This document shows, in pieces, positions 1 through 49,158 of a DNA stretch of 49,158 bases (positions within the stretch are counted from its first letter, which is position 1; every line of letters begins with the position of its first letter). Under the pieces are notes generated by a model. That model was not told the origin of the DNA and searched no databases. It was given only the letters and a program-made list of their open reading frames with translations. Position numbers and translations under genes: made by a program. Location: NCBI GenBank assembly GCA_016839605.1, contig JAEOTX010000096.1, forward strand, positions 1 through 49,158. The letters run 5' to 3'. This DNA comes from Candidatus Thorarchaeota archaeon. Lineage in GTDB: Archaea > Asgardarchaeota > Thorarchaeia > Thorarchaeales > Thorarchaeaceae.

Positions 1-3
1 AGG

Positions 4-39
4 GATAGAAGGAGCGCGACCAGCGCCAGCTCCTTCATC
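4..39 (-). terminator. 3' hairpin downstream of ssb; short relative of the repeat at 612-713 and 1477-1606
   Basis: Minus strand GATGAAGGAGC-TGGCGCTGGTCGC-GCTCCTTCTATC forms a stem; it shares TGGTCGCGCTCCTTC with copy 2 and GAAGGAGCT with the vhuU helix arm. Confidence 0.5.
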
Positions 40-64
40 AAAACAATTCTGTGTTCGTCAAAGA

Positions 65-454
65 TTATCTTGGACGACTACCGTGATCTTCGGCAGACAT
101 GTCGACTTCCGTGTTGATTTCACCAATTGATTCTTCAGCTGAAGCAATCGAACCGAATTTACCTAGTTGAAGTCTTAGATTGCCCTTGAAGAGACCTGTG
201 TATCCATTCGAAAGGGTGTAAGATTCGCCTTCCTCTATTGTCTCGATGGTTTCATTCCAGATAGGCATTAGAACTATCCCTGTGGAATCGCCAACTTGGG
301 CATCTACTACTCGGTATGTCTCACCGTTCTTACGGGATTCAACCGATCTTTCATCACTTGTATTCATGACCTTGAAGGTAATGTTTACGCTTTTCATTCC
401 GGGCTTAAGCTCGGAAATAGTGGCCTCAACGGCCTCTGTCTTGTTGTCATACAT
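65..454 (-). CDS. ssb: Single-stranded DNA-binding protein (single OB-fold, archaeal SSB/RPA type)
   Basis: ISELKPGMKSVNITFKV...VGDSTG.V.MPIWN...GESYTLSNGYTGLFKGNLRLQLGKFGSI is the typical archaeal SSB OB-fold pattern. Confidence 0.85.
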   Translation of the reverse strand: MYDNKTEAVEATISELKPGMKSVNITFKVMNTSDERSVESRKNGETYRVVDAQVGDSTGIVLMPIWNETIETIEEGESYTLSNGYTGLFKGNLRLQLGKFGSIASAEESIGEINTEVDMSAEDHGSRPR

Positions 455-611
455 TGTATATCACTCGCTTTTGCGAATTCAGGTCATTCAAAACTAAGGT
501 AGTCCTCAGGTGGAAGTAAAGAAAGGTCGTTAATCCTCAATAGAACCAGTAAGAAGGTTTGCATAGTTGCTATGCCTGTGACTCGATGGCGTGTGAGTCT
601 GCTTATAGTGT

Positions 612-713
612 TATGCATAATACCGAATAAAGAGAAAGGATGGAAGGAGCGCGACCAACGCACTCTTGCGGTGTGTCACACCCAGCCCATTTCATTTGAG
701 GTCGTGCCTTCAT
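612..713 (-). repeat. Degenerate direct-repeat copy of the vhuU 3' SECIS element
   Basis: agagaaaggatggaaggagcgcgaccaacgcactcttgcggtgtgtcacacccagcccatttcatttgaggtcgtgccttcat aligns with the 1477-1581 copy; it overlaps the TGA stop of the nucleotidyltransferase gene. Confidence 0.85.
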
Positions 714-1276
714 TCTCGGTTCTTTATCTTGGCAGTAGATTCTTTCAAGAATCTCTTCCAATCATCAAGAATTTTCAACTTCTTGCACGTCGATTCGATA
801 TACGCAATATCAAGTTGTGGTTGTCTGCGAGAGAGAATGCCCAGCGCATCTCGAAGATCTTGTTCACCATGAAAAAGGATCTTGTTGATTAACGTGTCTT
901 CAGCTGTACCAAGTTTGATAGTTGTATTGAACAGCTCTATTGCAATTGCACGATCCAGAGTCATTCTGTCGAATTGGGAATTCACACCCTGAATGTCAAG
1001 CCTAAGGAGACTATCAGCAAAGAATATGGTGCTGTGTGATTTCTCTCTCAATGCGACCCTCAAATCCTCAACATTTGCATCAAACCCTTTCGAGTTAAGG
1101 AATTCGACGAAACCAGGAATCTCATCATCATTGCTTTGAATTATCAAATCAATATCTACTGTAGTCCGAGGAACACCGTGATACATCACTGCAACACCTC
1201 CTACCACAACGTAATCAATTTCACTTTCATTTAGATAAGAACATAATATTCGCAGAATCTCCGGGAACTCTTCCAT
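710..1276 (-). CDS. Nucleotidyltransferase family protein (DUF6036/MenT/AbiEii-like toxin candidate)
   Basis: YVVVGGVAVMYHGVPRTTVDIDL (GG...R.T.D.D NTase motif), EDTLINK and QDLRDA; ATG at 1276 preferred over GTG at 1288. Confidence 0.8.
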   Translation of the reverse strand: MEEFPEILRILCSYLNESEIDYVVVGGVAVMYHGVPRTTVDIDLIIQSNDDEIPGFVEFLNSKGFDANVEDLRVALREKSHSTIFFADSLLRLDIQGVNSQFDRMTLDRAIAIELFNTTIKLGTAEDTLINKILFHGEQDLRDALGILSRRQPQLDIAYIESTCKKLKILDDWKRFLKESTAKIKNRE

Positions 1277-1277
1277 C

Positions 1278-1430
1278 TCAGTTCCCACCTGCTACACGTA
1301 AAGCTAAAGCTGAGAGTTTTAAACCCATTAATAAAGTTTCAAGTCCTGTGAATCGTCTTGCCTGCATTGCAGTTCTAATCTGATCATGGTCTCTACGAAG
1401 CTTCACTTGTTCTGCAATGGAGCTTGTCAT
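1278..1430 (-). CDS. Small (50 aa) helical protein, putative antitoxin partner of the nucleotidyltransferase; absent from the ORF track
   Basis: Read by hand: MTSSIAEQVKLRRDHDQIRTAMQARRFTGLETLLMGLKLSALALRVAGGN*; its TGA lies 1 nt before the NTase ATG, a typical two-gene module layout. Confidence 0.6.
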   Translation of the reverse strand: MTSSIAEQVKLRRDHDQIRTAMQARRFTGLETLLMGLKLSALALRVAGGN

Positions 1431-1506
1431 TCTTTTCTCTCATTTGTGGTATATCTACTTCGCTCATATATTCTACTATGCAAAATTCGGAGAAAAGAGA
1501 AAGGAT

Positions 1507-1606
1507 GGAAGGAGGTGCGACCAACGCACCCTTGCGGGGTGTGTCAGACCCGGCCCGTTTCGTTTACGGCCGTGCCTTCATCCGCCGCCGGTCACTAGCT
1601 CCTTCC
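1507..1606 (-). promoter_or_regulatory. Eukaryote/Asgard-type SECIS element of vhuU
   Basis: Minus strand AUGAA-GGCACGGCCGU-AAACGAA-ACGGGCCGGGUC-UGAC: kink-turn core, 11-nt helix II arm, AAA apical loop; closed by GUGACCGGCG/CGUUGGUCGC and GGAAGGAG/CUCCUUCC helices. Confidence 0.85.
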
Positions 1607-1742
1607 TGACTATCTCGCGACACTCCCCGTCATCGTCTTCCTCAACGACGACGAAATGAGCGCCGCATGATAGTCAGCAGTCGTAACACCGCACAACCAT
1701 CTCGATGAGGTTGAGCAGTCCTTCCGGTATTTCTTCCGTCAT
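1578..1742 (-). CDS. vhuU: Selenocysteine-containing [NiFeSe]-hydrogenase subunit VhuU (split C-terminus of the large subunit); Sec UGA at 1676-1674
   Basis: Translated by hand: MTEEIPEGLLNLIEMVVRCYDC-U-LSCGAHFVVVEEDDDGECREIVRKELVTGGG*. It matches the VhuU/L2 motif EMVxRxYDP(C/U)xSCxxH, directly follows vhuA (which lacks L2), and has a SECIS downstream. Confidence 0.93.
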
Positions 1743-1753
1743 GTTTTACACCA

Positions 1754-3070
1754 TTATCTTTTGACCATAGGCTCAGGAAGAGTTAGACTTTCATGAGCCT
1801 TGTCCTCAAATATTTGTTTGGCTGCGACCATGAGAGACTTCTCTATGCCCGCAATGTTGTTGTTAGTAGCAACGACTAGGTTTGCCTTGGTGAGCATCCC
1901 CTTGTCATCTGAGATGTAGTTGTGTAGCAGAATGCCTCTGGGGGCTTCCACGATGCCTACTCCATCTCCAGCTTTGGGTTCGACATCTGAGAGTTTCACA
2001 TCTGTACTGCAAATGTCTGGATCTTTGAGCAGTGTTGCACACCATTCAAACGCTTGTACCAACTCCACAATTCGTGCATAGTGGTAAGCGAATGTATGAT
2101 GAGAGGGTCGACCTACTAGCTCACGCATCTCCGTGAGAGCTGCATCAGCCAAAGGTGTAGCCATCTTCTCATTGACATTGCATCTTGCCAATGTGTTTGC
2201 TCTCCAGACACCCTCTGGATAGCCAGCAGGTTTGTAGTACATATGAGTAGCATAGCTATGCTTTGCTACATGTTCACCGTAGTACTTGGTGTAGTCCTTC
2301 GGTTCAAAGTCTGCAACTATTTTGCCATCTGGCTCTTGGACACGAACTGTGCCGTCGTAGATATCAAGCACACCTTCGTTTGAGAGTCCAATGTAATATG
2401 TCGGGACCACAGCGACTTTTGTGATAACATCCAGATAGTCTGTTACGACCTTCTTTGCCAAGTCCACTGTGTTTAGCGTCAGTTGCTGAATCTCCTCAAG
2501 TCGCCCTATGAAGAAATCGCGGTCTTCTTCCTTCAATGAAGTAAGCATACCTCCAGGAATTCCAGTAGTTGGATGTACAGCCTTCGCACCAATGACTCTG
2601 ATTAACTCCTGACCAAACTCCATCATCTTGATGGCCTGCACAGCCACGTCAGGTAGGTCTCTTAACACAGCTGCGACATTTCTATCAGCAGGATTTGCAA
2701 AAGGCCCGTAAACGAAGTCAGGTGCAGCTAGAGCGTAGAAGTGGATGGCGTGTGAGGAATACTGCTTCGCCTCAATCATCAGACGTCTCAGCTTGATCGC
2801 TGCAGGAGGTGGAGTCACATCCCAGGCTGCCTCAACAGCCTTGATGGATGCCAGATGATGAGGGATCGGACAGATACCACAAATCCTTGGAGCGATCCTT
2901 GGAGCTTCCTCCATGGGACGCCCTTCAAGGAATTTCTCAAAGAACCTTGTGCTATTCACATTGAACTGCACATCTTTGACCTTACCGTCCTTGCCCAATT
3001 TGATTGTCAATGAGCCATGACCCTCTAAGCGGGTCACAGGATCAACACGAATTACTTTCTCTTCACTCAT
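1754..3070 (-). CDS. vhuA: F420-non-reducing [NiFe(Se)] hydrogenase large subunit (group 3c), lacking the C-terminal L2 motif
   Basis: DPVTRLEGHG, RFFEKFLEGR, L1 RICGICPIPH, EAPRGILLH, ANLVVATNNN; no DPCxxC at the C-terminus. Confidence 0.93.
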   Translation of the reverse strand: MSEEKVIRVDPVTRLEGHGSLTIKLGKDGKVKDVQFNVNSTRFFEKFLEGRPMEEAPRIAPRICGICPIPHHLASIKAVEAAWDVTPPPAAIKLRRLMIEAKQYSSHAIHFYALAAPDFVYGPFANPADRNVAAVLRDLPDVAVQAIKMMEFGQELIRVIGAKAVHPTTGIPGGMLTSLKEEDRDFFIGRLEEIQQLTLNTVDLAKKVVTDYLDVITKVAVVPTYYIGLSNEGVLDIYDGTVRVQEPDGKIVADFEPKDYTKYYGEHVAKHSYATHMYYKPAGYPEGVWRANTLARCNVNEKMATPLADAALTEMRELVGRPSHHTFAYHYARIVELVQAFEWCATLLKDPDICSTDVKLSDVEPKAGDGVGIVEAPRGILLHNYISDDKGMLTKANLVVATNNNIAGIEKSLMVAAKQIFEDKAHESLTLPEPMVKR

Positions 3071-3990
3071 TTCTCCTTCGCCTCCTCACGCTTGATTCTC
3101 ATTCGCCCAAGGTGACTAGTAGGATAGTCGAATCTCCAGAAGGTCCCGAGCGGGTCCTTCACCTCTTCCACTATCTTTTCGGGTTCCATCGGTGCATATG
3201 ATCCCAGCATCGAGATAGATGCTGCACCATGGTCCTGTGTAATCGGGGGTGGTGGACCAAAGCAGCCACGACAAGTGGAACCCATATTCACACACTGACC
3301 TTCACATAGACCCCAAGTTGAAGAGCCCACACAGATGTAACCTTGTTCGAGTAAGCATCTGTCTGGGTCCGCAATCCCTTGATATGGTCGCAGAACCTCT
3401 TCGATGGGTGTGTCCTTCTTTTCTCGGTCGCAGTAGTGACACACGGTGTGTGGTGGTAAATCAATAGGTTGACCTGATAGAAGTGCACTCACTGCTGTGT
3501 AGATAAGATCAGGGGTCGGTGGACAGCCGGGGAGGTAGATGTCAATGTCTACAAAGTCCGAGTTTGGTTTTACTACGGATGCAATTCCTGGAAGATTCTC
3601 ACTTGGAACCTCACCGCCTTCCACCGTCTTGTTGTTTCTGAATTTGACATCATAGCACTCTTCAATATCAGAGAAGTTAGCCAGTCCTGGAATACCTCCA
3701 AAACACGAGCATGAACCGAAAGCAATCAGAATCTGACACTTTTCACGCATCAGTTTTAGGAGATGAATATCCTCCTCGGTCCTGGCCATTCCTTCAAAGA
3801 AGCCTACCACTATCGACTTGTCCTCATAGCTCTCTAGGTGATGGAGCTTGAAGTCAGCCACAGCCTGCCAGTACTTTATCTCAATTGCTGGTAGTACTTC
3901 TGCGAGTCGGAGATGTATATCCACCAGACTCTGGAAGCAACCCCAGCAGCTTGACCCCTGGCCCATTGCGACTGGAACTGGATCAGCCAT
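3067..3990 (-). CDS. vhuG: F420-non-reducing hydrogenase small subunit (MvhG/VhuG)
   Basis: CWGC, FGSCSCFGGIPGLAN, LPGCPP, CHYC...CLLEQGYICVG...CEGQC...CRGCFGP. Confidence 0.92.
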   Translation of the reverse strand: MADPVPVAMGQGSSCWGCFQSLVDIHLRLAEVLPAIEIKYWQAVADFKLHHLESYEDKSIVVGFFEGMARTEEDIHLLKLMREKCQILIAFGSCSCFGGIPGLANFSDIEECYDVKFRNNKTVEGGEVPSENLPGIASVVKPNSDFVDIDIYLPGCPPTPDLIYTAVSALLSGQPIDLPPHTVCHYCDREKKDTPIEEVLRPYQGIADPDRCLLEQGYICVGSSTWGLCEGQCVNMGSTCRGCFGPPPPITQDHGAASISMLGSYAPMEPEKIVEEVKDPLGTFWRFDYPTSHLGRMRIKREEAKEK

Positions 3991-3992
3991 CT

Positions 3993-4226
3993 TTAGACCT
4001 CCCTCAGTTTGAAGACGAGCTCATGATGCTCCTCTCCGGCGATCTCTACATCGCCCCATCGAAGAAGGCCCAGAAGATTCCACATGAGCATCTTCTTGTC
4101 CATCTCTGTCTTTTCACCGATTACGCTGACACTGGCTGGGCCTTCCTTGAGCGAATCAAGGATGGATTTTCGCTGCCGTGTCACATCAGCATAGTTCTGG
4201 TCAAAGTACGTCGTGAACTCTGTCAT
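3993..4226 (-). CDS. Small winged-helix-like protein in the mvh operon
   Basis: ILDSLKEGPASVSVIGEKTEMDKKMLMWNLLGLLRWGDVEIAG wHTH pattern; paralog of 14716..15063; ATGA overlap with the mvhD stop (ORF track start 4232). Confidence 0.65.
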   Translation of the reverse strand: MTEFTTYFDQNYADVTRQRKSILDSLKEGPASVSVIGEKTEMDKKMLMWNLLGLLRWGDVEIAGEEHHELVFKLREV

Positions 4227-4663
4227 ACCCACGACCTCCCTATTGGACCAACTTCTTTCACTTGTTCTATCAACTTCGTCACTCCGTCTGCGAATATCTG
4301 GGCCTCAGAGGCACTCGCCCATTGAAGTCGAATTCGCCTCGGATCGATACCAGCTTGCTTGACTGCCTCCGCCATCACTGCCCATCTTGCTCGTAGTTTG
4401 AGATTGCCTGATGTGTAATGACAGTCTCCAGGATGACATCCAGATACCAGCACGCCATCAGCGCCTTGATCTAGGGCACTCAGGATGAACTCTGTGTCTA
4501 TCCGGCCTGTGCAGTTCACCCGGATGATACGAGCGTTTGGCGGATATTGGATCCTGCTCGTTCCAGCCAAGTCGGCTCCGGCATAGGAACACCAATTGCA
4601 GCAAAATGCGACAATTCGAGGTTCCCATTCAGAATCGGTTTTTGCTTTTGATGAAGTAGTCAT
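4223..4663 (-). CDS. mvhD: Hydrogenase iron-sulfur subunit MvhD ([2Fe-2S])
   Basis: PRIVAFCCNWCSYAGADLAG, VNCTGR, GADGVLVSGCHPGDCHY, WASASEA. Confidence 0.95.
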   Translation of the reverse strand: MTTSSKAKTDSEWEPRIVAFCCNWCSYAGADLAGTSRIQYPPNARIIRVNCTGRIDTEFILSALDQGADGVLVSGCHPGDCHYTSGNLKLRARWAVMAEAVKQAGIDPRRIRLQWASASEAQIFADGVTKLIEQVKEVGPIGRSWV

Positions 4664-6429
4664 TAGGCAGCACCTCCATCAGGCTCCATGGGCGCACATA
4701 GATACGCCTCGACCATGGCCAAAATCTGGTCATCAGTCGAGTGTAGCATCATAATGGCAGAACTCGGGCACGCGGCCGCGCAAGTTCCACAGCCATGGCA
4801 CTTAGCCTCGGTGACGAGTGCAACAGGTGGGTCTTGTGACTCATCCATCGCAATCGCATTATACGGACATGCTGAGATGCAAGTGTGGCATGAGGAACAA
4901 AGCTCTGGAATCACTCGTGATACCGTAGCCTCAATCTCCACTTCTCCGCGAGCCATCAAGCCCACTGCCTTTGCAGCGGCTCCGCTAGCGTCAGTTATCG
5001 ACTCCGCAGCACCCTTGGCCGCCTGAGCTCCTCCAGCAATCATCACACCTGCAGTGTGAGTGGTGAGTGGAGCAAGCTTCACGTGCTCAGGGTTGAAGAA
5101 TCCGTCAGGGCTCCTTGTGAGGCTGAATACTTTGGAAACATCCTCAGATCCCTCAGGTGGAACCATTGCTGAAGCTAGAACCAGCAGGTCTGGCTTTAAG
5201 ATAAGATTGTCATCTGAGAAGACATCATGCCAGTGGAGCACAAGCTCCCCATCCACAATCTCCGGTCGTGGTTTCTTCTCTGGTGGAAACTTACTGTAGA
5301 TGACATGCTTGGTTCTGGCCTCTCTCTGAATCTCTTCATGGCCCTTTCCATAAGTCCTGAGGTCTTCGTACAGTATGATAATCTCATCAGCATTGTCCTT
5401 GAGCTCGCCAGCACTCTTTGCAATAGCTGTACAGCAAACTCTAGAGCAGTGCTCATGTCCCTTAACGCCAGATTCACGTGAAGCAACGCAGCCAATATAG
5501 GCGATAGTCTTTGGCGGTTTGCCATTGCTGGGTCTCAAGACATCTCCTTTGAGGCGCATCTCTTCTAGCTCTGCTAAGGTAATAATATCCGGATGGTCTC
5601 CATAGGAGTAGTAGCCATGTGGTTTGAATGGTTGAATCCCTGTCGCCACAATAATCGTGCCCACTCTATGTGTTTTGTCCGCATCATTCGTGGTCACTGT
5701 GACATCGAAATTGCCAATGTAGCCATCAAGATCAGTCACTGTCGATTCTGTCATGACCTCAATCTTGTCGTGAGTTTTGACCCGCTTGATGAGTTGGTCA
5801 GCCAATGTGTTTCCCTGCTCACCTGTTGGATAGACACTTGCTAGCTTCGCGATCTGTCCTCCGAGTTTCTTCTCTCGTTCAACAAGAATTGCATTAAAGC
5901 CGCGGTCTCCAATATCTAGAGCTGCACGCATTCCTGTGACGCCGCCCCCAACAATGAGAGCCGTTGGCTCGACTTCGACACTCTTGACTGGCAAAGACTC
6001 TAGAAGCGCAGCACGAGCAACAGACATCCTAACAAGGTCCTTTGCCTTCTCTGTTGCTTCCTCAGGCTGGCGCATATGGCACCAAGAAACATGTTCTCGG
6101 AGATTGACTTGATCAAAGAGATAGCGGTTTACATCCGCTTCTTCAACTACTCTTCTGAACGTAGGTTCATGCATCCTCGGACTGCAACTAGCAACAACTA
6201 CTCGGTTCAAGCTATGCTCCTTTATGCTGTCCTTGATGAGTTGCTGACCTGAGTCTGCACACATGAACATCGTTGTGGTCGAGAACGCTACGTATGGTAG
6301 GGTCTCAGCCATCTTTGCTACGGCCTCTACATCAACAGTACCTGCGATATTGTGGCCGCACATGCAGACGAATACGCCAATCCTAGGAGCTTCGGCTGCA
6401 GTATCTGTTCCAGTTTCTGCTTCGGTCAC
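4663..6429 (-). CDS. hdrA: Heterodisulfide reductase subunit A-like flavoprotein, without the inserted central ferredoxin domain
   Basis: RIGVFVCMCGHNI, VVVASCSPRMHEPTF, NLREHVSWCH, GGGVTG, GCVASR...CSRVCC, C-terminal 2x[4Fe-4S]. Confidence 0.88.
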   Translation of the reverse strand: MTEAETGTDTAAEAPRIGVFVCMCGHNIAGTVDVEAVAKMAETLPYVAFSTTTMFMCADSGQQLIKDSIKEHSLNRVVVASCSPRMHEPTFRRVVEEADVNRYLFDQVNLREHVSWCHMRQPEEATEKAKDLVRMSVARAALLESLPVKSVEVEPTALIVGGGVTGMRAALDIGDRGFNAILVEREKKLGGQIAKLASVYPTGEQGNTLADQLIKRVKTHDKIEVMTESTVTDLDGYIGNFDVTVTTNDADKTHRVGTIIVATGIQPFKPHGYYSYGDHPDIITLAELEEMRLKGDVLRPSNGKPPKTIAYIGCVASRESGVKGHEHCSRVCCTAIAKSAGELKDNADEIIILYEDLRTYGKGHEEIQREARTKHVIYSKFPPEKKPRPEIVDGELVLHWHDVFSDDNLILKPDLLVLASAMVPPEGSEDVSKVFSLTRSPDGFFNPEHVKLAPLTTHTAGVMIAGGAQAAKGAAESITDASGAAAKAVGLMARGEVEIEATVSRVIPELCSSCHTCISACPYNAIAMDESQDPPVALVTEAKCHGCGTCAAACPSSAIMMLHSTDDQILAMVEAYLCAPMEPDGGAA

Positions 6430-9164
6430 TTTACTTCACCTCCCCTTGCGAGGACAATAGTTGCCCTCATTGCTGCTGCACTTCCTGCTGCAACTGAGTC
6501 AGGAATGTCCTTTGGACCATCCGAGCATCCACAGGTGTAGATACCATCTACATCTGCATCAACGGGATACAGCAGCGGGTGTTCAACCTTCACATATCCA
6601 TCATTATCAAGTTCTATACCAACGTCTTCCGCGAGAATCCGCATTCCCAGTGAAGGCTGAATTCCTCCGCTCAGGACAACTAGGTCATGTTCGTTCTGCA
6701 TGAACGTCAAATCCTCAGTGTCCTCGACGCGAATCAAGGATTTCTCATCGTCGGTTTCCACAACTTCAGCAACTCGTCCTCTGACGAATTTGACACCAAA
6801 TCGGGTCTTGGCCATTTCAAAGAACTCTTCAAATCCCTTGCCAAATGCTCTGATGTCAGCGTAGTATACTGTGACATCTACATCAGGATCATGTTCTTTG
6901 GCCATGACAGCGTTTTTGATGCCATACATACAACAGACTCGGCTGCAGGCTGGTACACCTTTGCCAACATCTCTTGCGCCAACGCATTGTATGAATCCGA
7001 TAGACTTCGGTACTTTTCCATCACTCAATCGAACAAGGTGACCTGCTGTTGGACCAGCAGCGTTAATCAGTCTCTCGTACTCCATCGCGGTGATGACATT
7101 TGATTGGGTCTCATATCCAAGACGAGGATACTCCGCGACGTCAAAGAGCTTGTAGCCGGTTGACATTACAATAGCTCCAACATCGAGTTCGATTATCTCA
7201 TCTTGCTGGTTGTGGTCAATTGCTTCACGCTGACATGCCTCAACACACTCCATGCATTCTGAGCACACTGTGCAATTCAGGCATCTACCAGCCTCGGTCA
7301 TAGCTGTTTCGGCATCAAAGCCAGTTTCGACCTCTTTGAAGGTGGTCCTTCTGTTGTAGATCGATATTTTTGGCATTGATGCTCGAGGATGCACACCGAA
7401 GCGCTGTTTCTTGATGTCCTCAGGAATGACCTCGATGAACGTCTCTGGGCGCCCCTCTTTCAGTTCCTCTCCTTGGAGATACCTGTGGATCGACTCTGCA
7501 GCCACATTGCCCTGACCAACGGCTTCAACCACGAGCCCAGGACCTGTCGCCAGATCACCACCCGCAAAGACGTTTTCCATGCTTGTCTGAAGTGTGACTG
7601 GGTCGACCTCTGGAGTTCCCCATTCAGTCATATCTAGCTCCGCATGTGGACCTTTGGGATCAGCACGCTGCCCGATCGCGATGATCATATTCTCGAAGGG
7701 TATCGAGAACTCAGACCCTGGAATTGGTATCGGGCGTCTTCTGCCTGAGTCATCAGGTTCGCCGAGTTTCATCTCTATACATGTGATTCCAACAAGTCTT
7801 CCCTTGGACTCAATGGCTTCTACAGGATTTGTCAAGACCTTCAGTTCAATGCCTTCCTCGACCGCATCCTCAATCTCTTGATGAATGGCTGGCATCTCTG
7901 CACGAGACCTTCGATAGATAATTGTCACTTGCTTGACACCCAATCTCTTTGCGACACGTGCTGCATCTATAGCTGCATTTCCACCGCCGATGACAGCCAC
8001 ATTGTAGCCGAGAGGAACTTTCTCACCACGATTCACCTTATCAAGGAAATCAACTGCGTGATACACTCCAGTTGAGTCCTCACCCTTTATCCTCAGTTTG
8101 GAACTCACAGGAGCACCAGTGCCAAGGAACACAGCCTTGAAGCCTTTATTGAGCAAACTCTTGACAGATGAGATTTCCTTGCCATATTCGATTTTGACAC
8201 CCAAATCCTCTACTATCTTGATCTCGTCAGCTATTACATCTCTAGGCAGTCTGTGTTCAGGTATGCCATATCGAAGTAATCCACCTGCCTCTTCCCGTTT
8301 CTCGAAGACTGTCACTGGGTAGCCTAGTCTGATAAGCTTCTCAGCACAGGCAATACCTGCGGGTCCGGCACCGATAACAGCGACCTTCTCCTTCTTATCA
8401 ATGACAGGGATGTCCCCCTTGTAGCCTCCATGCTCTCGCTCATTATCGTAGAGCCATCGATGGAGGTTACGTATACTGACTGGGTCATCAACAGAGGCTC
8501 TCTCACACTTTTCTTCACAGAGAGCAGGACAGACACGGCCAAGCGAGCCGGGGAATGGGATTGCATCCCTGACCAATTTGAGTGCCTTGTCATTGTCACC
8601 GCTGCGCATCAGAGCAGTGAAGCCCTGAGGATTCACATGTGCTGGACAGTTAGTGTAACAGGGGGCATGGCCTCGCTTGTCAATCGTGTGTATGTTTGGC
8701 GTTGCCTGCGGAAAGGGAATATAGATGGCCTTTCTGAATCCAATCCCTTGATCGAACTCATTTGGAACCTCTATTGGGCATGCTGGCACACAGTCGCCGC
8801 AACCATTGCACTTCTCCTCATCAACATATCGAGCCTTTCTCTTGACCTTGACCTTGAAGTTCCCCGCACTCCCCAGGACCTCCTCGACTTCACTATAGGT
8901 AAGCATCTCGATGTTTGGATGACGCTGTACTTCACTAAGTCGTGGAGTTAGAATACATGCGGAGCAGTCCAAGGTTGGGAATGTCTTATCGATCATGGCC
9001 ATTCGGCCACCAATACTGCTTGATTTCTCCAGTAGATATACCTTGTAATTCTGATCAGCAATATCTAAGGCCGCTTGCATACCTGCGACTCCGCCACCCA
9101 CCACAAGCGCCTTGTTAGACCATTTGCCTTTCGTGGCACTGGTTTTCGGTTTGGCTATGGTCAC
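6426..9164 (-). CDS. hdrA: HdrA/GltD-like fusion (HdrL-type); lacks the HdrA N-terminal domain and C-terminal ferredoxin
   Basis: GGGVAGMQAALD, DKTFPTLDCSAC, ferredoxin, inserted NAD(P)-dependent module (APCYTNCPA, GRVCPALCE, GAGPAG, GGGNAAIDAAR, YRR), QCVGARD...CSRVCC, GPKDIPDSV. Confidence 0.88.
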   Translation of the reverse strand: MTIAKPKTSATKGKWSNKALVVGGGVAGMQAALDIADQNYKVYLLEKSSSIGGRMAMIDKTFPTLDCSACILTPRLSEVQRHPNIEMLTYSEVEEVLGSAGNFKVKVKRKARYVDEEKCNGCGDCVPACPIEVPNEFDQGIGFRKAIYIPFPQATPNIHTIDKRGHAPCYTNCPAHVNPQGFTALMRSGDNDKALKLVRDAIPFPGSLGRVCPALCEEKCERASVDDPVSIRNLHRWLYDNEREHGGYKGDIPVIDKKEKVAVIGAGPAGIACAEKLIRLGYPVTVFEKREEAGGLLRYGIPEHRLPRDVIADEIKIVEDLGVKIEYGKEISSVKSLLNKGFKAVFLGTGAPVSSKLRIKGEDSTGVYHAVDFLDKVNRGEKVPLGYNVAVIGGGNAAIDAARVAKRLGVKQVTIIYRRSRAEMPAIHQEIEDAVEEGIELKVLTNPVEAIESKGRLVGITCIEMKLGEPDDSGRRRPIPIPGSEFSIPFENMIIAIGQRADPKGPHAELDMTEWGTPEVDPVTLQTSMENVFAGGDLATGPGLVVEAVGQGNVAAESIHRYLQGEELKEGRPETFIEVIPEDIKKQRFGVHPRASMPKISIYNRRTTFKEVETGFDAETAMTEAGRCLNCTVCSECMECVEACQREAIDHNQQDEIIELDVGAIVMSTGYKLFDVAEYPRLGYETQSNVITAMEYERLINAAGPTAGHLVRLSDGKVPKSIGFIQCVGARDVGKGVPACSRVCCMYGIKNAVMAKEHDPDVDVTVYYADIRAFGKGFEEFFEMAKTRFGVKFVRGRVAEVVETDDEKSLIRVEDTEDLTFMQNEHDLVVLSGGIQPSLGMRILAEDVGIELDNDGYVKVEHPLLYPVDADVDGIYTCGCSDGPKDIPDSVAAGSAAAMRATIVLARGGEVK

Positions 9165-10075
9165 CTCTTTGCCTCCTGTTCACGGCGGATGACCTTCGAC
9201 TCGATTCTGTGAGCGAATTCGAGCAGGACATCTGGACTAATCTTGTTAAGCGGCATTCCGAGGGTTTCCTCATCTATACCCATGGCGGCCCCCATGAATT
9301 GTGGCAACGTGAGAACTGGAATGCGATCCTTTGGCTCTCCACCTTCACCAAACTGGACTTGTGTTAGCTGAATATTGCAGAAAACGCATGCTGTTACTAT
9401 TCCTTTGGCTCCGGCAGCCTTTACATTCGTAATCTTCTCAGAGCCAATAGCGGTGGCTACTTTCTCATCCATGGCGAGCATTGGTCCTCCACAGCAACGA
9501 ACCTTTCCTGCATAATCAACAGCATCACCACCACAGGCCTCAATGATATCATCGATAGATCTTGGCACCTCAGGATCATCTACTTGGACGATCTCAGCTG
9601 GACGAGTCACATGACATCCATAATGAGCAGCCAGTTTTACACCGTTATACGGTTGTACTATAGCTCGTCTAATCGCATCATAACCCACTTCATCTCGGAG
9701 AATCTGGAGGAGGTGCTTCACCTCGACCTTACCCGTATATTCCAAATCCTCCTCGGCAAGAATTTCATTGACCTCTGCTTTGAGATCAGGTTCAGTGTCC
9801 AGCATGTGCTTCACGTGCTTCAAAGAACCTGAACACGCTCCACAGATTGCAATCACATCTTTCCCAAACCGTTCTGCAATTGCTAGAATGCGTCCGCTCA
9901 TTGCTGCAAATGCGCTCCGATTCAACGATTCAATATATTGAGCACCGCAGCAATTGACATCCTTCATGTGGTGAGCATTCACACCAAGATGCTTCAGGAC
10001 TGCCATCGTGGCAGCTTCATAAGCAGGAAGTCTGACAGGTGTAGTACAGCCTGTATAGACGAAATAGTCTGTCAA
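9161..10075 (-). CDS. hdrB: Heterodisulfide reductase subunit B (CCG domains)
   Basis: YTGC, CCGA, CGAC, HYGCH, CCGG, ACVFC. Confidence 0.92.
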   Translation of the reverse strand: MTDYFVYTGCTTPVRLPAYEAATMAVLKHLGVNAHHMKDVNCCGAQYIESLNRSAFAAMSGRILAIAERFGKDVIAICGACSGSLKHVKHMLDTEPDLKAEVNEILAEEDLEYTGKVEVKHLLQILRDEVGYDAIRRAIVQPYNGVKLAAHYGCHVTRPAEIVQVDDPEVPRSIDDIIEACGGDAVDYAGKVRCCGGPMLAMDEKVATAIGSEKITNVKAAGAKGIVTACVFCNIQLTQVQFGEGGEPKDRIPVLTLPQFMGAAMGIDEETLGMPLNKISPDVLLEFAHRIESKVIRREQEAKR

Positions 10076-10599
10076 TCACCTTCACCTCCGGAAAAATACT
10101 TCTTCTTCAATCTGTGAGTGAATTCATTGTCCCAACCCAAGTCGGTGTCAAGGCCTAAATCATCTCTGTCATCTTCGATGAAGTCAGAGTATGCATCGCC
10201 CAGAAGCCATCCATCACTTAGGGCCTTCTCCGCGGTTGATTTGAAAACCTCTGGTATGTGTCCTTCCCTTGTAGCGATATGTCGGACGGCTTGAAAGATT
10301 TCAGCTGGACTGACACCCTCTTGGCATCTTTCTTCGCACAATCTACATGTCATGCAAAGCCAAGGTAAATCGCTTTGCAATACTTCATCTCTCTTTCCAA
10401 TAATGATCTTTTGAATCAGCTGACGAGGACGGTATCTATCTGAAAATGAAGACACCGCACATGAGGCAGTGCATATACCACACTGAATGCATTTGCTGAT
10501 GCCTTCACCACCCGGTTCAGCTTCAATTTCTTTAGCAAAATTGGAAGAAGGAGTATGTTCAATTTCAAGTCCTTTATTGGTCTCTGTTCGAGCACCCAT
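10072..10599 (-). CDS. hdrC: Heterodisulfide reductase subunit C
   Basis: CIQCGICTASC, PRQLI, WLCMTCRLCEERC; immediately upstream of hdrB. Confidence 0.92.
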   Translation of the reverse strand: MGARTETNKGLEIEHTPSSNFAKEIEAEPGGEGISKCIQCGICTASCAVSSFSDRYRPRQLIQKIIIGKRDEVLQSDLPWLCMTCRLCEERCQEGVSPAEIFQAVRHIATREGHIPEVFKSTAEKALSDGWLLGDAYSDFIEDDRDDLGLDTDLGWDNEFTHRLKKKYFSGGEGD

Positions 10600-10921
10600 T
10601 TTTAGGTCGACCCCTTTCAGACAGAATTATCAAGTTATTCTACCAATGGGATTGGGAGAACCGACTTATATCCATCTGTAATTTGTAGTGGAACTCCAGT
10701 TACAGGATGTTGCGCAGTGCAGACGAAGTGATTATATGTGTAGTGATATCGAGGTGTGCTTATTTCGTTCACCTTAGTGTTGTATAAGGAACATTCCGTC
10801 CATCCTTTGTGTTTGATATCGATATTATGGTATAGTTTCATGAATTCGTGTTCTTTTGATTCATTCATGAACGTTTTTCCTGTGCAGGCAGCACTCTCAT
10901 TGCTAATTACACGAAGATCCA

Positions 10922-13900
10922 TCAAATCTGTGAATCAAGAGAGGGATGCAGCTTCCGCGATGCAACCTCTATCATGGGCATGAGTTGGCTCATCTTGTAA
11001 TGCTTCATATCTATGGCATTCTGCGGGCAAGCGGCACTGCATGTTCCACAACCTTGGCAAGCTTCACGAGCGATCACCATGGTGTCATCTTCAAGCCGCG
11101 GTGCACTATAGGGACAGACATCTGCACACAGTTCGCATTTGATGCATTTTTCAGTATCAATCTCTGCATAGATTGGTTCAATATTGAATTTCCCTGGACC
11201 CATCAGTGCTTGGGCTTTAGCTGCTGCAGCCTCACCCATTGCCACTGCCTTCGCAATGTCCATTGGCCCCAGACATGCACCACCAACAAACACACCATCC
11301 TGGAATGACTCGACAGGACGTAATTTCGGATGAGCGCAGAGGAAGTATCCATATTGGTCTGTAGTCATCTTGAGCTTACGTGCGACATCTGGATTATCTT
11401 CCTGAGGATGCAATGCAGTTGCCAACACTACTAGGTCATATGTTAGACAGATGTTCATTCCTGTGTAGAGATCTTCAGCGTAGACCTTTATCTTGTCGGC
11501 GGTCTCATCATGCTCTAGTTCTGAAGCCCTGCCCTTCACAATATTGACACCCATCTCACGTGCTCTCTGGTAGAGCTCCTCGTAGCCGAGGCCATGAGTC
11601 CGAATATCCATGGTATATATTGCTACGTCAGTGTCCGGATACTTCTCCTTTATCTGAGTCGCTTGCTTCAGTGAGTTTTCACAGCCAATATAGCAGCAAT
11701 AGTCTCTTTCAAACCGTGCGTCGCGAGATCCCACACATTGAAGGAAGGCTATACTTGACGGCGTTTTTCCATCATCTGGGCGTTTAATCTTGCCGTGGGT
11801 TGGACCAGCTGCATTTGTTAACCGCTCAAACTGTGCATTCGTTATGATATGAGGAAGAAGTCCATAGCCGTATTCACGAGTATCTAGGGGCTCGTAAGAG
11901 ATGGACCCAGTTGTCACGATAATAGTCCCAACATCTCGGTTCAGTATCTGGTCTGGCATGTCATGGTCTATTGCATTCGCTTTACAGACATCAACACACT
12001 GACCACATTCGCAGCATACTGCACAACTAATGCATCTCTCAGCCTCTTCCAATGCTCGTTTCTCGTTGAAGCCTAGTTCAACTTCAGCGAAGCTATTCTT
12101 GCGTTTGCCTCTACTAAGGACTGGCATAGCGACCCTGGGAGCTACCTGTATTCCCTCTTTATTGATTTGGTCCTCAGGTACAGCAGTTGGCTCTCCTCCT
12201 CTTCCAAGAGCTAGGTCTTCACCTGACAGGAATCTATCAATGGATATAGCTGCCTCTTTGCCAGCTCCAACTGCTTCAACAACAGTAGCAGGACCTGTCG
12301 CGACATCGCCTCCAGCGAAGACACCCTTTTTGCTTGTCTGGTAGGTGATTTCATCGACAACAACAGTGCCCCATTGAGTAAGTTCTAGCCCCTTAATCGG
12401 ACCCTTTGGATCAACCAGCTGACCAATCGCGATAATGACATCATCAACCTTCATATCAAACTCTGAATCCGGAATTGGAATAGGACGCCTCCTTCCTGAT
12501 GAGTCAGGTGCACCTAGGCGCATCTGAACACACCGAATTCCTGTCACAATTCCATCAGTTTCGAGTATCTCCACAGGTGATGACAAAATCTTGAGTTTGA
12601 TACCCTCATGTTCCGCCTCATCAATCTCACTACCAATGGCAGGCATCTCATCCCTTGAACGACGATATACGATTGTGACACGATTCACTCCAAGTCGCTT
12701 CGCACTCCTGGCAGCGTCAATAGCGGCATTTCCCCCACCTATAACAACGACATTCTGACCTAATGTGATCTTCTCACCTTGATTGAATCGATCCAAGAAG
12801 TCAAGAGCGTGATGCACTCCTTTTGCATCTTCACCACTTACTCTGAGCTTGCTGCTGAGTGAAGCTCCTGTCGCTAGGAAGAATGCTTTGTAGCCCTCTT
12901 TCTTCAAATCGCTAATTGATTCCACATTCACTCCCGTCTTCATTTCCACGCCGAGGGATTCTACCTGAGCGATTTCTTCCCGAAGAATGTTTCTTGGCAG
13001 GCGATATTCAGGAATACCATACCTAAGAAGACCTCCAGCTTCTGACTTCGCTTCGAATACAGTCACTGGATATCCCAATCTAACTAAGTCGTAAGCACAA
13101 GCGATTCCAGCGGGTCCTGCACCAATAATGGCGACTTTCTTCTTCTTACTAGCTACAATCGGTGCTATTGGCTCTTCACCCTTTGAGCGTGCGTTATCTG
13201 CTAAGAAACGATGAAGATTACGAATTGACAAGGGCTCATCGATTGTGGCTCTTTCACATTTTTCCTCACATAAGCTTGTACAGACCCTGCCTAACGAACC
13301 CGGGAATGGATTTGACTCCCTAAAGATATCAAGAGCCATGTCGAATTTCTTCTCGCGTATCAAAGTGATGAACGCATGTCCATTCACTCCAGCCGGGCAT
13401 GCAATACGGCATGCAGCTGTGCCTTTTTTGTCAATTGTAAATGTGTTGGGCACCGCCTGCGGAAAAGGGCGATAGATGGCCTTTCGAGTAGCCAAGCCGT
13501 ATTCATACTTATTTGTGACACTTACTGGACATACAGGATCACATTCACCACAACCATTGCAGAGTTCAGGATCGACATAGCCTGATTTCTTTCTAATTGT
13601 GAGCTTGAAATCACCTACATGCCCCTCAACATTTTCGAGCTCACTATATGCTAGAAGATCTATCTCTGGATGACGTTCAACGGAAGCCATGATAGGACCT
13701 AGAATACAGATGGCGCAGTCGTTCTGTGGAAATACCTTGTCCAATAGAGCCATCTGCCCTCCTATTGTTGGACGACGTTCAACAAGAGAAACTGGATAGC
13801 CGGCATTGGCAAGATCTAGAGCAGCTGATATTCCAGCTACGCCTGCTCCCACCACAGCCACTCTCGGAATGACCTCCACTGATTCCATATCCAATGGCTC

Positions 13901-14311
13901 AAGTTCGCGAGCCCGAGCGATGGCCATTTCAATCAAGCGTTTTGCCTTTTCCGTAGCTCTATCTTTCTCATCCATATGACACCAAGAAACATGTTCTCTG
14001 ATGTTCACCATCTCGAACAGAAAGCGATTGAGTCCAACCTCTTCAATGGTCTTTCGAAATACTGGCTCATGCGTCCGAGGTGTGCATGATGCGACAATGA
14101 CCCTGTTAATGTTGTGTTCCTCTATGCTTTCCTTTATCGACTTGAGCCCGTCAGACGAGCATGTGAACAGGAGATCGCTGCTGAAAACAACACCCGGAAG
14201 GTCCTTGATATGGTCACGGACAGATTCCACATCAACGGTTCCAGCAATATTCAATCCACAATGACAAGTCCATACTCCAATCCTAACGTCATCAACGTCA
14301 TCCGCTACCAC
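10922..14311 (-). CDS. hdrA: Full-length HdrA/GltD-like fusion flavoprotein (HdrL-type)
   Basis: RIGVWTCHCGLNI, SCTPRTHEP, GAGVAG, DKVFPQNDCAIC, inserted GltD/SudA-like module, QCVGSRD...CCYIGC, C-terminal ferredoxin. Confidence 0.9.
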   Translation of the reverse strand: MVADDVDDVRIGVWTCHCGLNIAGTVDVESVRDHIKDLPGVVFSSDLLFTCSSDGLKSIKESIEEHNINRVIVASCTPRTHEPVFRKTIEEVGLNRFLFEMVNIREHVSWCHMDEKDRATEKAKRLIEMAIARARELEPLDMESVEVIPRVAVVGAGVAGISAALDLANAGYPVSLVERRPTIGGQMALLDKVFPQNDCAICILGPIMASVERHPEIDLLAYSELENVEGHVGDFKLTIRKKSGYVDPELCNGCGECDPVCPVSVTNKYEYGLATRKAIYRPFPQAVPNTFTIDKKGTAACRIACPAGVNGHAFITLIREKKFDMALDIFRESNPFPGSLGRVCTSLCEEKCERATIDEPLSIRNLHRFLADNARSKGEEPIAPIVASKKKKVAIIGAGPAGIACAYDLVRLGYPVTVFEAKSEAGGLLRYGIPEYRLPRNILREEIAQVESLGVEMKTGVNVESISDLKKEGYKAFFLATGASLSSKLRVSGEDAKGVHHALDFLDRFNQGEKITLGQNVVVIGGGNAAIDAARSAKRLGVNRVTIVYRRSRDEMPAIGSEIDEAEHEGIKLKILSSPVEILETDGIVTGIRCVQMRLGAPDSSGRRRPIPIPDSEFDMKVDDVIIAIGQLVDPKGPIKGLELTQWGTVVVDEITYQTSKKGVFAGGDVATGPATVVEAVGAGKEAAISIDRFLSGEDLALGRGGEPTAVPEDQINKEGIQVAPRVAMPVLSRGKRKNSFAEVELGFNEKRALEEAERCISCAVCCECGQCVDVCKANAIDHDMPDQILNRDVGTIIVTTGSISYEPLDTREYGYGLLPHIITNAQFERLTNAAGPTHGKIKRPDDGKTPSSIAFLQCVGSRDARFERDYCCYIGCENSLKQATQIKEKYPDTDVAIYTMDIRTHGLGYEELYQRAREMGVNIVKGRASELEHDETADKIKVYAEDLYTGMNICLTYDLVVLATALHPQEDNPDVARKLKMTTDQYGYFLCAHPKLRPVESFQDGVFVGGACLGPMDIAKAVAMGEAAAAKAQALMGPGKFNIEPIYAEIDTEKCIKCELCADVCPYSAPRLEDDTMVIAREACQGCGTCSAACPQNAIDMKHYKMSQLMPMIEVASRKLHPSLDSQI

Positions 14312-14715
14312 GATTGTCCTCTCCAGACTAACTACCTGAGTTCAAGAAAAATGCGGTCCGGATTTATTGCATCAACGCTCACAGCTGACGTAAACGAGCG
14401 CACCGTCATAGTGCCTCCGGACAGGGGACAATCATTGAATCCATGCTATGCCTACTGAACCTATTAACATACCGCCTTCTTTTCCGACATATAAATTTGG
14501 CCAATTCATCATTGTATGATTTTCGCACTCGTTCGTCCATTCATTCAGTGTGTATGTTTTCGATACTTATAATGGAATATAGTATCGATTCCGAACAGCG
14601 CATGTTTGTAATGTAAATTTCCTTTACTTGGACGATATTGTACCAGTGTAGGGATATGCATATTTCGAGCTGGTAGATCTCCATATCTCAATGACACTAA
14701 TATCGAGCTCGGTGG

Positions 14716-15063
14716 CTAGAATTCCTTGACGGTATAGAGGTACTCTCGTTTCTGCTCGCCCGCAATTTCCACCTTGTTCCATTTCATCATGGCTAGTAGA
14801 TTCCACAGAACACGATCAGGCTCCAACTGCGTAGCCTTGGCAATGGCTGCGACTGTCTTTGGTCCGTCAGTTAGCTGCTGCATGATGTAGTTCCTGGTAT
14901 ACTCTTCATGGATAGTTTTAGTAATCAAGTCCTTGAACTTCTCTTGAGTTAGTTCACCATTTTGGACCAATACGTCGCCTTTTCCTATCAGCCATCTTAA
15001 ACGCTCATCGGCAAAAGCATCAGCCATTGCTTGCACACGCTGTAAGTCAGCGGTCTCTTTCAT
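14716..15063 (-). CDS. Hdr-associated protein with a C-terminal winged-helix-like domain
   Basis: DERLRWLIGK...EEYTRNYIMQQLTDGPKTVAAIAKATQLEPDRVLWNLLAMMKWNKVEIAG; TAATG-coupled to hdrA'. Confidence 0.65.
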   Translation of the reverse strand: MKETADLQRVQAMADAFADERLRWLIGKGDVLVQNGELTQEKFKDLITKTIHEEYTRNYIMQQLTDGPKTVAAIAKATQLEPDRVLWNLLAMMKWNKVEIAGEQKREYLYTVKEF

Positions 15064-16403
15064 TATGGAGCACCTCCTTTCGCAAGAGTAATACTTGCGC
15101 GCATAGCCGCCGCGCTCCCTGCTGCAACACTATCGGGGATATCTTTTGGAGACTCAGCACATCCGCATACATAGATGCCTGGAACCGTGGTGTCTACTGG
15201 CGTGATAGTTTCATTCTCAACGGTGAGAAATCCGTCACTATCAAGTGTTAAGCCCATATGATTGGACAGATTCTTCAGTGTCTTAGGAGGCAGGATTCCA
15301 GGACTGATTACAACAAGCTCATGTTCTTTCTCCAGGAATTTGCCACTCTCCGTGTCCTCTACACGCACAATGACATTCCTGTTCTTTAGATTCTCAGAAA
15401 CCTCACCAACACGACCCCGGATGAATTTGACTCCAAATCGCTCTTTCGCCATCTCCTTGAACTCTTCAAAGCCCTTACCAAATGCTCGAAGGTCTGCATA
15501 ATAGAGTGTAACATCCTTCACATGGTCGTGAGCCAACTCAAATGCCATAACAGCATTTTTGATTGAGTACATGCAACATATGCGAGAGCAGTTAGGAACG
15601 CCCTTCTCAACATCTCTGGCACCGACACACTGAATGAAGCCAAGTGACTTTGGAATCTTGCCATCACTTAGACGCAGGAGATGTCCACCAGTTGGTCCAG
15701 CAGCATTGATGATTCGTTCATATTCCAGTGCATGCATGACATTCTTGTACGTGCCATAGCCAAGTCGGGGATACTTGGTGACGTCATAGAGCTCATAGCC
15801 CGTAGCGACAACAATTGCCCCCACAGGAATCTCGACCTCCTCATCTTCTGCATCAAGCAGTATTGCATCTCTGTCGCAAGATTTCTCGCACATACCACAT
15901 TTGATACAATTCTCAGTGTCTATTGTGTAGACCAATGGGGTGCTCTGTGGAAAGCCGATGTATATGGCTTTACGAAATCCGAGATCTTGATCAAACTCGT
16001 TTGGCACCTCGATTGGGCAATGTGGGACGCAATCACCACATCCTGAGCACTTCTCTTCATCTACCTTTCGGGCCTTTCTTAACACCCTGACACGGAAGTC
16101 TCCTGCCTTACCAGTGACTCCGACTACCTCGGAGTATGTGAGCAGTTCGATATTGGGGTGCCTAGCAACTTCAGATAGACGTGGTGTCAATATGCACGCA
16201 CTGCAGTCGAGCGTTGGGAACGTCTTGTCTAGCATAGCCATTACCCCGCCTATGGAGGGAGACTTCTCGACAAGTACCACCTTGTAGTTCTGGTCAGCTA
16301 TGTCTAACGCAGCCTGCATGCCTGCGACTCCGCCTCCTATGACCATAGCAGTTTCAGAAGGCAATAGATGGTCGTATGTTACTTGGTCACCAGCGATTGT
16401 CAT
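15063..16403 (-). CDS. hdrA: Short HdrA-like flavoprotein (FAD domain plus inserted ferredoxin only)
   Basis: GGGVAGMQAALD, DKTFPTLDCSAC, CSGCGDC/CIKCGMC, QCVGARD...CSRICC, PKDIPDSV. Confidence 0.87.
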   Translation of the reverse strand: MTIAGDQVTYDHLLPSETAMVIGGGVAGMQAALDIADQNYKVVLVEKSPSIGGVMAMLDKTFPTLDCSACILTPRLSEVARHPNIELLTYSEVVGVTGKAGDFRVRVLRKARKVDEEKCSGCGDCVPHCPIEVPNEFDQDLGFRKAIYIGFPQSTPLVYTIDTENCIKCGMCEKSCDRDAILLDAEDEEVEIPVGAIVVATGYELYDVTKYPRLGYGTYKNVMHALEYERIINAAGPTGGHLLRLSDGKIPKSLGFIQCVGARDVEKGVPNCSRICCMYSIKNAVMAFELAHDHVKDVTLYYADLRAFGKGFEEFKEMAKERFGVKFIRGRVGEVSENLKNRNVIVRVEDTESGKFLEKEHELVVISPGILPPKTLKNLSNHMGLTLDSDGFLTVENETITPVDTTVPGIYVCGCAESPKDIPDSVAAGSAAAMRASITLAKGGAP

Positions 16404-16924
16404 TTCTTGGCACCTCCTTTCTTGGCTGCCTTTTTGGGCGCAGCCTTCTTCTTAGATACTGCCTCTTTCTTTGGGGCAGCTTTCTTTGGTGTGGCTTTCT
16501 TTGGCTTTCCTCTTCCATTCAAAGGACTAGGTCCTAGTTTCTTAATAATCTGAGTCATTTCAGTGATTCCATCAGCCCACTGCTGACCCTCAGAGGCACT
16601 TGCCCACAACAGCCTAAGCCTATCAGGGTGAAGCCCCATCATATCCATCGCCGTAGACAATGCATCATAACGGACCTGAGTCCGATAGTTCCCCGTCGAG
16701 TAATGACAATCACCGATGTGGCAACCGGTAATCATCACACCATCAGCACCATTCTTGAATGCCTGAAGCACCATTGATGGATCAACTCGACCCGAGCACA
16801 TTAGACGGATGACTTTCGCATTTGTTGGATATTGGATACGTGAGATCCCTGCTAGATCTGCACCTCCATAGGAACACCAGTTGCACGTGAATGCGACGAT
16901 ATTAGGTTCGAACGATTTGCTCAT
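16400..16924 (-). CDS. mvhD: MvhD with a Lys/Ala/Pro-rich C-terminal tail
   Basis: FTCNWCSYGGAD, MCSGR, GCHIGDCHY; tail KPKKATPKKAAPKKEAVSKKKAAPKKAAKKGGAKK. Confidence 0.93.
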   Translation of the reverse strand: MSKSFEPNIVAFTCNWCSYGGADLAGISRIQYPTNAKVIRLMCSGRVDPSMVLQAFKNGADGVMITGCHIGDCHYSTGNYRTQVRYDALSTAMDMMGLHPDRLRLLWASASEGQQWADGITEMTQIIKKLGPSPLNGRGKPKKATPKKAAPKKEAVSKKKAAPKKAAKKGGAKK

Positions 16925-18906
16925 TATGCAACACCTCCTCTAGCACGAGCCGCACTTTCCACTTGCGGCATGACTTGGTCCTTGCGATAGTGACGCATGT
17001 CTATAGCGTTTTGAGGACATCCACCAGCACAAGTTCCGCAGCCTTGGCAGAGCTCGAACATGACTTTTCGCTCCGGACCTTCACCAGTGATTGCTCCATA
17101 TGGACACATGTCATTGCACAGTCCACAGTCGATGCAGGCCTCAGTGTCAATGTCAGCAAAGATAGGCTCAACAAGAAACTCACCAGGAGCCATCAGAGCC
17201 TGTGCTCCAGCAGCTGCAGCCTTCCCATACGCAACAGCCTTTGGAATATCCATTGGGCCAAGCACAGCTCCAGCCAAGAACACACCATCTCTGAATGAGT
17301 CAACTGGCCGCAGTTTGGGGTGTGCTTCCATGAGGAATCCTGTTTCACCTTGAGATACATTGAGTTTGCGTGCTAGCTCTTCAATGTCAGATGGAGGTAG
17401 GATTGCAGATGCAAGCACCACCATGTCATAAGTCACCTCAAGGCGCTCTCCTGTGTAGAGGTCTTCTGCTAGCACCTTCAGGTTCTTTGTCTCTGGGTTC
17501 TGTTCGATCTCCGATGGCCTGCCCTTAATGACAGTGACGCCCATTTCTCTAGCTCTACGATAGAGACCCTCATACCCGAGACCATGAGTGCGAACATCCA
17601 TGGCGAAGATATGAACGTCTGCGTCAGGGTATTTTTCCATGATTTGGGTTGCCTGTTTGAAAGAGTTCTCACAGCCATAATAGCAGCAGTAGTCCTGGTC
17701 CATCCTGCGGTCTCGAGAGCCTACGCATTGTACGAAGGCAAAGCGTTTAGGCGTCTCACCGTCGGAGGGCCTCTTCACCTTTCCATGCGTCGGTCCAGCT
17801 GCGTTTGTGAGTCGTTCAAGCTGAACATTGGTAATGACATTTTGAAAGACGCCATAGCCAAATTCCCTGGTCTCTGAGGGGTCATAAATGTCGAATCCGG
17901 TTGCTACTACAATGGTGCCGACATTGATCTCGGTGATCTTGTCTTGCATGTCATAATCAATAGCTCCAGTTGGACAATGCTTCTGACACACTCCACATTT
18001 GCCCTCGGTTATCATTCTGCATTTCTCGGGGTCTATGGTATATGTAGAAGGCACTGCCTGTGGGAATGGCCTATAGACAGCTTTCCTCTTAGCTAAGCCA
18101 AACTCGTACTCGTTGTCGACCTTTGATGGACACTTCGTCTCACACACGCCGCATCCGGTGCATTTCTCAACGTCGATGTATCGTGTCTTCTCCCTAACTC
18201 GGATTGTGAAATTCCCAACGTATCCATCTACACTCTCAACCTCACTGTAAGCCAGCAAGTGTATCTTTGGGTGACGGCCTACCTCGGACATGATAGGTCC
18301 TAGAATGCAGATACTACAATCATTCTGTGGGAACACCTTGTCAAGCAAGGCCATTTGCCCACCGATAGTAGGTCGCTTCTCAATCAGATAGGTTTCAAAC
18401 CCAGCCTTTGCTAAGTCTAATGCAGCCGAGATCCCGGCTACACCTCCCCCAATGACCGCAGTCTTCTGTATCACAGGGACTGTCTGGCGCATGAGTGGTT
18501 CGAGATTCTTGACCCTCTCCACCGACATTGCCACGAGTTCCTTCGCCTTTGTTGTGGCTTTCTCATTTTGGCCCATGTGGCACCAAGAAACATGTTCTCG
18601 CAGGTTGACCTGATCGTAGAGATACGGGTTCAGACCAGCATCCTCTACACAGGCTCTGAACACAGGCTCATGGGTCCTAGGGGTACAAGATGCAACAACG
18701 ACCCTGTTGAGATTGTGCTCCTTGATGGCCTCCTTGATGTTCTCCTGGCCATCGTCTGAACAAGCGAAGAGCAAGTCAGTCGAGTGCACTACTCCAGGTA
18801 GCTTCGCTGCGAACTTCGCAACTGCAGGACAGTCCACTGTTCCATTGATATTCAATCCACAATGGCAAGTAAATACACCAACTCTAGCTGTATCATCGCT
18901 CATCAC
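16924..18906 (-). CDS. hdrA: Heterodisulfide reductase subunit A (canonical ~660 aa architecture)
   Basis: RVGVFTCHCGLNI, GGGVAG, inserted ferredoxin, QCVGSRD, HPKLRPV, C-terminal ferredoxin. Confidence 0.93.
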   Translation of the reverse strand: MMSDDTARVGVFTCHCGLNINGTVDCPAVAKFAAKLPGVVHSTDLLFACSDDGQENIKEAIKEHNLNRVVVASCTPRTHEPVFRACVEDAGLNPYLYDQVNLREHVSWCHMGQNEKATTKAKELVAMSVERVKNLEPLMRQTVPVIQKTAVIGGGVAGISAALDLAKAGFETYLIEKRPTIGGQMALLDKVFPQNDCSICILGPIMSEVGRHPKIHLLAYSEVESVDGYVGNFTIRVREKTRYIDVEKCTGCGVCETKCPSKVDNEYEFGLAKRKAVYRPFPQAVPSTYTIDPEKCRMITEGKCGVCQKHCPTGAIDYDMQDKITEINVGTIVVATGFDIYDPSETREFGYGVFQNVITNVQLERLTNAAGPTHGKVKRPSDGETPKRFAFVQCVGSRDRRMDQDYCCYYGCENSFKQATQIMEKYPDADVHIFAMDVRTHGLGYEGLYRRAREMGVTVIKGRPSEIEQNPETKNLKVLAEDLYTGERLEVTYDMVVLASAILPPSDIEELARKLNVSQGETGFLMEAHPKLRPVDSFRDGVFLAGAVLGPMDIPKAVAYGKAAAAGAQALMAPGEFLVEPIFADIDTEACIDCGLCNDMCPYGAITGEGPERKVMFELCQGCGTCAGGCPQNAIDMRHYRKDQVMPQVESAARARGGVA

Positions 18907-19814
18907 TTGCCACCTCCTTCAACTGGCGCACCAGCCTTGAGCTTAGCAGCAAATGAGGCAGTGCTGGCGGTGTGTTGTTGAAGGCCAATCTCCTTCGGAC
19001 TGAAACCAAAAGCAAGGGCAAGCAATTGAGGATAATGAAGAACAGGAATGTCGAGGTCCTCGATGCCGAACTTGTTTTTGATAATCCTCTGTCCCATGTC
19101 ATGTTGAATGTGACACAAAGAGCATACTGTGACAAGAGCATCAACATCAGCCTCCTTGGCATCAATCAGACGATCCCTCAAGACCTCATCAGCAAGATCG
19201 TCTTCGGTTCCTCTCAGAAGGCCTCCACAACATCTGTGTCTTCCAGTGTACTGCTTACTTGTAGCACCTAGGCCTTCAAGGATCTCATCGGCGAATGTAG
19301 GTCTCTCAGAGTATTCGATATTAAGAATCTCGTGTGGTTTGAGCATATGACAGCCGTATCTCAATCCAAGGTCAATGCCTTCGAAATCTTTTACAATCTT
19401 ACTCTGAATCACGTCTAATCCAATCTGGTTGTAAAGAAAGTCAACTAGATGAAACGCTTCTACGGTTCCCTCATATCTCAGACCAGCTGTTCTAAGGATG
19501 TTGTTAATTTGGTCATGCACTCCAGGATACTTCTCGATGGTATGATTCACTCTTTTGTAAGAATGAAAGCACCCACTGCATGGAGTCAACATGTCGAGTC
19601 CCATCTCTTCCGCCTTTGCAAGATTTCTGGCAGCCATTGCACGACTCGTTGCTATGTCAAGAGACTGCATCCAGAAGGGGGCGCAACATGTCTCATTCGG
19701 AACGTCAACTATCTCAACATCAAGGTGTTCCAGGACTTTGCGCGTGGCAGCTTCATATCCAAGTAATGAGCGTCTTGAAGGAACAAGACAACCCCAAGCG
19801 ATTGCCATCTTCAT
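18903..19814 (-). CDS. hdrB: Heterodisulfide reductase subunit B
   Basis: WGC, CCAP, PCSGC, YGCH, CCGG, VCSLCHIQHD. Confidence 0.92.
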   Translation of the reverse strand: MKMAIAWGCLVPSRRSLLGYEAATRKVLEHLDVEIVDVPNETCCAPFWMQSLDIATSRAMAARNLAKAEEMGLDMLTPCSGCFHSYKRVNHTIEKYPGVHDQINNILRTAGLRYEGTVEAFHLVDFLYNQIGLDVIQSKIVKDFEGIDLGLRYGCHMLKPHEILNIEYSERPTFADEILEGLGATSKQYTGRHRCCGGLLRGTEDDLADEVLRDRLIDAKEADVDALVTVCSLCHIQHDMGQRIIKNKFGIEDLDIPVLHYPQLLALAFGFSPKEIGLQQHTASTASFAAKLKAGAPVEGGGK

Positions 19815-20377
19815 TATGTCCTATCCCTCCCTTTGTAGAGCGCTAGTATTTTATCAAAGCCAGAGGCTTGTATGATCTTAGCAATCTCATCCATCGCAGG
19901 CTCCTGCAATGGTGGGAGATCCAGCTTGTCGCGCATCTTATTCACAGCAAAGGTCATGGGAACGACTCGGCCGTGTTCAACAACGGTCTTTGCCATCTCC
20001 AAATAGCCCTCTGCGGCGTGTCCTTCTTTTACTGCCATGTTTCGTAGTATTGTCACAATGTCGGTGAAGTTGACCTCTTGGACGCACCGTTCTTCACAAG
20101 TGAAGCATGCAGCACACATCCAGATGTCTTCACTTGAGAGGACTAAATCCTTGAGCCCAAGCAAAACATTCCCAAGCACTTTTCTGGGTCTGTAATCAGT
20201 CACTGCTCCGACTGGACAACCTCCACTGCAGGCTCCACATTTCAAGCAACGTAAGAGCCCCTCTCCCCCAACTTGATTTGCAACCTCATACTTGAATGCC
20301 CGATCTACATCTTCATCTCGTATGGGAGCATCATCTCGTTGGGTCCTGATTTCGTCAGTCTGTCCCATGTTCGTCAC
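19814..20377 (-). CDS. hdrC: Heterodisulfide reductase subunit C
   Basis: CLKCGACSGGCP, PRKV, IWMCAACFTCEERC, LRNMAVKEG. Confidence 0.92.
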   Translation of the reverse strand: MTNMGQTDEIRTQRDDAPIRDEDVDRAFKYEVANQVGGEGLLRCLKCGACSGGCPVGAVTDYRPRKVLGNVLLGLKDLVLSSEDIWMCAACFTCEERCVQEVNFTDIVTILRNMAVKEGHAAEGYLEMAKTVVEHGRVVPMTFAVNKMRDKLDLPPLQEPAMDEIAKIIQASGFDKILALYKGRDRT

Positions 20378-20890
20378 CCAGTACCCCTGTTCCAGATCCC
20401 TGATGAGCTGCTGATGGTGTCGGGGTTCAATCCAGTGTTTGCCTCGATGACGCGGGACAAGTAAGATACATTGCCACGCTTTCGATGTCCTTCGTTGTAT
20501 CAGGTTTCATGTCCGAATTCGTACAAATGGATATGTGTAAGTCATTCTATTATATCTCTGACGATTTTGGATTGAGGAGTTAAGAAGAATAAAGCTTGTG
20601 TTTTCAAACATCTGATGTACTTATTTGTCTGATAAGCAACATTCTACACATATATGGTGTCTTCACGGTTTGAGAGAGTCTTGAATGGAAATTAAACTCA
20701 TTTCGTCTCAGTCTGCATGGAAAACGATACCTGCCAGAAGATAATGATTGGAATAGTGCACATTTCAGTCAGCAAGTCATGTCATAAGCATAACATAATT
20801 GCTGGAATATTGTTATGATTTCGTGCATGGCATGAATCATATCGAAAACTGGCTGGCCATCCTCAAAGTGATATAAGTGGGATTGAATAA

Positions 20891-21925
20891 ATGAGTCTTG
20901 TGACTAATTTGGCGGTATCGGAACCTCTGGAGTTAATTGAGCAAGCACTTCGTTGTGAAGATTCTGATCGAACTCCTGTTGTGCCCCTCGTTGGACTCCA
21001 CTCCTCAGTCTACTCTGACATGGATGTGCTAGATCTAGTCCAGGACGCAGATGCACAATCAAAATCACAGCTGATGGCTTTGCGGAAGTTTGGCTATGAT
21101 GGTGTATTTACGTGCATGGACTTGACGATGGAGGCTGAAGCACTTGGAGCTGCAGTTGATTTTCCAGAGAATGCATTTCCATACGTACGGCAGCATCCAA
21201 TTGATGAACCACTTGATATCCTAGAATTAGAGATGCCACCTGTGGTTGATACTCGGATGAACATCTTTGTTGATACTGCCGAGAAACTCGTGAAAGAGGT
21301 TGGAGAAACCCATCTTGTGAGTAGCTACATGATAGGACCTTTCACACTAGCAGGGCATCTTCTTGGAGTTGAGGAGATGCTTGAGTTGTCGATGGAGGAA
21401 CAAGACCAGACAAAATCAATCGTCGGACATTGTCAAGAACTGTTGGTCCCATTAGTCGAGAAATTCGCTGAAGTTGGAACTCACAATATCGTCATTCTCG
21501 AGCCAACGGCCAGTTCCAGCATTATATCTCCACGATTCTTTCAGAAATACTCACAGCCATACCTCGCGAAACTAGTCGATGGTATTCAGAGAAGGGGTGC
21601 AAAGGCAACAGTGCATATCTGTGGAAATACACTCCCCATTATTTCTGCAATGTGTGATACGGGAGCTGATGCCTTGAGTCTTGACTCAGTGGTAGACTTG
21701 TCTGAAGCAAAAGTGAGATCAAAGGGAAGGTCTGGCATCATGGGGAATGTGGATACATCACTCATGCTCACAGGCACTCCAAAGGAAATTCACGATGCAG
21801 CACGAGATTGCCTAGATAAGGCGGCTAAAGGAGGCGGGTATATTCTGAGTACCGGCTGTGACCTTCCGCTAGAAACTCCCCCTGTGAATCTTCAGGCACT
21901 TGTTGATGTTGTTGGAGAGGTCTGA
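20891..21925 (+). CDS. MtaA/CmuA-family (UroD-fold) corrinoid-dependent methyltransferase
   Basis: DRTPVVP, EAEALGA, GPFTLAGHL, Zn ligands HICG and STGCD, MGNVD. Confidence 0.88.
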   Translation: MSLVTNLAVSEPLELIEQALRCEDSDRTPVVPLVGLHSSVYSDMDVLDLVQDADAQSKSQLMALRKFGYDGVFTCMDLTMEAEALGAAVDFPENAFPYVRQHPIDEPLDILELEMPPVVDTRMNIFVDTAEKLVKEVGETHLVSSYMIGPFTLAGHLLGVEEMLELSMEEQDQTKSIVGHCQELLVPLVEKFAEVGTHNIVILEPTASSSIISPRFFQKYSQPYLAKLVDGIQRRGAKATVHICGNTLPIISAMCDTGADALSLDSVVDLSEAKVRSKGRSGIMGNVDTSLMLTGTPKEIHDAARDCLDKAAKGGGYILSTGCDLPLETPPVNLQALVDVVGEV

Positions 21926-22055
21926 AAGGGCTCTAGCTTCCTGAAACTAGTTACGAGCTGAAACTGCTTATTCTGGCCTTCAAAGAGCATAGAAGATATT
22001 AGTCTGTTACTTCTTGAAAATGCCAAAGGCACCAGTTTCGGGGTGTGTGTAGAGA

Positions 22056-23405
22056 ATGGATGCACGACATATTGAGATTTTGAAGAGTCTTGGAGTTGAT
22101 ATCAACGAAAAGAACGCAAAAAATAGTCAACATTGGATTGAACGGACAAAATCTCACGCGCTGGCTACTCAAAATAGGGAGGTCTACGGATTCATTGATC
22201 ATACAAGAGGCGAAGGAATCCGAATGTATGACATTGACGGAAATGAATACTTAGACTTAGCTTCAGGAGTCGCTGTCAGAGCGATGGGACTTAGATACAA
22301 GCCATTTATCGAATTTGAGTCAAGTATTGTTGATGTAGTTCATGAGATTATGTCAAACAACTGGGACTCAATACCTCAGACCGCGTTCGCAGAGAAACTC
22401 ATATCGATTACTCCGGGGACTCATGAGAAGCAGGCATCTATGACCACTTCAGGAGCGCGAGCTGTTGAAAACTGCATGAAGTCTGCAATGGATAGATCAG
22501 GTCACCAGAGATTCATAGGCTTTCGGCCTTCGTTTCATGGTCGCACTGGCTATGCCTTGGCGCTGACTGCTTCAAATAAGAAGCACAAGGCAGGATTTCC
22601 TCAAGGTGTAGATGTGACGCGCGTGTTCTATCCCTATTGTTATCGTTGCCCATATGGTCAGAATGCAGAGGACTGTAATGTCGAGTGTGCTGAGGCACTA
22701 CGAGGAGCGATAGAGGTTGAGGGTGATGACATAGCAGCTACAGTCATGGAGTCGGTCTGCTGCGAAGGAGGTTTCCTTATTCCTCCAAAGAAGGCAGTCA
22801 AGGCAATCTATGATATAACCAAGGAATATGGAGGACACTTCATTGCAGATGAAGTTCAGGCAGGTATGGGTAGGACAGGAAAATGGTGGGCAATAGAGCA
22901 CTTTGATGTAGTCCCAGATTATATTGCAATGGGGAAAGCGATAGGTGTTGGATATCCACTCGGTGCGAGTGTGGGTCCAAGCCCCATGTTCTCAGCATAC
23001 TCCCGACACTCAGAAACCTTTGGTGCTGAACCAAAGATGGCTTTGCAATGTTTATGGCTTCTCAAGCATCTTGAGGACGAGAATATCCTAAGCAAAAATG
23101 CCGAGAAAGGGGCGTACATGACAAAACGTCTCACAGAACTCAAGGATAAACATGAAGTGATTGGCGATGTCCGTGGACTTGGCTTGATGACAGGCATTGA
23201 GTTTGTGAAAGACAAGAAGTCAAAGGAAAGAGATCAGAAAACCCGGAATGACATTGTTAAGAATGCAGTGCATAAGTATAAGCTCTGGGTTCTCGCAGCT
23301 GGTCACAATGTGATACGGTGGCTTCCAAGCTACATCATCACAAAGGAAGATATTGACGAATGCCTTGATAGGTTTGAGAAGGCGATCATTGACTCCAGCA
23401 AGTAG
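22056..23405 (+). CDS. Class III PLP aminotransferase (ornithine/GABA/omega-amino type)
   Basis: DIDGNEYLD, SGARAVE, FHGRT, ADEVQAGMGRTG, PLP lysine in MGKAIG, GDVRGLGLM. Confidence 0.9.
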   Translation: MDARHIEILKSLGVDINEKNAKNSQHWIERTKSHALATQNREVYGFIDHTRGEGIRMYDIDGNEYLDLASGVAVRAMGLRYKPFIEFESSIVDVVHEIMSNNWDSIPQTAFAEKLISITPGTHEKQASMTTSGARAVENCMKSAMDRSGHQRFIGFRPSFHGRTGYALALTASNKKHKAGFPQGVDVTRVFYPYCYRCPYGQNAEDCNVECAEALRGAIEVEGDDIAATVMESVCCEGGFLIPPKKAVKAIYDITKEYGGHFIADEVQAGMGRTGKWWAIEHFDVVPDYIAMGKAIGVGYPLGASVGPSPMFSAYSRHSETFGAEPKMALQCLWLLKHLEDENILSKNAEKGAYMTKRLTELKDKHEVIGDVRGLGLMTGIEFVKDKKSKERDQKTRNDIVKNAVHKYKLWVLAAGHNVIRWLPSYIITKEDIDECLDRFEKAIIDSSK

Positions 23406-23419
23406 AGTGGTGATAATAG

Positions 23420-24382
23420 ATGAAAAATGACAACAGATGGAACGAGCTTTATGATGTTGAGCATCCACCCCTAGTGGGTTTTGAAGAGGGAGAGATGCAG
23501 AAAGTATACGACAGCTCTAGTTTTGGAGTAGCCTCAAACTACAGCAAGCTCAAGCGTATTCTCCTGCATCGACCAAGTGAGGAGGTCAACGTAGTAAAGG
23601 AAGACCCAGTCTTTTGGCTGTGGGACGGTGTACCTGATCTAAAGATAGCACAAGAGGAGTGGGATGGACTAGCCAATCTGATACGAGATAATGGTGTAAA
23701 GGTTGAGATATTGGAGGAAGCATACCCACGCTGTGCTAAGCAATACTTCTGCCGCGACCAAGCGACGATGACACCTTGGGGGGTCATTATCAGTAGAATG
23801 GCTCTGACACAAAGGTGGGGAGAAGAGCAGCTCTTTGCGAAGAAGATGTGGGAACTGCAAATCCCAGTTCTATCAATGGTAACTGGAAAAGGTATCTTTG
23901 AAGGAGGAAATTACATCCCACTTGATCGAAACACAGTGGTCATTGGAAGAGGAATAAGATGCAATGACAGCGGCATCAACCAAGTGAAGAATGTTCTTGA
24001 GCTGATGGACATTGAAGTGATAGTGATAGACGTTCCTTCATATCTTGAACACTATGGTGGATATGTCCATGCAGATGTATGTTTGAACCCTATTGACAAG
24101 GACTTGGCACTGGTATATCCTGAGGGTCTACCATATTGGTTTCTAAACGAGCTCAGAGACCGCGGGTATGACATGATAGAGGTTGAACGTGAGGAGGTCT
24201 TGAAAATGGGGACGAATGTTCTACCGCTTGATGCAAAGAAAGTCATTCTTTCCAAGGGAAATCCTATGGTCAAGAAACGGTTAGAGGATGTAGGGGTCAA
24301 AGTATTCGAAGTAAAACTTGATGAACTCAGAAAGGGCGGCGGAGGTCCTCGCTGTCTTGTAATGGAGCTTCTAAGAGTCTAA
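23420..24382 (+). CDS. Amidinotransferase/arginine deiminase/DDAH superfamily (pentein) enzyme
   Basis: LKRILLHRP, FCRD, R.GE, FEGGN, HAD, catalytic GGGGPRC. Confidence 0.88.
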   Translation: MKNDNRWNELYDVEHPPLVGFEEGEMQKVYDSSSFGVASNYSKLKRILLHRPSEEVNVVKEDPVFWLWDGVPDLKIAQEEWDGLANLIRDNGVKVEILEEAYPRCAKQYFCRDQATMTPWGVIISRMALTQRWGEEQLFAKKMWELQIPVLSMVTGKGIFEGGNYIPLDRNTVVIGRGIRCNDSGINQVKNVLELMDIEVIVIDVPSYLEHYGGYVHADVCLNPIDKDLALVYPEGLPYWFLNELRDRGYDMIEVEREEVLKMGTNVLPLDAKKVILSKGNPMVKKRLEDVGVKVFEVKLDELRKGGGGPRCLVMELLRV

Positions 24383-24397
24383 AGGAGAATCAGAAAA

Positions 24398-25354
24398 ATG
24401 AAGCCCTTCGTAGGTAGAGATTTTCTTACACTGATGGACTACAACAAAGAAGAGATACTAAGGATTATCGATCTTGCTGATGAGCTGAAGAATATGCGTG
24501 CAAAAGGAGAACCACATGCATATCTACAAGGGAAGACTGTCGCGATGATCTTTGAGAAGCACTCGACTAGAACGAGGCTCTCATTCCAAGCTGGCGCAGC
24601 TCACTTAGGATTACAGGCCTTCTACATGGATCCATCAACGATGCAGATCTCCAGGGGAGAATCGCTAATAGACACTGCGAAAACTATCGATAGGTATAGT
24701 GACGCCTTAGTGATTCGGACTCACGAACAGGAGATCGTGGATGATTTTGCAAAGTACATGGACCGACCGGTACTCAATGCACTGACCAATGAATCCCATC
24801 CATGCCAGCTTCTTGCAGACATTCAACATGTACGAGAAAAGAAAGGTCGTCTAAAGAATCTGAAAATTGGATATGTGGGTGATGTCTGGAACATGGCGCA
24901 TTCTTGGGGCATTGTGAGCTCAATCTTTGGTTGGGATATGATGTTTGCACTGCCTGAGAAATACAAGCATCTGTTTTGGCCACGAGCTAAGGAATTCATT
25001 GAGAAGACCAATCAAGAAACTGGTGGGAATCTTACACTGACTCATGACCTCAAGGATGCTATCACCGATGCAGATGTTGTAGTTGGAATAACATTTGTTA
25101 GTATGACTCGAGGAGCAACTGAGGAGGACATGAAAAAGAAACTAGCAGATTTCATGCCCTATCAGATTAACGCGGAGGTCATGAGTTGGGCGAAGAATGA
25201 TGCCATCTACATGCATTGTCTACCTGCGCATCGTGGAGAAGAGGTCACCGATGAAGTCATTGACGGCCCGCAGTCATTTGTATTCGATCAAGCAGAAAAC
25301 CGTATGCATACCGAAAAGGCCTTGCTAGCATTGCTAATGGGAGGAGTCGAATAA
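24398..25354 (+). CDS. argF: Ornithine carbamoyltransferase-family transcarbamylase with a variant acceptor-binding loop
   Basis: FEKHSTRTRLSF, HPCQLLAD, HCLPAHRGEEV, DQAENR. Confidence 0.85.
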   Translation: MKPFVGRDFLTLMDYNKEEILRIIDLADELKNMRAKGEPHAYLQGKTVAMIFEKHSTRTRLSFQAGAAHLGLQAFYMDPSTMQISRGESLIDTAKTIDRYSDALVIRTHEQEIVDDFAKYMDRPVLNALTNESHPCQLLADIQHVREKKGRLKNLKIGYVGDVWNMAHSWGIVSSIFGWDMMFALPEKYKHLFWPRAKEFIEKTNQETGGNLTLTHDLKDAITDADVVVGITFVSMTRGATEEDMKKKLADFMPYQINAEVMSWAKNDAIYMHCLPAHRGEEVTDEVIDGPQSFVFDQAENRMHTEKALLALLMGGVE

Positions 25355-25415
25355 CCCCTCACGCACATTGATGAACGTATCTCGGCGATAAATGATGCAG
25401 TCTATTGGATGATGG

Positions 25416-26546
25416 CTACTTCAGTGTCTGCAGCATCTCGTCAAACAATGCAAGACCACGCTTCAGTTTGTCTTCGCTATAGCCAAAGCCTATTCGCAGG
25501 TATGTTGGCATCCCAAAGTGCTCCCCAGGAATTATGAGCAAGCTCTTCTCCTTCAACAGACGATCAACTAGCTCCAGTGAACTAATAGACAGATTGTGCT
25601 TAGGAAAGCAGATGGCAGCCGCACCGGGAGCAATGCACTCAAAGATTTCGCTTCGTTCATCAAACCAGTCCTTCATGACGCTCCAGTGGCGTTTTACGAT
25701 ACGACTTGTACGATCGAGTATCCATTCTCTTGTCTTTGGCTGCAGGGCATAGGTGGCTAACTTGTCACTCAATATTGTCGGACATATTGTTGTATAGTCT
25801 GAGTATGACCAAAGCTGTTTTGCATGTGGCTTAACTGGTGCGACAATCCATCCAAGCCTTAGTCCTGGTAGACCGTATGACTTTGAGAGACTATTAGTGA
25901 CAATAGCCTTCTCACTCAGGTCGTATATGGTTGGAGTCATAGGCCCTTCCAACTCCGCACCTTGATAGATTTCATCAGAGAGGACCCAGACGTCAGCATC
26001 CTCTGCAATCTCAGCAATTCCCTTCAGGTACTCAGTACCCAAGGTTGCCCCCGTTGGATTATTGGGATTGCAAATTGCTATTGCTGCTGTTTTCTTTGTT
26101 ATAGCCTTCTTTAGTTCTTCAAGATCGGGTATCCATTGTCCTTCCTTCATTCTTAGGTGGAAGGGAGCGACAGATCCACTGAGTCCTTTTGTAACACCAT
26201 AGACCTGCATGTAGTTTGGAAGCATCATGACTATCTCATTTGCACCCTCCTGCTCGTGCAGGAAATTCCAAATGCAGATGAAGTTCGCTTCCGCACCCCC
26301 ATTGGTGACAACGACATTGTCTTCATCAGCGCCAGGGTACATACCTGCTATCGTTTTTCTAAGAGGTATAGTGCCATTTGTTTGAGAGTAGCTGAGTTTA
26401 GTCTGAAGGATCTGCATCCTTTCTTTCTCGTCCGGGATGAGGTCAGTGATAGCCAATGGCTCAACCCCACTCTCAGTCAAGTTAATGTCTACTCTGAACT
26501 CCCACTCTGATTGCATTCTTTCCATCTCAAAGGCTTCTAGCTTCAT
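25416..26546 (-). CDS. Class I/II PLP aminotransferase
   Basis: MKLEAFEMERMQS start (26546; ORF track extends to 26657), TNGGAEAN, CNPNNPTG, DEIY, SLSKSYGLPGLRLGW. Confidence 0.88.
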   Translation of the reverse strand: MKLEAFEMERMQSEWEFRVDINLTESGVEPLAITDLIPDEKERMQILQTKLSYSQTNGTIPLRKTIAGMYPGADEDNVVVTNGGAEANFICIWNFLHEQEGANEIVMMLPNYMQVYGVTKGLSGSVAPFHLRMKEGQWIPDLEELKKAITKKTAAIAICNPNNPTGATLGTEYLKGIAEIAEDADVWVLSDEIYQGAELEGPMTPTIYDLSEKAIVTNSLSKSYGLPGLRLGWIVAPVKPHAKQLWSYSDYTTICPTILSDKLATYALQPKTREWILDRTSRIVKRHWSVMKDWFDERSEIFECIAPGAAAICFPKHNLSISSLELVDRLLKEKSLLIIPGEHFGMPTYLRIGFGYSEDKLKRGLALFDEMLQTLK

Positions 26547-26655
26547 CAATGTCACCCAAGAGCAGCGAAACGCTACTTCGATTCTGCCAACCAAATCCGA
26601 GCTATATAAGAAGTCGGATGTTTGTTCAGTTGCCCAGCAATGAGGAGTAGCAGTC

Positions 26656-27294
26656 ATGAATCAATCTGAAACTGTTTCTTCACTGGTTCAAGTCATAATC
26701 GCTGGAAATCGAAAGGCAGCCCCTGAACTAGCAAAAAAACTCCTCCAGTCAGGCATGGATGCGTATGAAATAGTGACTGCTGCATGTTCACCAGCCATGG
26801 AACGGGTGGGTGAATTATACCAGGAGGAAGAATACTTCGTTCCTGAAATTCTCATGTCTGCAAAGGCATTCGAAGCAGTAATGGAGATTCTAAAACCCTT
26901 GTTATTGGAGGCTCAAGGGCAATATAGCGGGACGGTAATTCTTGGGGTGTGTGAAGGAGATATTCACACCATAGGGAAGAATCTCGTTGCTACGATGCTT
27001 GAAGCAGCGGGATTCAAGGTGATAGATCTAGGTAAAGATGTTCCAGTTGACAGGTTCATTGATTCAGCTGTCGAATACGATGCTGACATAATCGGTGCTT
27101 CAGCACTGATGACAACCTCGATGATTGCGATGGAAGATATTGTTGACAGAGCCAAGACAAAGGGAATCCGATCAAAGATCATGGTGGGAGGAGGGCCTGT
27201 TACGCAATCATATGCTGACTCTATTGGGGCTGATGGCTATGGCAAAGATGCCAAAGAAGCAGTTGATGTTGCCAAACGTCTGATGGAGGGGTAG
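26656..27294 (+). CDS. Methyltransferase cognate corrinoid (B12-binding) protein, MtaC/MtbC family
   Basis: EYFVPEILMSA cap domain, GDIHTIGKN (DxHxxG), SALMTTSM, VGGGPVT, GADGY. Confidence 0.93.
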   Translation: MNQSETVSSLVQVIIAGNRKAAPELAKKLLQSGMDAYEIVTAACSPAMERVGELYQEEEYFVPEILMSAKAFEAVMEILKPLLLEAQGQYSGTVILGVCEGDIHTIGKNLVATMLEAAGFKVIDLGKDVPVDRFIDSAVEYDADIIGASALMTTSMIAMEDIVDRAKTKGIRSKIMVGGGPVTQSYADSIGADGYGKDAKEAVDVAKRLMEG

Positions 27295-27297
27295 AGG

Positions 27298-28335
27298 ATT
27301 CAAACATCGAAAGAACTGGTAGATATTGCATTGAGTGGAGGAATCCCAGATAGAGTTCCAGTCTCTATCGTATCATCTGCTTGGGTCTTCAGCACATATG
27401 GACTTGACTTGCAGACTGCATACAAAGATGCGGAAAGGATGACTGAAGTGTGGCGTGGTTTCAATAGGGATTTTGGTGCAGATGCAATTGTACTGTCTCT
27501 AAGCTCTACGGTCATACCCTCCTACTTCGGAACAACGTGGAAGTTTCCCAAGTCTGGTTTCCCATTGTTGATGGAACCAGCAGTCAAGGAAATGAGTGAA
27601 CTAGAAGAACTGCAGCAAATCGACCCCTCCAAAGATGAACAGCTTCAAGCTTGCTATAGACATGGAACTCAACTTGTCGAGGAATTCGGAGATGAGAGAT
27701 GCGTCTGGTTCATGACTACTGGGCCGCTGTCAAATGCAGCCCGGATAACGGAAACCGAGTTTATGATGGAGTGTCTTATTGAAGAGCCAGATTTTGTCCG
27801 AGACCTCTTCAGATTTAGTGTGGATGCATGGAAGATCGCAGTAAAGCCCATCTTAGAAATGGGTGTAGATGTTGTGGACTTCTCATCTTCTCCAGGTTCT
27901 CCAGATCTGATATCCCCTCGAATGTATCGTGAGTTCTTTTGGGAGTTTGATCGAGAGGTCATACAATGGATTCATGAGTATGGAGCTAAAGCAGTGTTTC
28001 ATATCTGTGGAAACACCCTCCGAATTATTGAGGATATGGCGAAGACGGGAGCTAATGGATTGAGCATCGATTCGATGCTTGACATGTCTCTTGCACGTGA
28101 AGCCATTGGGAAGAAAACAGCCCTGGTTGGCAACTTAGACCCCGCAAATATACTCATGAATGGCACACCTGATGATGTGATAGCTGCTAGTCTAGAAGCC
28201 ATGAAGATTGGAGGAATCAATGGAGGATTTGTCTTAGCCCCTGGGTGTGATGTGCCGCCCACCTGCCCGAGAGAGAATATAGCAGCGATGATTAACACTG
28301 CCACAGAGTATGGAGGATATCCACTAACGTATTAG
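27298..28335 (+). CDS. Second MtaA-family methyltransferase; start uncertain (ATT 27298, TTG 27331, or read-through from the corrinoid gene)
   Basis: TSKELVDIALSGGIPDRVPV N-terminus, GPLSNA, FHICGNT, GNLDP, LAPGCD. Confidence 0.87.
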   Translation: MQTSKELVDIALSGGIPDRVPVSIVSSAWVFSTYGLDLQTAYKDAERMTEVWRGFNRDFGADAIVLSLSSTVIPSYFGTTWKFPKSGFPLLMEPAVKEMSELEELQQIDPSKDEQLQACYRHGTQLVEEFGDERCVWFMTTGPLSNAARITETEFMMECLIEEPDFVRDLFRFSVDAWKIAVKPILEMGVDVVDFSSSPGSPDLISPRMYREFFWEFDREVIQWIHEYGAKAVFHICGNTLRIIEDMAKTGANGLSIDSMLDMSLAREAIGKKTALVGNLDPANILMNGTPDDVIAASLEAMKIGGINGGFVLAPGCDVPPTCPRENIAAMINTATEYGGYPLTY

Positions 28336-28344
28336 AAGATTGGA

Positions 28345-29619
28345 TCATGTCCAGGGTTCTAGAGATACGATAATCCGATCAACAGCCGCGTTTATCTTTT
28401 CACAGGTCTGCGCGTAGGAGAGCCTCAAAAAGCCCTCTCCTCCTGAACCAAAGGAGGCACCTGAAGCAGTCAGGACTTTTGCAGCTGATGCAAGATACAT
28501 CATGGCTGTGAGTGAACCTGATTTATCAAGGTCTTCAATTCGAAACAGATACTCAGGAAGCTGCTGCAAGAATGTTTTCCCATCAGTCTTGAAATAAGCC
28601 CTCATATCCTTCTCATGGGTCTCCACAAGTTCCTGCACATTGGCCATTAAGAAGAAGCTGCCCTTTGGCATTGTTGTACTAATGAATGGAACCTCGTTAT
28701 TGATACGATCGACTAGTAGCTTCCTTCGTCTATCATACTCTTCTACCATCTCCTTAACACAATCCTGAGGCCCGTTTAACGCTGCAACCCCGGCTGCTTG
28801 GGAGGTTGTCGGTGCACATATCGTACTATATTGATGGATTTTCTTAAACCCTGCAATTATCTCTTGAGGACCTATGACCCATCCCAATCTGAATCCAGTC
28901 ATTGCATGGCTTTTGGAAAGCCCGTTTATTGTAACGGTTCTCTCAAACATCCCACTGAATGCTGCAGGACTTGTGATCTTCACGTCATCATAGACTAGCT
29001 TCTCATAGAGCTCATCTGAGAGAACAAGGAGGTCATGGTCGACAGCAAGGTCTGAGACCGCCTTCACACTTTCTCGGTTCCAAACTCCACCAGTTGGATT
29101 ATTGGGTGAACAAATGATGATCATTCTGGTCTTCGATGTGATTGATTCCGCTATCTCATCTGTGGATGGTACGAAGCTAGCTTCTTCGAGCCCAGGAACT
29201 GTGACTGGTTTTGCCTCTGCGATTCGAATGATCGGCTCATAAGCCAAATATGCAGGAGTCGGAATGACGATTTCATCGCCCCTGTTAACACATCCGAATA
29301 TTGCTCCAAACACTCCAGGACTAGTTCCTGCTGTGACCATCACTTCAGATTCCGGATTGACGTCAAACCCGTTGTCACGTTTTGTCTTATTCACTATTGC
29401 TTCTCTAAGCTCAATTGTCCCAGGATCCGGAGTATAGTGTGTGTCACCTCCTTCTAGAGATTTTATTGCCGCTTCGACTATGTGTGAAGGAGTTTCGAAG
29501 TCTGGCTCCCCAATCCCCAGACTCAGAATGTCTTTGTCTTCTCCTACATGTAAGAGAAGGGCAATGCCACTCGGAGGCAGTGTTTCAAGATTATCTCGTA
29601 TTTTCGCCAATCTCATCAT
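28345..29619 (-). CDS. Class I/II PLP aminotransferase (aspartate aminotransferase family)
   Basis: LGIGEPDFETP, HYT, CSPNNPTG, SDELY, GLSKSHAMTGFRLG, GEGFLRLSYA. Confidence 0.9.
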   Translation of the reverse strand: MMRLAKIRDNLETLPPSGIALLLHVGEDKDILSLGIGEPDFETPSHIVEAAIKSLEGGDTHYTPDPGTIELREAIVNKTKRDNGFDVNPESEVMVTAGTSPGVFGAIFGCVNRGDEIVIPTPAYLAYEPIIRIAEAKPVTVPGLEEASFVPSTDEIAESITSKTRMIIICSPNNPTGGVWNRESVKAVSDLAVDHDLLVLSDELYEKLVYDDVKITSPAAFSGMFERTVTINGLSKSHAMTGFRLGWVIGPQEIIAGFKKIHQYSTICAPTTSQAAGVAALNGPQDCVKEMVEEYDRRRKLLVDRINNEVPFISTTMPKGSFFLMANVQELVETHEKDMRAYFKTDGKTFLQQLPEYLFRIEDLDKSGSLTAMMYLASAAKVLTASGASFGSGGEGFLRLSYAQTCEKINAAVDRIIVSLEPWT

Positions 29620-29627
29620 TTCCTCGA

Positions 29628-30359
29628 CTATAATTCCAGAACCTTGGCAACGAACTCTGGAAAGTCCATCATCTCTATATTACTCTCACTGCGTTCCACA
29701 GCTTCTCGTAAATTGAACGTGCAGAAGGGACATGCTGTTGTCAAAACCGATGCTCCAGTTTCCTCAGCTTCTTTGATTCTCGTTTCTGCAGCTCCCCTTG
29801 CCAGTTCTCTGTTGGTAGATCGCACCCCTCCCCCAGCACCGCAGCATGAAGCCTTTGCTTCATTCTGATGCATTTCTCGCATCTCCACTCCTGAAATGGA
29901 TTCGATTGCCTCTCTTGGATCCTCGTAGATTCCCATATGCCTTCCAATGTGGCAGGGATCATGATATGTTACCGCCATTTTTTCACCCTCGGGGAAGACA
30001 ATCCTATTCCCTTCTACTAGTTCCTTCAATAGGGTAGGAAAGTGTACTACCTCAAATGAGAGCTCCTCGCCAAGAAGCTCTGGGTAATCTGCTGAAATTG
30101 TTCTGAAGCATCCAGCACACGCAGTGACAACTCTTGTTGCACCCAGAGCTTTTAGCGCATCTACATTGTGTCGTGCCATTATTTTTCCATCATCAACGAA
30201 ACCTGTTCTAAAGGCGACACTGCCGCAACACCACTCATCCTCACCAAGCATGGCGAACTCAAGACCCGCATGTTTCAGGACCTTTATTGTAGCTTCAGCT
30301 ATACTGGGTAACCTATAGGTTGCCATGCATCCAGCAAAGTAGACAAGCATTCCTATCAC
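29628..30359 (-). CDS. CCG-domain Fe-S oxidoreductase subunit (GlcF/HdrD C-terminal half)
   Basis: YFAGC, EWCCG, TACAGC, YHDPCHIGR, CCGAGGG, TACPFC. Confidence 0.88.
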   Translation of the reverse strand: MIGMLVYFAGCMATYRLPSIAEATIKVLKHAGLEFAMLGEDEWCCGSVAFRTGFVDDGKIMARHNVDALKALGATRVVTACAGCFRTISADYPELLGEELSFEVVHFPTLLKELVEGNRIVFPEGEKMAVTYHDPCHIGRHMGIYEDPREAIESISGVEMREMHQNEAKASCCGAGGGVRSTNRELARGAAETRIKEAEETGASVLTTACPFCTFNLREAVERSESNIEMMDFPEFVAKVLEL

Positions 30360-30748
30360 CCCTCCGCCAGCTTCTTCAGGCGTTCTCGCTGCGTAGCATC
30401 TTCACCAAATGGATTGTGAACTTCTCTCAGGTTCTTTGCCAGTTCCTCAGAAACCGCATGGCCATAACCTCGCTTCACCAGCTCCTCACGTGTTGCCTCA
30501 ATAACTGATGCAATGTCAAGTCCAGAGAGACATGTTGCCTCGCAGTTCTTGCATGTAGTGCACTCATACATTCGCTCCCCTACTTCATCCCAATCTAGCC
30601 AACCTTGAAGCAGTGCATAGAGGATTGACATCTTACCCTTGGCACTGTTTGATTCCAAGTTCGTCTGTTTGTAAATTGGGCAGTTGGATTGACACAGGCC
30701 GCAGCTGACACACTCCAGGATGATGTGTTTGTGTTCTTCGAATGACAT
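30356..30748 (-). CDS. 2x[4Fe-4S] subunit (GlcF/HdrD N-terminal half)
   Basis: CVSCGLCQSNCP and CTTCKNCEATC, HNPFGE; ATG at 30748 (ORF track starts at 30829 inside the upstream gene). Confidence 0.85.
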   Translation of the reverse strand: MSFEEHKHIILECVSCGLCQSNCPIYKQTNLESNSAKGKMSILYALLQGWLDWDEVGERMYECTTCKNCEATCLSGLDIASVIEATREELVKRGYGHAVSEELAKNLREVHNPFGEDATQRERLKKLAEG

Positions 30749-30752
30749 CCTG

Positions 30753-32210
30753 TCAGACCTCCATGTCCTCATCTTTGACATATGCAGGATATGTGAATCC
30801 AACGTCGGTATCACGTTCCTCAGTGTCAAGTCCCATCTTACCAGGATTCAGAATCCCTTGTGGGTCAAACAACTTCTTGATTCGTCTATCAATAGCCAGC
30901 TTAGTCTCTCCCACACTCATTCTCACAAAGTTGTTCTTCACAAAACCGAATCCATGCTCAGCTGTGACCACTCCTCCAATGCTGACTACATATTCGAGTA
31001 TCTCAATCTCAGCCTTCTTCATAGCAGTCCAGTGATCCTTGTTGCTGGGATCAATAATCACTGCAGGATGGATGATCCCAATTCCTGTGTGACAGAACAC
31101 AGCCACTATGATTCCATGAGAACGAATAATGCGACCAATCTCTCTTATCGCTTCAGCCATTCTTGACAGTGGAACACAAGGATCTGCAGCGGCGAACCCA
31201 AACTCGCGGTAACCTGGATGTATCTTCATTACAGCTATATCAATATCGAGTCTTGGAGCCCACAGTATTCTTGCTGTCTCTTGATCGTGAGCAATTGTCA
31301 CCTGTTCACCGTTGTGCTCTTCAAGAATCTTTTTCATCAGTACTAATTTGCGATCAAGATTCTCCTCATCAAATCCTTCAACATCAGCAACAAAGTTGCC
31401 CTCGCATTTTGGAAACCCAAGTTCCATCACATCACTAATGGTGCTGACTGTATATCCGTCCGTGGCCTCAAGAGTACCTGCATCTACCCCAGACATATGA
31501 ATAACATGAGATGCAGCCATCAAGTCATCAAGATTCTTGAAGAAAGCGCCGATGGAAGCTGCAACCTTCTTCTTCGGTGCTAATCGCAAGATTGCCTTCG
31601 TTATTATTCCAAGAGTCCCCTCGGATCCTGCAAAGAGGGCTGATAGATTGTAGCCCATATTATATCTCGGTGCTCTTGAGCCAAGGCTAAGAGTTGAGCC
31701 ATCGAGTAGGACAACCTCCATTTCCTGTATCCAAGGACCTACTCGTCCATGCTGATATGCATGATGACCATTCGAATCTGAGGCGATGATCCCACCTATG
31801 GTAGCCGCATCGTGACTACCTACATCATGAGGAAATGTCAGCCCTTGTTTCTCAAGCTCATGCTCGAACGTTTCATATCTTACTCCAGGTTCTACAATTG
31901 CCAGCATATCATCCTTACTGATCTCTAAGATTCTGTTCATCCGACTGAGATCCAAGACAATTCCGCCTCTCACTGGAAGTGAAGAGCCTTGGAACGAGGC
32001 ACCGCCACCCCTGGGTGTGATTGGAATGCTATCCTTAGAAGCAATCTTTAGGACCTTAGCTACCTGATCCTTCGATGTGGCAAAAACAATGAGGTCAGGG
32101 ATTGCAAAATAGGGTGTGACATCACGTGCATACGCCACTCTATCGACTTTAGCTGTTACGAGGTTGTTCTCACCAACAACTGATTTCAGCTTCTCAACTG
32201 CATCAGACAT
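30753..32210 (-). CDS. FAD-linked oxidase, GlcD/D-lactate (2-hydroxyacid) dehydrogenase family
   Basis: ITPRGGG, LDLSRMNRILEI, VEPGV, ATIGG, GSEGTLGIIT, AEHGFG, FDPQGILNPGK. Confidence 0.9.
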   Translation of the reverse strand: MSDAVEKLKSVVGENNLVTAKVDRVAYARDVTPYFAIPDLIVFATSKDQVAKVLKIASKDSIPITPRGGGASFQGSSLPVRGGIVLDLSRMNRILEISKDDMLAIVEPGVRYETFEHELEKQGLTFPHDVGSHDAATIGGIIASDSNGHHAYQHGRVGPWIQEMEVVLLDGSTLSLGSRAPRYNMGYNLSALFAGSEGTLGIITKAILRLAPKKKVAASIGAFFKNLDDLMAASHVIHMSGVDAGTLEATDGYTVSTISDVMELGFPKCEGNFVADVEGFDEENLDRKLVLMKKILEEHNGEQVTIAHDQETARILWAPRLDIDIAVMKIHPGYREFGFAAADPCVPLSRMAEAIREIGRIIRSHGIIVAVFCHTGIGIIHPAVIIDPSNKDHWTAMKKAEIEILEYVVSIGGVVTAEHGFGFVKNNFVRMSVGETKLAIDRRIKKLFDPQGILNPGKMGLDTEERDTDVGFTYPAYVKDEDMEV

Positions 32211-32226
32211 TTTGAATCATAACCCA

Positions 32227-33327
32227 TTATTTCTTGCGGGCTCTCTTCCTCTTACGTCTTCGCCTTCGGACAAACCATATGACTATGAGTGATATGAACA
32301 GGACAATGAAAACGGCTCCATAACCCAGCAGGGCACGCTGATCGAAATATCCACCAACCACATCCAATACAGGAAGGCTGAGTAAGAAGTTGTTTAGTCC
32401 CTGTAGTGCCACATCGAGTCCAATTGCTGAGGCGAACATCCCGATGCCACCAGCAATAGCACCAACAAGTGCTGTGAAATAGACCCAAGTGATAAAGGTG
32501 GTCTCGAAGTAGAGGAGGTACATCATAAGTCCAAAACTACCTAAGACCACTAGAATGCCGAGATAATCCCTAGTCTTGAATGAGATGTCTTGCACAAAGG
32601 TACGATCCTTTCTGGCACCAAAGGCTCTCGCATTGATAGCCACCTCTAAATCCATGGCTCTACGGAACATCAACAGAAGGAGTGGCGTGATAATTGGAAT
32701 GTAGGCACGTCTTATTTTATCAAAATAGCTAGCTTGGTCTAAGTCAAATCCTCTAATCTTCTGAGCCTCTATGATACTGTCCATGCTTTCCTGAACAAGG
32801 GGAACGAATCTGAAGGCGGTCATGAACATGAAAGCCATCTTCTGTGGAACACGAATCCTTGCAAATGCAGCAGTAATTCGAGCAATGGATGACGTCATAG
32901 TAAAGATAGGGATTACAGTAACAACAGATACGACACGGAGGGCAATCAGCAATCCATAGAGTATACCTCCGACTGTCATCTCACCATAATTCGTGACAGC
33001 TAGGCCAGTATCCGCATCGATAATGGGCCAGTCAAAGAATTTGAAGAGAATAGTCTGATCCCCGAATCTATAGGTCATACCCTGTACGATAAACAGGAAT
33101 ACGAAGAGAAAGGTGAGAAGCTTCAGGAGGAAACCGAGATTCCTCAGCTCAACCTTTCCCACAATCCACCAAACTGTAGCAATACCAATCCATATGATGA
33201 GTAGACTAATACTCTCAGTGTTCCATACTTGAATCACCACCAACAGAGCTAGTGCCATATAGAATAGCTTCACAAGAGGGTTCATTCTGTCAAGAGGGGT
33301 GTCTTTCTTAACATACTCAAACGCCAT
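32227..33327 (-). CDS. ecfT: ECF transporter transmembrane T component
   Basis: RMNPLVKL, AFRFVPLV, EAQKIRG, AINARAF. Confidence 0.9.
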   Translation of the reverse strand: MAFEYVKKDTPLDRMNPLVKLFYMALALLVVIQVWNTESISLLIIWIGIATVWWIVGKVELRNLGFLLKLLTFLFVFLFIVQGMTYRFGDQTILFKFFDWPIIDADTGLAVTNYGEMTVGGILYGLLIALRVVSVVTVIPIFTMTSSIARITAAFARIRVPQKMAFMFMTAFRFVPLVQESMDSIIEAQKIRGFDLDQASYFDKIRRAYIPIITPLLLLMFRRAMDLEVAINARAFGARKDRTFVQDISFKTRDYLGILVVLGSFGLMMYLLYFETTFITWVYFTALVGAIAGGIGMFASAIGLDVALQGLNNFLLSLPVLDVVGGYFDQRALLGYGAVFIVLFISLIVIWFVRRRRRKRKRARKK

Positions 33328-33329
33328 GA

Positions 33330-35081
33330 TTATGCACCTCCTGAGGTGAAGATGTCCGCCATCTCGTCAACCGTCACAAGATTTTGCTCAATCCCGTAAT
33401 CAGCAAGTCTCTGGCATAGCTGTGTAATCTGAGGAGGCTTCAGGTCTGCCTGTTTCAACACATCTACCATTCCGAAGATCTCTCTCTTGGGCCCATCAGC
33501 GATTATCTTAGCATCCGACATAATTACAAGTCTGTCAGCATATGTAGCAACTAGGTCCATGTCATGAGAGATCATGATTATTGTCTTGCCTTGGTCTCTC
33601 ATCCTGGCAGCTATCTGGCAAAGCACATGACGACCTCTGTAGTCTTGCGCAGTGGTAGGCTCATCAAGAATCAGAATCTCGGGATCCATAGCAATTCCTG
33701 CTGCCGCGGCAACCTTCCGTCGGTCGCCAAAGCTCAGTCTGAATGGAAAGATGTCCCTCACATCCTCTAGACCGACTTCCTTCATTGCGTTATCGACACG
33801 TATTTCTATTTCCTCATCCGAAAGACCGAGGTTCCTTGGACCAAATTCAAGTTCTTTCTGGACACTAATGCTGAAGAGCTGATAGTCAGGATTTTGTAGA
33901 ATAAGTGAGATGCTCTTTGCGATACTTCCAATAGTGAGTTCACTAGCATCCTCTCCCTCAATTCGGACTACTCCTTGGCTTGCTTCAAGAAGGCCAAGGA
34001 AGTGTTTCACCAGCGTAGTCTTACCGCTCCCATTCTGCCCTATGATTGCTATATATTCACCCTTGTGCACCTTCAGGTTAATGTCCTTAAGCGCAGTAAC
34101 GGGAATTCTTGCTGGATAGGTAAAGGTAACATTGTCCATCTCAAGAACAACTTCCTCAGATGTCCGTGGGGCTAACGGAGGATTCTTCCAGTCAATTTTG
34201 AGGAAGTTCTCATCCAATGCCTGCCTGATTAGAGATTCAGCTTCATCAAGGGTGAGAGGTATCCCTCCAGATTTCTTATAGCGCTCTTCAAATCCAGGCA
34301 CCTTTGCCGCTATTTTTGTAGCCAACGAAGTTACAGAAGGGGGATTAACACCTATAGAGGCAAGTAATTCAGTCTTTGCAAAGACTTCCTTCGGAGTGCC
34401 AAAAGCTACTGATTCACCCTCATTTAGAACAAGAATTTTAGAAGCAAGGCGGGCAACCTCGTCAGTCTTGTGACTTGTAATGAGAATCGTCATATCCTCG
34501 GTCTCAGATAGGTGGTTTACAACATCAAAGACCTCAGTCGTACCTACTGGATCAAGCTGAGAAGTTGGCTCATCGAGAATTAGAACTTCTGGAAGCATCG
34601 TAAGTCCTGCAGCAAGAGCTACCCTTTGCTTCTGTCCTCCACTCAATTCCTGTGGTTTCCTTTCTTCGAGACCTGAGATTCCGCACACTTTGGCAGCCCA
34701 ATCTGCACGACGGAAGATTTCCTCCCTCTCAACTGCGAGATTTGCTGGTCCGAACGCAAGCTCAGAGGCAACATCAGTCGTAGTGAACTGAGTTTCTGGA
34801 TCTTGGAGAACCATACATGCCTTCTGGGACATCTCAAGAATCGGAGTTTCCCATGGATCTAAGCCACACATAGTGACTCGACCCTTTTCTGTTCCAGCAT
34901 ATACAGTTGGAATGATACCATTGAGATGGAAGCAGAGCGTTGTCTTTCCAGCTCCATTAGAGCCCATGATACCTAATATTTCGCCTTTTCTCACCTCGCA
35001 GGAAACATCCTGCAAGGCCAATGGTCCTCTCTCATACGTGAAGGTAAGGTTGCTGATATTGACGACAACGTCTTCAGCCAT
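33330..35081 (-). CDS. ecfA: ECF transporter fused double ATPase (EcfA-A')
   Basis: Two Walker A motifs (GSNGAGKT, GQNGSGKT), LQDP/LQNP, LSGGQKQR, LDEPT twice. Confidence 0.92.
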   Translation of the reverse strand: MAEDVVVNISNLTFTYERGPLALQDVSCEVRKGEILGIMGSNGAGKTTLCFHLNGIIPTVYAGTEKGRVTMCGLDPWETPILEMSQKACMVLQDPETQFTTTDVASELAFGPANLAVEREEIFRRADWAAKVCGISGLEERKPQELSGGQKQRVALAAGLTMLPEVLILDEPTSQLDPVGTTEVFDVVNHLSETEDMTILITSHKTDEVARLASKILVLNEGESVAFGTPKEVFAKTELLASIGVNPPSVTSLATKIAAKVPGFEERYKKSGGIPLTLDEAESLIRQALDENFLKIDWKNPPLAPRTSEEVVLEMDNVTFTYPARIPVTALKDINLKVHKGEYIAIIGQNGSGKTTLVKHFLGLLEASQGVVRIEGEDASELTIGSIAKSISLILQNPDYQLFSISVQKELEFGPRNLGLSDEEIEIRVDNAMKEVGLEDVRDIFPFRLSFGDRRKVAAAAGIAMDPEILILDEPTTAQDYRGRHVLCQIAARMRDQGKTIIMISHDMDLVATYADRLVIMSDAKIIADGPKREIFGMVDVLKQADLKPPQITQLCQRLADYGIEQNLVTVDEMADIFTSGGA

Positions 35082-35151
35082 ATTTCAACACTCCTGAGTA
35101 AATGCCAACAAAATTGGCGTGGCATAAATCTGTTTGCTTTCGTTTTGAAAT

Positions 35152-35189
35152 AAAAAAAAGGTGAGGCACTAGCTGATAACAGCCAGTGC
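35152..35189 (-). terminator. Hairpin plus U-tract after the ECF S-component gene
   Basis: Minus strand GCACTGGCTG-TTAT-CAGCTAGTGC followed by CTCACCTTTTTTTT. Confidence 0.65.
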
Positions 35190-35198
35190 TTTGTGCGT

Positions 35199-35987
35199 CT
35201 ACCAGATTGCCCTTGGGATTCTCGGCAAGCCACTTCTCTTCAATGCCTCAACAAGAGGAATTGCAATCACAGTTGTGAGGATTGCTAGAACTGGCCACCA
35301 CCATGAATAGCCAAACATGTTCGACGTAAAGGACAATTCAACCGGATAGGCAAAGATCTGCCAATACGGTGCAGTCCACCAATAGTAGAATATCTCTATT
35401 CCTGCGAGCACGCCGAGGAATACTCCGATATACCGCTTCTTGGGGTCGTCCAATCTCGACCATTCAGGCACCCACGACTTCAGAACTGGTGTAAACAACA
35501 GAATGAGCCATGGAAGCCAGAAGAAAGTGGTCGAGAGATAGAACAGTGCGTCTGGTGTCTGACCGGGAACTCCTGGAAAGACATACGGATAGACGAACCA
35601 CATTGCTGTGGTGAATATCACCGAAAGTAGAGTCAGTAAGTACCACCTATTATCATCAGTGTTCATGAACAGAGCAACAAACACTGCTGGCAATATCCCC
35701 GTGAGCACCACATCTAAGAGACCTAGCGGAAACATTGCAGGACTGATGAACATCCCAATGAATCCGCCAATGATGGCCGCTATGATTCCGCCAATGGGTC
35801 CAAGAATTAATGGACCAATTGCCGTAAATGCTACAGAAAGGGGTACAAAGCCGCCGCCACCAACATATGGAAATACTGGGACGAGGGCTAGAACACCATT
35901 TATGGCACCGTAGACAGCGATGAAAGCAATGCTAGCACCGCCATAACCTACGGTTGCTCTCTCTCTAGTGCGTTCTTCTTCTCCCAT
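35199..35987 (-). CDS. Probable ECF substrate-specific S component (multi-pass membrane protein)
   Basis: Hydrophobic, with IAFIAVYGAI and LILGPIGGIIAAIIGGFIG (S-component GP..G motif); first gene before ecfA/ecfT; ATG 35987 preceded by GGAGA. Confidence 0.78.
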   Translation of the reverse strand: MGEEERTRERATVGYGGASIAFIAVYGAINGVLALVPVFPYVGGGGFVPLSVAFTAIGPLILGPIGGIIAAIIGGFIGMFISPAMFPLGLLDVVLTGILPAVFVALFMNTDDNRWYLLTLLSVIFTTAMWFVYPYVFPGVPGQTPDALFYLSTTFFWLPWLILLFTPVLKSWVPEWSRLDDPKKRYIGVFLGVLAGIEIFYYWWTAPYWQIFAYPVELSFTSNMFGYSWWWPVLAILTTVIAIPLVEALKRSGLPRIPRAIW

Positions 35988-36215
35988 TCCTAATCTCCTC
36001 CGATTCAAAATGAATCCGGATTCAACGTGATTCCAGAGAAAGTTGAACTCCTATTTATTAGTTCGCAGCTTGACGAATTACGTCATTAGTTGGTTATCTT
36101 GCCAAGTATCGGCATTAGCCGAGCTTGCCACACACAGATGTATTTTCTCACGTGGAAAGACTTTCAACATGGTCTTTGCACGAAGTCATCGATTCTAAAT
36201 GGGGTATGAGATATA

Positions 36216-37115
36216 GTGGATGATTTCACGTTCGGCGTCATTTTAGGCATCCTGAGCTCAGTGTTCTTTGCTATTCAAAATGTCATTGTCAAATGGCTTG
36301 GTGAGGATGTGCGTCCTGTCGCAGCCAACTCAATTCGATTATGGGTGTCTTTACCCATTGTGCTAATAATTGCACTTAATCCATTTCGCCAGGCAAATCT
36401 AATCATGCCACTTGAAACCATATTGATACTGGGTCTCTCTGTGGTTTTTGCCGCTGGATTTGGAGATGTCATCTATTTCCTCAGTCAAGATAGGATTGGG
36501 GTTTCAACAGCTTTTGCAATTGCTAACACCTATCCAATTGTGACCTATTTCTTGGCAATCCTCTTTCTTGGAGAGTTATTCATCCCAGCTAGATTTCTTG
36601 GGGTCATTCTTGCTATTGCTGGCATCGTCTTCATCTCACGAGAGCAACGAGATTCAAGTTCTGAAGAAGAAACTAAGCCTGATAATGTAGACAAGATAGG
36701 TTATCTTCTCGCAGGAGTCACCTGTGTCTCCTTTGCTTTGGCTACAATTTTGGTCGATGTGGGAGTTACTGGAGTGGATCCTCTAGATGCGAATGTGGTA
36801 AGACTCACGCTTGGGTCGGTGATGATTGCACCTGCATTTTACTGGTCAAACAGCAGGGGCATGCCTTTTCCATCTAGAAGAGGCATCAAGATAATGGCTA
36901 TTGCTGGATTCTTTGGCATGGCTCTAGCCTCGACCTTCTGGGTGGCATCAGTCAAATATGTTGGTGCTACGTTGAGTGCCATCATCGGATCAGTCGCACC
37001 CCTGATTGCCCTGCCTTTCTCGGTGAAGCTCCTCAATGAAAACGTGAATTGGAAAATTGGAATCGGCACTATAGCTACAATACTGGGTATCTGGATTACG
37101 CTCATTGCTGGATAG
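36216..37115 (+). CDS. EamA/DMT family transporter
   Basis: Two repeats of 5 TM helices, IGVS...P, L.E. Confidence 0.88.
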   Translation: MDDFTFGVILGILSSVFFAIQNVIVKWLGEDVRPVAANSIRLWVSLPIVLIIALNPFRQANLIMPLETILILGLSVVFAAGFGDVIYFLSQDRIGVSTAFAIANTYPIVTYFLAILFLGELFIPARFLGVILAIAGIVFISREQRDSSSEEETKPDNVDKIGYLLAGVTCVSFALATILVDVGVTGVDPLDANVVRLTLGSVMIAPAFYWSNSRGMPFPSRRGIKIMAIAGFFGMALASTFWVASVKYVGATLSAIIGSVAPLIALPFSVKLLNENVNWKIGIGTIATILGIWITLIAG

Positions 37116-37196
37116 TTGGTTGACGCAATTATCTGAGTAGAAACTACTGAAGAGTTAGTTTCTTATTGCCGTCTATCAGTAGTCCGGCTGATTAGA

Positions 37197-38456
37197 ATGA
37201 AGATAAGTCTCTTTTACAATGGTAAGGATGAGCAGGTAGAGATTCCTGACTCGTGCAAGACTGAGGTCGTAGAACCAAGAGTCATTCAATTGGACAAGAC
37301 TGAAGACACGCTGATTAAAGAGGCTCTTGACTATCCGATTGATTCGCTTGCATTGAAAGATTTCCTCGAATCAAACGAATCTTTTCTTGTGATAATAAAT
37401 GACCATGCAAGGGCTACTCCTACGCCAAAGATTTTGAAACAGGTACTCCCATCTCTTCGAGGGAAACGATTTGGGGTGATAGTGGCGAGTGGAACTCATG
37501 CACTGCCATCTGAAGAAGATCTCCGCCAGCAGATCCTAGGCGAGTTTTATGATGAGTTGAGAGAGGACCTTATTTTCCATAAATCACAGATTAGCGAAGT
37601 AGTGAATCTGGGGAAAACAAGTAGAGGAACTCCAGTTGAGATTAATAAAGTCATAGAAGATTATGACGCATTCATTCCGATCAACTCTATAGAACCGCAT
37701 TACTTCGCAGGCTTTACGGGAGGAAGAAAGAGCTTTCTACCAGGAATCTCGAAGTATGACTCCATTGAAGACAATCACTCAATGGCCCTGCTTGACGAGG
37801 CCAAGATAATGGAACTGAAAGGGAATCCATTACATGAGGACTTGGAAGAGGCAGCAAGAATTGTAGTTAAGGACCATCCAACCTTTGCCATTAATGTCGT
37901 GCTTGATGGCGACCACAATATTGTGGGCGCATATGCGGGAGATGTCTTCAAACAGCTTTACATTGGAGCTGACCTTGCAAAGGAGATCTACTCACCAGTT
38001 GCTCAACAAATACCTGATGTACTCATTTCAGTAGTCCATGCACCTCTTGACCAGAATCTGTACCAGGCTCAGAAGGGATTCGAGAGCTGTCTACTAGCAG
38101 TTAAGCCTGGCGGCATCATGATCCTTGTTGCTTCATGCTATGATGGCATTGGACCTGATGATTATAGCCAAATGCTTCAGTCCGGAAGTTCACCAGAGAA
38201 TCTGCTTGCCAAGTTTGAAGAAATCAAGAAGAATTACCAGCTAGGTTGGCACAAGGTGGGTTCAATCCCCCCGTTTCTGATAGATAGGGACCTCTGGATG
38301 GTCACCGAATTGGACAACAATTCTCTAGATCGAATCTTCATCAGAGGATTCAGATCGATTCAAGAAGCAATCAACGCTGCGATTCAAAAACTAGGCTCTA
38401 ACATCAATTTCCTAGTTGTGAAAGATAGTGCTAATGTTTGTCCAATTCTGAAATAA
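37197..38456 (+). CDS. larA: Nickel-pincer lactate racemase family protein (LarA)
   Basis: NDHARATP, ASGTH, GKTSRGTPVEIN, EPHYFAGFTGGRKS, NLYQAQKG. Confidence 0.88.
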   Translation: MKISLFYNGKDEQVEIPDSCKTEVVEPRVIQLDKTEDTLIKEALDYPIDSLALKDFLESNESFLVIINDHARATPTPKILKQVLPSLRGKRFGVIVASGTHALPSEEDLRQQILGEFYDELREDLIFHKSQISEVVNLGKTSRGTPVEINKVIEDYDAFIPINSIEPHYFAGFTGGRKSFLPGISKYDSIEDNHSMALLDEAKIMELKGNPLHEDLEEAARIVVKDHPTFAINVVLDGDHNIVGAYAGDVFKQLYIGADLAKEIYSPVAQQIPDVLISVVHAPLDQNLYQAQKGFESCLLAVKPGGIMILVASCYDGIGPDDYSQMLQSGSSPENLLAKFEEIKKNYQLGWHKVGSIPPFLIDRDLWMVTELDNNSLDRIFIRGFRSIQEAINAAIQKLGSNINFLVVKDSANVCPILK

Positions 38457-38502
38457 ACAGATTAGTCGCATGAAGAGACCCAAATTATCTTCTCCACTAG
38501 AG

Positions 38503-40383
38503 CTATTCGATACTGAAGACAGATGGCTTGATGCAATCACCATACTCTGTTTGAGCTTGTATCAGACGTGATCTCTGATCATCTATCAGGTTGTAGAGTA
38601 TGTCAGGAGCATCAGAAACATAGTCCCTGTATTCCTTTTCGATTCTATCAAGCTTCGCCAGTAGCTCTGGAACACGAATCATGAACTGCTCCTCATATTG
38701 GTCCTGAGAATACTCCTTTTCGAGATGTTCTCTGAAGAGGTTCTGTAAGTCTTCGAATAGTGGAATAAAGCCAGTAGGTGTTTTTCTGGCTTTTGCATCC
38801 CCGTGAACTCTTAGATCCATCCACTGAAGCCAGACTCTCTTGTCTGCCTTATCAGTCAAGAATTGACCATTCTCATCACGCTGGAAGTAGTTTACGCTGA
38901 ATATCTTTGGAGCTTCGGTCAATGATGAGGCGAAATCCAAGTGATTCTGGATGTATTTGCCCAAAGGAATTGAGATGAAGTCCATGTTGGAAAATGCCTG
39001 AAATTTGCGAATTCCACTTGGACCCAATGTCGCAGCAGTGGACTCTGATTCCAGACTGGCACCCATTGTAATGACACCATGAGCCCAATCAAATGACTGC
39101 TGAACTGGCACCCATGTGTCAGCATCTCGGCCTCCATAGATCACCGCACCAACTTCTACGCCATTTGGGTCTTCTAGGGTCTTGTCCACATTGGGAAGTC
39201 CCTCTAGGCCAATCGTATATCTGGCATTCTTATGGGCCAGTGGAATATCCTCACCATTTGCGTCCTTCTTACCTTCGAACCAGTCACCCGAGAAGTTAAT
39301 TCCTCTATTTGGTGCATCCCGTCCATCTTCTAGCCAGTAAGGTATACCATCATAGCTAACCAGGACATTAGAGAATATGGCGGGTTCATGAGAATTGAGG
39401 ACTGCCCATATGACTGGATCTCCCTTTGAACTGACAGAACGAATAATGCCGAAGATACCACGCTCAGCATTGGCAGCTGTGGCGACTCCCTCGATGTTCT
39501 TGATGTACGCTAAATCATCACCAACTATTGTGCAGCCAGGGATCATGGAGGTACTCGTCTTTCCGCACCCTGATGGAAACGCACCAGTCATGTAAGTCTT
39601 CCTTTCATTGGGACCCTGAACAGACATCAGAAACATATGCTCTGCTAACCAGCCTTCCCGGTCAGCTTTTCGAATTGCCAGTCGCAGAGACAGCTTCTTG
39701 AGACCAATGGAATTGCCAGCATATTGTGTATTGAAACTATAGACTGTATTCTCTTTGTAGTCTATGGCGACACCTCTGTTCTGCCAATCAATACTCACAG
39801 AATGCATTAGCTTTCCAGAGCTGTGAAGCATCTGAAAGATCTCAGCATCCTCTGGTAGCCTCCGAAAGTAGTCATAACCACGCCTATACAAGAGGTCCTC
39901 GCTGTGCGCGACATAGAAGGAGTCAGTGATTTGAATAACTGGAATCGAGAATACAGAATCTCTAGGTCCAAGACAGAAGAAGCGAACGACCATCTTCTTG
40001 TTTTCCATGCTTCCTTTAAGTCGCTCTTGCACCTTTTCCAGACCCTTCTTCCTATCCATTTGGTTCAGCTGGTCTCCAAGGGTCTCACCCTCAGGAACTA
40101 GATAGGTAGTCTGCTCCTTGTCTCGTGCCTGATCATGCAATCCATCAAAGTGAACTGTGTGTGTTGGAATAGCGAGTGGAGTTTCTTCACCTCTAGCAAT
40201 AGCGGTCTTTCTGATGTACTCGACATCCATTCGACTATCATCGCAAATGAAGACCTTCATCGGGTCGCATAGCTCAATAGTATCTGCGATGAACTTGTGC
40301 ACACTCTTGTTTGGAATTGTCAGTAATTTGCGCAGATTTGCATCAGTTAGATGCGCCTCCAGTACGGACATGTATTCATTCAC
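38503..40383 (-). CDS. pckG: Phosphoenolpyruvate carboxykinase (GTP)
   Basis: QITDSFYV, YAGNSIGLKK, WLAEHM, GAFPSGCGKT, VGDD, HKNARY, YGGRD. Confidence 0.95.
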   Translation of the reverse strand: MNEYMSVLEAHLTDANLRKLLTIPNKSVHKFIADTIELCDPMKVFICDDSRMDVEYIRKTAIARGEETPLAIPTHTVHFDGLHDQARDKEQTTYLVPEGETLGDQLNQMDRKKGLEKVQERLKGSMENKKMVVRFFCLGPRDSVFSIPVIQITDSFYVAHSEDLLYRRGYDYFRRLPEDAEIFQMLHSSGKLMHSVSIDWQNRGVAIDYKENTVYSFNTQYAGNSIGLKKLSLRLAIRKADREGWLAEHMFLMSVQGPNERKTYMTGAFPSGCGKTSTSMIPGCTIVGDDLAYIKNIEGVATAANAERGIFGIIRSVSSKGDPVIWAVLNSHEPAIFSNVLVSYDGIPYWLEDGRDAPNRGINFSGDWFEGKKDANGEDIPLAHKNARYTIGLEGLPNVDKTLEDPNGVEVGAVIYGGRDADTWVPVQQSFDWAHGVITMGASLESESTAATLGPSGIRKFQAFSNMDFISIPLGKYIQNHLDFASSLTEAPKIFSVNYFQRDENGQFLTDKADKRVWLQWMDLRVHGDAKARKTPTGFIPLFEDLQNLFREHLEKEYSQDQYEEQFMIRVPELLAKLDRIEKEYRDYVSDAPDILYNLIDDQRSRLIQAQTEYGDCIKPSVFSIE

Positions 40384-40633
40384 GTAAGCACCTCAACTCA
40401 AACTAGAGTTCCCAACAAGCGCGCATGCTTTGATTGCATTATAACATCCGCGCCAGCGGCAATGTCGCGAATGGGTCACGGCTTTAACCCTTTCTACGGT
40501 GTTAGCTGAACAGGATTCGTGTCAGCACACCTTTGGGTAAGAAGGCAACACTCAAATGTCGGGTAGACGCGAAGGCTCAAAGTGCCCAGCTTAGTGGGAG
40601 AAATGACGTTTCAAAAATGTGGAGTGTGTTTCA

Positions 40634-42820
40634 ATGCTCAAGGAACTCAAGTATGATGTACCGAAGATTGAGAAGGGATACTCCGATCATACCCTATACA
40701 TCAATCTGGATGACAACACAATCAAGATCAAACCCGTTGGCAAAGAAATGAAGGAAACCTTCACAGGCGGAAAGGGCTATGATCTTTGGCTGATGTGGAG
40801 CGGACTTCCCAAGGACCGTGTAGTGAAATGGGATGATCCAGAGAATGAGATCTGCATTGCAAATGGTCCTCTAGGAGGAGTGACACAGTACCCCGGTGCA
40901 GGTAAATCAATCGTAACTAGCATATCGCCAATGACTGGTATTCCTATCGACAGCAACGTCGGCGGCTACTTCGGACCACATCTGAAATTCTCTGGGTTTG
41001 ATGCGTTGGAGATTCAAGGCAAAGCTAAGAACGACGTCTATGTGTTCATCGATGGTGATTCAGGCAAAATTGAGATTCATGATGGCTCAGACCTACCAGA
41101 TACAGCATACGAAATCACACGAGTCCTCACCGAGCGACACACCGCTAAGGAAGGAAAGGACATCTCTGTTGTGTCAGTGGGGCCAGGTGGAGATCACGCA
41201 TACATGAGCTGCTTAAACTTCTCGTGGTGGGACATGAGAAGGAATATTCCCCGATACAAGCAGGCTGGTCGTGGAGGCATCGGTGCAGTATTCAGGAACA
41301 AGAAGATCAAAGCACTCGTTGCTAAGATTGACAAGATAACCTTGGAAATGAACGGCCCCGCAGACATTGAAGGGGTGAAGAAGGTCGGTCGTGAACATTC
41401 GAAAGAGATTCTCGACCTTGATGCGAAGCAGAATAGGATGAGAACGATAGGGACTGGGCATTTGCCATCAATAATGGATGAGTTTGATCTCCTTCCCACC
41501 AGGAACTTTCGAGCTGGAAGTGATCCTGAGGCAAAGAACCTCTTTGGCGATGTCTGGGAGAACCTCTACACAGACCACTCCAAGGGATGGGATGGTTGCT
41601 GGAGACCCTGTGCTATCAATTGCTCACATTGTATCGAGGGGTTTATGCCTAAGACTGGACCCTTCAAAGGAAAGAAGGTAGTTGTGGATGGACCCGAATA
41701 TGAGACAATCGCGGGGTGTGGTTCAAACATCGGTATTTTCGAACCTCACTGGGTAGCTGAGCTAAACTTCTACTGTGATGCCTATGGTATCGATACCATC
41801 AGTTTTGGAACCACCATGGGCTTCGTGATGGAGCTCTTTGAGGAGGGCTACATCAACGAAAAGGCCACTGGCGGTCATGTGCTGAACTGGGGTGCATCAG
41901 AAGAAGCACTTGCAGTGCTGCATGAGATTGCTGAGGGGAAGGGGTTCGGTGGCGAGCACTTTGGCAAGGGTGTCGCATATCTCAAGAAACACTTCGCAGA
42001 TGAGTATGACATCGACCCCAAACACATGCAGGATATCGGTATGGAACACAAGGGTCTCGAATACTCGGAGTATGTGACGAAAGAGAGCCTAGCTCAACAG
42101 GGAGGCTATGGCCTCACACTCAAGGGACCTCAGCATGATGAGGCATGGCTCATATTCCTGGACATGGTCCATAACTACATGCCTACGTTTGAGGACAAAG
42201 CAGAAGCACTTCATTACTTTCCGATGTGGCGAACTTGGTTTGGGCTGAACGGGCTATGCAAGTTGCCATGGAACGATGTAGTGCCAGCAGATAACGCAGA
42301 CACTGATGAACCAGCAAAGGTTCCAGGACATGTGTCATTCTACGCGCGCTTCTTTTCAGCTATGACTGGAATAGAATCGAAGGGAGATGATCTTGTTCAT
42401 AGAAGCGAGAGAGTCTACAATTTCCAGCGAATCTTCAATATCCGGCAGGGGAAGGGTCTCAGGATAAATGACTCAAACCCGCCGTACAGGAGTGTTGGAC
42501 CTGTTACAAACTGGGAATACGAGAGTCGGCCAGAGAGATATGATACCTTCCTTCAGGAGAAGTGTGGTATCGACTGCTCCAACATGTCTACATCTGAAAA
42601 AGTTGCCAAATTGCGTGGTTACAGAGAAGAGCAGTACAAGCTGTTGGCTGATGCAGCGTACAAGCGCCGTGGTTGGACTCGCAATGGGGTACCAACTATG
42701 GAAAAGGTCAAGTCTCTCGATCTAGACTGGATTCCTGAAGTTGTTGATATTGTCAAAAAGCATGAAAGCACTGCACCTCCACCAGATACACTGCCTGAGA
42801 GTGATGATGCGTGGGCATAA
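40634..42820 (+). CDS. Aldehyde:ferredoxin oxidoreductase family (W/Mo-pterin)
   Basis: SPMTG...DSNVGG, LKFSGFDA, QAGRGGIGAV, GPEYET, CDAYGIDTIS, RRGWTRNGVP; ATG at 40634 (ORF track 40619). Confidence 0.92.
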   Translation: MLKELKYDVPKIEKGYSDHTLYINLDDNTIKIKPVGKEMKETFTGGKGYDLWLMWSGLPKDRVVKWDDPENEICIANGPLGGVTQYPGAGKSIVTSISPMTGIPIDSNVGGYFGPHLKFSGFDALEIQGKAKNDVYVFIDGDSGKIEIHDGSDLPDTAYEITRVLTERHTAKEGKDISVVSVGPGGDHAYMSCLNFSWWDMRRNIPRYKQAGRGGIGAVFRNKKIKALVAKIDKITLEMNGPADIEGVKKVGREHSKEILDLDAKQNRMRTIGTGHLPSIMDEFDLLPTRNFRAGSDPEAKNLFGDVWENLYTDHSKGWDGCWRPCAINCSHCIEGFMPKTGPFKGKKVVVDGPEYETIAGCGSNIGIFEPHWVAELNFYCDAYGIDTISFGTTMGFVMELFEEGYINEKATGGHVLNWGASEEALAVLHEIAEGKGFGGEHFGKGVAYLKKHFADEYDIDPKHMQDIGMEHKGLEYSEYVTKESLAQQGGYGLTLKGPQHDEAWLIFLDMVHNYMPTFEDKAEALHYFPMWRTWFGLNGLCKLPWNDVVPADNADTDEPAKVPGHVSFYARFFSAMTGIESKGDDLVHRSERVYNFQRIFNIRQGKGLRINDSNPPYRSVGPVTNWEYESRPERYDTFLQEKCGIDCSNMSTSEKVAKLRGYREEQYKLLADAAYKRRGWTRNGVPTMEKVKSLDLDWIPEVVDIVKKHESTAPPPDTLPESDDAWA

Positions 42821-42925
42821 CATCGCCAGAAAAAATACCTATACTACAATGAAAAGCCCATACTATTTATCGATGAATGTGAAGGGATAAGTAAGACAAA
42901 TGGAACCATGGTAGGTTAGGGATAT

Positions 42926-43561
42926 ATGCTAATGCAATTTGGTTACACATTTCCGCTCACAATGGTGGCGATGGGCCTTGGTCTTTTGATAATCTATCTC
43001 TGTTGTTCAGGCTGTACAGGATCGAAATCCAAGAAATTGAGTGAACCGGAGGACACTGAGGAGCCGTACACTCCTTCGAGGGAAAGAACGTGGACAACTG
43101 AAGAAGAAAGGCCAGATCCTCGACCACGAGCGGCAGAACCAAGCAGACCTCCATCAGTTGCTGCAACTACTACGGCGCCGACGATTGGAGACTTCAGGGC
43201 AGAAAGGATGGATCCAGTCCTCTTCGAGAAACTCCTAGACGATATGACAAGTAGTGCGTTTACTTTCGAAGTGGAAGGATGGACTACAATGGAACTGAAA
43301 GAGAGGATTGACCAAGTACTTCGAGACTCTGGATTCACGGTTGTAAGAAGTATTGTAGAGGATTCCACTGCAGAGAGAGTCGAAGTTAAGATTGGCGGGT
43401 GGACTAGACAGGTCAGTACAGACAAAGGACTTGGTGTGAGAATCACACTGAAGGGAGTGCCTAATAGAGATAGGGCATTCTGCCACATGACAGTTTCTGC
43501 GGAAGACAGGAGTTTGGTGCTCCCAACAATTAACAAGCTTAGGAAGAAGATAGTATCCTAA
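42926..43561 (+). CDS. Membrane-anchored hypothetical protein with a possible adaptin-appendage platform-like C-terminal domain
   Basis: N-terminal TM helix, Cys cluster, Pro/Glu/Thr linker, ~120-aa alpha/beta domain; TATA-like and SD-like sequence upstream. Confidence 0.6.
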   Translation: MLMQFGYTFPLTMVAMGLGLLIIYLCCSGCTGSKSKKLSEPEDTEEPYTPSRERTWTTEEERPDPRPRAAEPSRPPSVAATTTAPTIGDFRAERMDPVLFEKLLDDMTSSAFTFEVEGWTTMELKERIDQVLRDSGFTVVRSIVEDSTAERVEVKIGGWTRQVSTDKGLGVRITLKGVPNRDRAFCHMTVSAEDRSLVLPTINKLRKKIVS

Positions 43562-43590
43562 TCTAACTGCTTCCACAAAAAGGTGACAAC

Positions 43591-43637
43591 AAAAAAAGAA
43601 GAGTAAGGAAAGGGAGTATTCACTCACCTTTCCTTTT
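43591..43637. terminator. Hairpin between convergent genes, with A/T tracts on both sides
   Basis: AAGGAAAGG-GAGT-ATTC-ACTC-A-CCTTTCCTT, preceded by an A7 tract and ending in TTTT. Confidence 0.6.
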
Positions 43638-43644
43638 GAATCGG

Positions 43645-44466
43645 CTACTGTGACAACTTCTCTGCAATCCTACCCATGCCATAGATGTACAAGACAATCA
43701 ATAGGATAGCACCTAGGTTGCCTACTCCAATTATCGCCATATCTGCGAAGAAGTCTATTGATGTTGGGAACGATACTGCACCCCACGCATTAAGGAATAC
43801 ATAGGCAGTCACATTGTAAGTGATCCCCAGCAAGAAGACTAAGACCATTAGAATGTAGAATATCTTAGCCAAATCACCAAAGAACTTCCCAATCGTTTCT
43901 CCTGTGTATTTCTTAAAGAGTTTGAATAGACCATAACAGAATAGGACTATACCAAAGACAACTAACAAGCCACCACCCATGTATAGGAATGGAGGCATGA
44001 TATGATTGATGCTCGTTGTGCCAATGAAGTCGTCCAGAACCCAGTTGGCATAGAAGCCAGCTGCTAGAATGATGAAGAGCCCCTTCAGAATGTGAAAGAT
44101 GTTCTTAATCAAATCCCAGTTGCCCATCCGTGGTTCCAGGATTGGAGCCAAGAAGTACAGTAGACCCACCAAGAGGATCAAGACTGCTGCAGCTGCGTCT
44201 GCTGGTACAACGATTAGCCAAACTATTGCATTGACAATAATAGCAAGGCCGAATACAATCCATGCCATGTTTTCTTGGCCTATTGCATAGTAGAGGGGGA
44301 ACAATAGCCCCAATACAAGTGCAAAGTAGTAGACCCAAACCTCTGCACCCATTGTTGCTGCATATGACGATAGCGCTGTCCATGGCGTGTAAAGCAAGTA
44401 GAACAGTACTAACGCAACAGCAGAAAGGTACAGGATTATGGTTTTGAAGTTTATTTCTTCACTCAA
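43645..44466 (-). CDS. Hypothetical multi-pass membrane protein
   Basis: 273-aa ORF with about 8 hydrophobic segments; GAGGTG SD before TTG. Confidence 0.75.
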   Translation of the reverse strand: MSEEINFKTIILYLSAVALVLFYLLYTPWTALSSYAATMGAEVWVYYFALVLGLLFPLYYAIGQENMAWIVFGLAIIVNAIVWLIVVPADAAAAVLILLVGLLYFLAPILEPRMGNWDLIKNIFHILKGLFIILAAGFYANWVLDDFIGTTSINHIMPPFLYMGGGLLVVFGIVLFCYGLFKLFKKYTGETIGKFFGDLAKIFYILMVLVFLLGITYNVTAYVFLNAWGAVSFPTSIDFFADMAIIGVGNLGAILLIVLYIYGMGRIAEKLSQ

Positions 44467-44677
44467 AACTCACACCTCTATTGGCCCATAGGCCACTATA
44501 GTTAAGTCTCAACATGCACGGTAGCTTATATGGGTGGTGATATCATCGCCGAAAGTCGATACGACAAAAGCCGTATATTTCCCCTATTCTTCGATTAATC
44601 GTTACTTTTTTCCCCGATTGGCGCCAGATGCAACTTCTATTTGGGTCATATGATTAATAGGGGCTGTAAGGTCTAAA

Positions 44678-45598
44678 TTGACAATGCAGACAGGCACTGA
44701 AATCTACAATATCGGCATTTTGAGCGCATTGGCAGCAACCCTTCTCTTCGGCATCACAAATGTAGTCTACAAGAAGCTCGATAAAGAACTCAGTGCAATT
44801 GATATTACATTTACCAGGGTCTGGGTCAGTCTCTTACCTGCGTATTTCTTCGCTATACTTTCTGCAGGAACGTTCGAGTTTGAAGTACCTCCACAATCTA
44901 TGCTTCCGCTAGGGGTCTCAATGATCCTGGGAATTGTTGCGGGAGACACTGTATACTTTCTAAGTCAAGAACGAATAGGCGTAGCTAGAGCGTTCCCAAT
45001 AGCGATGAGTTATCCGCTATTGGTCTATCTGCTTGCGGCCCTATTCCTTGATGAGCCAGTCATAATTCAGAGGATTATTGGAGCAGTCTTCGTCGTGGTT
45101 GGCGTAGCAGCCATAGCTAGAACTGAAGCATCCCATGAAAATACTGAACAATCTATCGCAGATGATCAAAGAAAGCGGATAGGAGTGCTTTTGGCATTTC
45201 TCACAGTGTGTCTATGGGCTTTGAGCGATGTGATTTTCCAGTTTGGCCTTACATCAATAGGAGCTGCTGAAGCTAATTTCTTCAGGATGCTTGTTGCTTC
45301 GATAGTGTTGATTCCAATCTTCTTCATCACACATAGAGGGGGCAGGTCACTACCCAGCAGGCGTATCACTCTTCTAGCACTCTTGACTGGACTTTTCAGC
45401 ATAGCGCTAAGTCTAATCCTCTACAGTTATGCTGTGAAGTTTGTTGGTGCTACAATAACGGCAGTCATTGTCGCATCAGCGCCTATCTTCACGGCACCTC
45501 TGTCAGCCATCTATCTGAAAGAGGAGATGGGTGCAAAGGTGGTCGGCGGCACCTTGCTGACAATTATTGGAGTCATATTGGTGGTCATCCTTCTCTAA
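44678..45598 (+). CDS. EamA/DMT family transporter
   Basis: GDTVYFLSQERIGVARAFPIAMSYP; paralogous to 36216..37115. Confidence 0.88.
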   Translation: MTMQTGTEIYNIGILSALAATLLFGITNVVYKKLDKELSAIDITFTRVWVSLLPAYFFAILSAGTFEFEVPPQSMLPLGVSMILGIVAGDTVYFLSQERIGVARAFPIAMSYPLLVYLLAALFLDEPVIIQRIIGAVFVVVGVAAIARTEASHENTEQSIADDQRKRIGVLLAFLTVCLWALSDVIFQFGLTSIGAAEANFFRMLVASIVLIPIFFITHRGGRSLPSRRITLLALLTGLFSIALSLILYSYAVKFVGATITAVIVASAPIFTAPLSAIYLKEEMGAKVVGGTLLTIIGVILVVILL

Positions 45599-45770
45599 TC
45601 AGATATTCCGGATGTTTCCCCTTAGAAGGGGAATGAAGCGGCATCCTTCTTCTGCTGCTCAACATGCTCCATGATTTCCTTGAATGTGGAATGATGCTGT
45701 CAATGCACTTCAATACGCTAATAGTCATCTTTTAGAAGGAGAAAACAGGTGCTGTTGGAAGTTGGTTCTA

Positions 45771-46961
45771 ATGAACATCAGGCGCGCAACTGAAGACGAT
45801 TTTGATGCAATAGCTGAACTCGAACGGTATGTGTACAGTCTACCGCCGGACTACATAGAAATGAGCCGCGAACGATTTCCATACACCTTCCAGGACCACT
45901 TGTTGCTTGAGGACAAGGGAGTAGCCGTTGCATCTGCACGATTAATTCCACTTCAACAGAACATTAGGAGTCGCTGGAAGAAGATGGGAGCCTTGGCCAT
46001 GATTACAAGCTATCCGGAAACACGAAGGAGAGGTCATGTTCGACAACTCACCTCTTACATGTTTCAGATCATGCATGATGAAGGGTACGCTTCAAGTGTT
46101 CTCTATCCCTTCAAAGACACGTTCTACGGCGCATTTGGGTATGTGAACTGCCCTCCAAGAATGAGAGTAGTTGCAAATCCCTCTCACCTCAGCAGATGGA
46201 TGCTGCCGGAAGGATACATTGTGAAGAGAATGTCCATGCTAGATGCAGCTGATCATTACAAGATGCTGTTCAACGAGATCGGGGTTTCAACACATGGTGC
46301 AACTGCTAGAGGCGACAAGCGCTGGAATGAGTTGACTACAGGTTCAAGAATCAATGCAGCTGTTGTGTTTGGACCAAAAGGTGAAGCAGAGGGTGTAATG
46401 CTCTATCAACACAAAGGATATTCTGATTTTATGGGCGAGGCCAATGTTGGTTCTATGAATGTTAGGGAATGGTACTGGAAGAATCATTTAGCACGAAGTG
46501 CGTTGTTGAATTTCGTCTATCTTCATTCAGACCAAATAGTGAAAGCTTCTCTCCCTGCTAATCCATCAATTGATGATTACTATCAATGGATTGAAGGAAG
46601 AAACATTCTGGAACTCAAGACTGGACTGACCTATATGGCACGTTGCATAGATGTGCAGGTCGCTTTAGAGGGCTTGCCAACGAAGAGTGATGGTCAGCTC
46701 ACCTTTCGAGTCAAGGATCCACAGTGCGAATGTAACAATCAGACGTATTGGATAGATGCTAGCGGTGGAAGTATGAAAGTAGAACCAATCGGCGATGCAG
46801 ACACAGAGATTGCTCTGACAATAAAGGGGGTATCAGCACTTCTCTATGGGACAATGAGTGCTGACGATTTAATTCCATATGATTGGATTTCAGGACCAGT
46901 CCCGAAGTTACTCAATGAATGGTTCCCAAAGAAATACACTTGGATGTATGAAGATTTCTGA
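45771..46961 (+). CDS. Eis-family GNAT acetyltransferase
   Basis: MNIRRATEDD start, PETRRRGHV, SVLYPF, FYGAFGY, C-terminal SCP2-like domain, ends in EDF. Confidence 0.87.
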   Translation: MNIRRATEDDFDAIAELERYVYSLPPDYIEMSRERFPYTFQDHLLLEDKGVAVASARLIPLQQNIRSRWKKMGALAMITSYPETRRRGHVRQLTSYMFQIMHDEGYASSVLYPFKDTFYGAFGYVNCPPRMRVVANPSHLSRWMLPEGYIVKRMSMLDAADHYKMLFNEIGVSTHGATARGDKRWNELTTGSRINAAVVFGPKGEAEGVMLYQHKGYSDFMGEANVGSMNVREWYWKNHLARSALLNFVYLHSDQIVKASLPANPSIDDYYQWIEGRNILELKTGLTYMARCIDVQVALEGLPTKSDGQLTFRVKDPQCECNNQTYWIDASGGSMKVEPIGDADTEIALTIKGVSALLYGTMSADDLIPYDWISGPVPKLLNEWFPKKYTWMYEDF

Positions 46962-47015
46962 CGATTCATGAAAAGACTTGCGGAATCATTGAGATTCCGC
47001 AGTCCTCTCCAAGGG

Positions 47016-47666
47016 TTATTGACTACGAGCGGGACCAAGTCTCAGCTGAGCGTGCTTATAGTCCCCGGGTTTATCACGAGATGCTATCTGTCGCTTCAAG
47101 CGTTCATAGTCCTCCTCGCAGTTGGACTCCAATTGAAATCTGGTCCACTTCAGCTTGATTTCCTCATCCGTGAATACATCAATATCCTTGGGTCCAGCAA
47201 GGAGGTCAATATCTGGCTGGACGCCTAGCTTCTCAAGGGTTTCTTCTATGAATCCACCACCTAGGAGAAGCCATACCTGGGCTTCCACATCAAACCAGAC
47301 ATCAATCACATTCCCGATCTTGATTCCATCTAAGTCGATGACCTTTGCCTTCGAAATCTGAGAGAGCTTCCTATCGGTGTCATCAATTGAGTCCTCGCAC
47401 AGAGTAGTGCAGAGAGTTTCCCCATCTACAGTCAGCGTCACTTTGTCTTCGGTGATAGCATCGATATGGTCGACGCTAAATATTGGATCCTTGTCTGGTC
47501 GTAAACCAATTGACTCCAGGAGCTCTTCTACTCGACTTCCGCCCACTATAACGGATTTGGGATTGAGTTTGTTATCGTCAATAGTGAAGATGAAATCGAT
47601 CACTGTTCCGAGAATTTCACCCTTTGAATCCACCACTGGCTTCTTTTTGATTTCACTGTACTTCAT
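47016..47666 (-). CDS. Tandem PRC-barrel domain protein
   Basis: Two repeats: SEIKKKPVVDSKGEILGTVID and SQISKAKVIDLDGIKIGNVID; ATG at 47666 likely (ORF track 47690). Confidence 0.8.
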   Translation of the reverse strand: MKYSEIKKKPVVDSKGEILGTVIDFIFTIDDNKLNPKSVIVGGSRVEELLESIGLRPDKDPIFSVDHIDAITEDKVTLTVDGETLCTTLCEDSIDDTDRKLSQISKAKVIDLDGIKIGNVIDVWFDVEAQVWLLLGGGFIEETLEKLGVQPDIDLLAGPKDIDVFTDEEIKLKWTRFQLESNCEEDYERLKRQIASRDKPGDYKHAQLRLGPARSQ

Positions 47667-47797
47667 GTTGATACATGGTAACATAGGCATACCTCGATTT
47701 GTTAACTATTGTGAAGTTATATAAGACTTGCCCTGTCTTTCTTGTGAAATTCAATGAAATCTATCTGCCTTAATAATCTCTGCTTTCAAGAGGGATA

Positions 47798-47823
47798 GAA
47801 AAGAAATGAGCCCAAAAGGGCTC
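47798..47823 (-). terminator. Short hairpin plus pyrimidine tract downstream of 47841..48143
   Basis: Minus strand GAGCCC-TTTT-GGGCTC followed by ATTTCTTTT. Confidence 0.5.
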
Positions 47824-47840
47824 GCAGTTAAGCTGAAAGT

Positions 47841-48143
47841 CTAATAGACTTCTCGAGGACTCTGCCGCAGTCTGTCGGGCAGTTGACCGCCCTCACCTAG
47901 GACTTCCAGCTCATGATCTCGGCCATAGCGGCCGCCATCACCAAACAGAAAGCCGGTCTTCTGAATCCCGCGAGCTTGGCGTTCAGCTGCTCTTCGCGTG
48001 ATCATTCCAACATTCGAGGGTACAGACAACAGCAGTTTCTTCTGTGTTTCATCAATGACGAGTAGAATGCTGTCATCACTAGTCGTCCGAGTTGTCTCAT
48101 GAAACTGCGAGTCATTTTGGTTAAACTCTAGGTAGTATGGCAT
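47841..48143 (-). CDS. Hypothetical 100-aa protein, possible single gelsolin-like domain
   Basis: GGAGG SD; DDSILLVIDETQKKLLL...RRAAERQAR...LEVLGEG pattern. Confidence 0.6.
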   Translation of the reverse strand: MPYYLEFNQNDSQFHETTRTTSDDSILLVIDETQKKLLLSVPSNVGMITRRAAERQARGIQKTGFLFGDGGRYGRDHELEVLGEGGQLPDRLRQSPREVY

Positions 48144-48221
48144 CTGAGTCTAATCCTCCATATGGGAGTATAATTGATTCTTCGTTGGATGCCATATATA
48201 CATTCTTTGCGTGAGTACTGC

Positions 48222-48911
48222 CTATGTAGGCAAGAGGTGTGCAGTGCCACAGTGGGAACACACAACTGCTTCTTCATAGGGCTCAGGAAGGGGAAGTGGA
48301 GCGCTACAATTCTGACATTTCAGTTCCTTAATCTCAGACCGTTCTTCTGCTGGAATGTCTAGACGAAAGACCTGTTGAGCAACATCACGGAGTGTCTTTC
48401 CAATCTTTCCCGCGGCTTGGGAGACCGCATTAGTTTCAGAGTCGGATAGAGACCCAAGTCCAACAGCCTTGAAGAAATTGTCAATAGCCCTGCCTATCTT
48501 TCCGAATAAAGACCCAGCCTTCCATGCCATTACATCGCTTACATGTAGTTCGATAAGTTCGTCATCAGGATGACCAGGAATCTGATATCCCCGCTTCCAG
48601 TCAATTCGTTCTGATCTTGTTGCTGATAGCTGCTGACCACAACTGGGACATCCAAGTCGCCATTCCTTTTTCCCAAACCAGCCTTTCTTGATCTTGATTT
48701 CCCCAGTATCATACCAACACCTCTTGTGGGCAACCTTGTCACAATTTGGACAAGAGAACAGGAAGTACTTGTCGGGCTTAGCCTGCTGTACCTTTCCAGC
48801 TGGGAGTTGAAGGTAGGCAAGGTCTCCTGAAGTATTGTTTAGGAGATATTTTCCGCAGATGAAGCATGTCTTCCCATCAAACTTGGCCATCTTATCAACT
48901 GGCACTCTCAA
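48222..48911 (-). CDS. Zinc-finger protein (N-terminal C4HC3 PHD/RING-variant finger, C-terminal zinc ribbon)
   Basis: CFIC...CPNCDKVAHKRC...W...CPSC and CQNC...CSHC. Confidence 0.75.
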   Translation of the reverse strand: MRVPVDKMAKFDGKTCFICGKYLLNNTSGDLAYLQLPAGKVQQAKPDKYFLFSCPNCDKVAHKRCWYDTGEIKIKKGWFGKKEWRLGCPSCGQQLSATRSERIDWKRGYQIPGHPDDELIELHVSDVMAWKAGSLFGKIGRAIDNFFKAVGLGSLSDSETNAVSQAAGKIGKTLRDVAQQVFRLDIPAEERSEIKELKCQNCSAPLPLPEPYEEAVVCSHCGTAHLLPT

Positions 48912-49096
48912 TTATGTACGCCTCATGCAGTGCTGATTCTTTTGGTCTTAAAGCCCTTCGCACCAATGCCATAGCATCTTATGACGTTGATACGAAACAT
49001 TGACGAAGGGAAAATCATAATTCTGTCGTGCTTCATCGCGTAATAGTGACTCATATTAGCATGTAGAGGTTATGCAAGAAGAAGAGGATTTGCCAT

Positions 49097-49158
49097 ATGT
49101 TCGACTTGATCCAAGAAGGTGAAACAGGTCCGGGTCTTGTAGCGAGGACAATGGTCTA
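49097..49158 (+). CDS. Possible 5' end of a gene running off the window
   Basis: GAGGA SD-like sequence, then ATG and an open frame MFDLIQEGETGPGLVARTMV. Confidence 0.4.
   Translation, partial: MFDLIQEGETGPGLVARTMV

Follow-up and report, generated by a model that had tools for sequence, protein, structure and literature searches.

VhuU was described by Mariotti et al. in 2016 as one of five selenoprotein families of Lokiarchaeota, together with the lokiSECIS, an element composed of an AUGA, a 9-bp stem, an 11-nt A-rich loop and a GA/AA; in VhuU the AUGA doubles as the stop codon (PMC4989117). Asgard archaea are not known to have an SBP2 (PMC4989117). Huang et al. reported in 2024 that the vhuU family occurs in 68% of the Sec-using Asgard archaea, and that the SECIS elements of Thorarchaeial frhA/vhuU usually carry a loop starting with GUAAA or GGAAA and a lower stem of the form YGG_CYR (PMC11227280). 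The methanococcal VhuADGU complex is available as a cryo-EM structure from 2026 (PMC13518236).

Here, a window of 49,158 nt (the whole stretch of DNA that was analysed, from a contig of a Candidatus Thorarchaeota archaeon) was examined. With high confidence, positions 1581–1742 of its minus strand are assigned to vhuU, a separate gene for the Sec-containing C-terminus of a [NiFeSe] hydrogenase large subunit, the enzyme being of group 3c (Mvh/Vhu-type, F420-non-reducing). The gene belongs to the same family and has the same architecture as VhuU of Loki- and Thorarchaeia with its lokiSECIS or type I eSECIS-like element (AUGA as stop, stem of ~9–10 bp, GUAAA loop), and it is another instance of published Asgard vhuU from which nothing essential differs. 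As Asgard VhuU, its SECIS type and the overlap of AUGA and stop codon were all published between 2016 and 2024, the finding as such is already known. Three details, namely a GCAA hairpin, a further hairpin that opens with the UGA, and the downstream SECIS copies (see below), go unmentioned in those parts of the published Asgard vhuU accounts that were available for comparison (PMC4989117, PMC11227280).

Compared to VhuU of Methanococcus (M. voltae, M. maripaludis VhuADGU; 9SFI chains g and M), the large subunit is divided at the same point as methanococcal VhuA/VhuU and the small peptide has the same U-x-x-C-x-x-H arrangement. Sec at the proximal Ni-ligand position, an extension after the His, and adjoining vhuA, vhuG and vhuD genes are likewise shared. 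The two differ in the motif, which is D-C-U here and D-P-U there, in the host, which is a non-methanogenic Asgard archaeon, and in the SECIS, which is eukaryote-like (AUGA/GA kink-turn type) here and of the GAA_A type in Methanococcus. MvhA of Methanothermococcus thermolithotrophicus (5ODC) is homologous from end to end to VhuA and VhuU taken together; it is unsplit and Sec-free, with DPCLSCATH, whereas the protein described here is split, with a predicted Sec. With the eukaryotic type I SECIS the element shares the AUGA…GA non-Watson–Crick quartet, helix II, an A-rich apical loop, helix I below and the 3′ UTR location; it differs in a shorter helix II, in its overlap with the stop and last codons, and in an extra side hairpin.

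Split large subunit and hydrogenase gene cluster

The following genes were assigned:
1581–1742, minus strand: vhuU coding sequence, 54 codons, with stop TGA at 1578–1580 (from translation)
1674–1676, minus strand: UGA assigned to selenocysteine, codon 23 (from invariance and alignment to the MvhA Cys)
1754–3070, minus strand: vhuA, [NiFe] hydrogenase large subunit, 438 aa (Pfam PF00374; best match NCBIfam VhuA NF041785, 481 bits)
3067–3990, minus strand: vhuG/mvhG, small subunit, 307 aa (Pfam PF01058; best match NCBIfam VhuG NF045875, 230 bits)
4223–4663, minus strand: mvhD/vhuD, delta subunit, 146 aa (Pfam PF02662, E 9e-52; NCBIfam VhuD, 128 bits)
4663–6429, minus strand: hdrA-like flavoprotein, 588 aa, with Fer4 and FAD domains (NCBIfam HdrA2 NF040770, 541 bits; HdrA, 351 bits)

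VhuA keeps the N-terminal RICGICPIPH and is without the C-terminal DPCxxCxxH. Among solved structures it is nearest to the 418-aa VhuA 9sfi_g of the VhuADGU complex (E 6e-127, residues 7–421) and to MvhA (5odc, 9sw2). The initial annotation had described the subunit as ending before its C-terminal metal-binding motif, and this is borne out by the alignment to unsplit MvhA (5odc_F, 473 aa), of which VhuA spans residues 4–414 only. The small ORF spans residues 425–454 of the same chain and also aligns to the 27-residue VhuU chain 9sfi_M. It opens with an ATG at 1742, 11 nt past the TAA stop of vhuA, and reads …EMVVRCYDC-U-LSCGAH, followed by 25 more residues after His29. Standard decoding yields a 22-aa peptide only, and the program-made ORF list holds no ORF at this place; the earlier proposal of an unlisted ORF, starting 11 nt after the vhuA stop and with a UGA (1676–1674) at a Ni-ligand position, agrees with our coordinates and translation throughout. 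In alignments to 7t2r_D, 5odc_F, 9sw2_F and 9sfi_M, the UGA takes the place of the first Cys of DPCxxCxxH and is followed by xxCxxH. Its counterpart in MvhA is the first Cys of DPCLSCATH, and in 9sfi_M the X (Sec).

The best match of the small ORF is NCBIfam VhuU NF041786 (49.5 bits, below the equivalog cut-off of 70 bits). These equivalog cut-offs were set on Methanococcales, and all four Vhu subunits of the window score below them; the low VhuU score thus counts against strict equivalog naming, not against homology. A Pfam search with the 54-aa peptide gave no match, while the NCBIfam and PDB sequence searches did. In one relative (locus L037), a TAA occurs 12 codons past the vhuU UGA (…VVDE*), and the C-terminal codons and SECIS seen elsewhere follow beyond it; the extension may be truncated, or a frameshift or assembly error may be involved.

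The genes for VhuG, MvhD/VhuD and the HdrA-like protein lie directly upstream of vhuA-vhuU on the same strand, overlapping or nearly so. The assignment to group 3c, likewise put forward in the initial annotation, stands: VhuA is nearest to Vhu/Mvh, and vhuG, mvhD/vhuD and hdrA lie alongside as in Mvh/Vhu–Hdr operons. Both MvhD/VhuD, which has no in-frame UGA, and the HdrA-like protein are Cys forms. MvhD/VhuD scores higher against the C-terminal part of HdrA2 than against NCBIfam VhuD, and the matches of the HdrA-like protein to the HdrA2 and HdrA models are both below the cut-offs (541 vs 1100 bits). Between them, the 588-aa and 146-aa proteins (4223–6429, minus strand) correspond to the N- and C-terminal portions of HdrA2 model NF040770, which describes a fusion, and judging from these matches the pair looks like a split version of it.

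In analogy to Methanococcus Vhu, electrons would pass from VhuG via MvhD to the adjacent HdrA-type flavoprotein; this path, like the Sec insertion and cleavage steps proposed below, is modelled on established [NiFe(Se)] maturation and the methanococcal enzyme. Alternatively, vhuU may be genuine while the hydrogenase does not feed an Hdr-type bifurcating complex, the HdrA-like genes serving other electron transfer. Several of the adjacent HdrA-like genes are fused to GltD-like modules. Thorarchaeota are not methanogens, which speaks for such a separate role, as does the distance of the HdrA-like protein from the HdrA equivalog cut-offs noted above. Still, vhuG, vhuA and vhuU are contiguous and co-directional with mvhD and hdrA, as in the Mvh/Vhu–Hdr operons, and MvhD is the known adaptor to HdrA (5ODC; PMC13518236). 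A hydrogenase uncoupled from Hdr is therefore considered unlikely, albeit the most serious of the alternatives weighed here.

In Thorarchaeota relatives, a second VhuA paralogue group (loci L080–L088) is ~69% identical and also stops before the C-terminal motif (…LPDPMIK*). No vhuU lies directly downstream of its members.

Conservation of the UGA and the selenocysteine machinery

When 61 related genomes were searched in six frames, 43 gave a match to the vhuU peptide; ~38 of these loci have an in-frame TGA, and nearly all of those have exactly one. When public genomes were searched with VhuA as anchor, an adjacent Sec-containing vhuU was found at 69 of 80 loci, the titles of which name Thor-, Loki/Promethearchaeia, Hod-, Hermod-, Jord- and Freyarchaeota. 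Across the 83 distinct Asgard vhuU sequences the TGA column shows no variation (83/83), neither to another stop nor to a sense codon. In the same set, the per-column entropy at codon positions 1/2/3 sums to 8.6/2.6/20.8 bits ahead of the UGA (17 codons) and to 4.8/2.1/12.9 bits past it (10 codons); this third-position-biased variation on both sides indicates protein-coding selection on both sides of the UGA. Lack of coding-type conservation past the UGA had been set beforehand as one of two observations that would overturn the selenoprotein proposal; such conservation is present in ~100 related loci. In the window the UGA stands in a Cys-Sec context with CUA as the next codon, and the following codon starts with C in all 83 sequences.

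The Asp-Pro that precedes the Sec/Cys ligand in methanococcal VhuU and MvhA is absent here. A vicinal Cys-Sec (Y-D-C-U, 1674–1682, minus strand) replaces the canonical D-P-C/U, the form in methanogens and in ordinary [NiFe] enzymes, and is invariant in the 83 distinct Asgard sequences, in most of which the Cys of RCY ahead of D-C-U is present as well. As a matter of speculation, the vicinal pair could form a selenenylsulfide.

The source genome assembly consists of 259 contigs and is 80% complete. The initial annotation had named the Sec machinery as a check, and its absence from a complete genome as the other refuting observation; tRNA-Sec, EFSec, SepSecS, a PSTK-like gene and SelD were all found. 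EFSec/SelB (286 bits, above the cut-off), SepSecS (441 bits), tRNA-SeC (57 bits, anticodon UCA) and the PSTK-like kinase (125 bits, below the cut-off of 290) lie within 4.5 kb of each other on one contig, forming a Sec island (C181:700–5200; loci L001–L003 and L121). The SelD gene is located on a different contig (C192:23077–23883, L005) and contains one in-frame TGA, which makes SelD itself a selenoprotein. This form of SelD has been reported for Asgard archaea.

SECIS element and readings of the UGA

Downstream of the UGA, and partly within the last codons of the gene, the following element was delineated on the minus strand:
1515–1592, minus strand: eukaryote-like (Asgard type I) SECIS (from consensus fold, covariation and covariance model)
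1592–1587 pairing with 1525–1520, minus strand: helix I
1581–1578, minus strand: AUGA, the UGA of which is the vhuU stop codon
1577–1568 pairing with 1555–1546, minus strand: helix II, a GC-rich stem of 10 positions with one A·G
1567–1556, minus strand: apical loop of 12 nt, GUAAACGAAACG, starting with GUAAA
1545–1544, minus strand: GA
1539–1528, minus strand: small hairpin of GCAA type, 3′ of the GA and ahead of the closing strand of helix I

Given the position of its 5′ strand (1592–1587), helix I is formed by the last vhuU codons, which it joins to sequence ~55 nt downstream. The published type I eSECIS-like elements are defined by an upper stem of 7–15 bp with at most two mismatches and an apical loop of 8–20 nt with leading adenines; the AUGA … [G/A]A core, the stem, the loop and the position near the 3′ end of the gene all conform to this definition. 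In a three-helix consensus fold of 79 distinct sequences, all 17 pairs show compensatory changes. 93.5% of the cells are paired, vs 26–51% when the partner column is slid, and none of 500 shuffles reached the observed values. A covariance model built from this alignment scores the element of the window at 76.6 bits. Folded as a single sequence, the vhuU 3′ UTR is no better than its shuffles (z = −0.43), and the case for the SECIS consequently rests on comparative evidence. The single-sequence MFE structure, which placed the AUGA in a Watson–Crick helix, was discarded in favour of the comparative fold. A search of the window for more selenoprotein genes, by TGA read-through ORFs and a generic AUGA–stem–loop–GA scan, returned only the vhuU SECIS as convincing.

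By analogy with known Sec decoding, the 3′ SECIS would recruit EFSec·GTP·Sec-tRNASec, so that UGA-23 is decoded as Sec. The weak UGA-C context and the hairpin starting at the UGA (see below) may aid recoding.

The conservation of the UGA, the SECIS and the Sec genes bear jointly on two further readings. In the first, near-cognate or context-driven read-through at UGA-CUA inserts Cys, Trp or another standard residue, giving a [NiFe] enzyme at least under selenium limitation. In agreement with this idea, UGA-C is a leaky context, and C is the first letter of the next codon in every sequence. Yet the SECIS has a Sec-specific architecture, is tied to vhuU and upheld by compensatory changes, tRNA-Sec, EFSec, SepSecS and PSTK have been retained, and the Cys codons TGY, although just one mutation away, occur in 0 of the 83 sequences. 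Read-through by a standard residue is accordingly regarded as very improbable. Least credible of all is a true stop, with the ORF as a decaying remnant of a fused C-terminus and the hydrogenase inactive or served by another C-terminal donor: the bare 22-aa product of standard decoding and the VhuA paralogues of relatives without adjacent vhuU would fit it, but the third-position-biased conservation after a TGA that never changes in 83 sequences, a dedicated SECIS and a full Sec machinery leave it next to no room.

With the UGA taken as Sec, maturation may be outlined along the lines of other [NiFe(Se)] hydrogenases. A HycI-type endopeptidase would cleave the VhuU peptide after His29 once Ni is inserted. 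The mature VhuU of ~29 residues would then provide Sec23 and Cys26 as ligands, and VhuA two N-terminal Cys, to complete the Ni–Fe site. A HycI-type protease (PF01750) was not found in the source genome, the assembly of which is 80% complete; among family relatives, 33 of 36 encode such a protease.

UGA-adjacent hairpin, repeated SECIS units and downstream cassettes

Besides the SECIS, a second structured segment was noted within the coding sequence:
1606–1677, minus strand: long hairpin inside vhuU, starting at the UGA (MFE −50 kcal/mol, z = −8.1)

Compensatory pairs are found both in relatives that carry a 4-codon insertion and in short-form relatives. In a short-form example, a Gly/Ala replacement is matched by a synonymous change of a Gly codon. 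When long- and short-form vhuU were mixed, RNAalifold gave no intragenic hairpin, whereas the hairpin was recovered with the length classes taken apart. The hairpin is put forward as a candidate auxiliary element of recoding, which might resemble a Sec redefinition element or a SECIS of the bacterial type. The 4-codon insertion itself lies in the C-terminal extension (1620–1645, minus strand; EEDDDGECRE vs DEEGRE), occurs in the source genus and one other Thor lineage, and makes the hairpin longer.

Beyond the SECIS of vhuU, the window holds further copies of this unit:
710–1288 and 1278–1430: cassette 1, a DUF6036 nucleotidyltransferase gene (710–1288) and a 50-aa ORF (1278–1430), between vhuU and the decayed SECIS copy
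649–724, minus strand: decayed second SECIS copy, covariance model score only 26.4 bits, helices I–III with broken pairs

A repeat search of the window aligned 612–713 with 1477–1581 at 84–87% identity. The AUGA of the decayed copy coincides with the stop codon of the DUF6036 nucleotidyltransferase gene. That this copy serves the nucleotidyltransferase was considered and rejected, as the gene has no in-frame UGA and the helices are broken (26 bits). By eye, an internally deleted SECIS remnant can be made out at ~1–45. The copies thus bracket two cassettes, one with the 50-aa ORF and the DUF6036 nucleotidyltransferase gene, the other with a gene for an SSB-like OB-fold protein, and the source contig ends inside this cassette region (window 1–1592, minus strand).

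Units made up of the vhuU tail and the SECIS (~105–147 nt) flank variable cassettes of one to two genes both here (1–1592, minus strand) and in relatives (L131–L135). In about 10 of the 66 Thorarchaeota genomes with a match to the SECIS model, the unit occurs two or three times within a 5-kb stretch of a single contig, and in multi-copy genomes the repeat often takes in the last 11–19 vhuU codons. The genes between the copies vary by genome and include a DUF5615/DUF433 toxin–antitoxin pair, an alpha/beta hydrolase, an 806-aa protease-like protein and small membrane proteins. In two closely related genomes the order of two shared cassettes is reversed; the flanks on either side are identical, and the blocks themselves are 96% and 93% identical. 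No integrase-like gene stood out among ORFs of at least 75 aa in the 12–14 kb around the arrays of two relatives, with Pfam searches covering three of these ORFs. In a literature search for SECIS elements in connection with mobile elements or integration sites, no paper among the top full-text matches contained the word SECIS.

From this arrangement we infer that the cassette region looks like a recombination or attachment hot spot. Each cassette would bring along a vhuU tail and SECIS of its own, and on its arrival the SECIS in use by vhuU would be exchanged for the new one, which may be likened to genomic islands that restore the tRNA genes they target. The combined proposal, in which the 3′ end of vhuU and its SECIS are a hot spot of cassette recombination or attachment and the UGA-start hairpin is a second, so far undescribed recoding signal, is advanced tentatively, as a possibility that falls somewhat short of an even chance.

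In summary, the vhuU SECIS is one more example of the eukaryote-like SECIS elements of Asgard archaea. The SECIS-flanked cassettes, the UGA-adjacent hairpin and the vicinal Cys-Sec might be novel. As far as can be judged from the genome, vhuU points to a Thorarchaeon with a selenium-dependent, H2-oxidising enzyme. Ordinary gene callers would render this enzyme as a truncated and seemingly dead hydrogenase; including vhuU changes metabolic reconstructions of H2 use and of Hdr-type electron bifurcation.

Follow-up and report, generated by a model that had tools for sequence, protein, structure and literature searches.

SREs (Sec redefinition elements) have been described in a handful of selenoprotein mRNAs of eukaryotes. 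The one in SEPN1/SELENON is a stem-loop within the CDS, placed at a spacer of 6 nt from the Sec UGA (PMC3159437; PMC8704476), and the sequence of its loop matters. The type II read-through signature of alphaviruses and tobraviruses consists of UGA-CUA/CGG together with a 3′ stem (PMC3159437). For archaea, reviews up to 2026 give UTR SECIS elements as the only Sec signals. A Loki SECIS does not function in M. maripaludis. The Asgard vhuU gene, its SECIS and the overlap of the stop codon with the SECIS core were already published (PMC4989117; PMC11227280); an RNAz screen of Loki coding regions revealed no structure other than the SECIS (Mariotti 2016, PMC4989117), and the search of Huang 2024 began only 30 nt before the end of the gene (PMC11227280). 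The locus described here holds the same gene, with the AUGA core as stop codon and the GUAAA loop typical of Thorarchaeia, but differs from those reports by a hairpin within the CDS that appears in neither of them (PMC4989117, PMC11227280). No description of this archaeal hairpin was found in the searchable literature (many subscription papers lie outside it), and the 2026 review lists none.

The window, that is, the whole stretch of DNA analysed, comprises 49,158 nt of contig JAEOTX010000096.1 from a Candidatus Thorarchaeota archaeon (GCA_016839605.1), and carries the following features at and near the hairpin:

1754..3070, minus strand: vhuA, the large subunit without its C-terminal (last) Ni-binding motif, upstream of vhuU
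1578..1742, minus strand: vhuU, 54 codons; its Sec-containing peptide forms the C-terminal part of a split [NiFeSe] hydrogenase large subunit and has the motif RCYDC-U-LSC
1674..1676, minus strand: the UGA codon for Sec, in a UGA-CUA context
1668..1673, minus strand: the 6-nt spacer from the UGA to the core helix
1662..1667, minus strand: 5′ strand of the core helix (Cys and Gly/Ala codons), the only helix in the RNAalifold consensus, with 3 of its 6 pairs covarying
1627..1654, minus strand: apical stem with its 6-nt loop (1643-1638) and the site of a 12-nt insertion; the stem has 11 bp in this gene and 5 bp in the 84-nt class
1616..1621, minus strand: 3′ strand of the core helix, marked by covariation and conservation
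1606..1614, minus strand: 3′ strand of the basal helix, which pairs with 1677-1669 over 9 bp and covers the UGA; variable across the family
1500..1605, minus strand: eukaryote-like SECIS, its basal helix beginning within the CDS; matches the published Asgard SECIS (PMC4989117; PMC11227280)
625..713, minus strand: partial second copy of the vhuU 3′ end and SECIS, closing a nucleotidyltransferase cassette (context, outside the hairpin)

The vhuU peptide matches hydrogenase C-termini, including the 27-residue VhuU chain in PDB 9sfi, and an in-frame TGA is present in nearly all full-length matches of the vhuU family. The Sec position aligns with the Ni-ligand Cys and reverts to Cys only. The chain in 9sfi ends one residue past the His; cleavage of a C-terminal extension is standard in hydrogenases of this type and, by analogy, the VhuU tail beyond the His is probably cleaved off. 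tRNA-Sec, a Sec-containing SelD, SepSecS and an archaeal-type EFSec were all found in the genome, in which VhuU and SelD are the only selenoproteins found; the copies of HdrA and VhuD that were found are all Cys forms. In most Asgard vhuU the Sec motif (1680-1691 in this window) reads DC-U-xxC, the usual form being DP-C/U-xxC. The UGA stands in a UGA-CUAUC context in 65 of 72 Thorarchaeia vhuU genes, CUA representing only 12% of the Leu codons in their vhuA, and UGA-CUA is enriched outside Thorarchaeia too (23/43). Contigs with related vhuU occur in two metatranscriptome assemblies, with small shares; contigs cannot show transcription or RNA ends, so these were not used as evidence.

In the SECIS, the AUGA core (1581-1578) doubles as the stop codon (terminal UGA at 1580-1578), with a GA partner at 1545-1544, the GUAAA loop and a GCAA side hairpin at about 1541-1527. 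A SECIS of this AUGA...GA type follows the Sec genes of the comparison. The SECIS elements of vhuU and selD (selD 3′ end in L136, and L142-L171) are both three-way junctions with an extra side hairpin capped by GCAA or GCGA, and in both genes the stop codon is the AUGA/GUGA core.

The sequence-only reading of this DNA had proposed a 9-bp basal helix containing the UGA, a middle helix, and an apical helix, partly of G·U pairs, that closes a GAGGAA loop. All these pairings are present in the minus-strand sequence (9–10 bp in the middle helix, ~11–12 bp in the apical one), and the hairpin (minus strand, 1677-1606) does end where the SECIS basal helix begins, at 1605. Its MFE is −47.0 kcal/mol, whereas dinucleotide shuffles reach −21.0±2.9 (z −9.0, 0/200). 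Folding in a 246-nt context, the check suggested with that reading, returned the same hairpin (z −7.3). When the peptide was fixed and this gene was synonymously recoded, the recodings reached a mean of −21.0, against −48.7 for the real sequence (0/150). An Rfam search of the hairpin gave only chance miRNA-like matches below gathering scores. Two length classes can be distinguished, with 84 and 96 nt from the UGA to the stop, and the genes align without gaps within each class. The 12-nt insertion, which sets this gene apart from most relatives, adds six bp to the apical stem symmetrically and leaves the 6-nt loop, the spacer and the core register unchanged. The hairpin of this window, being of the long class, ranks with the strongest. 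On the tree of vhuU flanks the long class does not form a single clade; either it arose repeatedly or it spread by recombination.

Comparison within Thorarchaeia showed that 71 of the 72 distinct vhuU regions fold at z < −2 (median −4.2) and that 61 of 65 sequences lie below all 150 of their synonymous recodings, as against 0/22 of the Loki-type ones. The peptide alone, after recoding, gives about −17 kcal/mol, the real sequences being twice as stable. Identity at synonymous sites falls from 0.65 in the hairpin to 0.49 in the 5′ part of vhuU and 0.31 in vhuA. The RNAalifold consensus retains just the 6-bp core helix (1667-1662 with 1621-1616). All six core pairs are formed in 76 of 78 distinct Thorarchaeia Sec genes, with a pairing probability of at least 0.71 in all, and each of them is intact in 66–67 of 67 genes; the proposed ortholog comparison thus came out in favour of a conserved, covarying hairpin in this class. 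The four pairs over the UGA and the C before it hold in 41–62 of the 67 genes and are never compensated, and the basal helix is mostly Watson-Crick though variable (524/648 cells). The loop varies as well, with 20 different hexamers among the 59 genes of the 84-nt class. The UGA is indeed embedded in the hairpin base in this window, as had been claimed, but these basal pairs are the least conserved. A UGA-sequestering helix is a weak candidate for the selected unit, which is the core starting 6 nt past the UGA.

Three core pairs covary. At one of them the silent third base of Cys UGC/UGU tracks Arg CGC/His CAC on the opposite strand with no mismatching row, and the changes (6 on the VhuA tree, 7 on the vhuU-flank tree) always affect both sides together. 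Gly/Ala tracks a silent Gly third base through 5–6 changes, with one exception, on the two trees. If only well-supported branches are counted, 5/5 and ~3/3 independent contrasts agree, numbers that do not suffice for a formal p<0.05 on each pair. Each pair has one silent side, so co-evolution within the protein cannot account for the core covariation. G·U exceeds A·C in the core by 115:1 in the mRNA sense, which indicates that the structure acts on the mRNA-sense single strand, and the sense strand folds better than the antisense in 71/72 regions. Judged from the alignments, the core helix is under selection as a single-stranded structure in the mRNA sense. A parsimony co-change scan undercounted the pair 16:51 by tie-breaking, and its top hits were upstream synonymous sites without consistent pairing, co-changes that probably reflect paralog homogenisation; for both reasons the count was repeated on the vhuU-flank tree. 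The vhuU paralogs of one genome are identical over the hairpin (L019/L112 in G032, L020/L113 in G017, L011/L030 in G021), and the vhuA genes of these paralogs fall in different clades in G032 and G017, a sequence pattern that suggests gene conversion of vhuU. The earlier proposal that RNA shapes the VhuU tail could be kept for particular residues and codons (Gly/Ala, Arg/His) but not for the tail as a whole, since its Val/Asp-rich pattern is also found in hairpin-less lineages.

The distribution of the hairpin is narrow. None of 23 Lokiarchaeia-type vhuU regions folds at z < −2 (median −0.07), and in 42 other-Asgard Sec vhuU genes the core register is absent (core probability ≤0.35). Pan-Asgard conservation, the scale at which a check had been suggested, was thereby rejected: only Thorarchaeia vhuU carries the hairpin. 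The 28 Thorarchaeia selD genes show no hairpin after the UGA (median z +0.7, minimum −1.0), and a general Thorarchaeia Sec signal was rejected on this ground. Nearly all Asgard vhuU, whether they have the hairpin or not, count 84 nt from the UGA to the stop (L172-L195, L117-L135). Since other Asgard vhuU with this same distance and Thorarchaeia selD lack the hairpin, Sec insertion in general does not depend on it; the hairpin is specific to its lineage and is probably convergent with SREs. In two other Asgard genomes, L181 (G229) and L182 (G231) have unrelated strong hairpins in other registers a few nt past the Sec UGA (z −4.5 and −5.9, respectively), for which independent origins are possible. 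Many Loki-type vhuU (L117-L135) contain a short conserved GAGAUUUACUCUC (codons E-I-Y-S), with a small hairpin possible ~50 nt past the UGA.

Four vhuU genes with a Cys codon (TGT; L109, L225, L234 and L236), the VhuA of each falling within Thorarchaeia, represent 2–3 lineages, a single clade being rejected (p-AU 1e-9). In 4/4 the SECIS is absent and the core is broken (3–5 of 6 pairs, probability 0–0.48). L225 and L234 have Thorarchaeia-like tails. They show C·C or C·U at a covarying pair, and U·G in a position that is C-G or U-A in every Sec gene, changes that read as decayed remnants of the core; L225 can still fold, with the register shifted. The tails of L109 and L236 are divergent, which makes these two genes weaker witnesses, and they may never have had the hairpin. 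In this small set of Cys genes, in which SECIS and hairpin were lost together, the sequences indicate that the core is kept only while the codon is UGA. This decay in relatives reverted to Cys makes the hairpin probably a second signal that aids the reading of UGA as Sec. The Cys-type vhuU of L109 (G028:C63) and of L188 (G217:C227) has Phe in place of His after the CxxC-like motif.

With the UGA in the A site, the first downstream nucleotides lie in the mRNA channel of the ribosome. The basal helix would be unwound once the UGA enters this site, and the core and apical stem would then sit at the ribosomal mRNA entrance; the fold remaining downstream of the UGA has a median of −22.7 kcal/mol (−32 here), compared with −10.4 in the Loki-type genes. 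At the entrance the stem could pause the ribosome or disfavour the release factor, a delay that would let EFSec/Sec-tRNA, recruited by the SECIS from 84–96 nt away, decode the UGA. The UGA-CUA context would add leakiness, and cleavage of the tail past the His would give room for encoding RNA structure there. In the reading that we favour, at a probability of roughly 0.6, the hairpin enhances Sec insertion in the manner of an SRE, jointly with the eukaryote-type SECIS next to it; the sign of its effect on Sec insertion is something that comparative data cannot give. The claim of a second signal within the CDS stands as regards a conserved, covarying and Sec-tied element at the SRE position beside a eukaryote-type SECIS, and its effect on Sec insertion is what we infer. 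It seems quite unlikely that hairpin and abutting three-way-junction SECIS form one compact RNA domain (~170 nt) by which EFSec/Sec-tRNA is held at the mRNA entrance without SBP2; if true, this would be a local, bacteria-like delivery geometry made from eukaryote-type parts.

The Thorarchaeia core starts after a spacer of 6 nt, equal to that of human SEPN1 (PMC3159437). Like the SREs, it is placed within the CDS, shows conserved pairing with compensatory changes, is accessory to a separate 3′ SECIS and occurs in only a subset of selenoprotein genes. Unlike them, it is archaeal and belongs to another gene with no sign of common descent, its stem is interrupted, its loop and length vary, there is extra basal pairing over the UGA, and the SECIS is abutting, only 84–96 nt away. 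Whereas the loop matters in SELENON, here it is not conserved and the spacer largely is (CUAUC in 65/72). The type II read-through signals resemble it in the UGA-CUA context with a 3′ stem whose base is conserved and covarying and whose apex varies in length, but their spacer is 7–12 nt and not 6, and the residue in VhuU, as a Ni ligand, would have to be Sec supplied by dedicated machinery and not by a near-cognate tRNA.

Downstream of the hairpin, the vhuU 3′ end is repeated as partial copies after cargo genes (625-713 and 1-26 of the window, minus strand). About 50 partial copies in relatives have a constant 3′ end, are 5′-truncated and lie in shuffled cassette order, and no partial copy extends 5′ of the hairpin apex. 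L031 has its cassettes as A,B,C and L032 as B,A,C; further cassette loci are G000 C96:2973-3003, L059, L063, L085 and others. The cargo genes are diverse (nucleotidyltransferases, possible toxin-antitoxin pairs, hydrolases, SSB-like). No such cassettes were seen within ~850 nt of selD. From the arrangement of these copies the vhuU 3′ end is a cassette-accretion hotspot, similar to the additive islands at tRNA genes but different in that the SECIS is the anchor.

Two other roles fit the same comparative data as the SRE-like reading. The hairpin could be a selenium-responsive control element, which upon UGA stalling at low selenium throttles vhuU output or mRNA fate instead of stimulating Sec insertion. 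Loss of the hairpin in Cys genes is also predicted in this case, the basal helix that would hide the UGA is mostly Watson-Crick, and VhuU and SelD are the only selenoproteins found in the genome, the HdrA and VhuD copies being Cys forms. However, the invariant part lies at a stimulator-type spacer and not over the UGA, the loop and basal pairs drift, and no conserved alternative fold was seen, so that we hold a control element to be unlikely. Rather improbable, too, is a positioning scaffold, with the hairpin looping out the spacer so that the SECIS junction, beside the decoding ribosome, delivers EFSec locally without SBP2. Hairpin and SECIS helix abut, the apex absorbs length changes while the effective UGA-SECIS distance stays fixed, no SBP2 is known in Asgard archaea, and the selD SECIS, of the same kind, acts from ~1 kb without a hairpin. 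Against this scaffold, other Asgard vhuU work at the same 84-nt distance without the hairpin, no hairpin-SECIS contact was detected, and published reasoning favours a minimum and not a maximum UGA-SECIS distance.

A DNA-level recombination signal serving the cassette array downstream of vhuU would be in keeping with the truncation of the cargo-flanking copies in relatives at or beyond the hairpin apex, with nine partial copies that start at −54 to −67 from the stop, and with the ability of the hairpin to fold as single-stranded DNA. Yet, in contrast to a recombination att site, the 5′ ends of the partial copies range from −67 to +65, a spread of 130 nt that shows no fixed crossover; inspection of the cargo ORFs by eye turned up no integrase, the spacer to the UGA is fixed and the G·U strand bias is strong. 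Given these variable junctions and the decay of the core along with the loss of the UGA in the Cys genes, recombination is unlikely to maintain the core, and as an explanation of the hairpin it is very unlikely. The same low standing applies to a folding insulator, by which the CDS would be kept from mispairing with the SECIS, and to a by-product of the complementarity between Val (GUN) and Asp/Glu (GAN) codons. The stability retained by the recoded peptide alone would suit the latter, and synonymous recoding of the hairpin sometimes disturbed the SECIS in 2/14 genes, which suits an insulator; but the excess stability of the real sequences and their compensatory changes speak against this explanation, removing the hairpin leaves the SECIS pair probability in this gene at 0.94, and the explanation was largely refuted computationally. 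That the hairpin is a bacterial-type SECIS, contacted by the elongation factor itself, is extremely improbable. It does lie immediately 3′ of the UGA within the CDS, as in the fdhF type, and its loop in this genome begins with G. The analogy, which was part of the sequence-only reading, nevertheless had to be abandoned: the many loop hexamers of the 84-nt class hold no conserved G/U, EFSec is of the archaeal type (aSelB_III and RIBIOP_C) and lacks the winged-helix domain (no SelB-wing in a Pfam scan, E≤1), and the hairpin is absent from selD, so not in every selenoprotein gene, and has a 3′ SECIS already beside it.

Since the hairpin is confined to a single gene of a single class, its bearing on how eukaryotic recoding originated is limited. 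Its natural variants (compensatory pairs, two lengths and Cys revertants) are well suited for testing how a stem biases Sec insertion versus termination without SBP2. An SRE-like element in an Asgard lineage, if true, would mean that the ribosomes of archaea, too, respond to this cue close to the UGA, and that evolution reached the solution more than once.

Follow-up and report, generated by a model that had tools for sequence, protein, structure and literature searches.

A putative eukaryote-like SECIS element with a conserved third helix overlaps the vhuU stop codon in a Thorarchaeota archaeon

We identified a conserved, co-varying three-way junction, tied to selenocysteine (Sec)-type genes, at the end of the vhuU gene (1606-1507, minus strand) in the window, which is the whole 49,158-nt stretch of Thorarchaeota DNA analysed. 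From its structure, conservation and linkage to Sec-type genes we infer factor binding and recoding: the element is very probably the SECIS, of the Asgard 'eukaryote-like' class, for Sec insertion at the vhuU UGA 1676-1674. It covers the last nine vhuU codons and 71 nt beyond them. What the analysis adds concerns the side hairpin, described as 'extra' in the initial annotation, which on comparative grounds appears to be an integral, conserved third helix of the Asgard SECIS. The vhuU gene and its 3' region carry the following features.

1578-1742, minus strand: vhuU, encoding the small Sec-containing C-terminal piece of a split [NiFeSe] hydrogenase large subunit, downstream of hdrA-vhuD-vhuG-vhuA
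1676-1674, minus strand: Sec codon UGA of vhuU, at the Ni-ligand position of the DxUxxCxxH motif
1607-1677, minus strand: hairpin H1 within the vhuU coding sequence, from the Sec UGA to the start of P1a, predicted by folding
1507-1606, minus strand: complete three-way junction of the putative SECIS, from folding, minimum free energy (MFE) folds of orthologs, covariation and covariance model (CM) matches
1606-1599, minus strand: P1a 5' strand GGAAGGAG, codons R-K-E, with its partner CUCCUUCC at 1514-1507
1595-1586, minus strand: P1b 5' strand GUGACCGGCG, codons L-V-T-G-G, with its partner CGUUGGUCGC at 1526-1517
1581-1578, minus strand: AUGA, 5' half of the predicted G.A/A.G core, whose UGA is the vhuU stop codon
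1577-1568 with 1555-1546, minus strand: P2 upper stem, AGGCACGGCC with GGCCGGGUCU, 9 bp and one A.G mismatch
1567-1556, minus strand: apical loop GUAAACGAAACG, 12 nt, GUAAA..., with the conserved AAA inside
1546-1543, minus strand: UGAC, in which GA (1545-1544) forms the core's 3' half and C occupies the invariant -1n position
1541-1527, minus strand: P3 side hairpin CACCC-CGCAA-GGGUG, consensus loop YGCRA, on the non-bulged strand, where it follows the core GA and precedes the P1b 3' strand
1478-1506, minus strand: pyrimidine/T-rich tail 3' of the putative SECIS, seen in the sequence and conserved within the genus
628-712, minus strand: degenerate repeat of the 3' portion of the SECIS, starting at AUGA, found as a CM match of 21 bits

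The vhuU gene begins 11 nt past the end of vhuA and follows hdrA (6429-4663), vhuD/mvhD (4663-4223), vhuG (3990-3067) and vhuA (3070-1754), all on the minus strand. Pfam matches of its neighbours are to NiFeSe_Hases, Oxidored_q6 and FlpD. Translated with TGA as U, the gene yields a product of 54 residues (...RCYDC-U-LSCGAH...VTGGG; in full MTEEIPEGLLNLIEMVVRCYDC-U-LSCGAH-FVVVEEDDDGECREIVRKELVTGGG). Relatives of VhuA with 91-94% identity are Candidatus Thorarchaeota MAGs, and the host genome is an 80% complete MAG of 3.08 Mb in 259 contigs. It encodes SepSecS (E = 3e-111), tRNA-Sec and a Sec-containing SelD, and a search of it for SelA scored below the cut-off; the host is therefore an Asgard archaeon with an archaeal/eukaryal Sec pathway.

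The MFE structure computed with RNAfold is exactly the three-way junction with P1a, P1b, P2 and P3. Its free energy over a 116-nt stretch is -50.4 kcal/mol, against -39.2 +/- 3.3 kcal/mol for dinucleotide shuffles (z = -3.4), and none of 200 shuffles was as stable; the fold is more than chance. The initial annotation had placed AUGA, arm, loop and UGAC correctly, but its 'AAA loop' is a 12-nt loop holding a conserved AAA, and its 11-nt arm is an arm of 10 nt with one mismatch. Its reading that the core UGA (1580-1578, minus strand, within AUGA 1581-1578) terminates vhuU holds, as does the spacing of about 95 nt that it gave: AUGA begins 95 nt after the Sec codon. The lower helices likewise pair coding sequence with the 3' UTR, and CACCC-CGCAA-GGGUG makes a three-way junction, as described there. 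Upper stem and loop lie within the limits of Asgard eSECIS-like structures (7-15 bp with at most two mismatches, a loop of 8-20 nt, adenines near the 5' end of the loop). The T-rich tail at 1478-1506 is likely, by inference from its sequence, to be the transcript end.

Loci of vhuA-vhuU were gathered from 60 related genomes and the GTDB genome collection, and vhuU orthologs were found in more than 60 Asgard loci. Sec-type vhuU is spread across Thor, Loki/Prometheo, Hel, Hod, Jord, Atabey and other Asgard lineages, and in most orthologs the three-way junction is the MFE fold. We aligned 22 Thorarchaeota vhuU orthologs with plain MAFFT (alignment A1), with slid partners and 500 shuffles as controls. 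In this alignment 88% of cells were paired, compared with at most 51% when the partners were slid, and 12 pairs showed double changes. None of the 500 shuffles reached either the fraction of paired cells or the covariation score, and one reached the count of double-change pairs; since the vhuU sequences are phylogenetically related, such shuffle figures are not probabilities. ATGA and GAC (G68, A69, C70) are invariant and the AAA of the apical loop nearly so among these 22 sequences, so that the core and loop adenines on which the initial annotation had staked its reading are kept in orthologs.

With a covariance model built from the 22-sequence alignment, the element was found behind vhuU in other Asgard classes as well. 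The resulting CM-based alignment (A5) comprises 50 Asgard sequences, from Thor, Loki, Hel, Jord, Atabey and other lineages. Its fit to the model inflates the pairing counts and its sequences are related, so that its figures are on the generous side; with that qualification, 89% of cells were paired compared with 72% in shuffles, compensatory double changes occurred in 29 of 30 pairs, and none of 500 shuffles was as high on any of five measures. The AUGA/GA core is conserved in the 50 sequences. By helix, and under the same inflation, double changes affect all eight pairs of P1a (86-89% of cells paired in the two alignments), all ten of P1b, all eight modelled pairs of P2 and three of the four pairs of P3 (98% of cells paired). 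The compensatory changes in P1a and P1b bear out the pairing of coding sequence with the 3' UTR, and the side hairpin is conserved. The exchanges are also visible in the raw letters: Loki has GUUGGCUU/AAGCCAAC in P1b in place of GUGACCGGCG/CGUUGGUCGC of Thor, and UAUCCAAU/AUUGGAUA and CCCUUGCAUGGG in helices where the Thor letters differ entirely. Further P1b variants are CAGACCG/CGGUCUG (locus L012) and GUGC-GGGCG/CGCCC-GCGC (locus L011). For the Thor vhuU alignment RNAalifold preferred an alternative that replaces P1b and P3 by a pairing of GGCGG with CCCCGC. We rejected it because it is accompanied by one-sided C-to-U changes only, as opposed to the double changes in P1b and P3.

The same pairing could arise as a by-product of coding constraint on the VhuU C-terminus combined with recent ancestry, with no RNA function. 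The 5' strands of P1a and P1b do encode the conserved ...RKELVTGGG, and many of the sequences are close relatives, yet the non-coding 3' strands, P2 and P3 co-vary across otherwise unalignable lineages, and Cys-type genes encode similar C-terminal peptides with no such structure. We consider this explanation the least credible of those weighed, with hardly any probability left to it. The Cys-type genes are vhuU homologs from Odin and Sigyn with TGT (Cys) at the Sec position; in one Odinarchaeota and one Sigynarchaeum MAG such a gene ends in TAA, has no AUGA motif and gives no CM match. VhuA paralog loci, taken up as further Cys-type controls, had no vhuU downstream.

Two side observations concern the vhuU loci themselves. 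In L032/L094, from a Loki-type MAG, an in-frame TAA following ...VVDE interrupts vhuU early, with the downstream frame and SECIS kept; possible explanations are a sequencing error, a pseudogene and a shortened form. Asgard-type vhuA-vhuU with SECIS also occurs in L084 and L076, on contigs labelled 'Nanopelagicaceae bacterium' and 'Thermoproteota archaeon', which are probably mis-binned or mislabelled.

The position of the stop codon within the core is a recurrent property of these genes. Among 66 unique Sec-type vhuU 3' ends, 58 have an A-UGA stop and five U/C-UGA, one of the latter (L100) lying outside the core. The Sec codon stands exactly 84 nt before the stop in 63 of the 73 Sec-type loci counted; in the group of the present sequence a 12-nt insertion brings this to 96 nt. 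The core needs UGA and the stop codon is thereby fixed, which fits the near-invariance of the vhuU stop. In the model that we favour, a ribosome at the Sec UGA 1676 would have the junction 70 nt downstream and still folded, and the intact junction would recruit the Sec-specific elongation factor with Sec-tRNA(Sec). Once the ribosome reached UGA 1580, the mRNA channel would enclose the core together with both lower stems, the SECIS would be gone and the codon would be read as stop. The proposal that the terminating ribosome melts the SECIS and thereby lets the second UGA act as a stop codon is mechanically sound as a model and had already been put forward by Mariotti 2016 (PMC4989117), and a limit on throughput to one ribosome at a time, which the overlap would impose, is plausible.

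Alternatively, the SECIS is real and some ribosomes pass the second UGA, by Sec insertion or readthrough, adding a 33-codon tail up to a UAG that would be removed with the C-terminal extension. The C-terminal extension of [NiFe] hydrogenases is normally removed by a maturation protease. The residues past ...CGAH form such an extension, so extra residues would be harmless. Moreover, 63 of the 66 unique sequences keep a UGA stop, which lies in the core in every case except one, so that a tighter stop is barred. A SECIS unwound by the ribosome, however, cannot act in cis, and the minimal UGA-SECIS distance in eukaryotes opposes recoding at this position (PMC4989117, citing Martin 1996). Passage of the second UGA is therefore unlikely in our judgement, and termination there remains the preferred reading.

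The coding sequence contains a second structure, H1, which runs from the Sec UGA to the base of the junction. Among 32 Thor sequences 89.6% of H1 cells are paired and five pairs show double changes, and none of 1000 synonymous-codon resamplings was as stable (z = -5.1). H1 (1677-1607) could accordingly be the real recoding signal, like a bacterial SECIS or eukaryotic SRE, leaving the 3' junction as a terminator or mRNA-stability element; it starts at the Sec UGA, is very stable, exceeds the synonymous-codon expectation and has some compensatory changes within Thorarchaeota. Against this, Sec synthesis in the host is SepSecS-based with SelA below the cut-off, H1 is not conserved in the Sec-type vhuU of Loki, Hel and Jord, and selD has no comparable hairpin after its Sec codon. 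The 3' junction, by comparison, was present with all Sec-type vhuU, selD and vhuD genes examined and absent from Cys-type genes. A primary role of H1 in recoding is thus very improbable. Since H1 is confined to Thorarchaeota vhuU and selD has no equivalent, it appears to be an accessory element specific to Thorarchaeota vhuU rather than the SECIS, and it may serve as a spacer or pausing element.

The initial annotation had suggested a comparison with other selenoprotein genes of the genome, and selD carries the same architecture. Host selD (G000 contig C192, L036:1033-2043, plus strand) has Sec as residue 7, and its element extends to 2140. The gene ends in CCA-UGA, followed by a stem, GA-GGA, the hairpin CCGUC-GCGA-GCGG and CCAGUCUC, which pairs with the coding GAGACUGG just 5' of the stop. 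This SECIS is of type II and lies 990 nt after the Sec UGA, again with the stop inside the AUGA core. Across 21-25 Thorarchaeota selD sequences, P1 reads GAGACYG/CRGUCUC, the core is [A/G]UGA with the stop, and the P3 loop is YGCRA. RNAalifold independently predicts the selD three-way junction; in the MAFFT alignment pairing extends to 94.5% of cells, and double changes affect 13 pairs, four of them among the five P3 pairs. In selD the 3-bp stem UCC/GGA is followed by a 3-nt bulge (C-A/G-U) and by G.A/A.G, forming a textbook kink-turn. A third family is represented by Loki-type vhuD with two in-frame UGAs (L176, L180), in which the order is AUGA, P2, an 11-nt loop, GA, P3 and P1. With its presence in vhuU, selD and vhuD, P3 belongs to the SECIS of at least three Asgard gene families and looks like a general module.

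Searches with existing and newly built models differed in reach. The expectation of a match to a eukaryotic SECIS covariance model was not borne out: an Rfam search of 1300-1800 at E <= 10 returned no SECIS family and chance miRNA/snoRNA matches only, and Rfam at the gathering score gave no SECIS family over the whole window. A scan of 1760-1200 (minus strand) with Huang's loose model for the methanococcal GAA_A SECIS, an asymmetric bulge between a lower stem and a G-C-rich upper stem of 3-6 bp, found nothing, and together with the AUGA...GA core and A-rich loop this upholds the earlier assignment to the eukaryotic rather than the methanococcal type. Searched against the whole host genome, our model R1 recovered only the vhuU element and its degenerate copy; it is too vhuU-specific for finding other SECIS elements. 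Scanning the host genome with a home-made AUGA-helix-GA pattern gave 30 matches, vhuU among them.

Two further matches of the pattern scan are speculative and were set aside, being backed by neither fold z-scores nor Pfam. The first, on G000 contig C117 (L130:611-1570, plus strand), is a 289-codon frame with one in-frame UGA in the context C-A-S-U-G; it ends in A-UGA followed by a SECIS-like stem and an AGCAA-loop hairpin, has no Pfam match and has a fold z-score that is not significant. On sequence features it would be a candidate unannotated selenoprotein. The second, on G000 contig C233 (~4190-4400, minus strand, in L131), consists of AUGA, a 9-bp stem, a GUAAAGCAAUGC loop, UGAG and a side hairpin. 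This SECIS-like element lies 66 nt past a small membrane-anchored Thr-rich ORF with an in-frame UGA in CTVG-U-PPP.

The degenerate copy at 628-712 is 84% identical to 1490-1581 and sits at the end of a nucleotidyltransferase gene; its P2 and P3 pairs are broken and it has no P1 5' strands. From 612 to 1581 (minus strand), two direct repeats of the 3' portion of the SECIS flank a 50-aa ORF and a DUF6036/AbiEii-like nucleotidyltransferase. A different Thor genus has this cassette too, again accompanied by a SECIS repeat of its own (L054:3062-4311), and at L005:80-1356 a hydrolase gene lies between two SECIS-repeat copies. The 3' end of vhuU looks like a recurrent insertion site.

Much of the vhuU element agrees with published Asgard SECIS. 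The lokiSECIS of Mariotti 2016 has AUGA, a 9-bp stem, an 11-nt A-rich loop and GA (AA in VhuU), is missed by standard tools and lies close to stop codons, and in Loki VhuU.1 the AUGA motif serves as the stop codon; the minimal-distance argument is made in the Discussion of that paper (PMC4989117). Huang 2024 catalogued 1224 eSECIS-like structures, restated the stop overlap and reported a G[U/G]AAA loop and a YGG/CYR lower stem for most Thorarchaeia frhA (PMC11227280), which we take to mean the hydrogenase large-subunit family. The vhuU element shares with these Asgard structures the AUGA...[G/A]A core, an upper stem of about 9 bp, the A-rich loop, the position at the gene end and the use of AUGA as the VhuU stop, and its GUAAA loop and P1b match the Thorarchaeia frhA pattern. 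The eukaryote-like core, the AUGA/stop overlap, the Thorarchaeia loop and the minimal-distance argument are therefore already published. The vhuU element differs from the published structures in that the 3' side of the 'internal loop' is the co-varying P3 hairpin, making a three-way junction, and in that Thorarchaeota vhuU adds the hairpin from the Sec UGA to the SECIS base. The main texts of Mariotti 2016 and Huang 2024, their supplementary figures aside, do not mention the third helix or the junction; as presented in those main texts, the two-stem model of the Asgard SECIS is incomplete.

With the eukaryotic SECIS (RF00031) the vhuU element has in common the AUGA/GA non-Watson-Crick quartet at the base of helix II, the unpaired loop adenines and 3' action at a distance, but it has no Rfam match, a shorter upper stem, an overlap with coding sequence and stop, and a third helix. 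With the Methanococcales/Methanopyrus SECIS it shares an archaeal host, the 3' position and the vhuU gene family; that class has a GAA_A bulge and a 3-bp G-C upper stem, whereas the vhuU element lacks both and has an AUGA/GA core. Bacterial SECIS and eukaryotic SRE lie at the UGA, as H1 does, but H1 is lineage- and gene-specific, and the Sec synthesis route here is not of the SelA type that accompanies the bacterial SECIS.

The third helix also bears on what might bind the element. What defines a k-junction is a third helix placed on the non-bulged strand, across from the loop (PMC10573300). In vhuU and selD the predicted fold has tandem G.A and a third helix in that same place, a likeness of secondary-structure topology only (comparison with Wang et al. 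2014 and Li et al. 2023, PMC10573300). Compared with k-junctions, the bulged strand carries a longer loop, of 6 nt in vhuU and of 3 nt plus the 3-bp UCC/GGA stem in selD. Two k-junctions have been tested with L7Ae; neither was induced to fold, and the protein is expected to be denied access (PMC10573300); by analogy, L7Ae/L30 binding to the vhuU element, if it is folded as a k-junction, would be doubtful. No SBP2 is known in archaea, and from Asgard archaea it is reported absent (PMC4989117, PMC9723677). A broader reading, possible but tentative, is that Asgard SECIS are k-junction-type three-way junctions instead of kink-turn hairpins with two helices. P3, with the YGCRA loop of vhuU and selD, would then be indispensable, for recognition or for folding, to the reader that replaces SBP2, and the eukaryotic SECIS would have arisen by losing P3.

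Core and stop overlap being already known, the vhuU element adds no new principle. Asgard elements are held to link the archaeal SECIS to the eukaryotic system, and we know of no archaeal SECIS-binding protein. The topology of P3 cautions against presuming L7Ae-type binding, and the third helix with its conserved loop, present in three gene families and several Asgard lineages, offers a handle for finding the SECIS reader.
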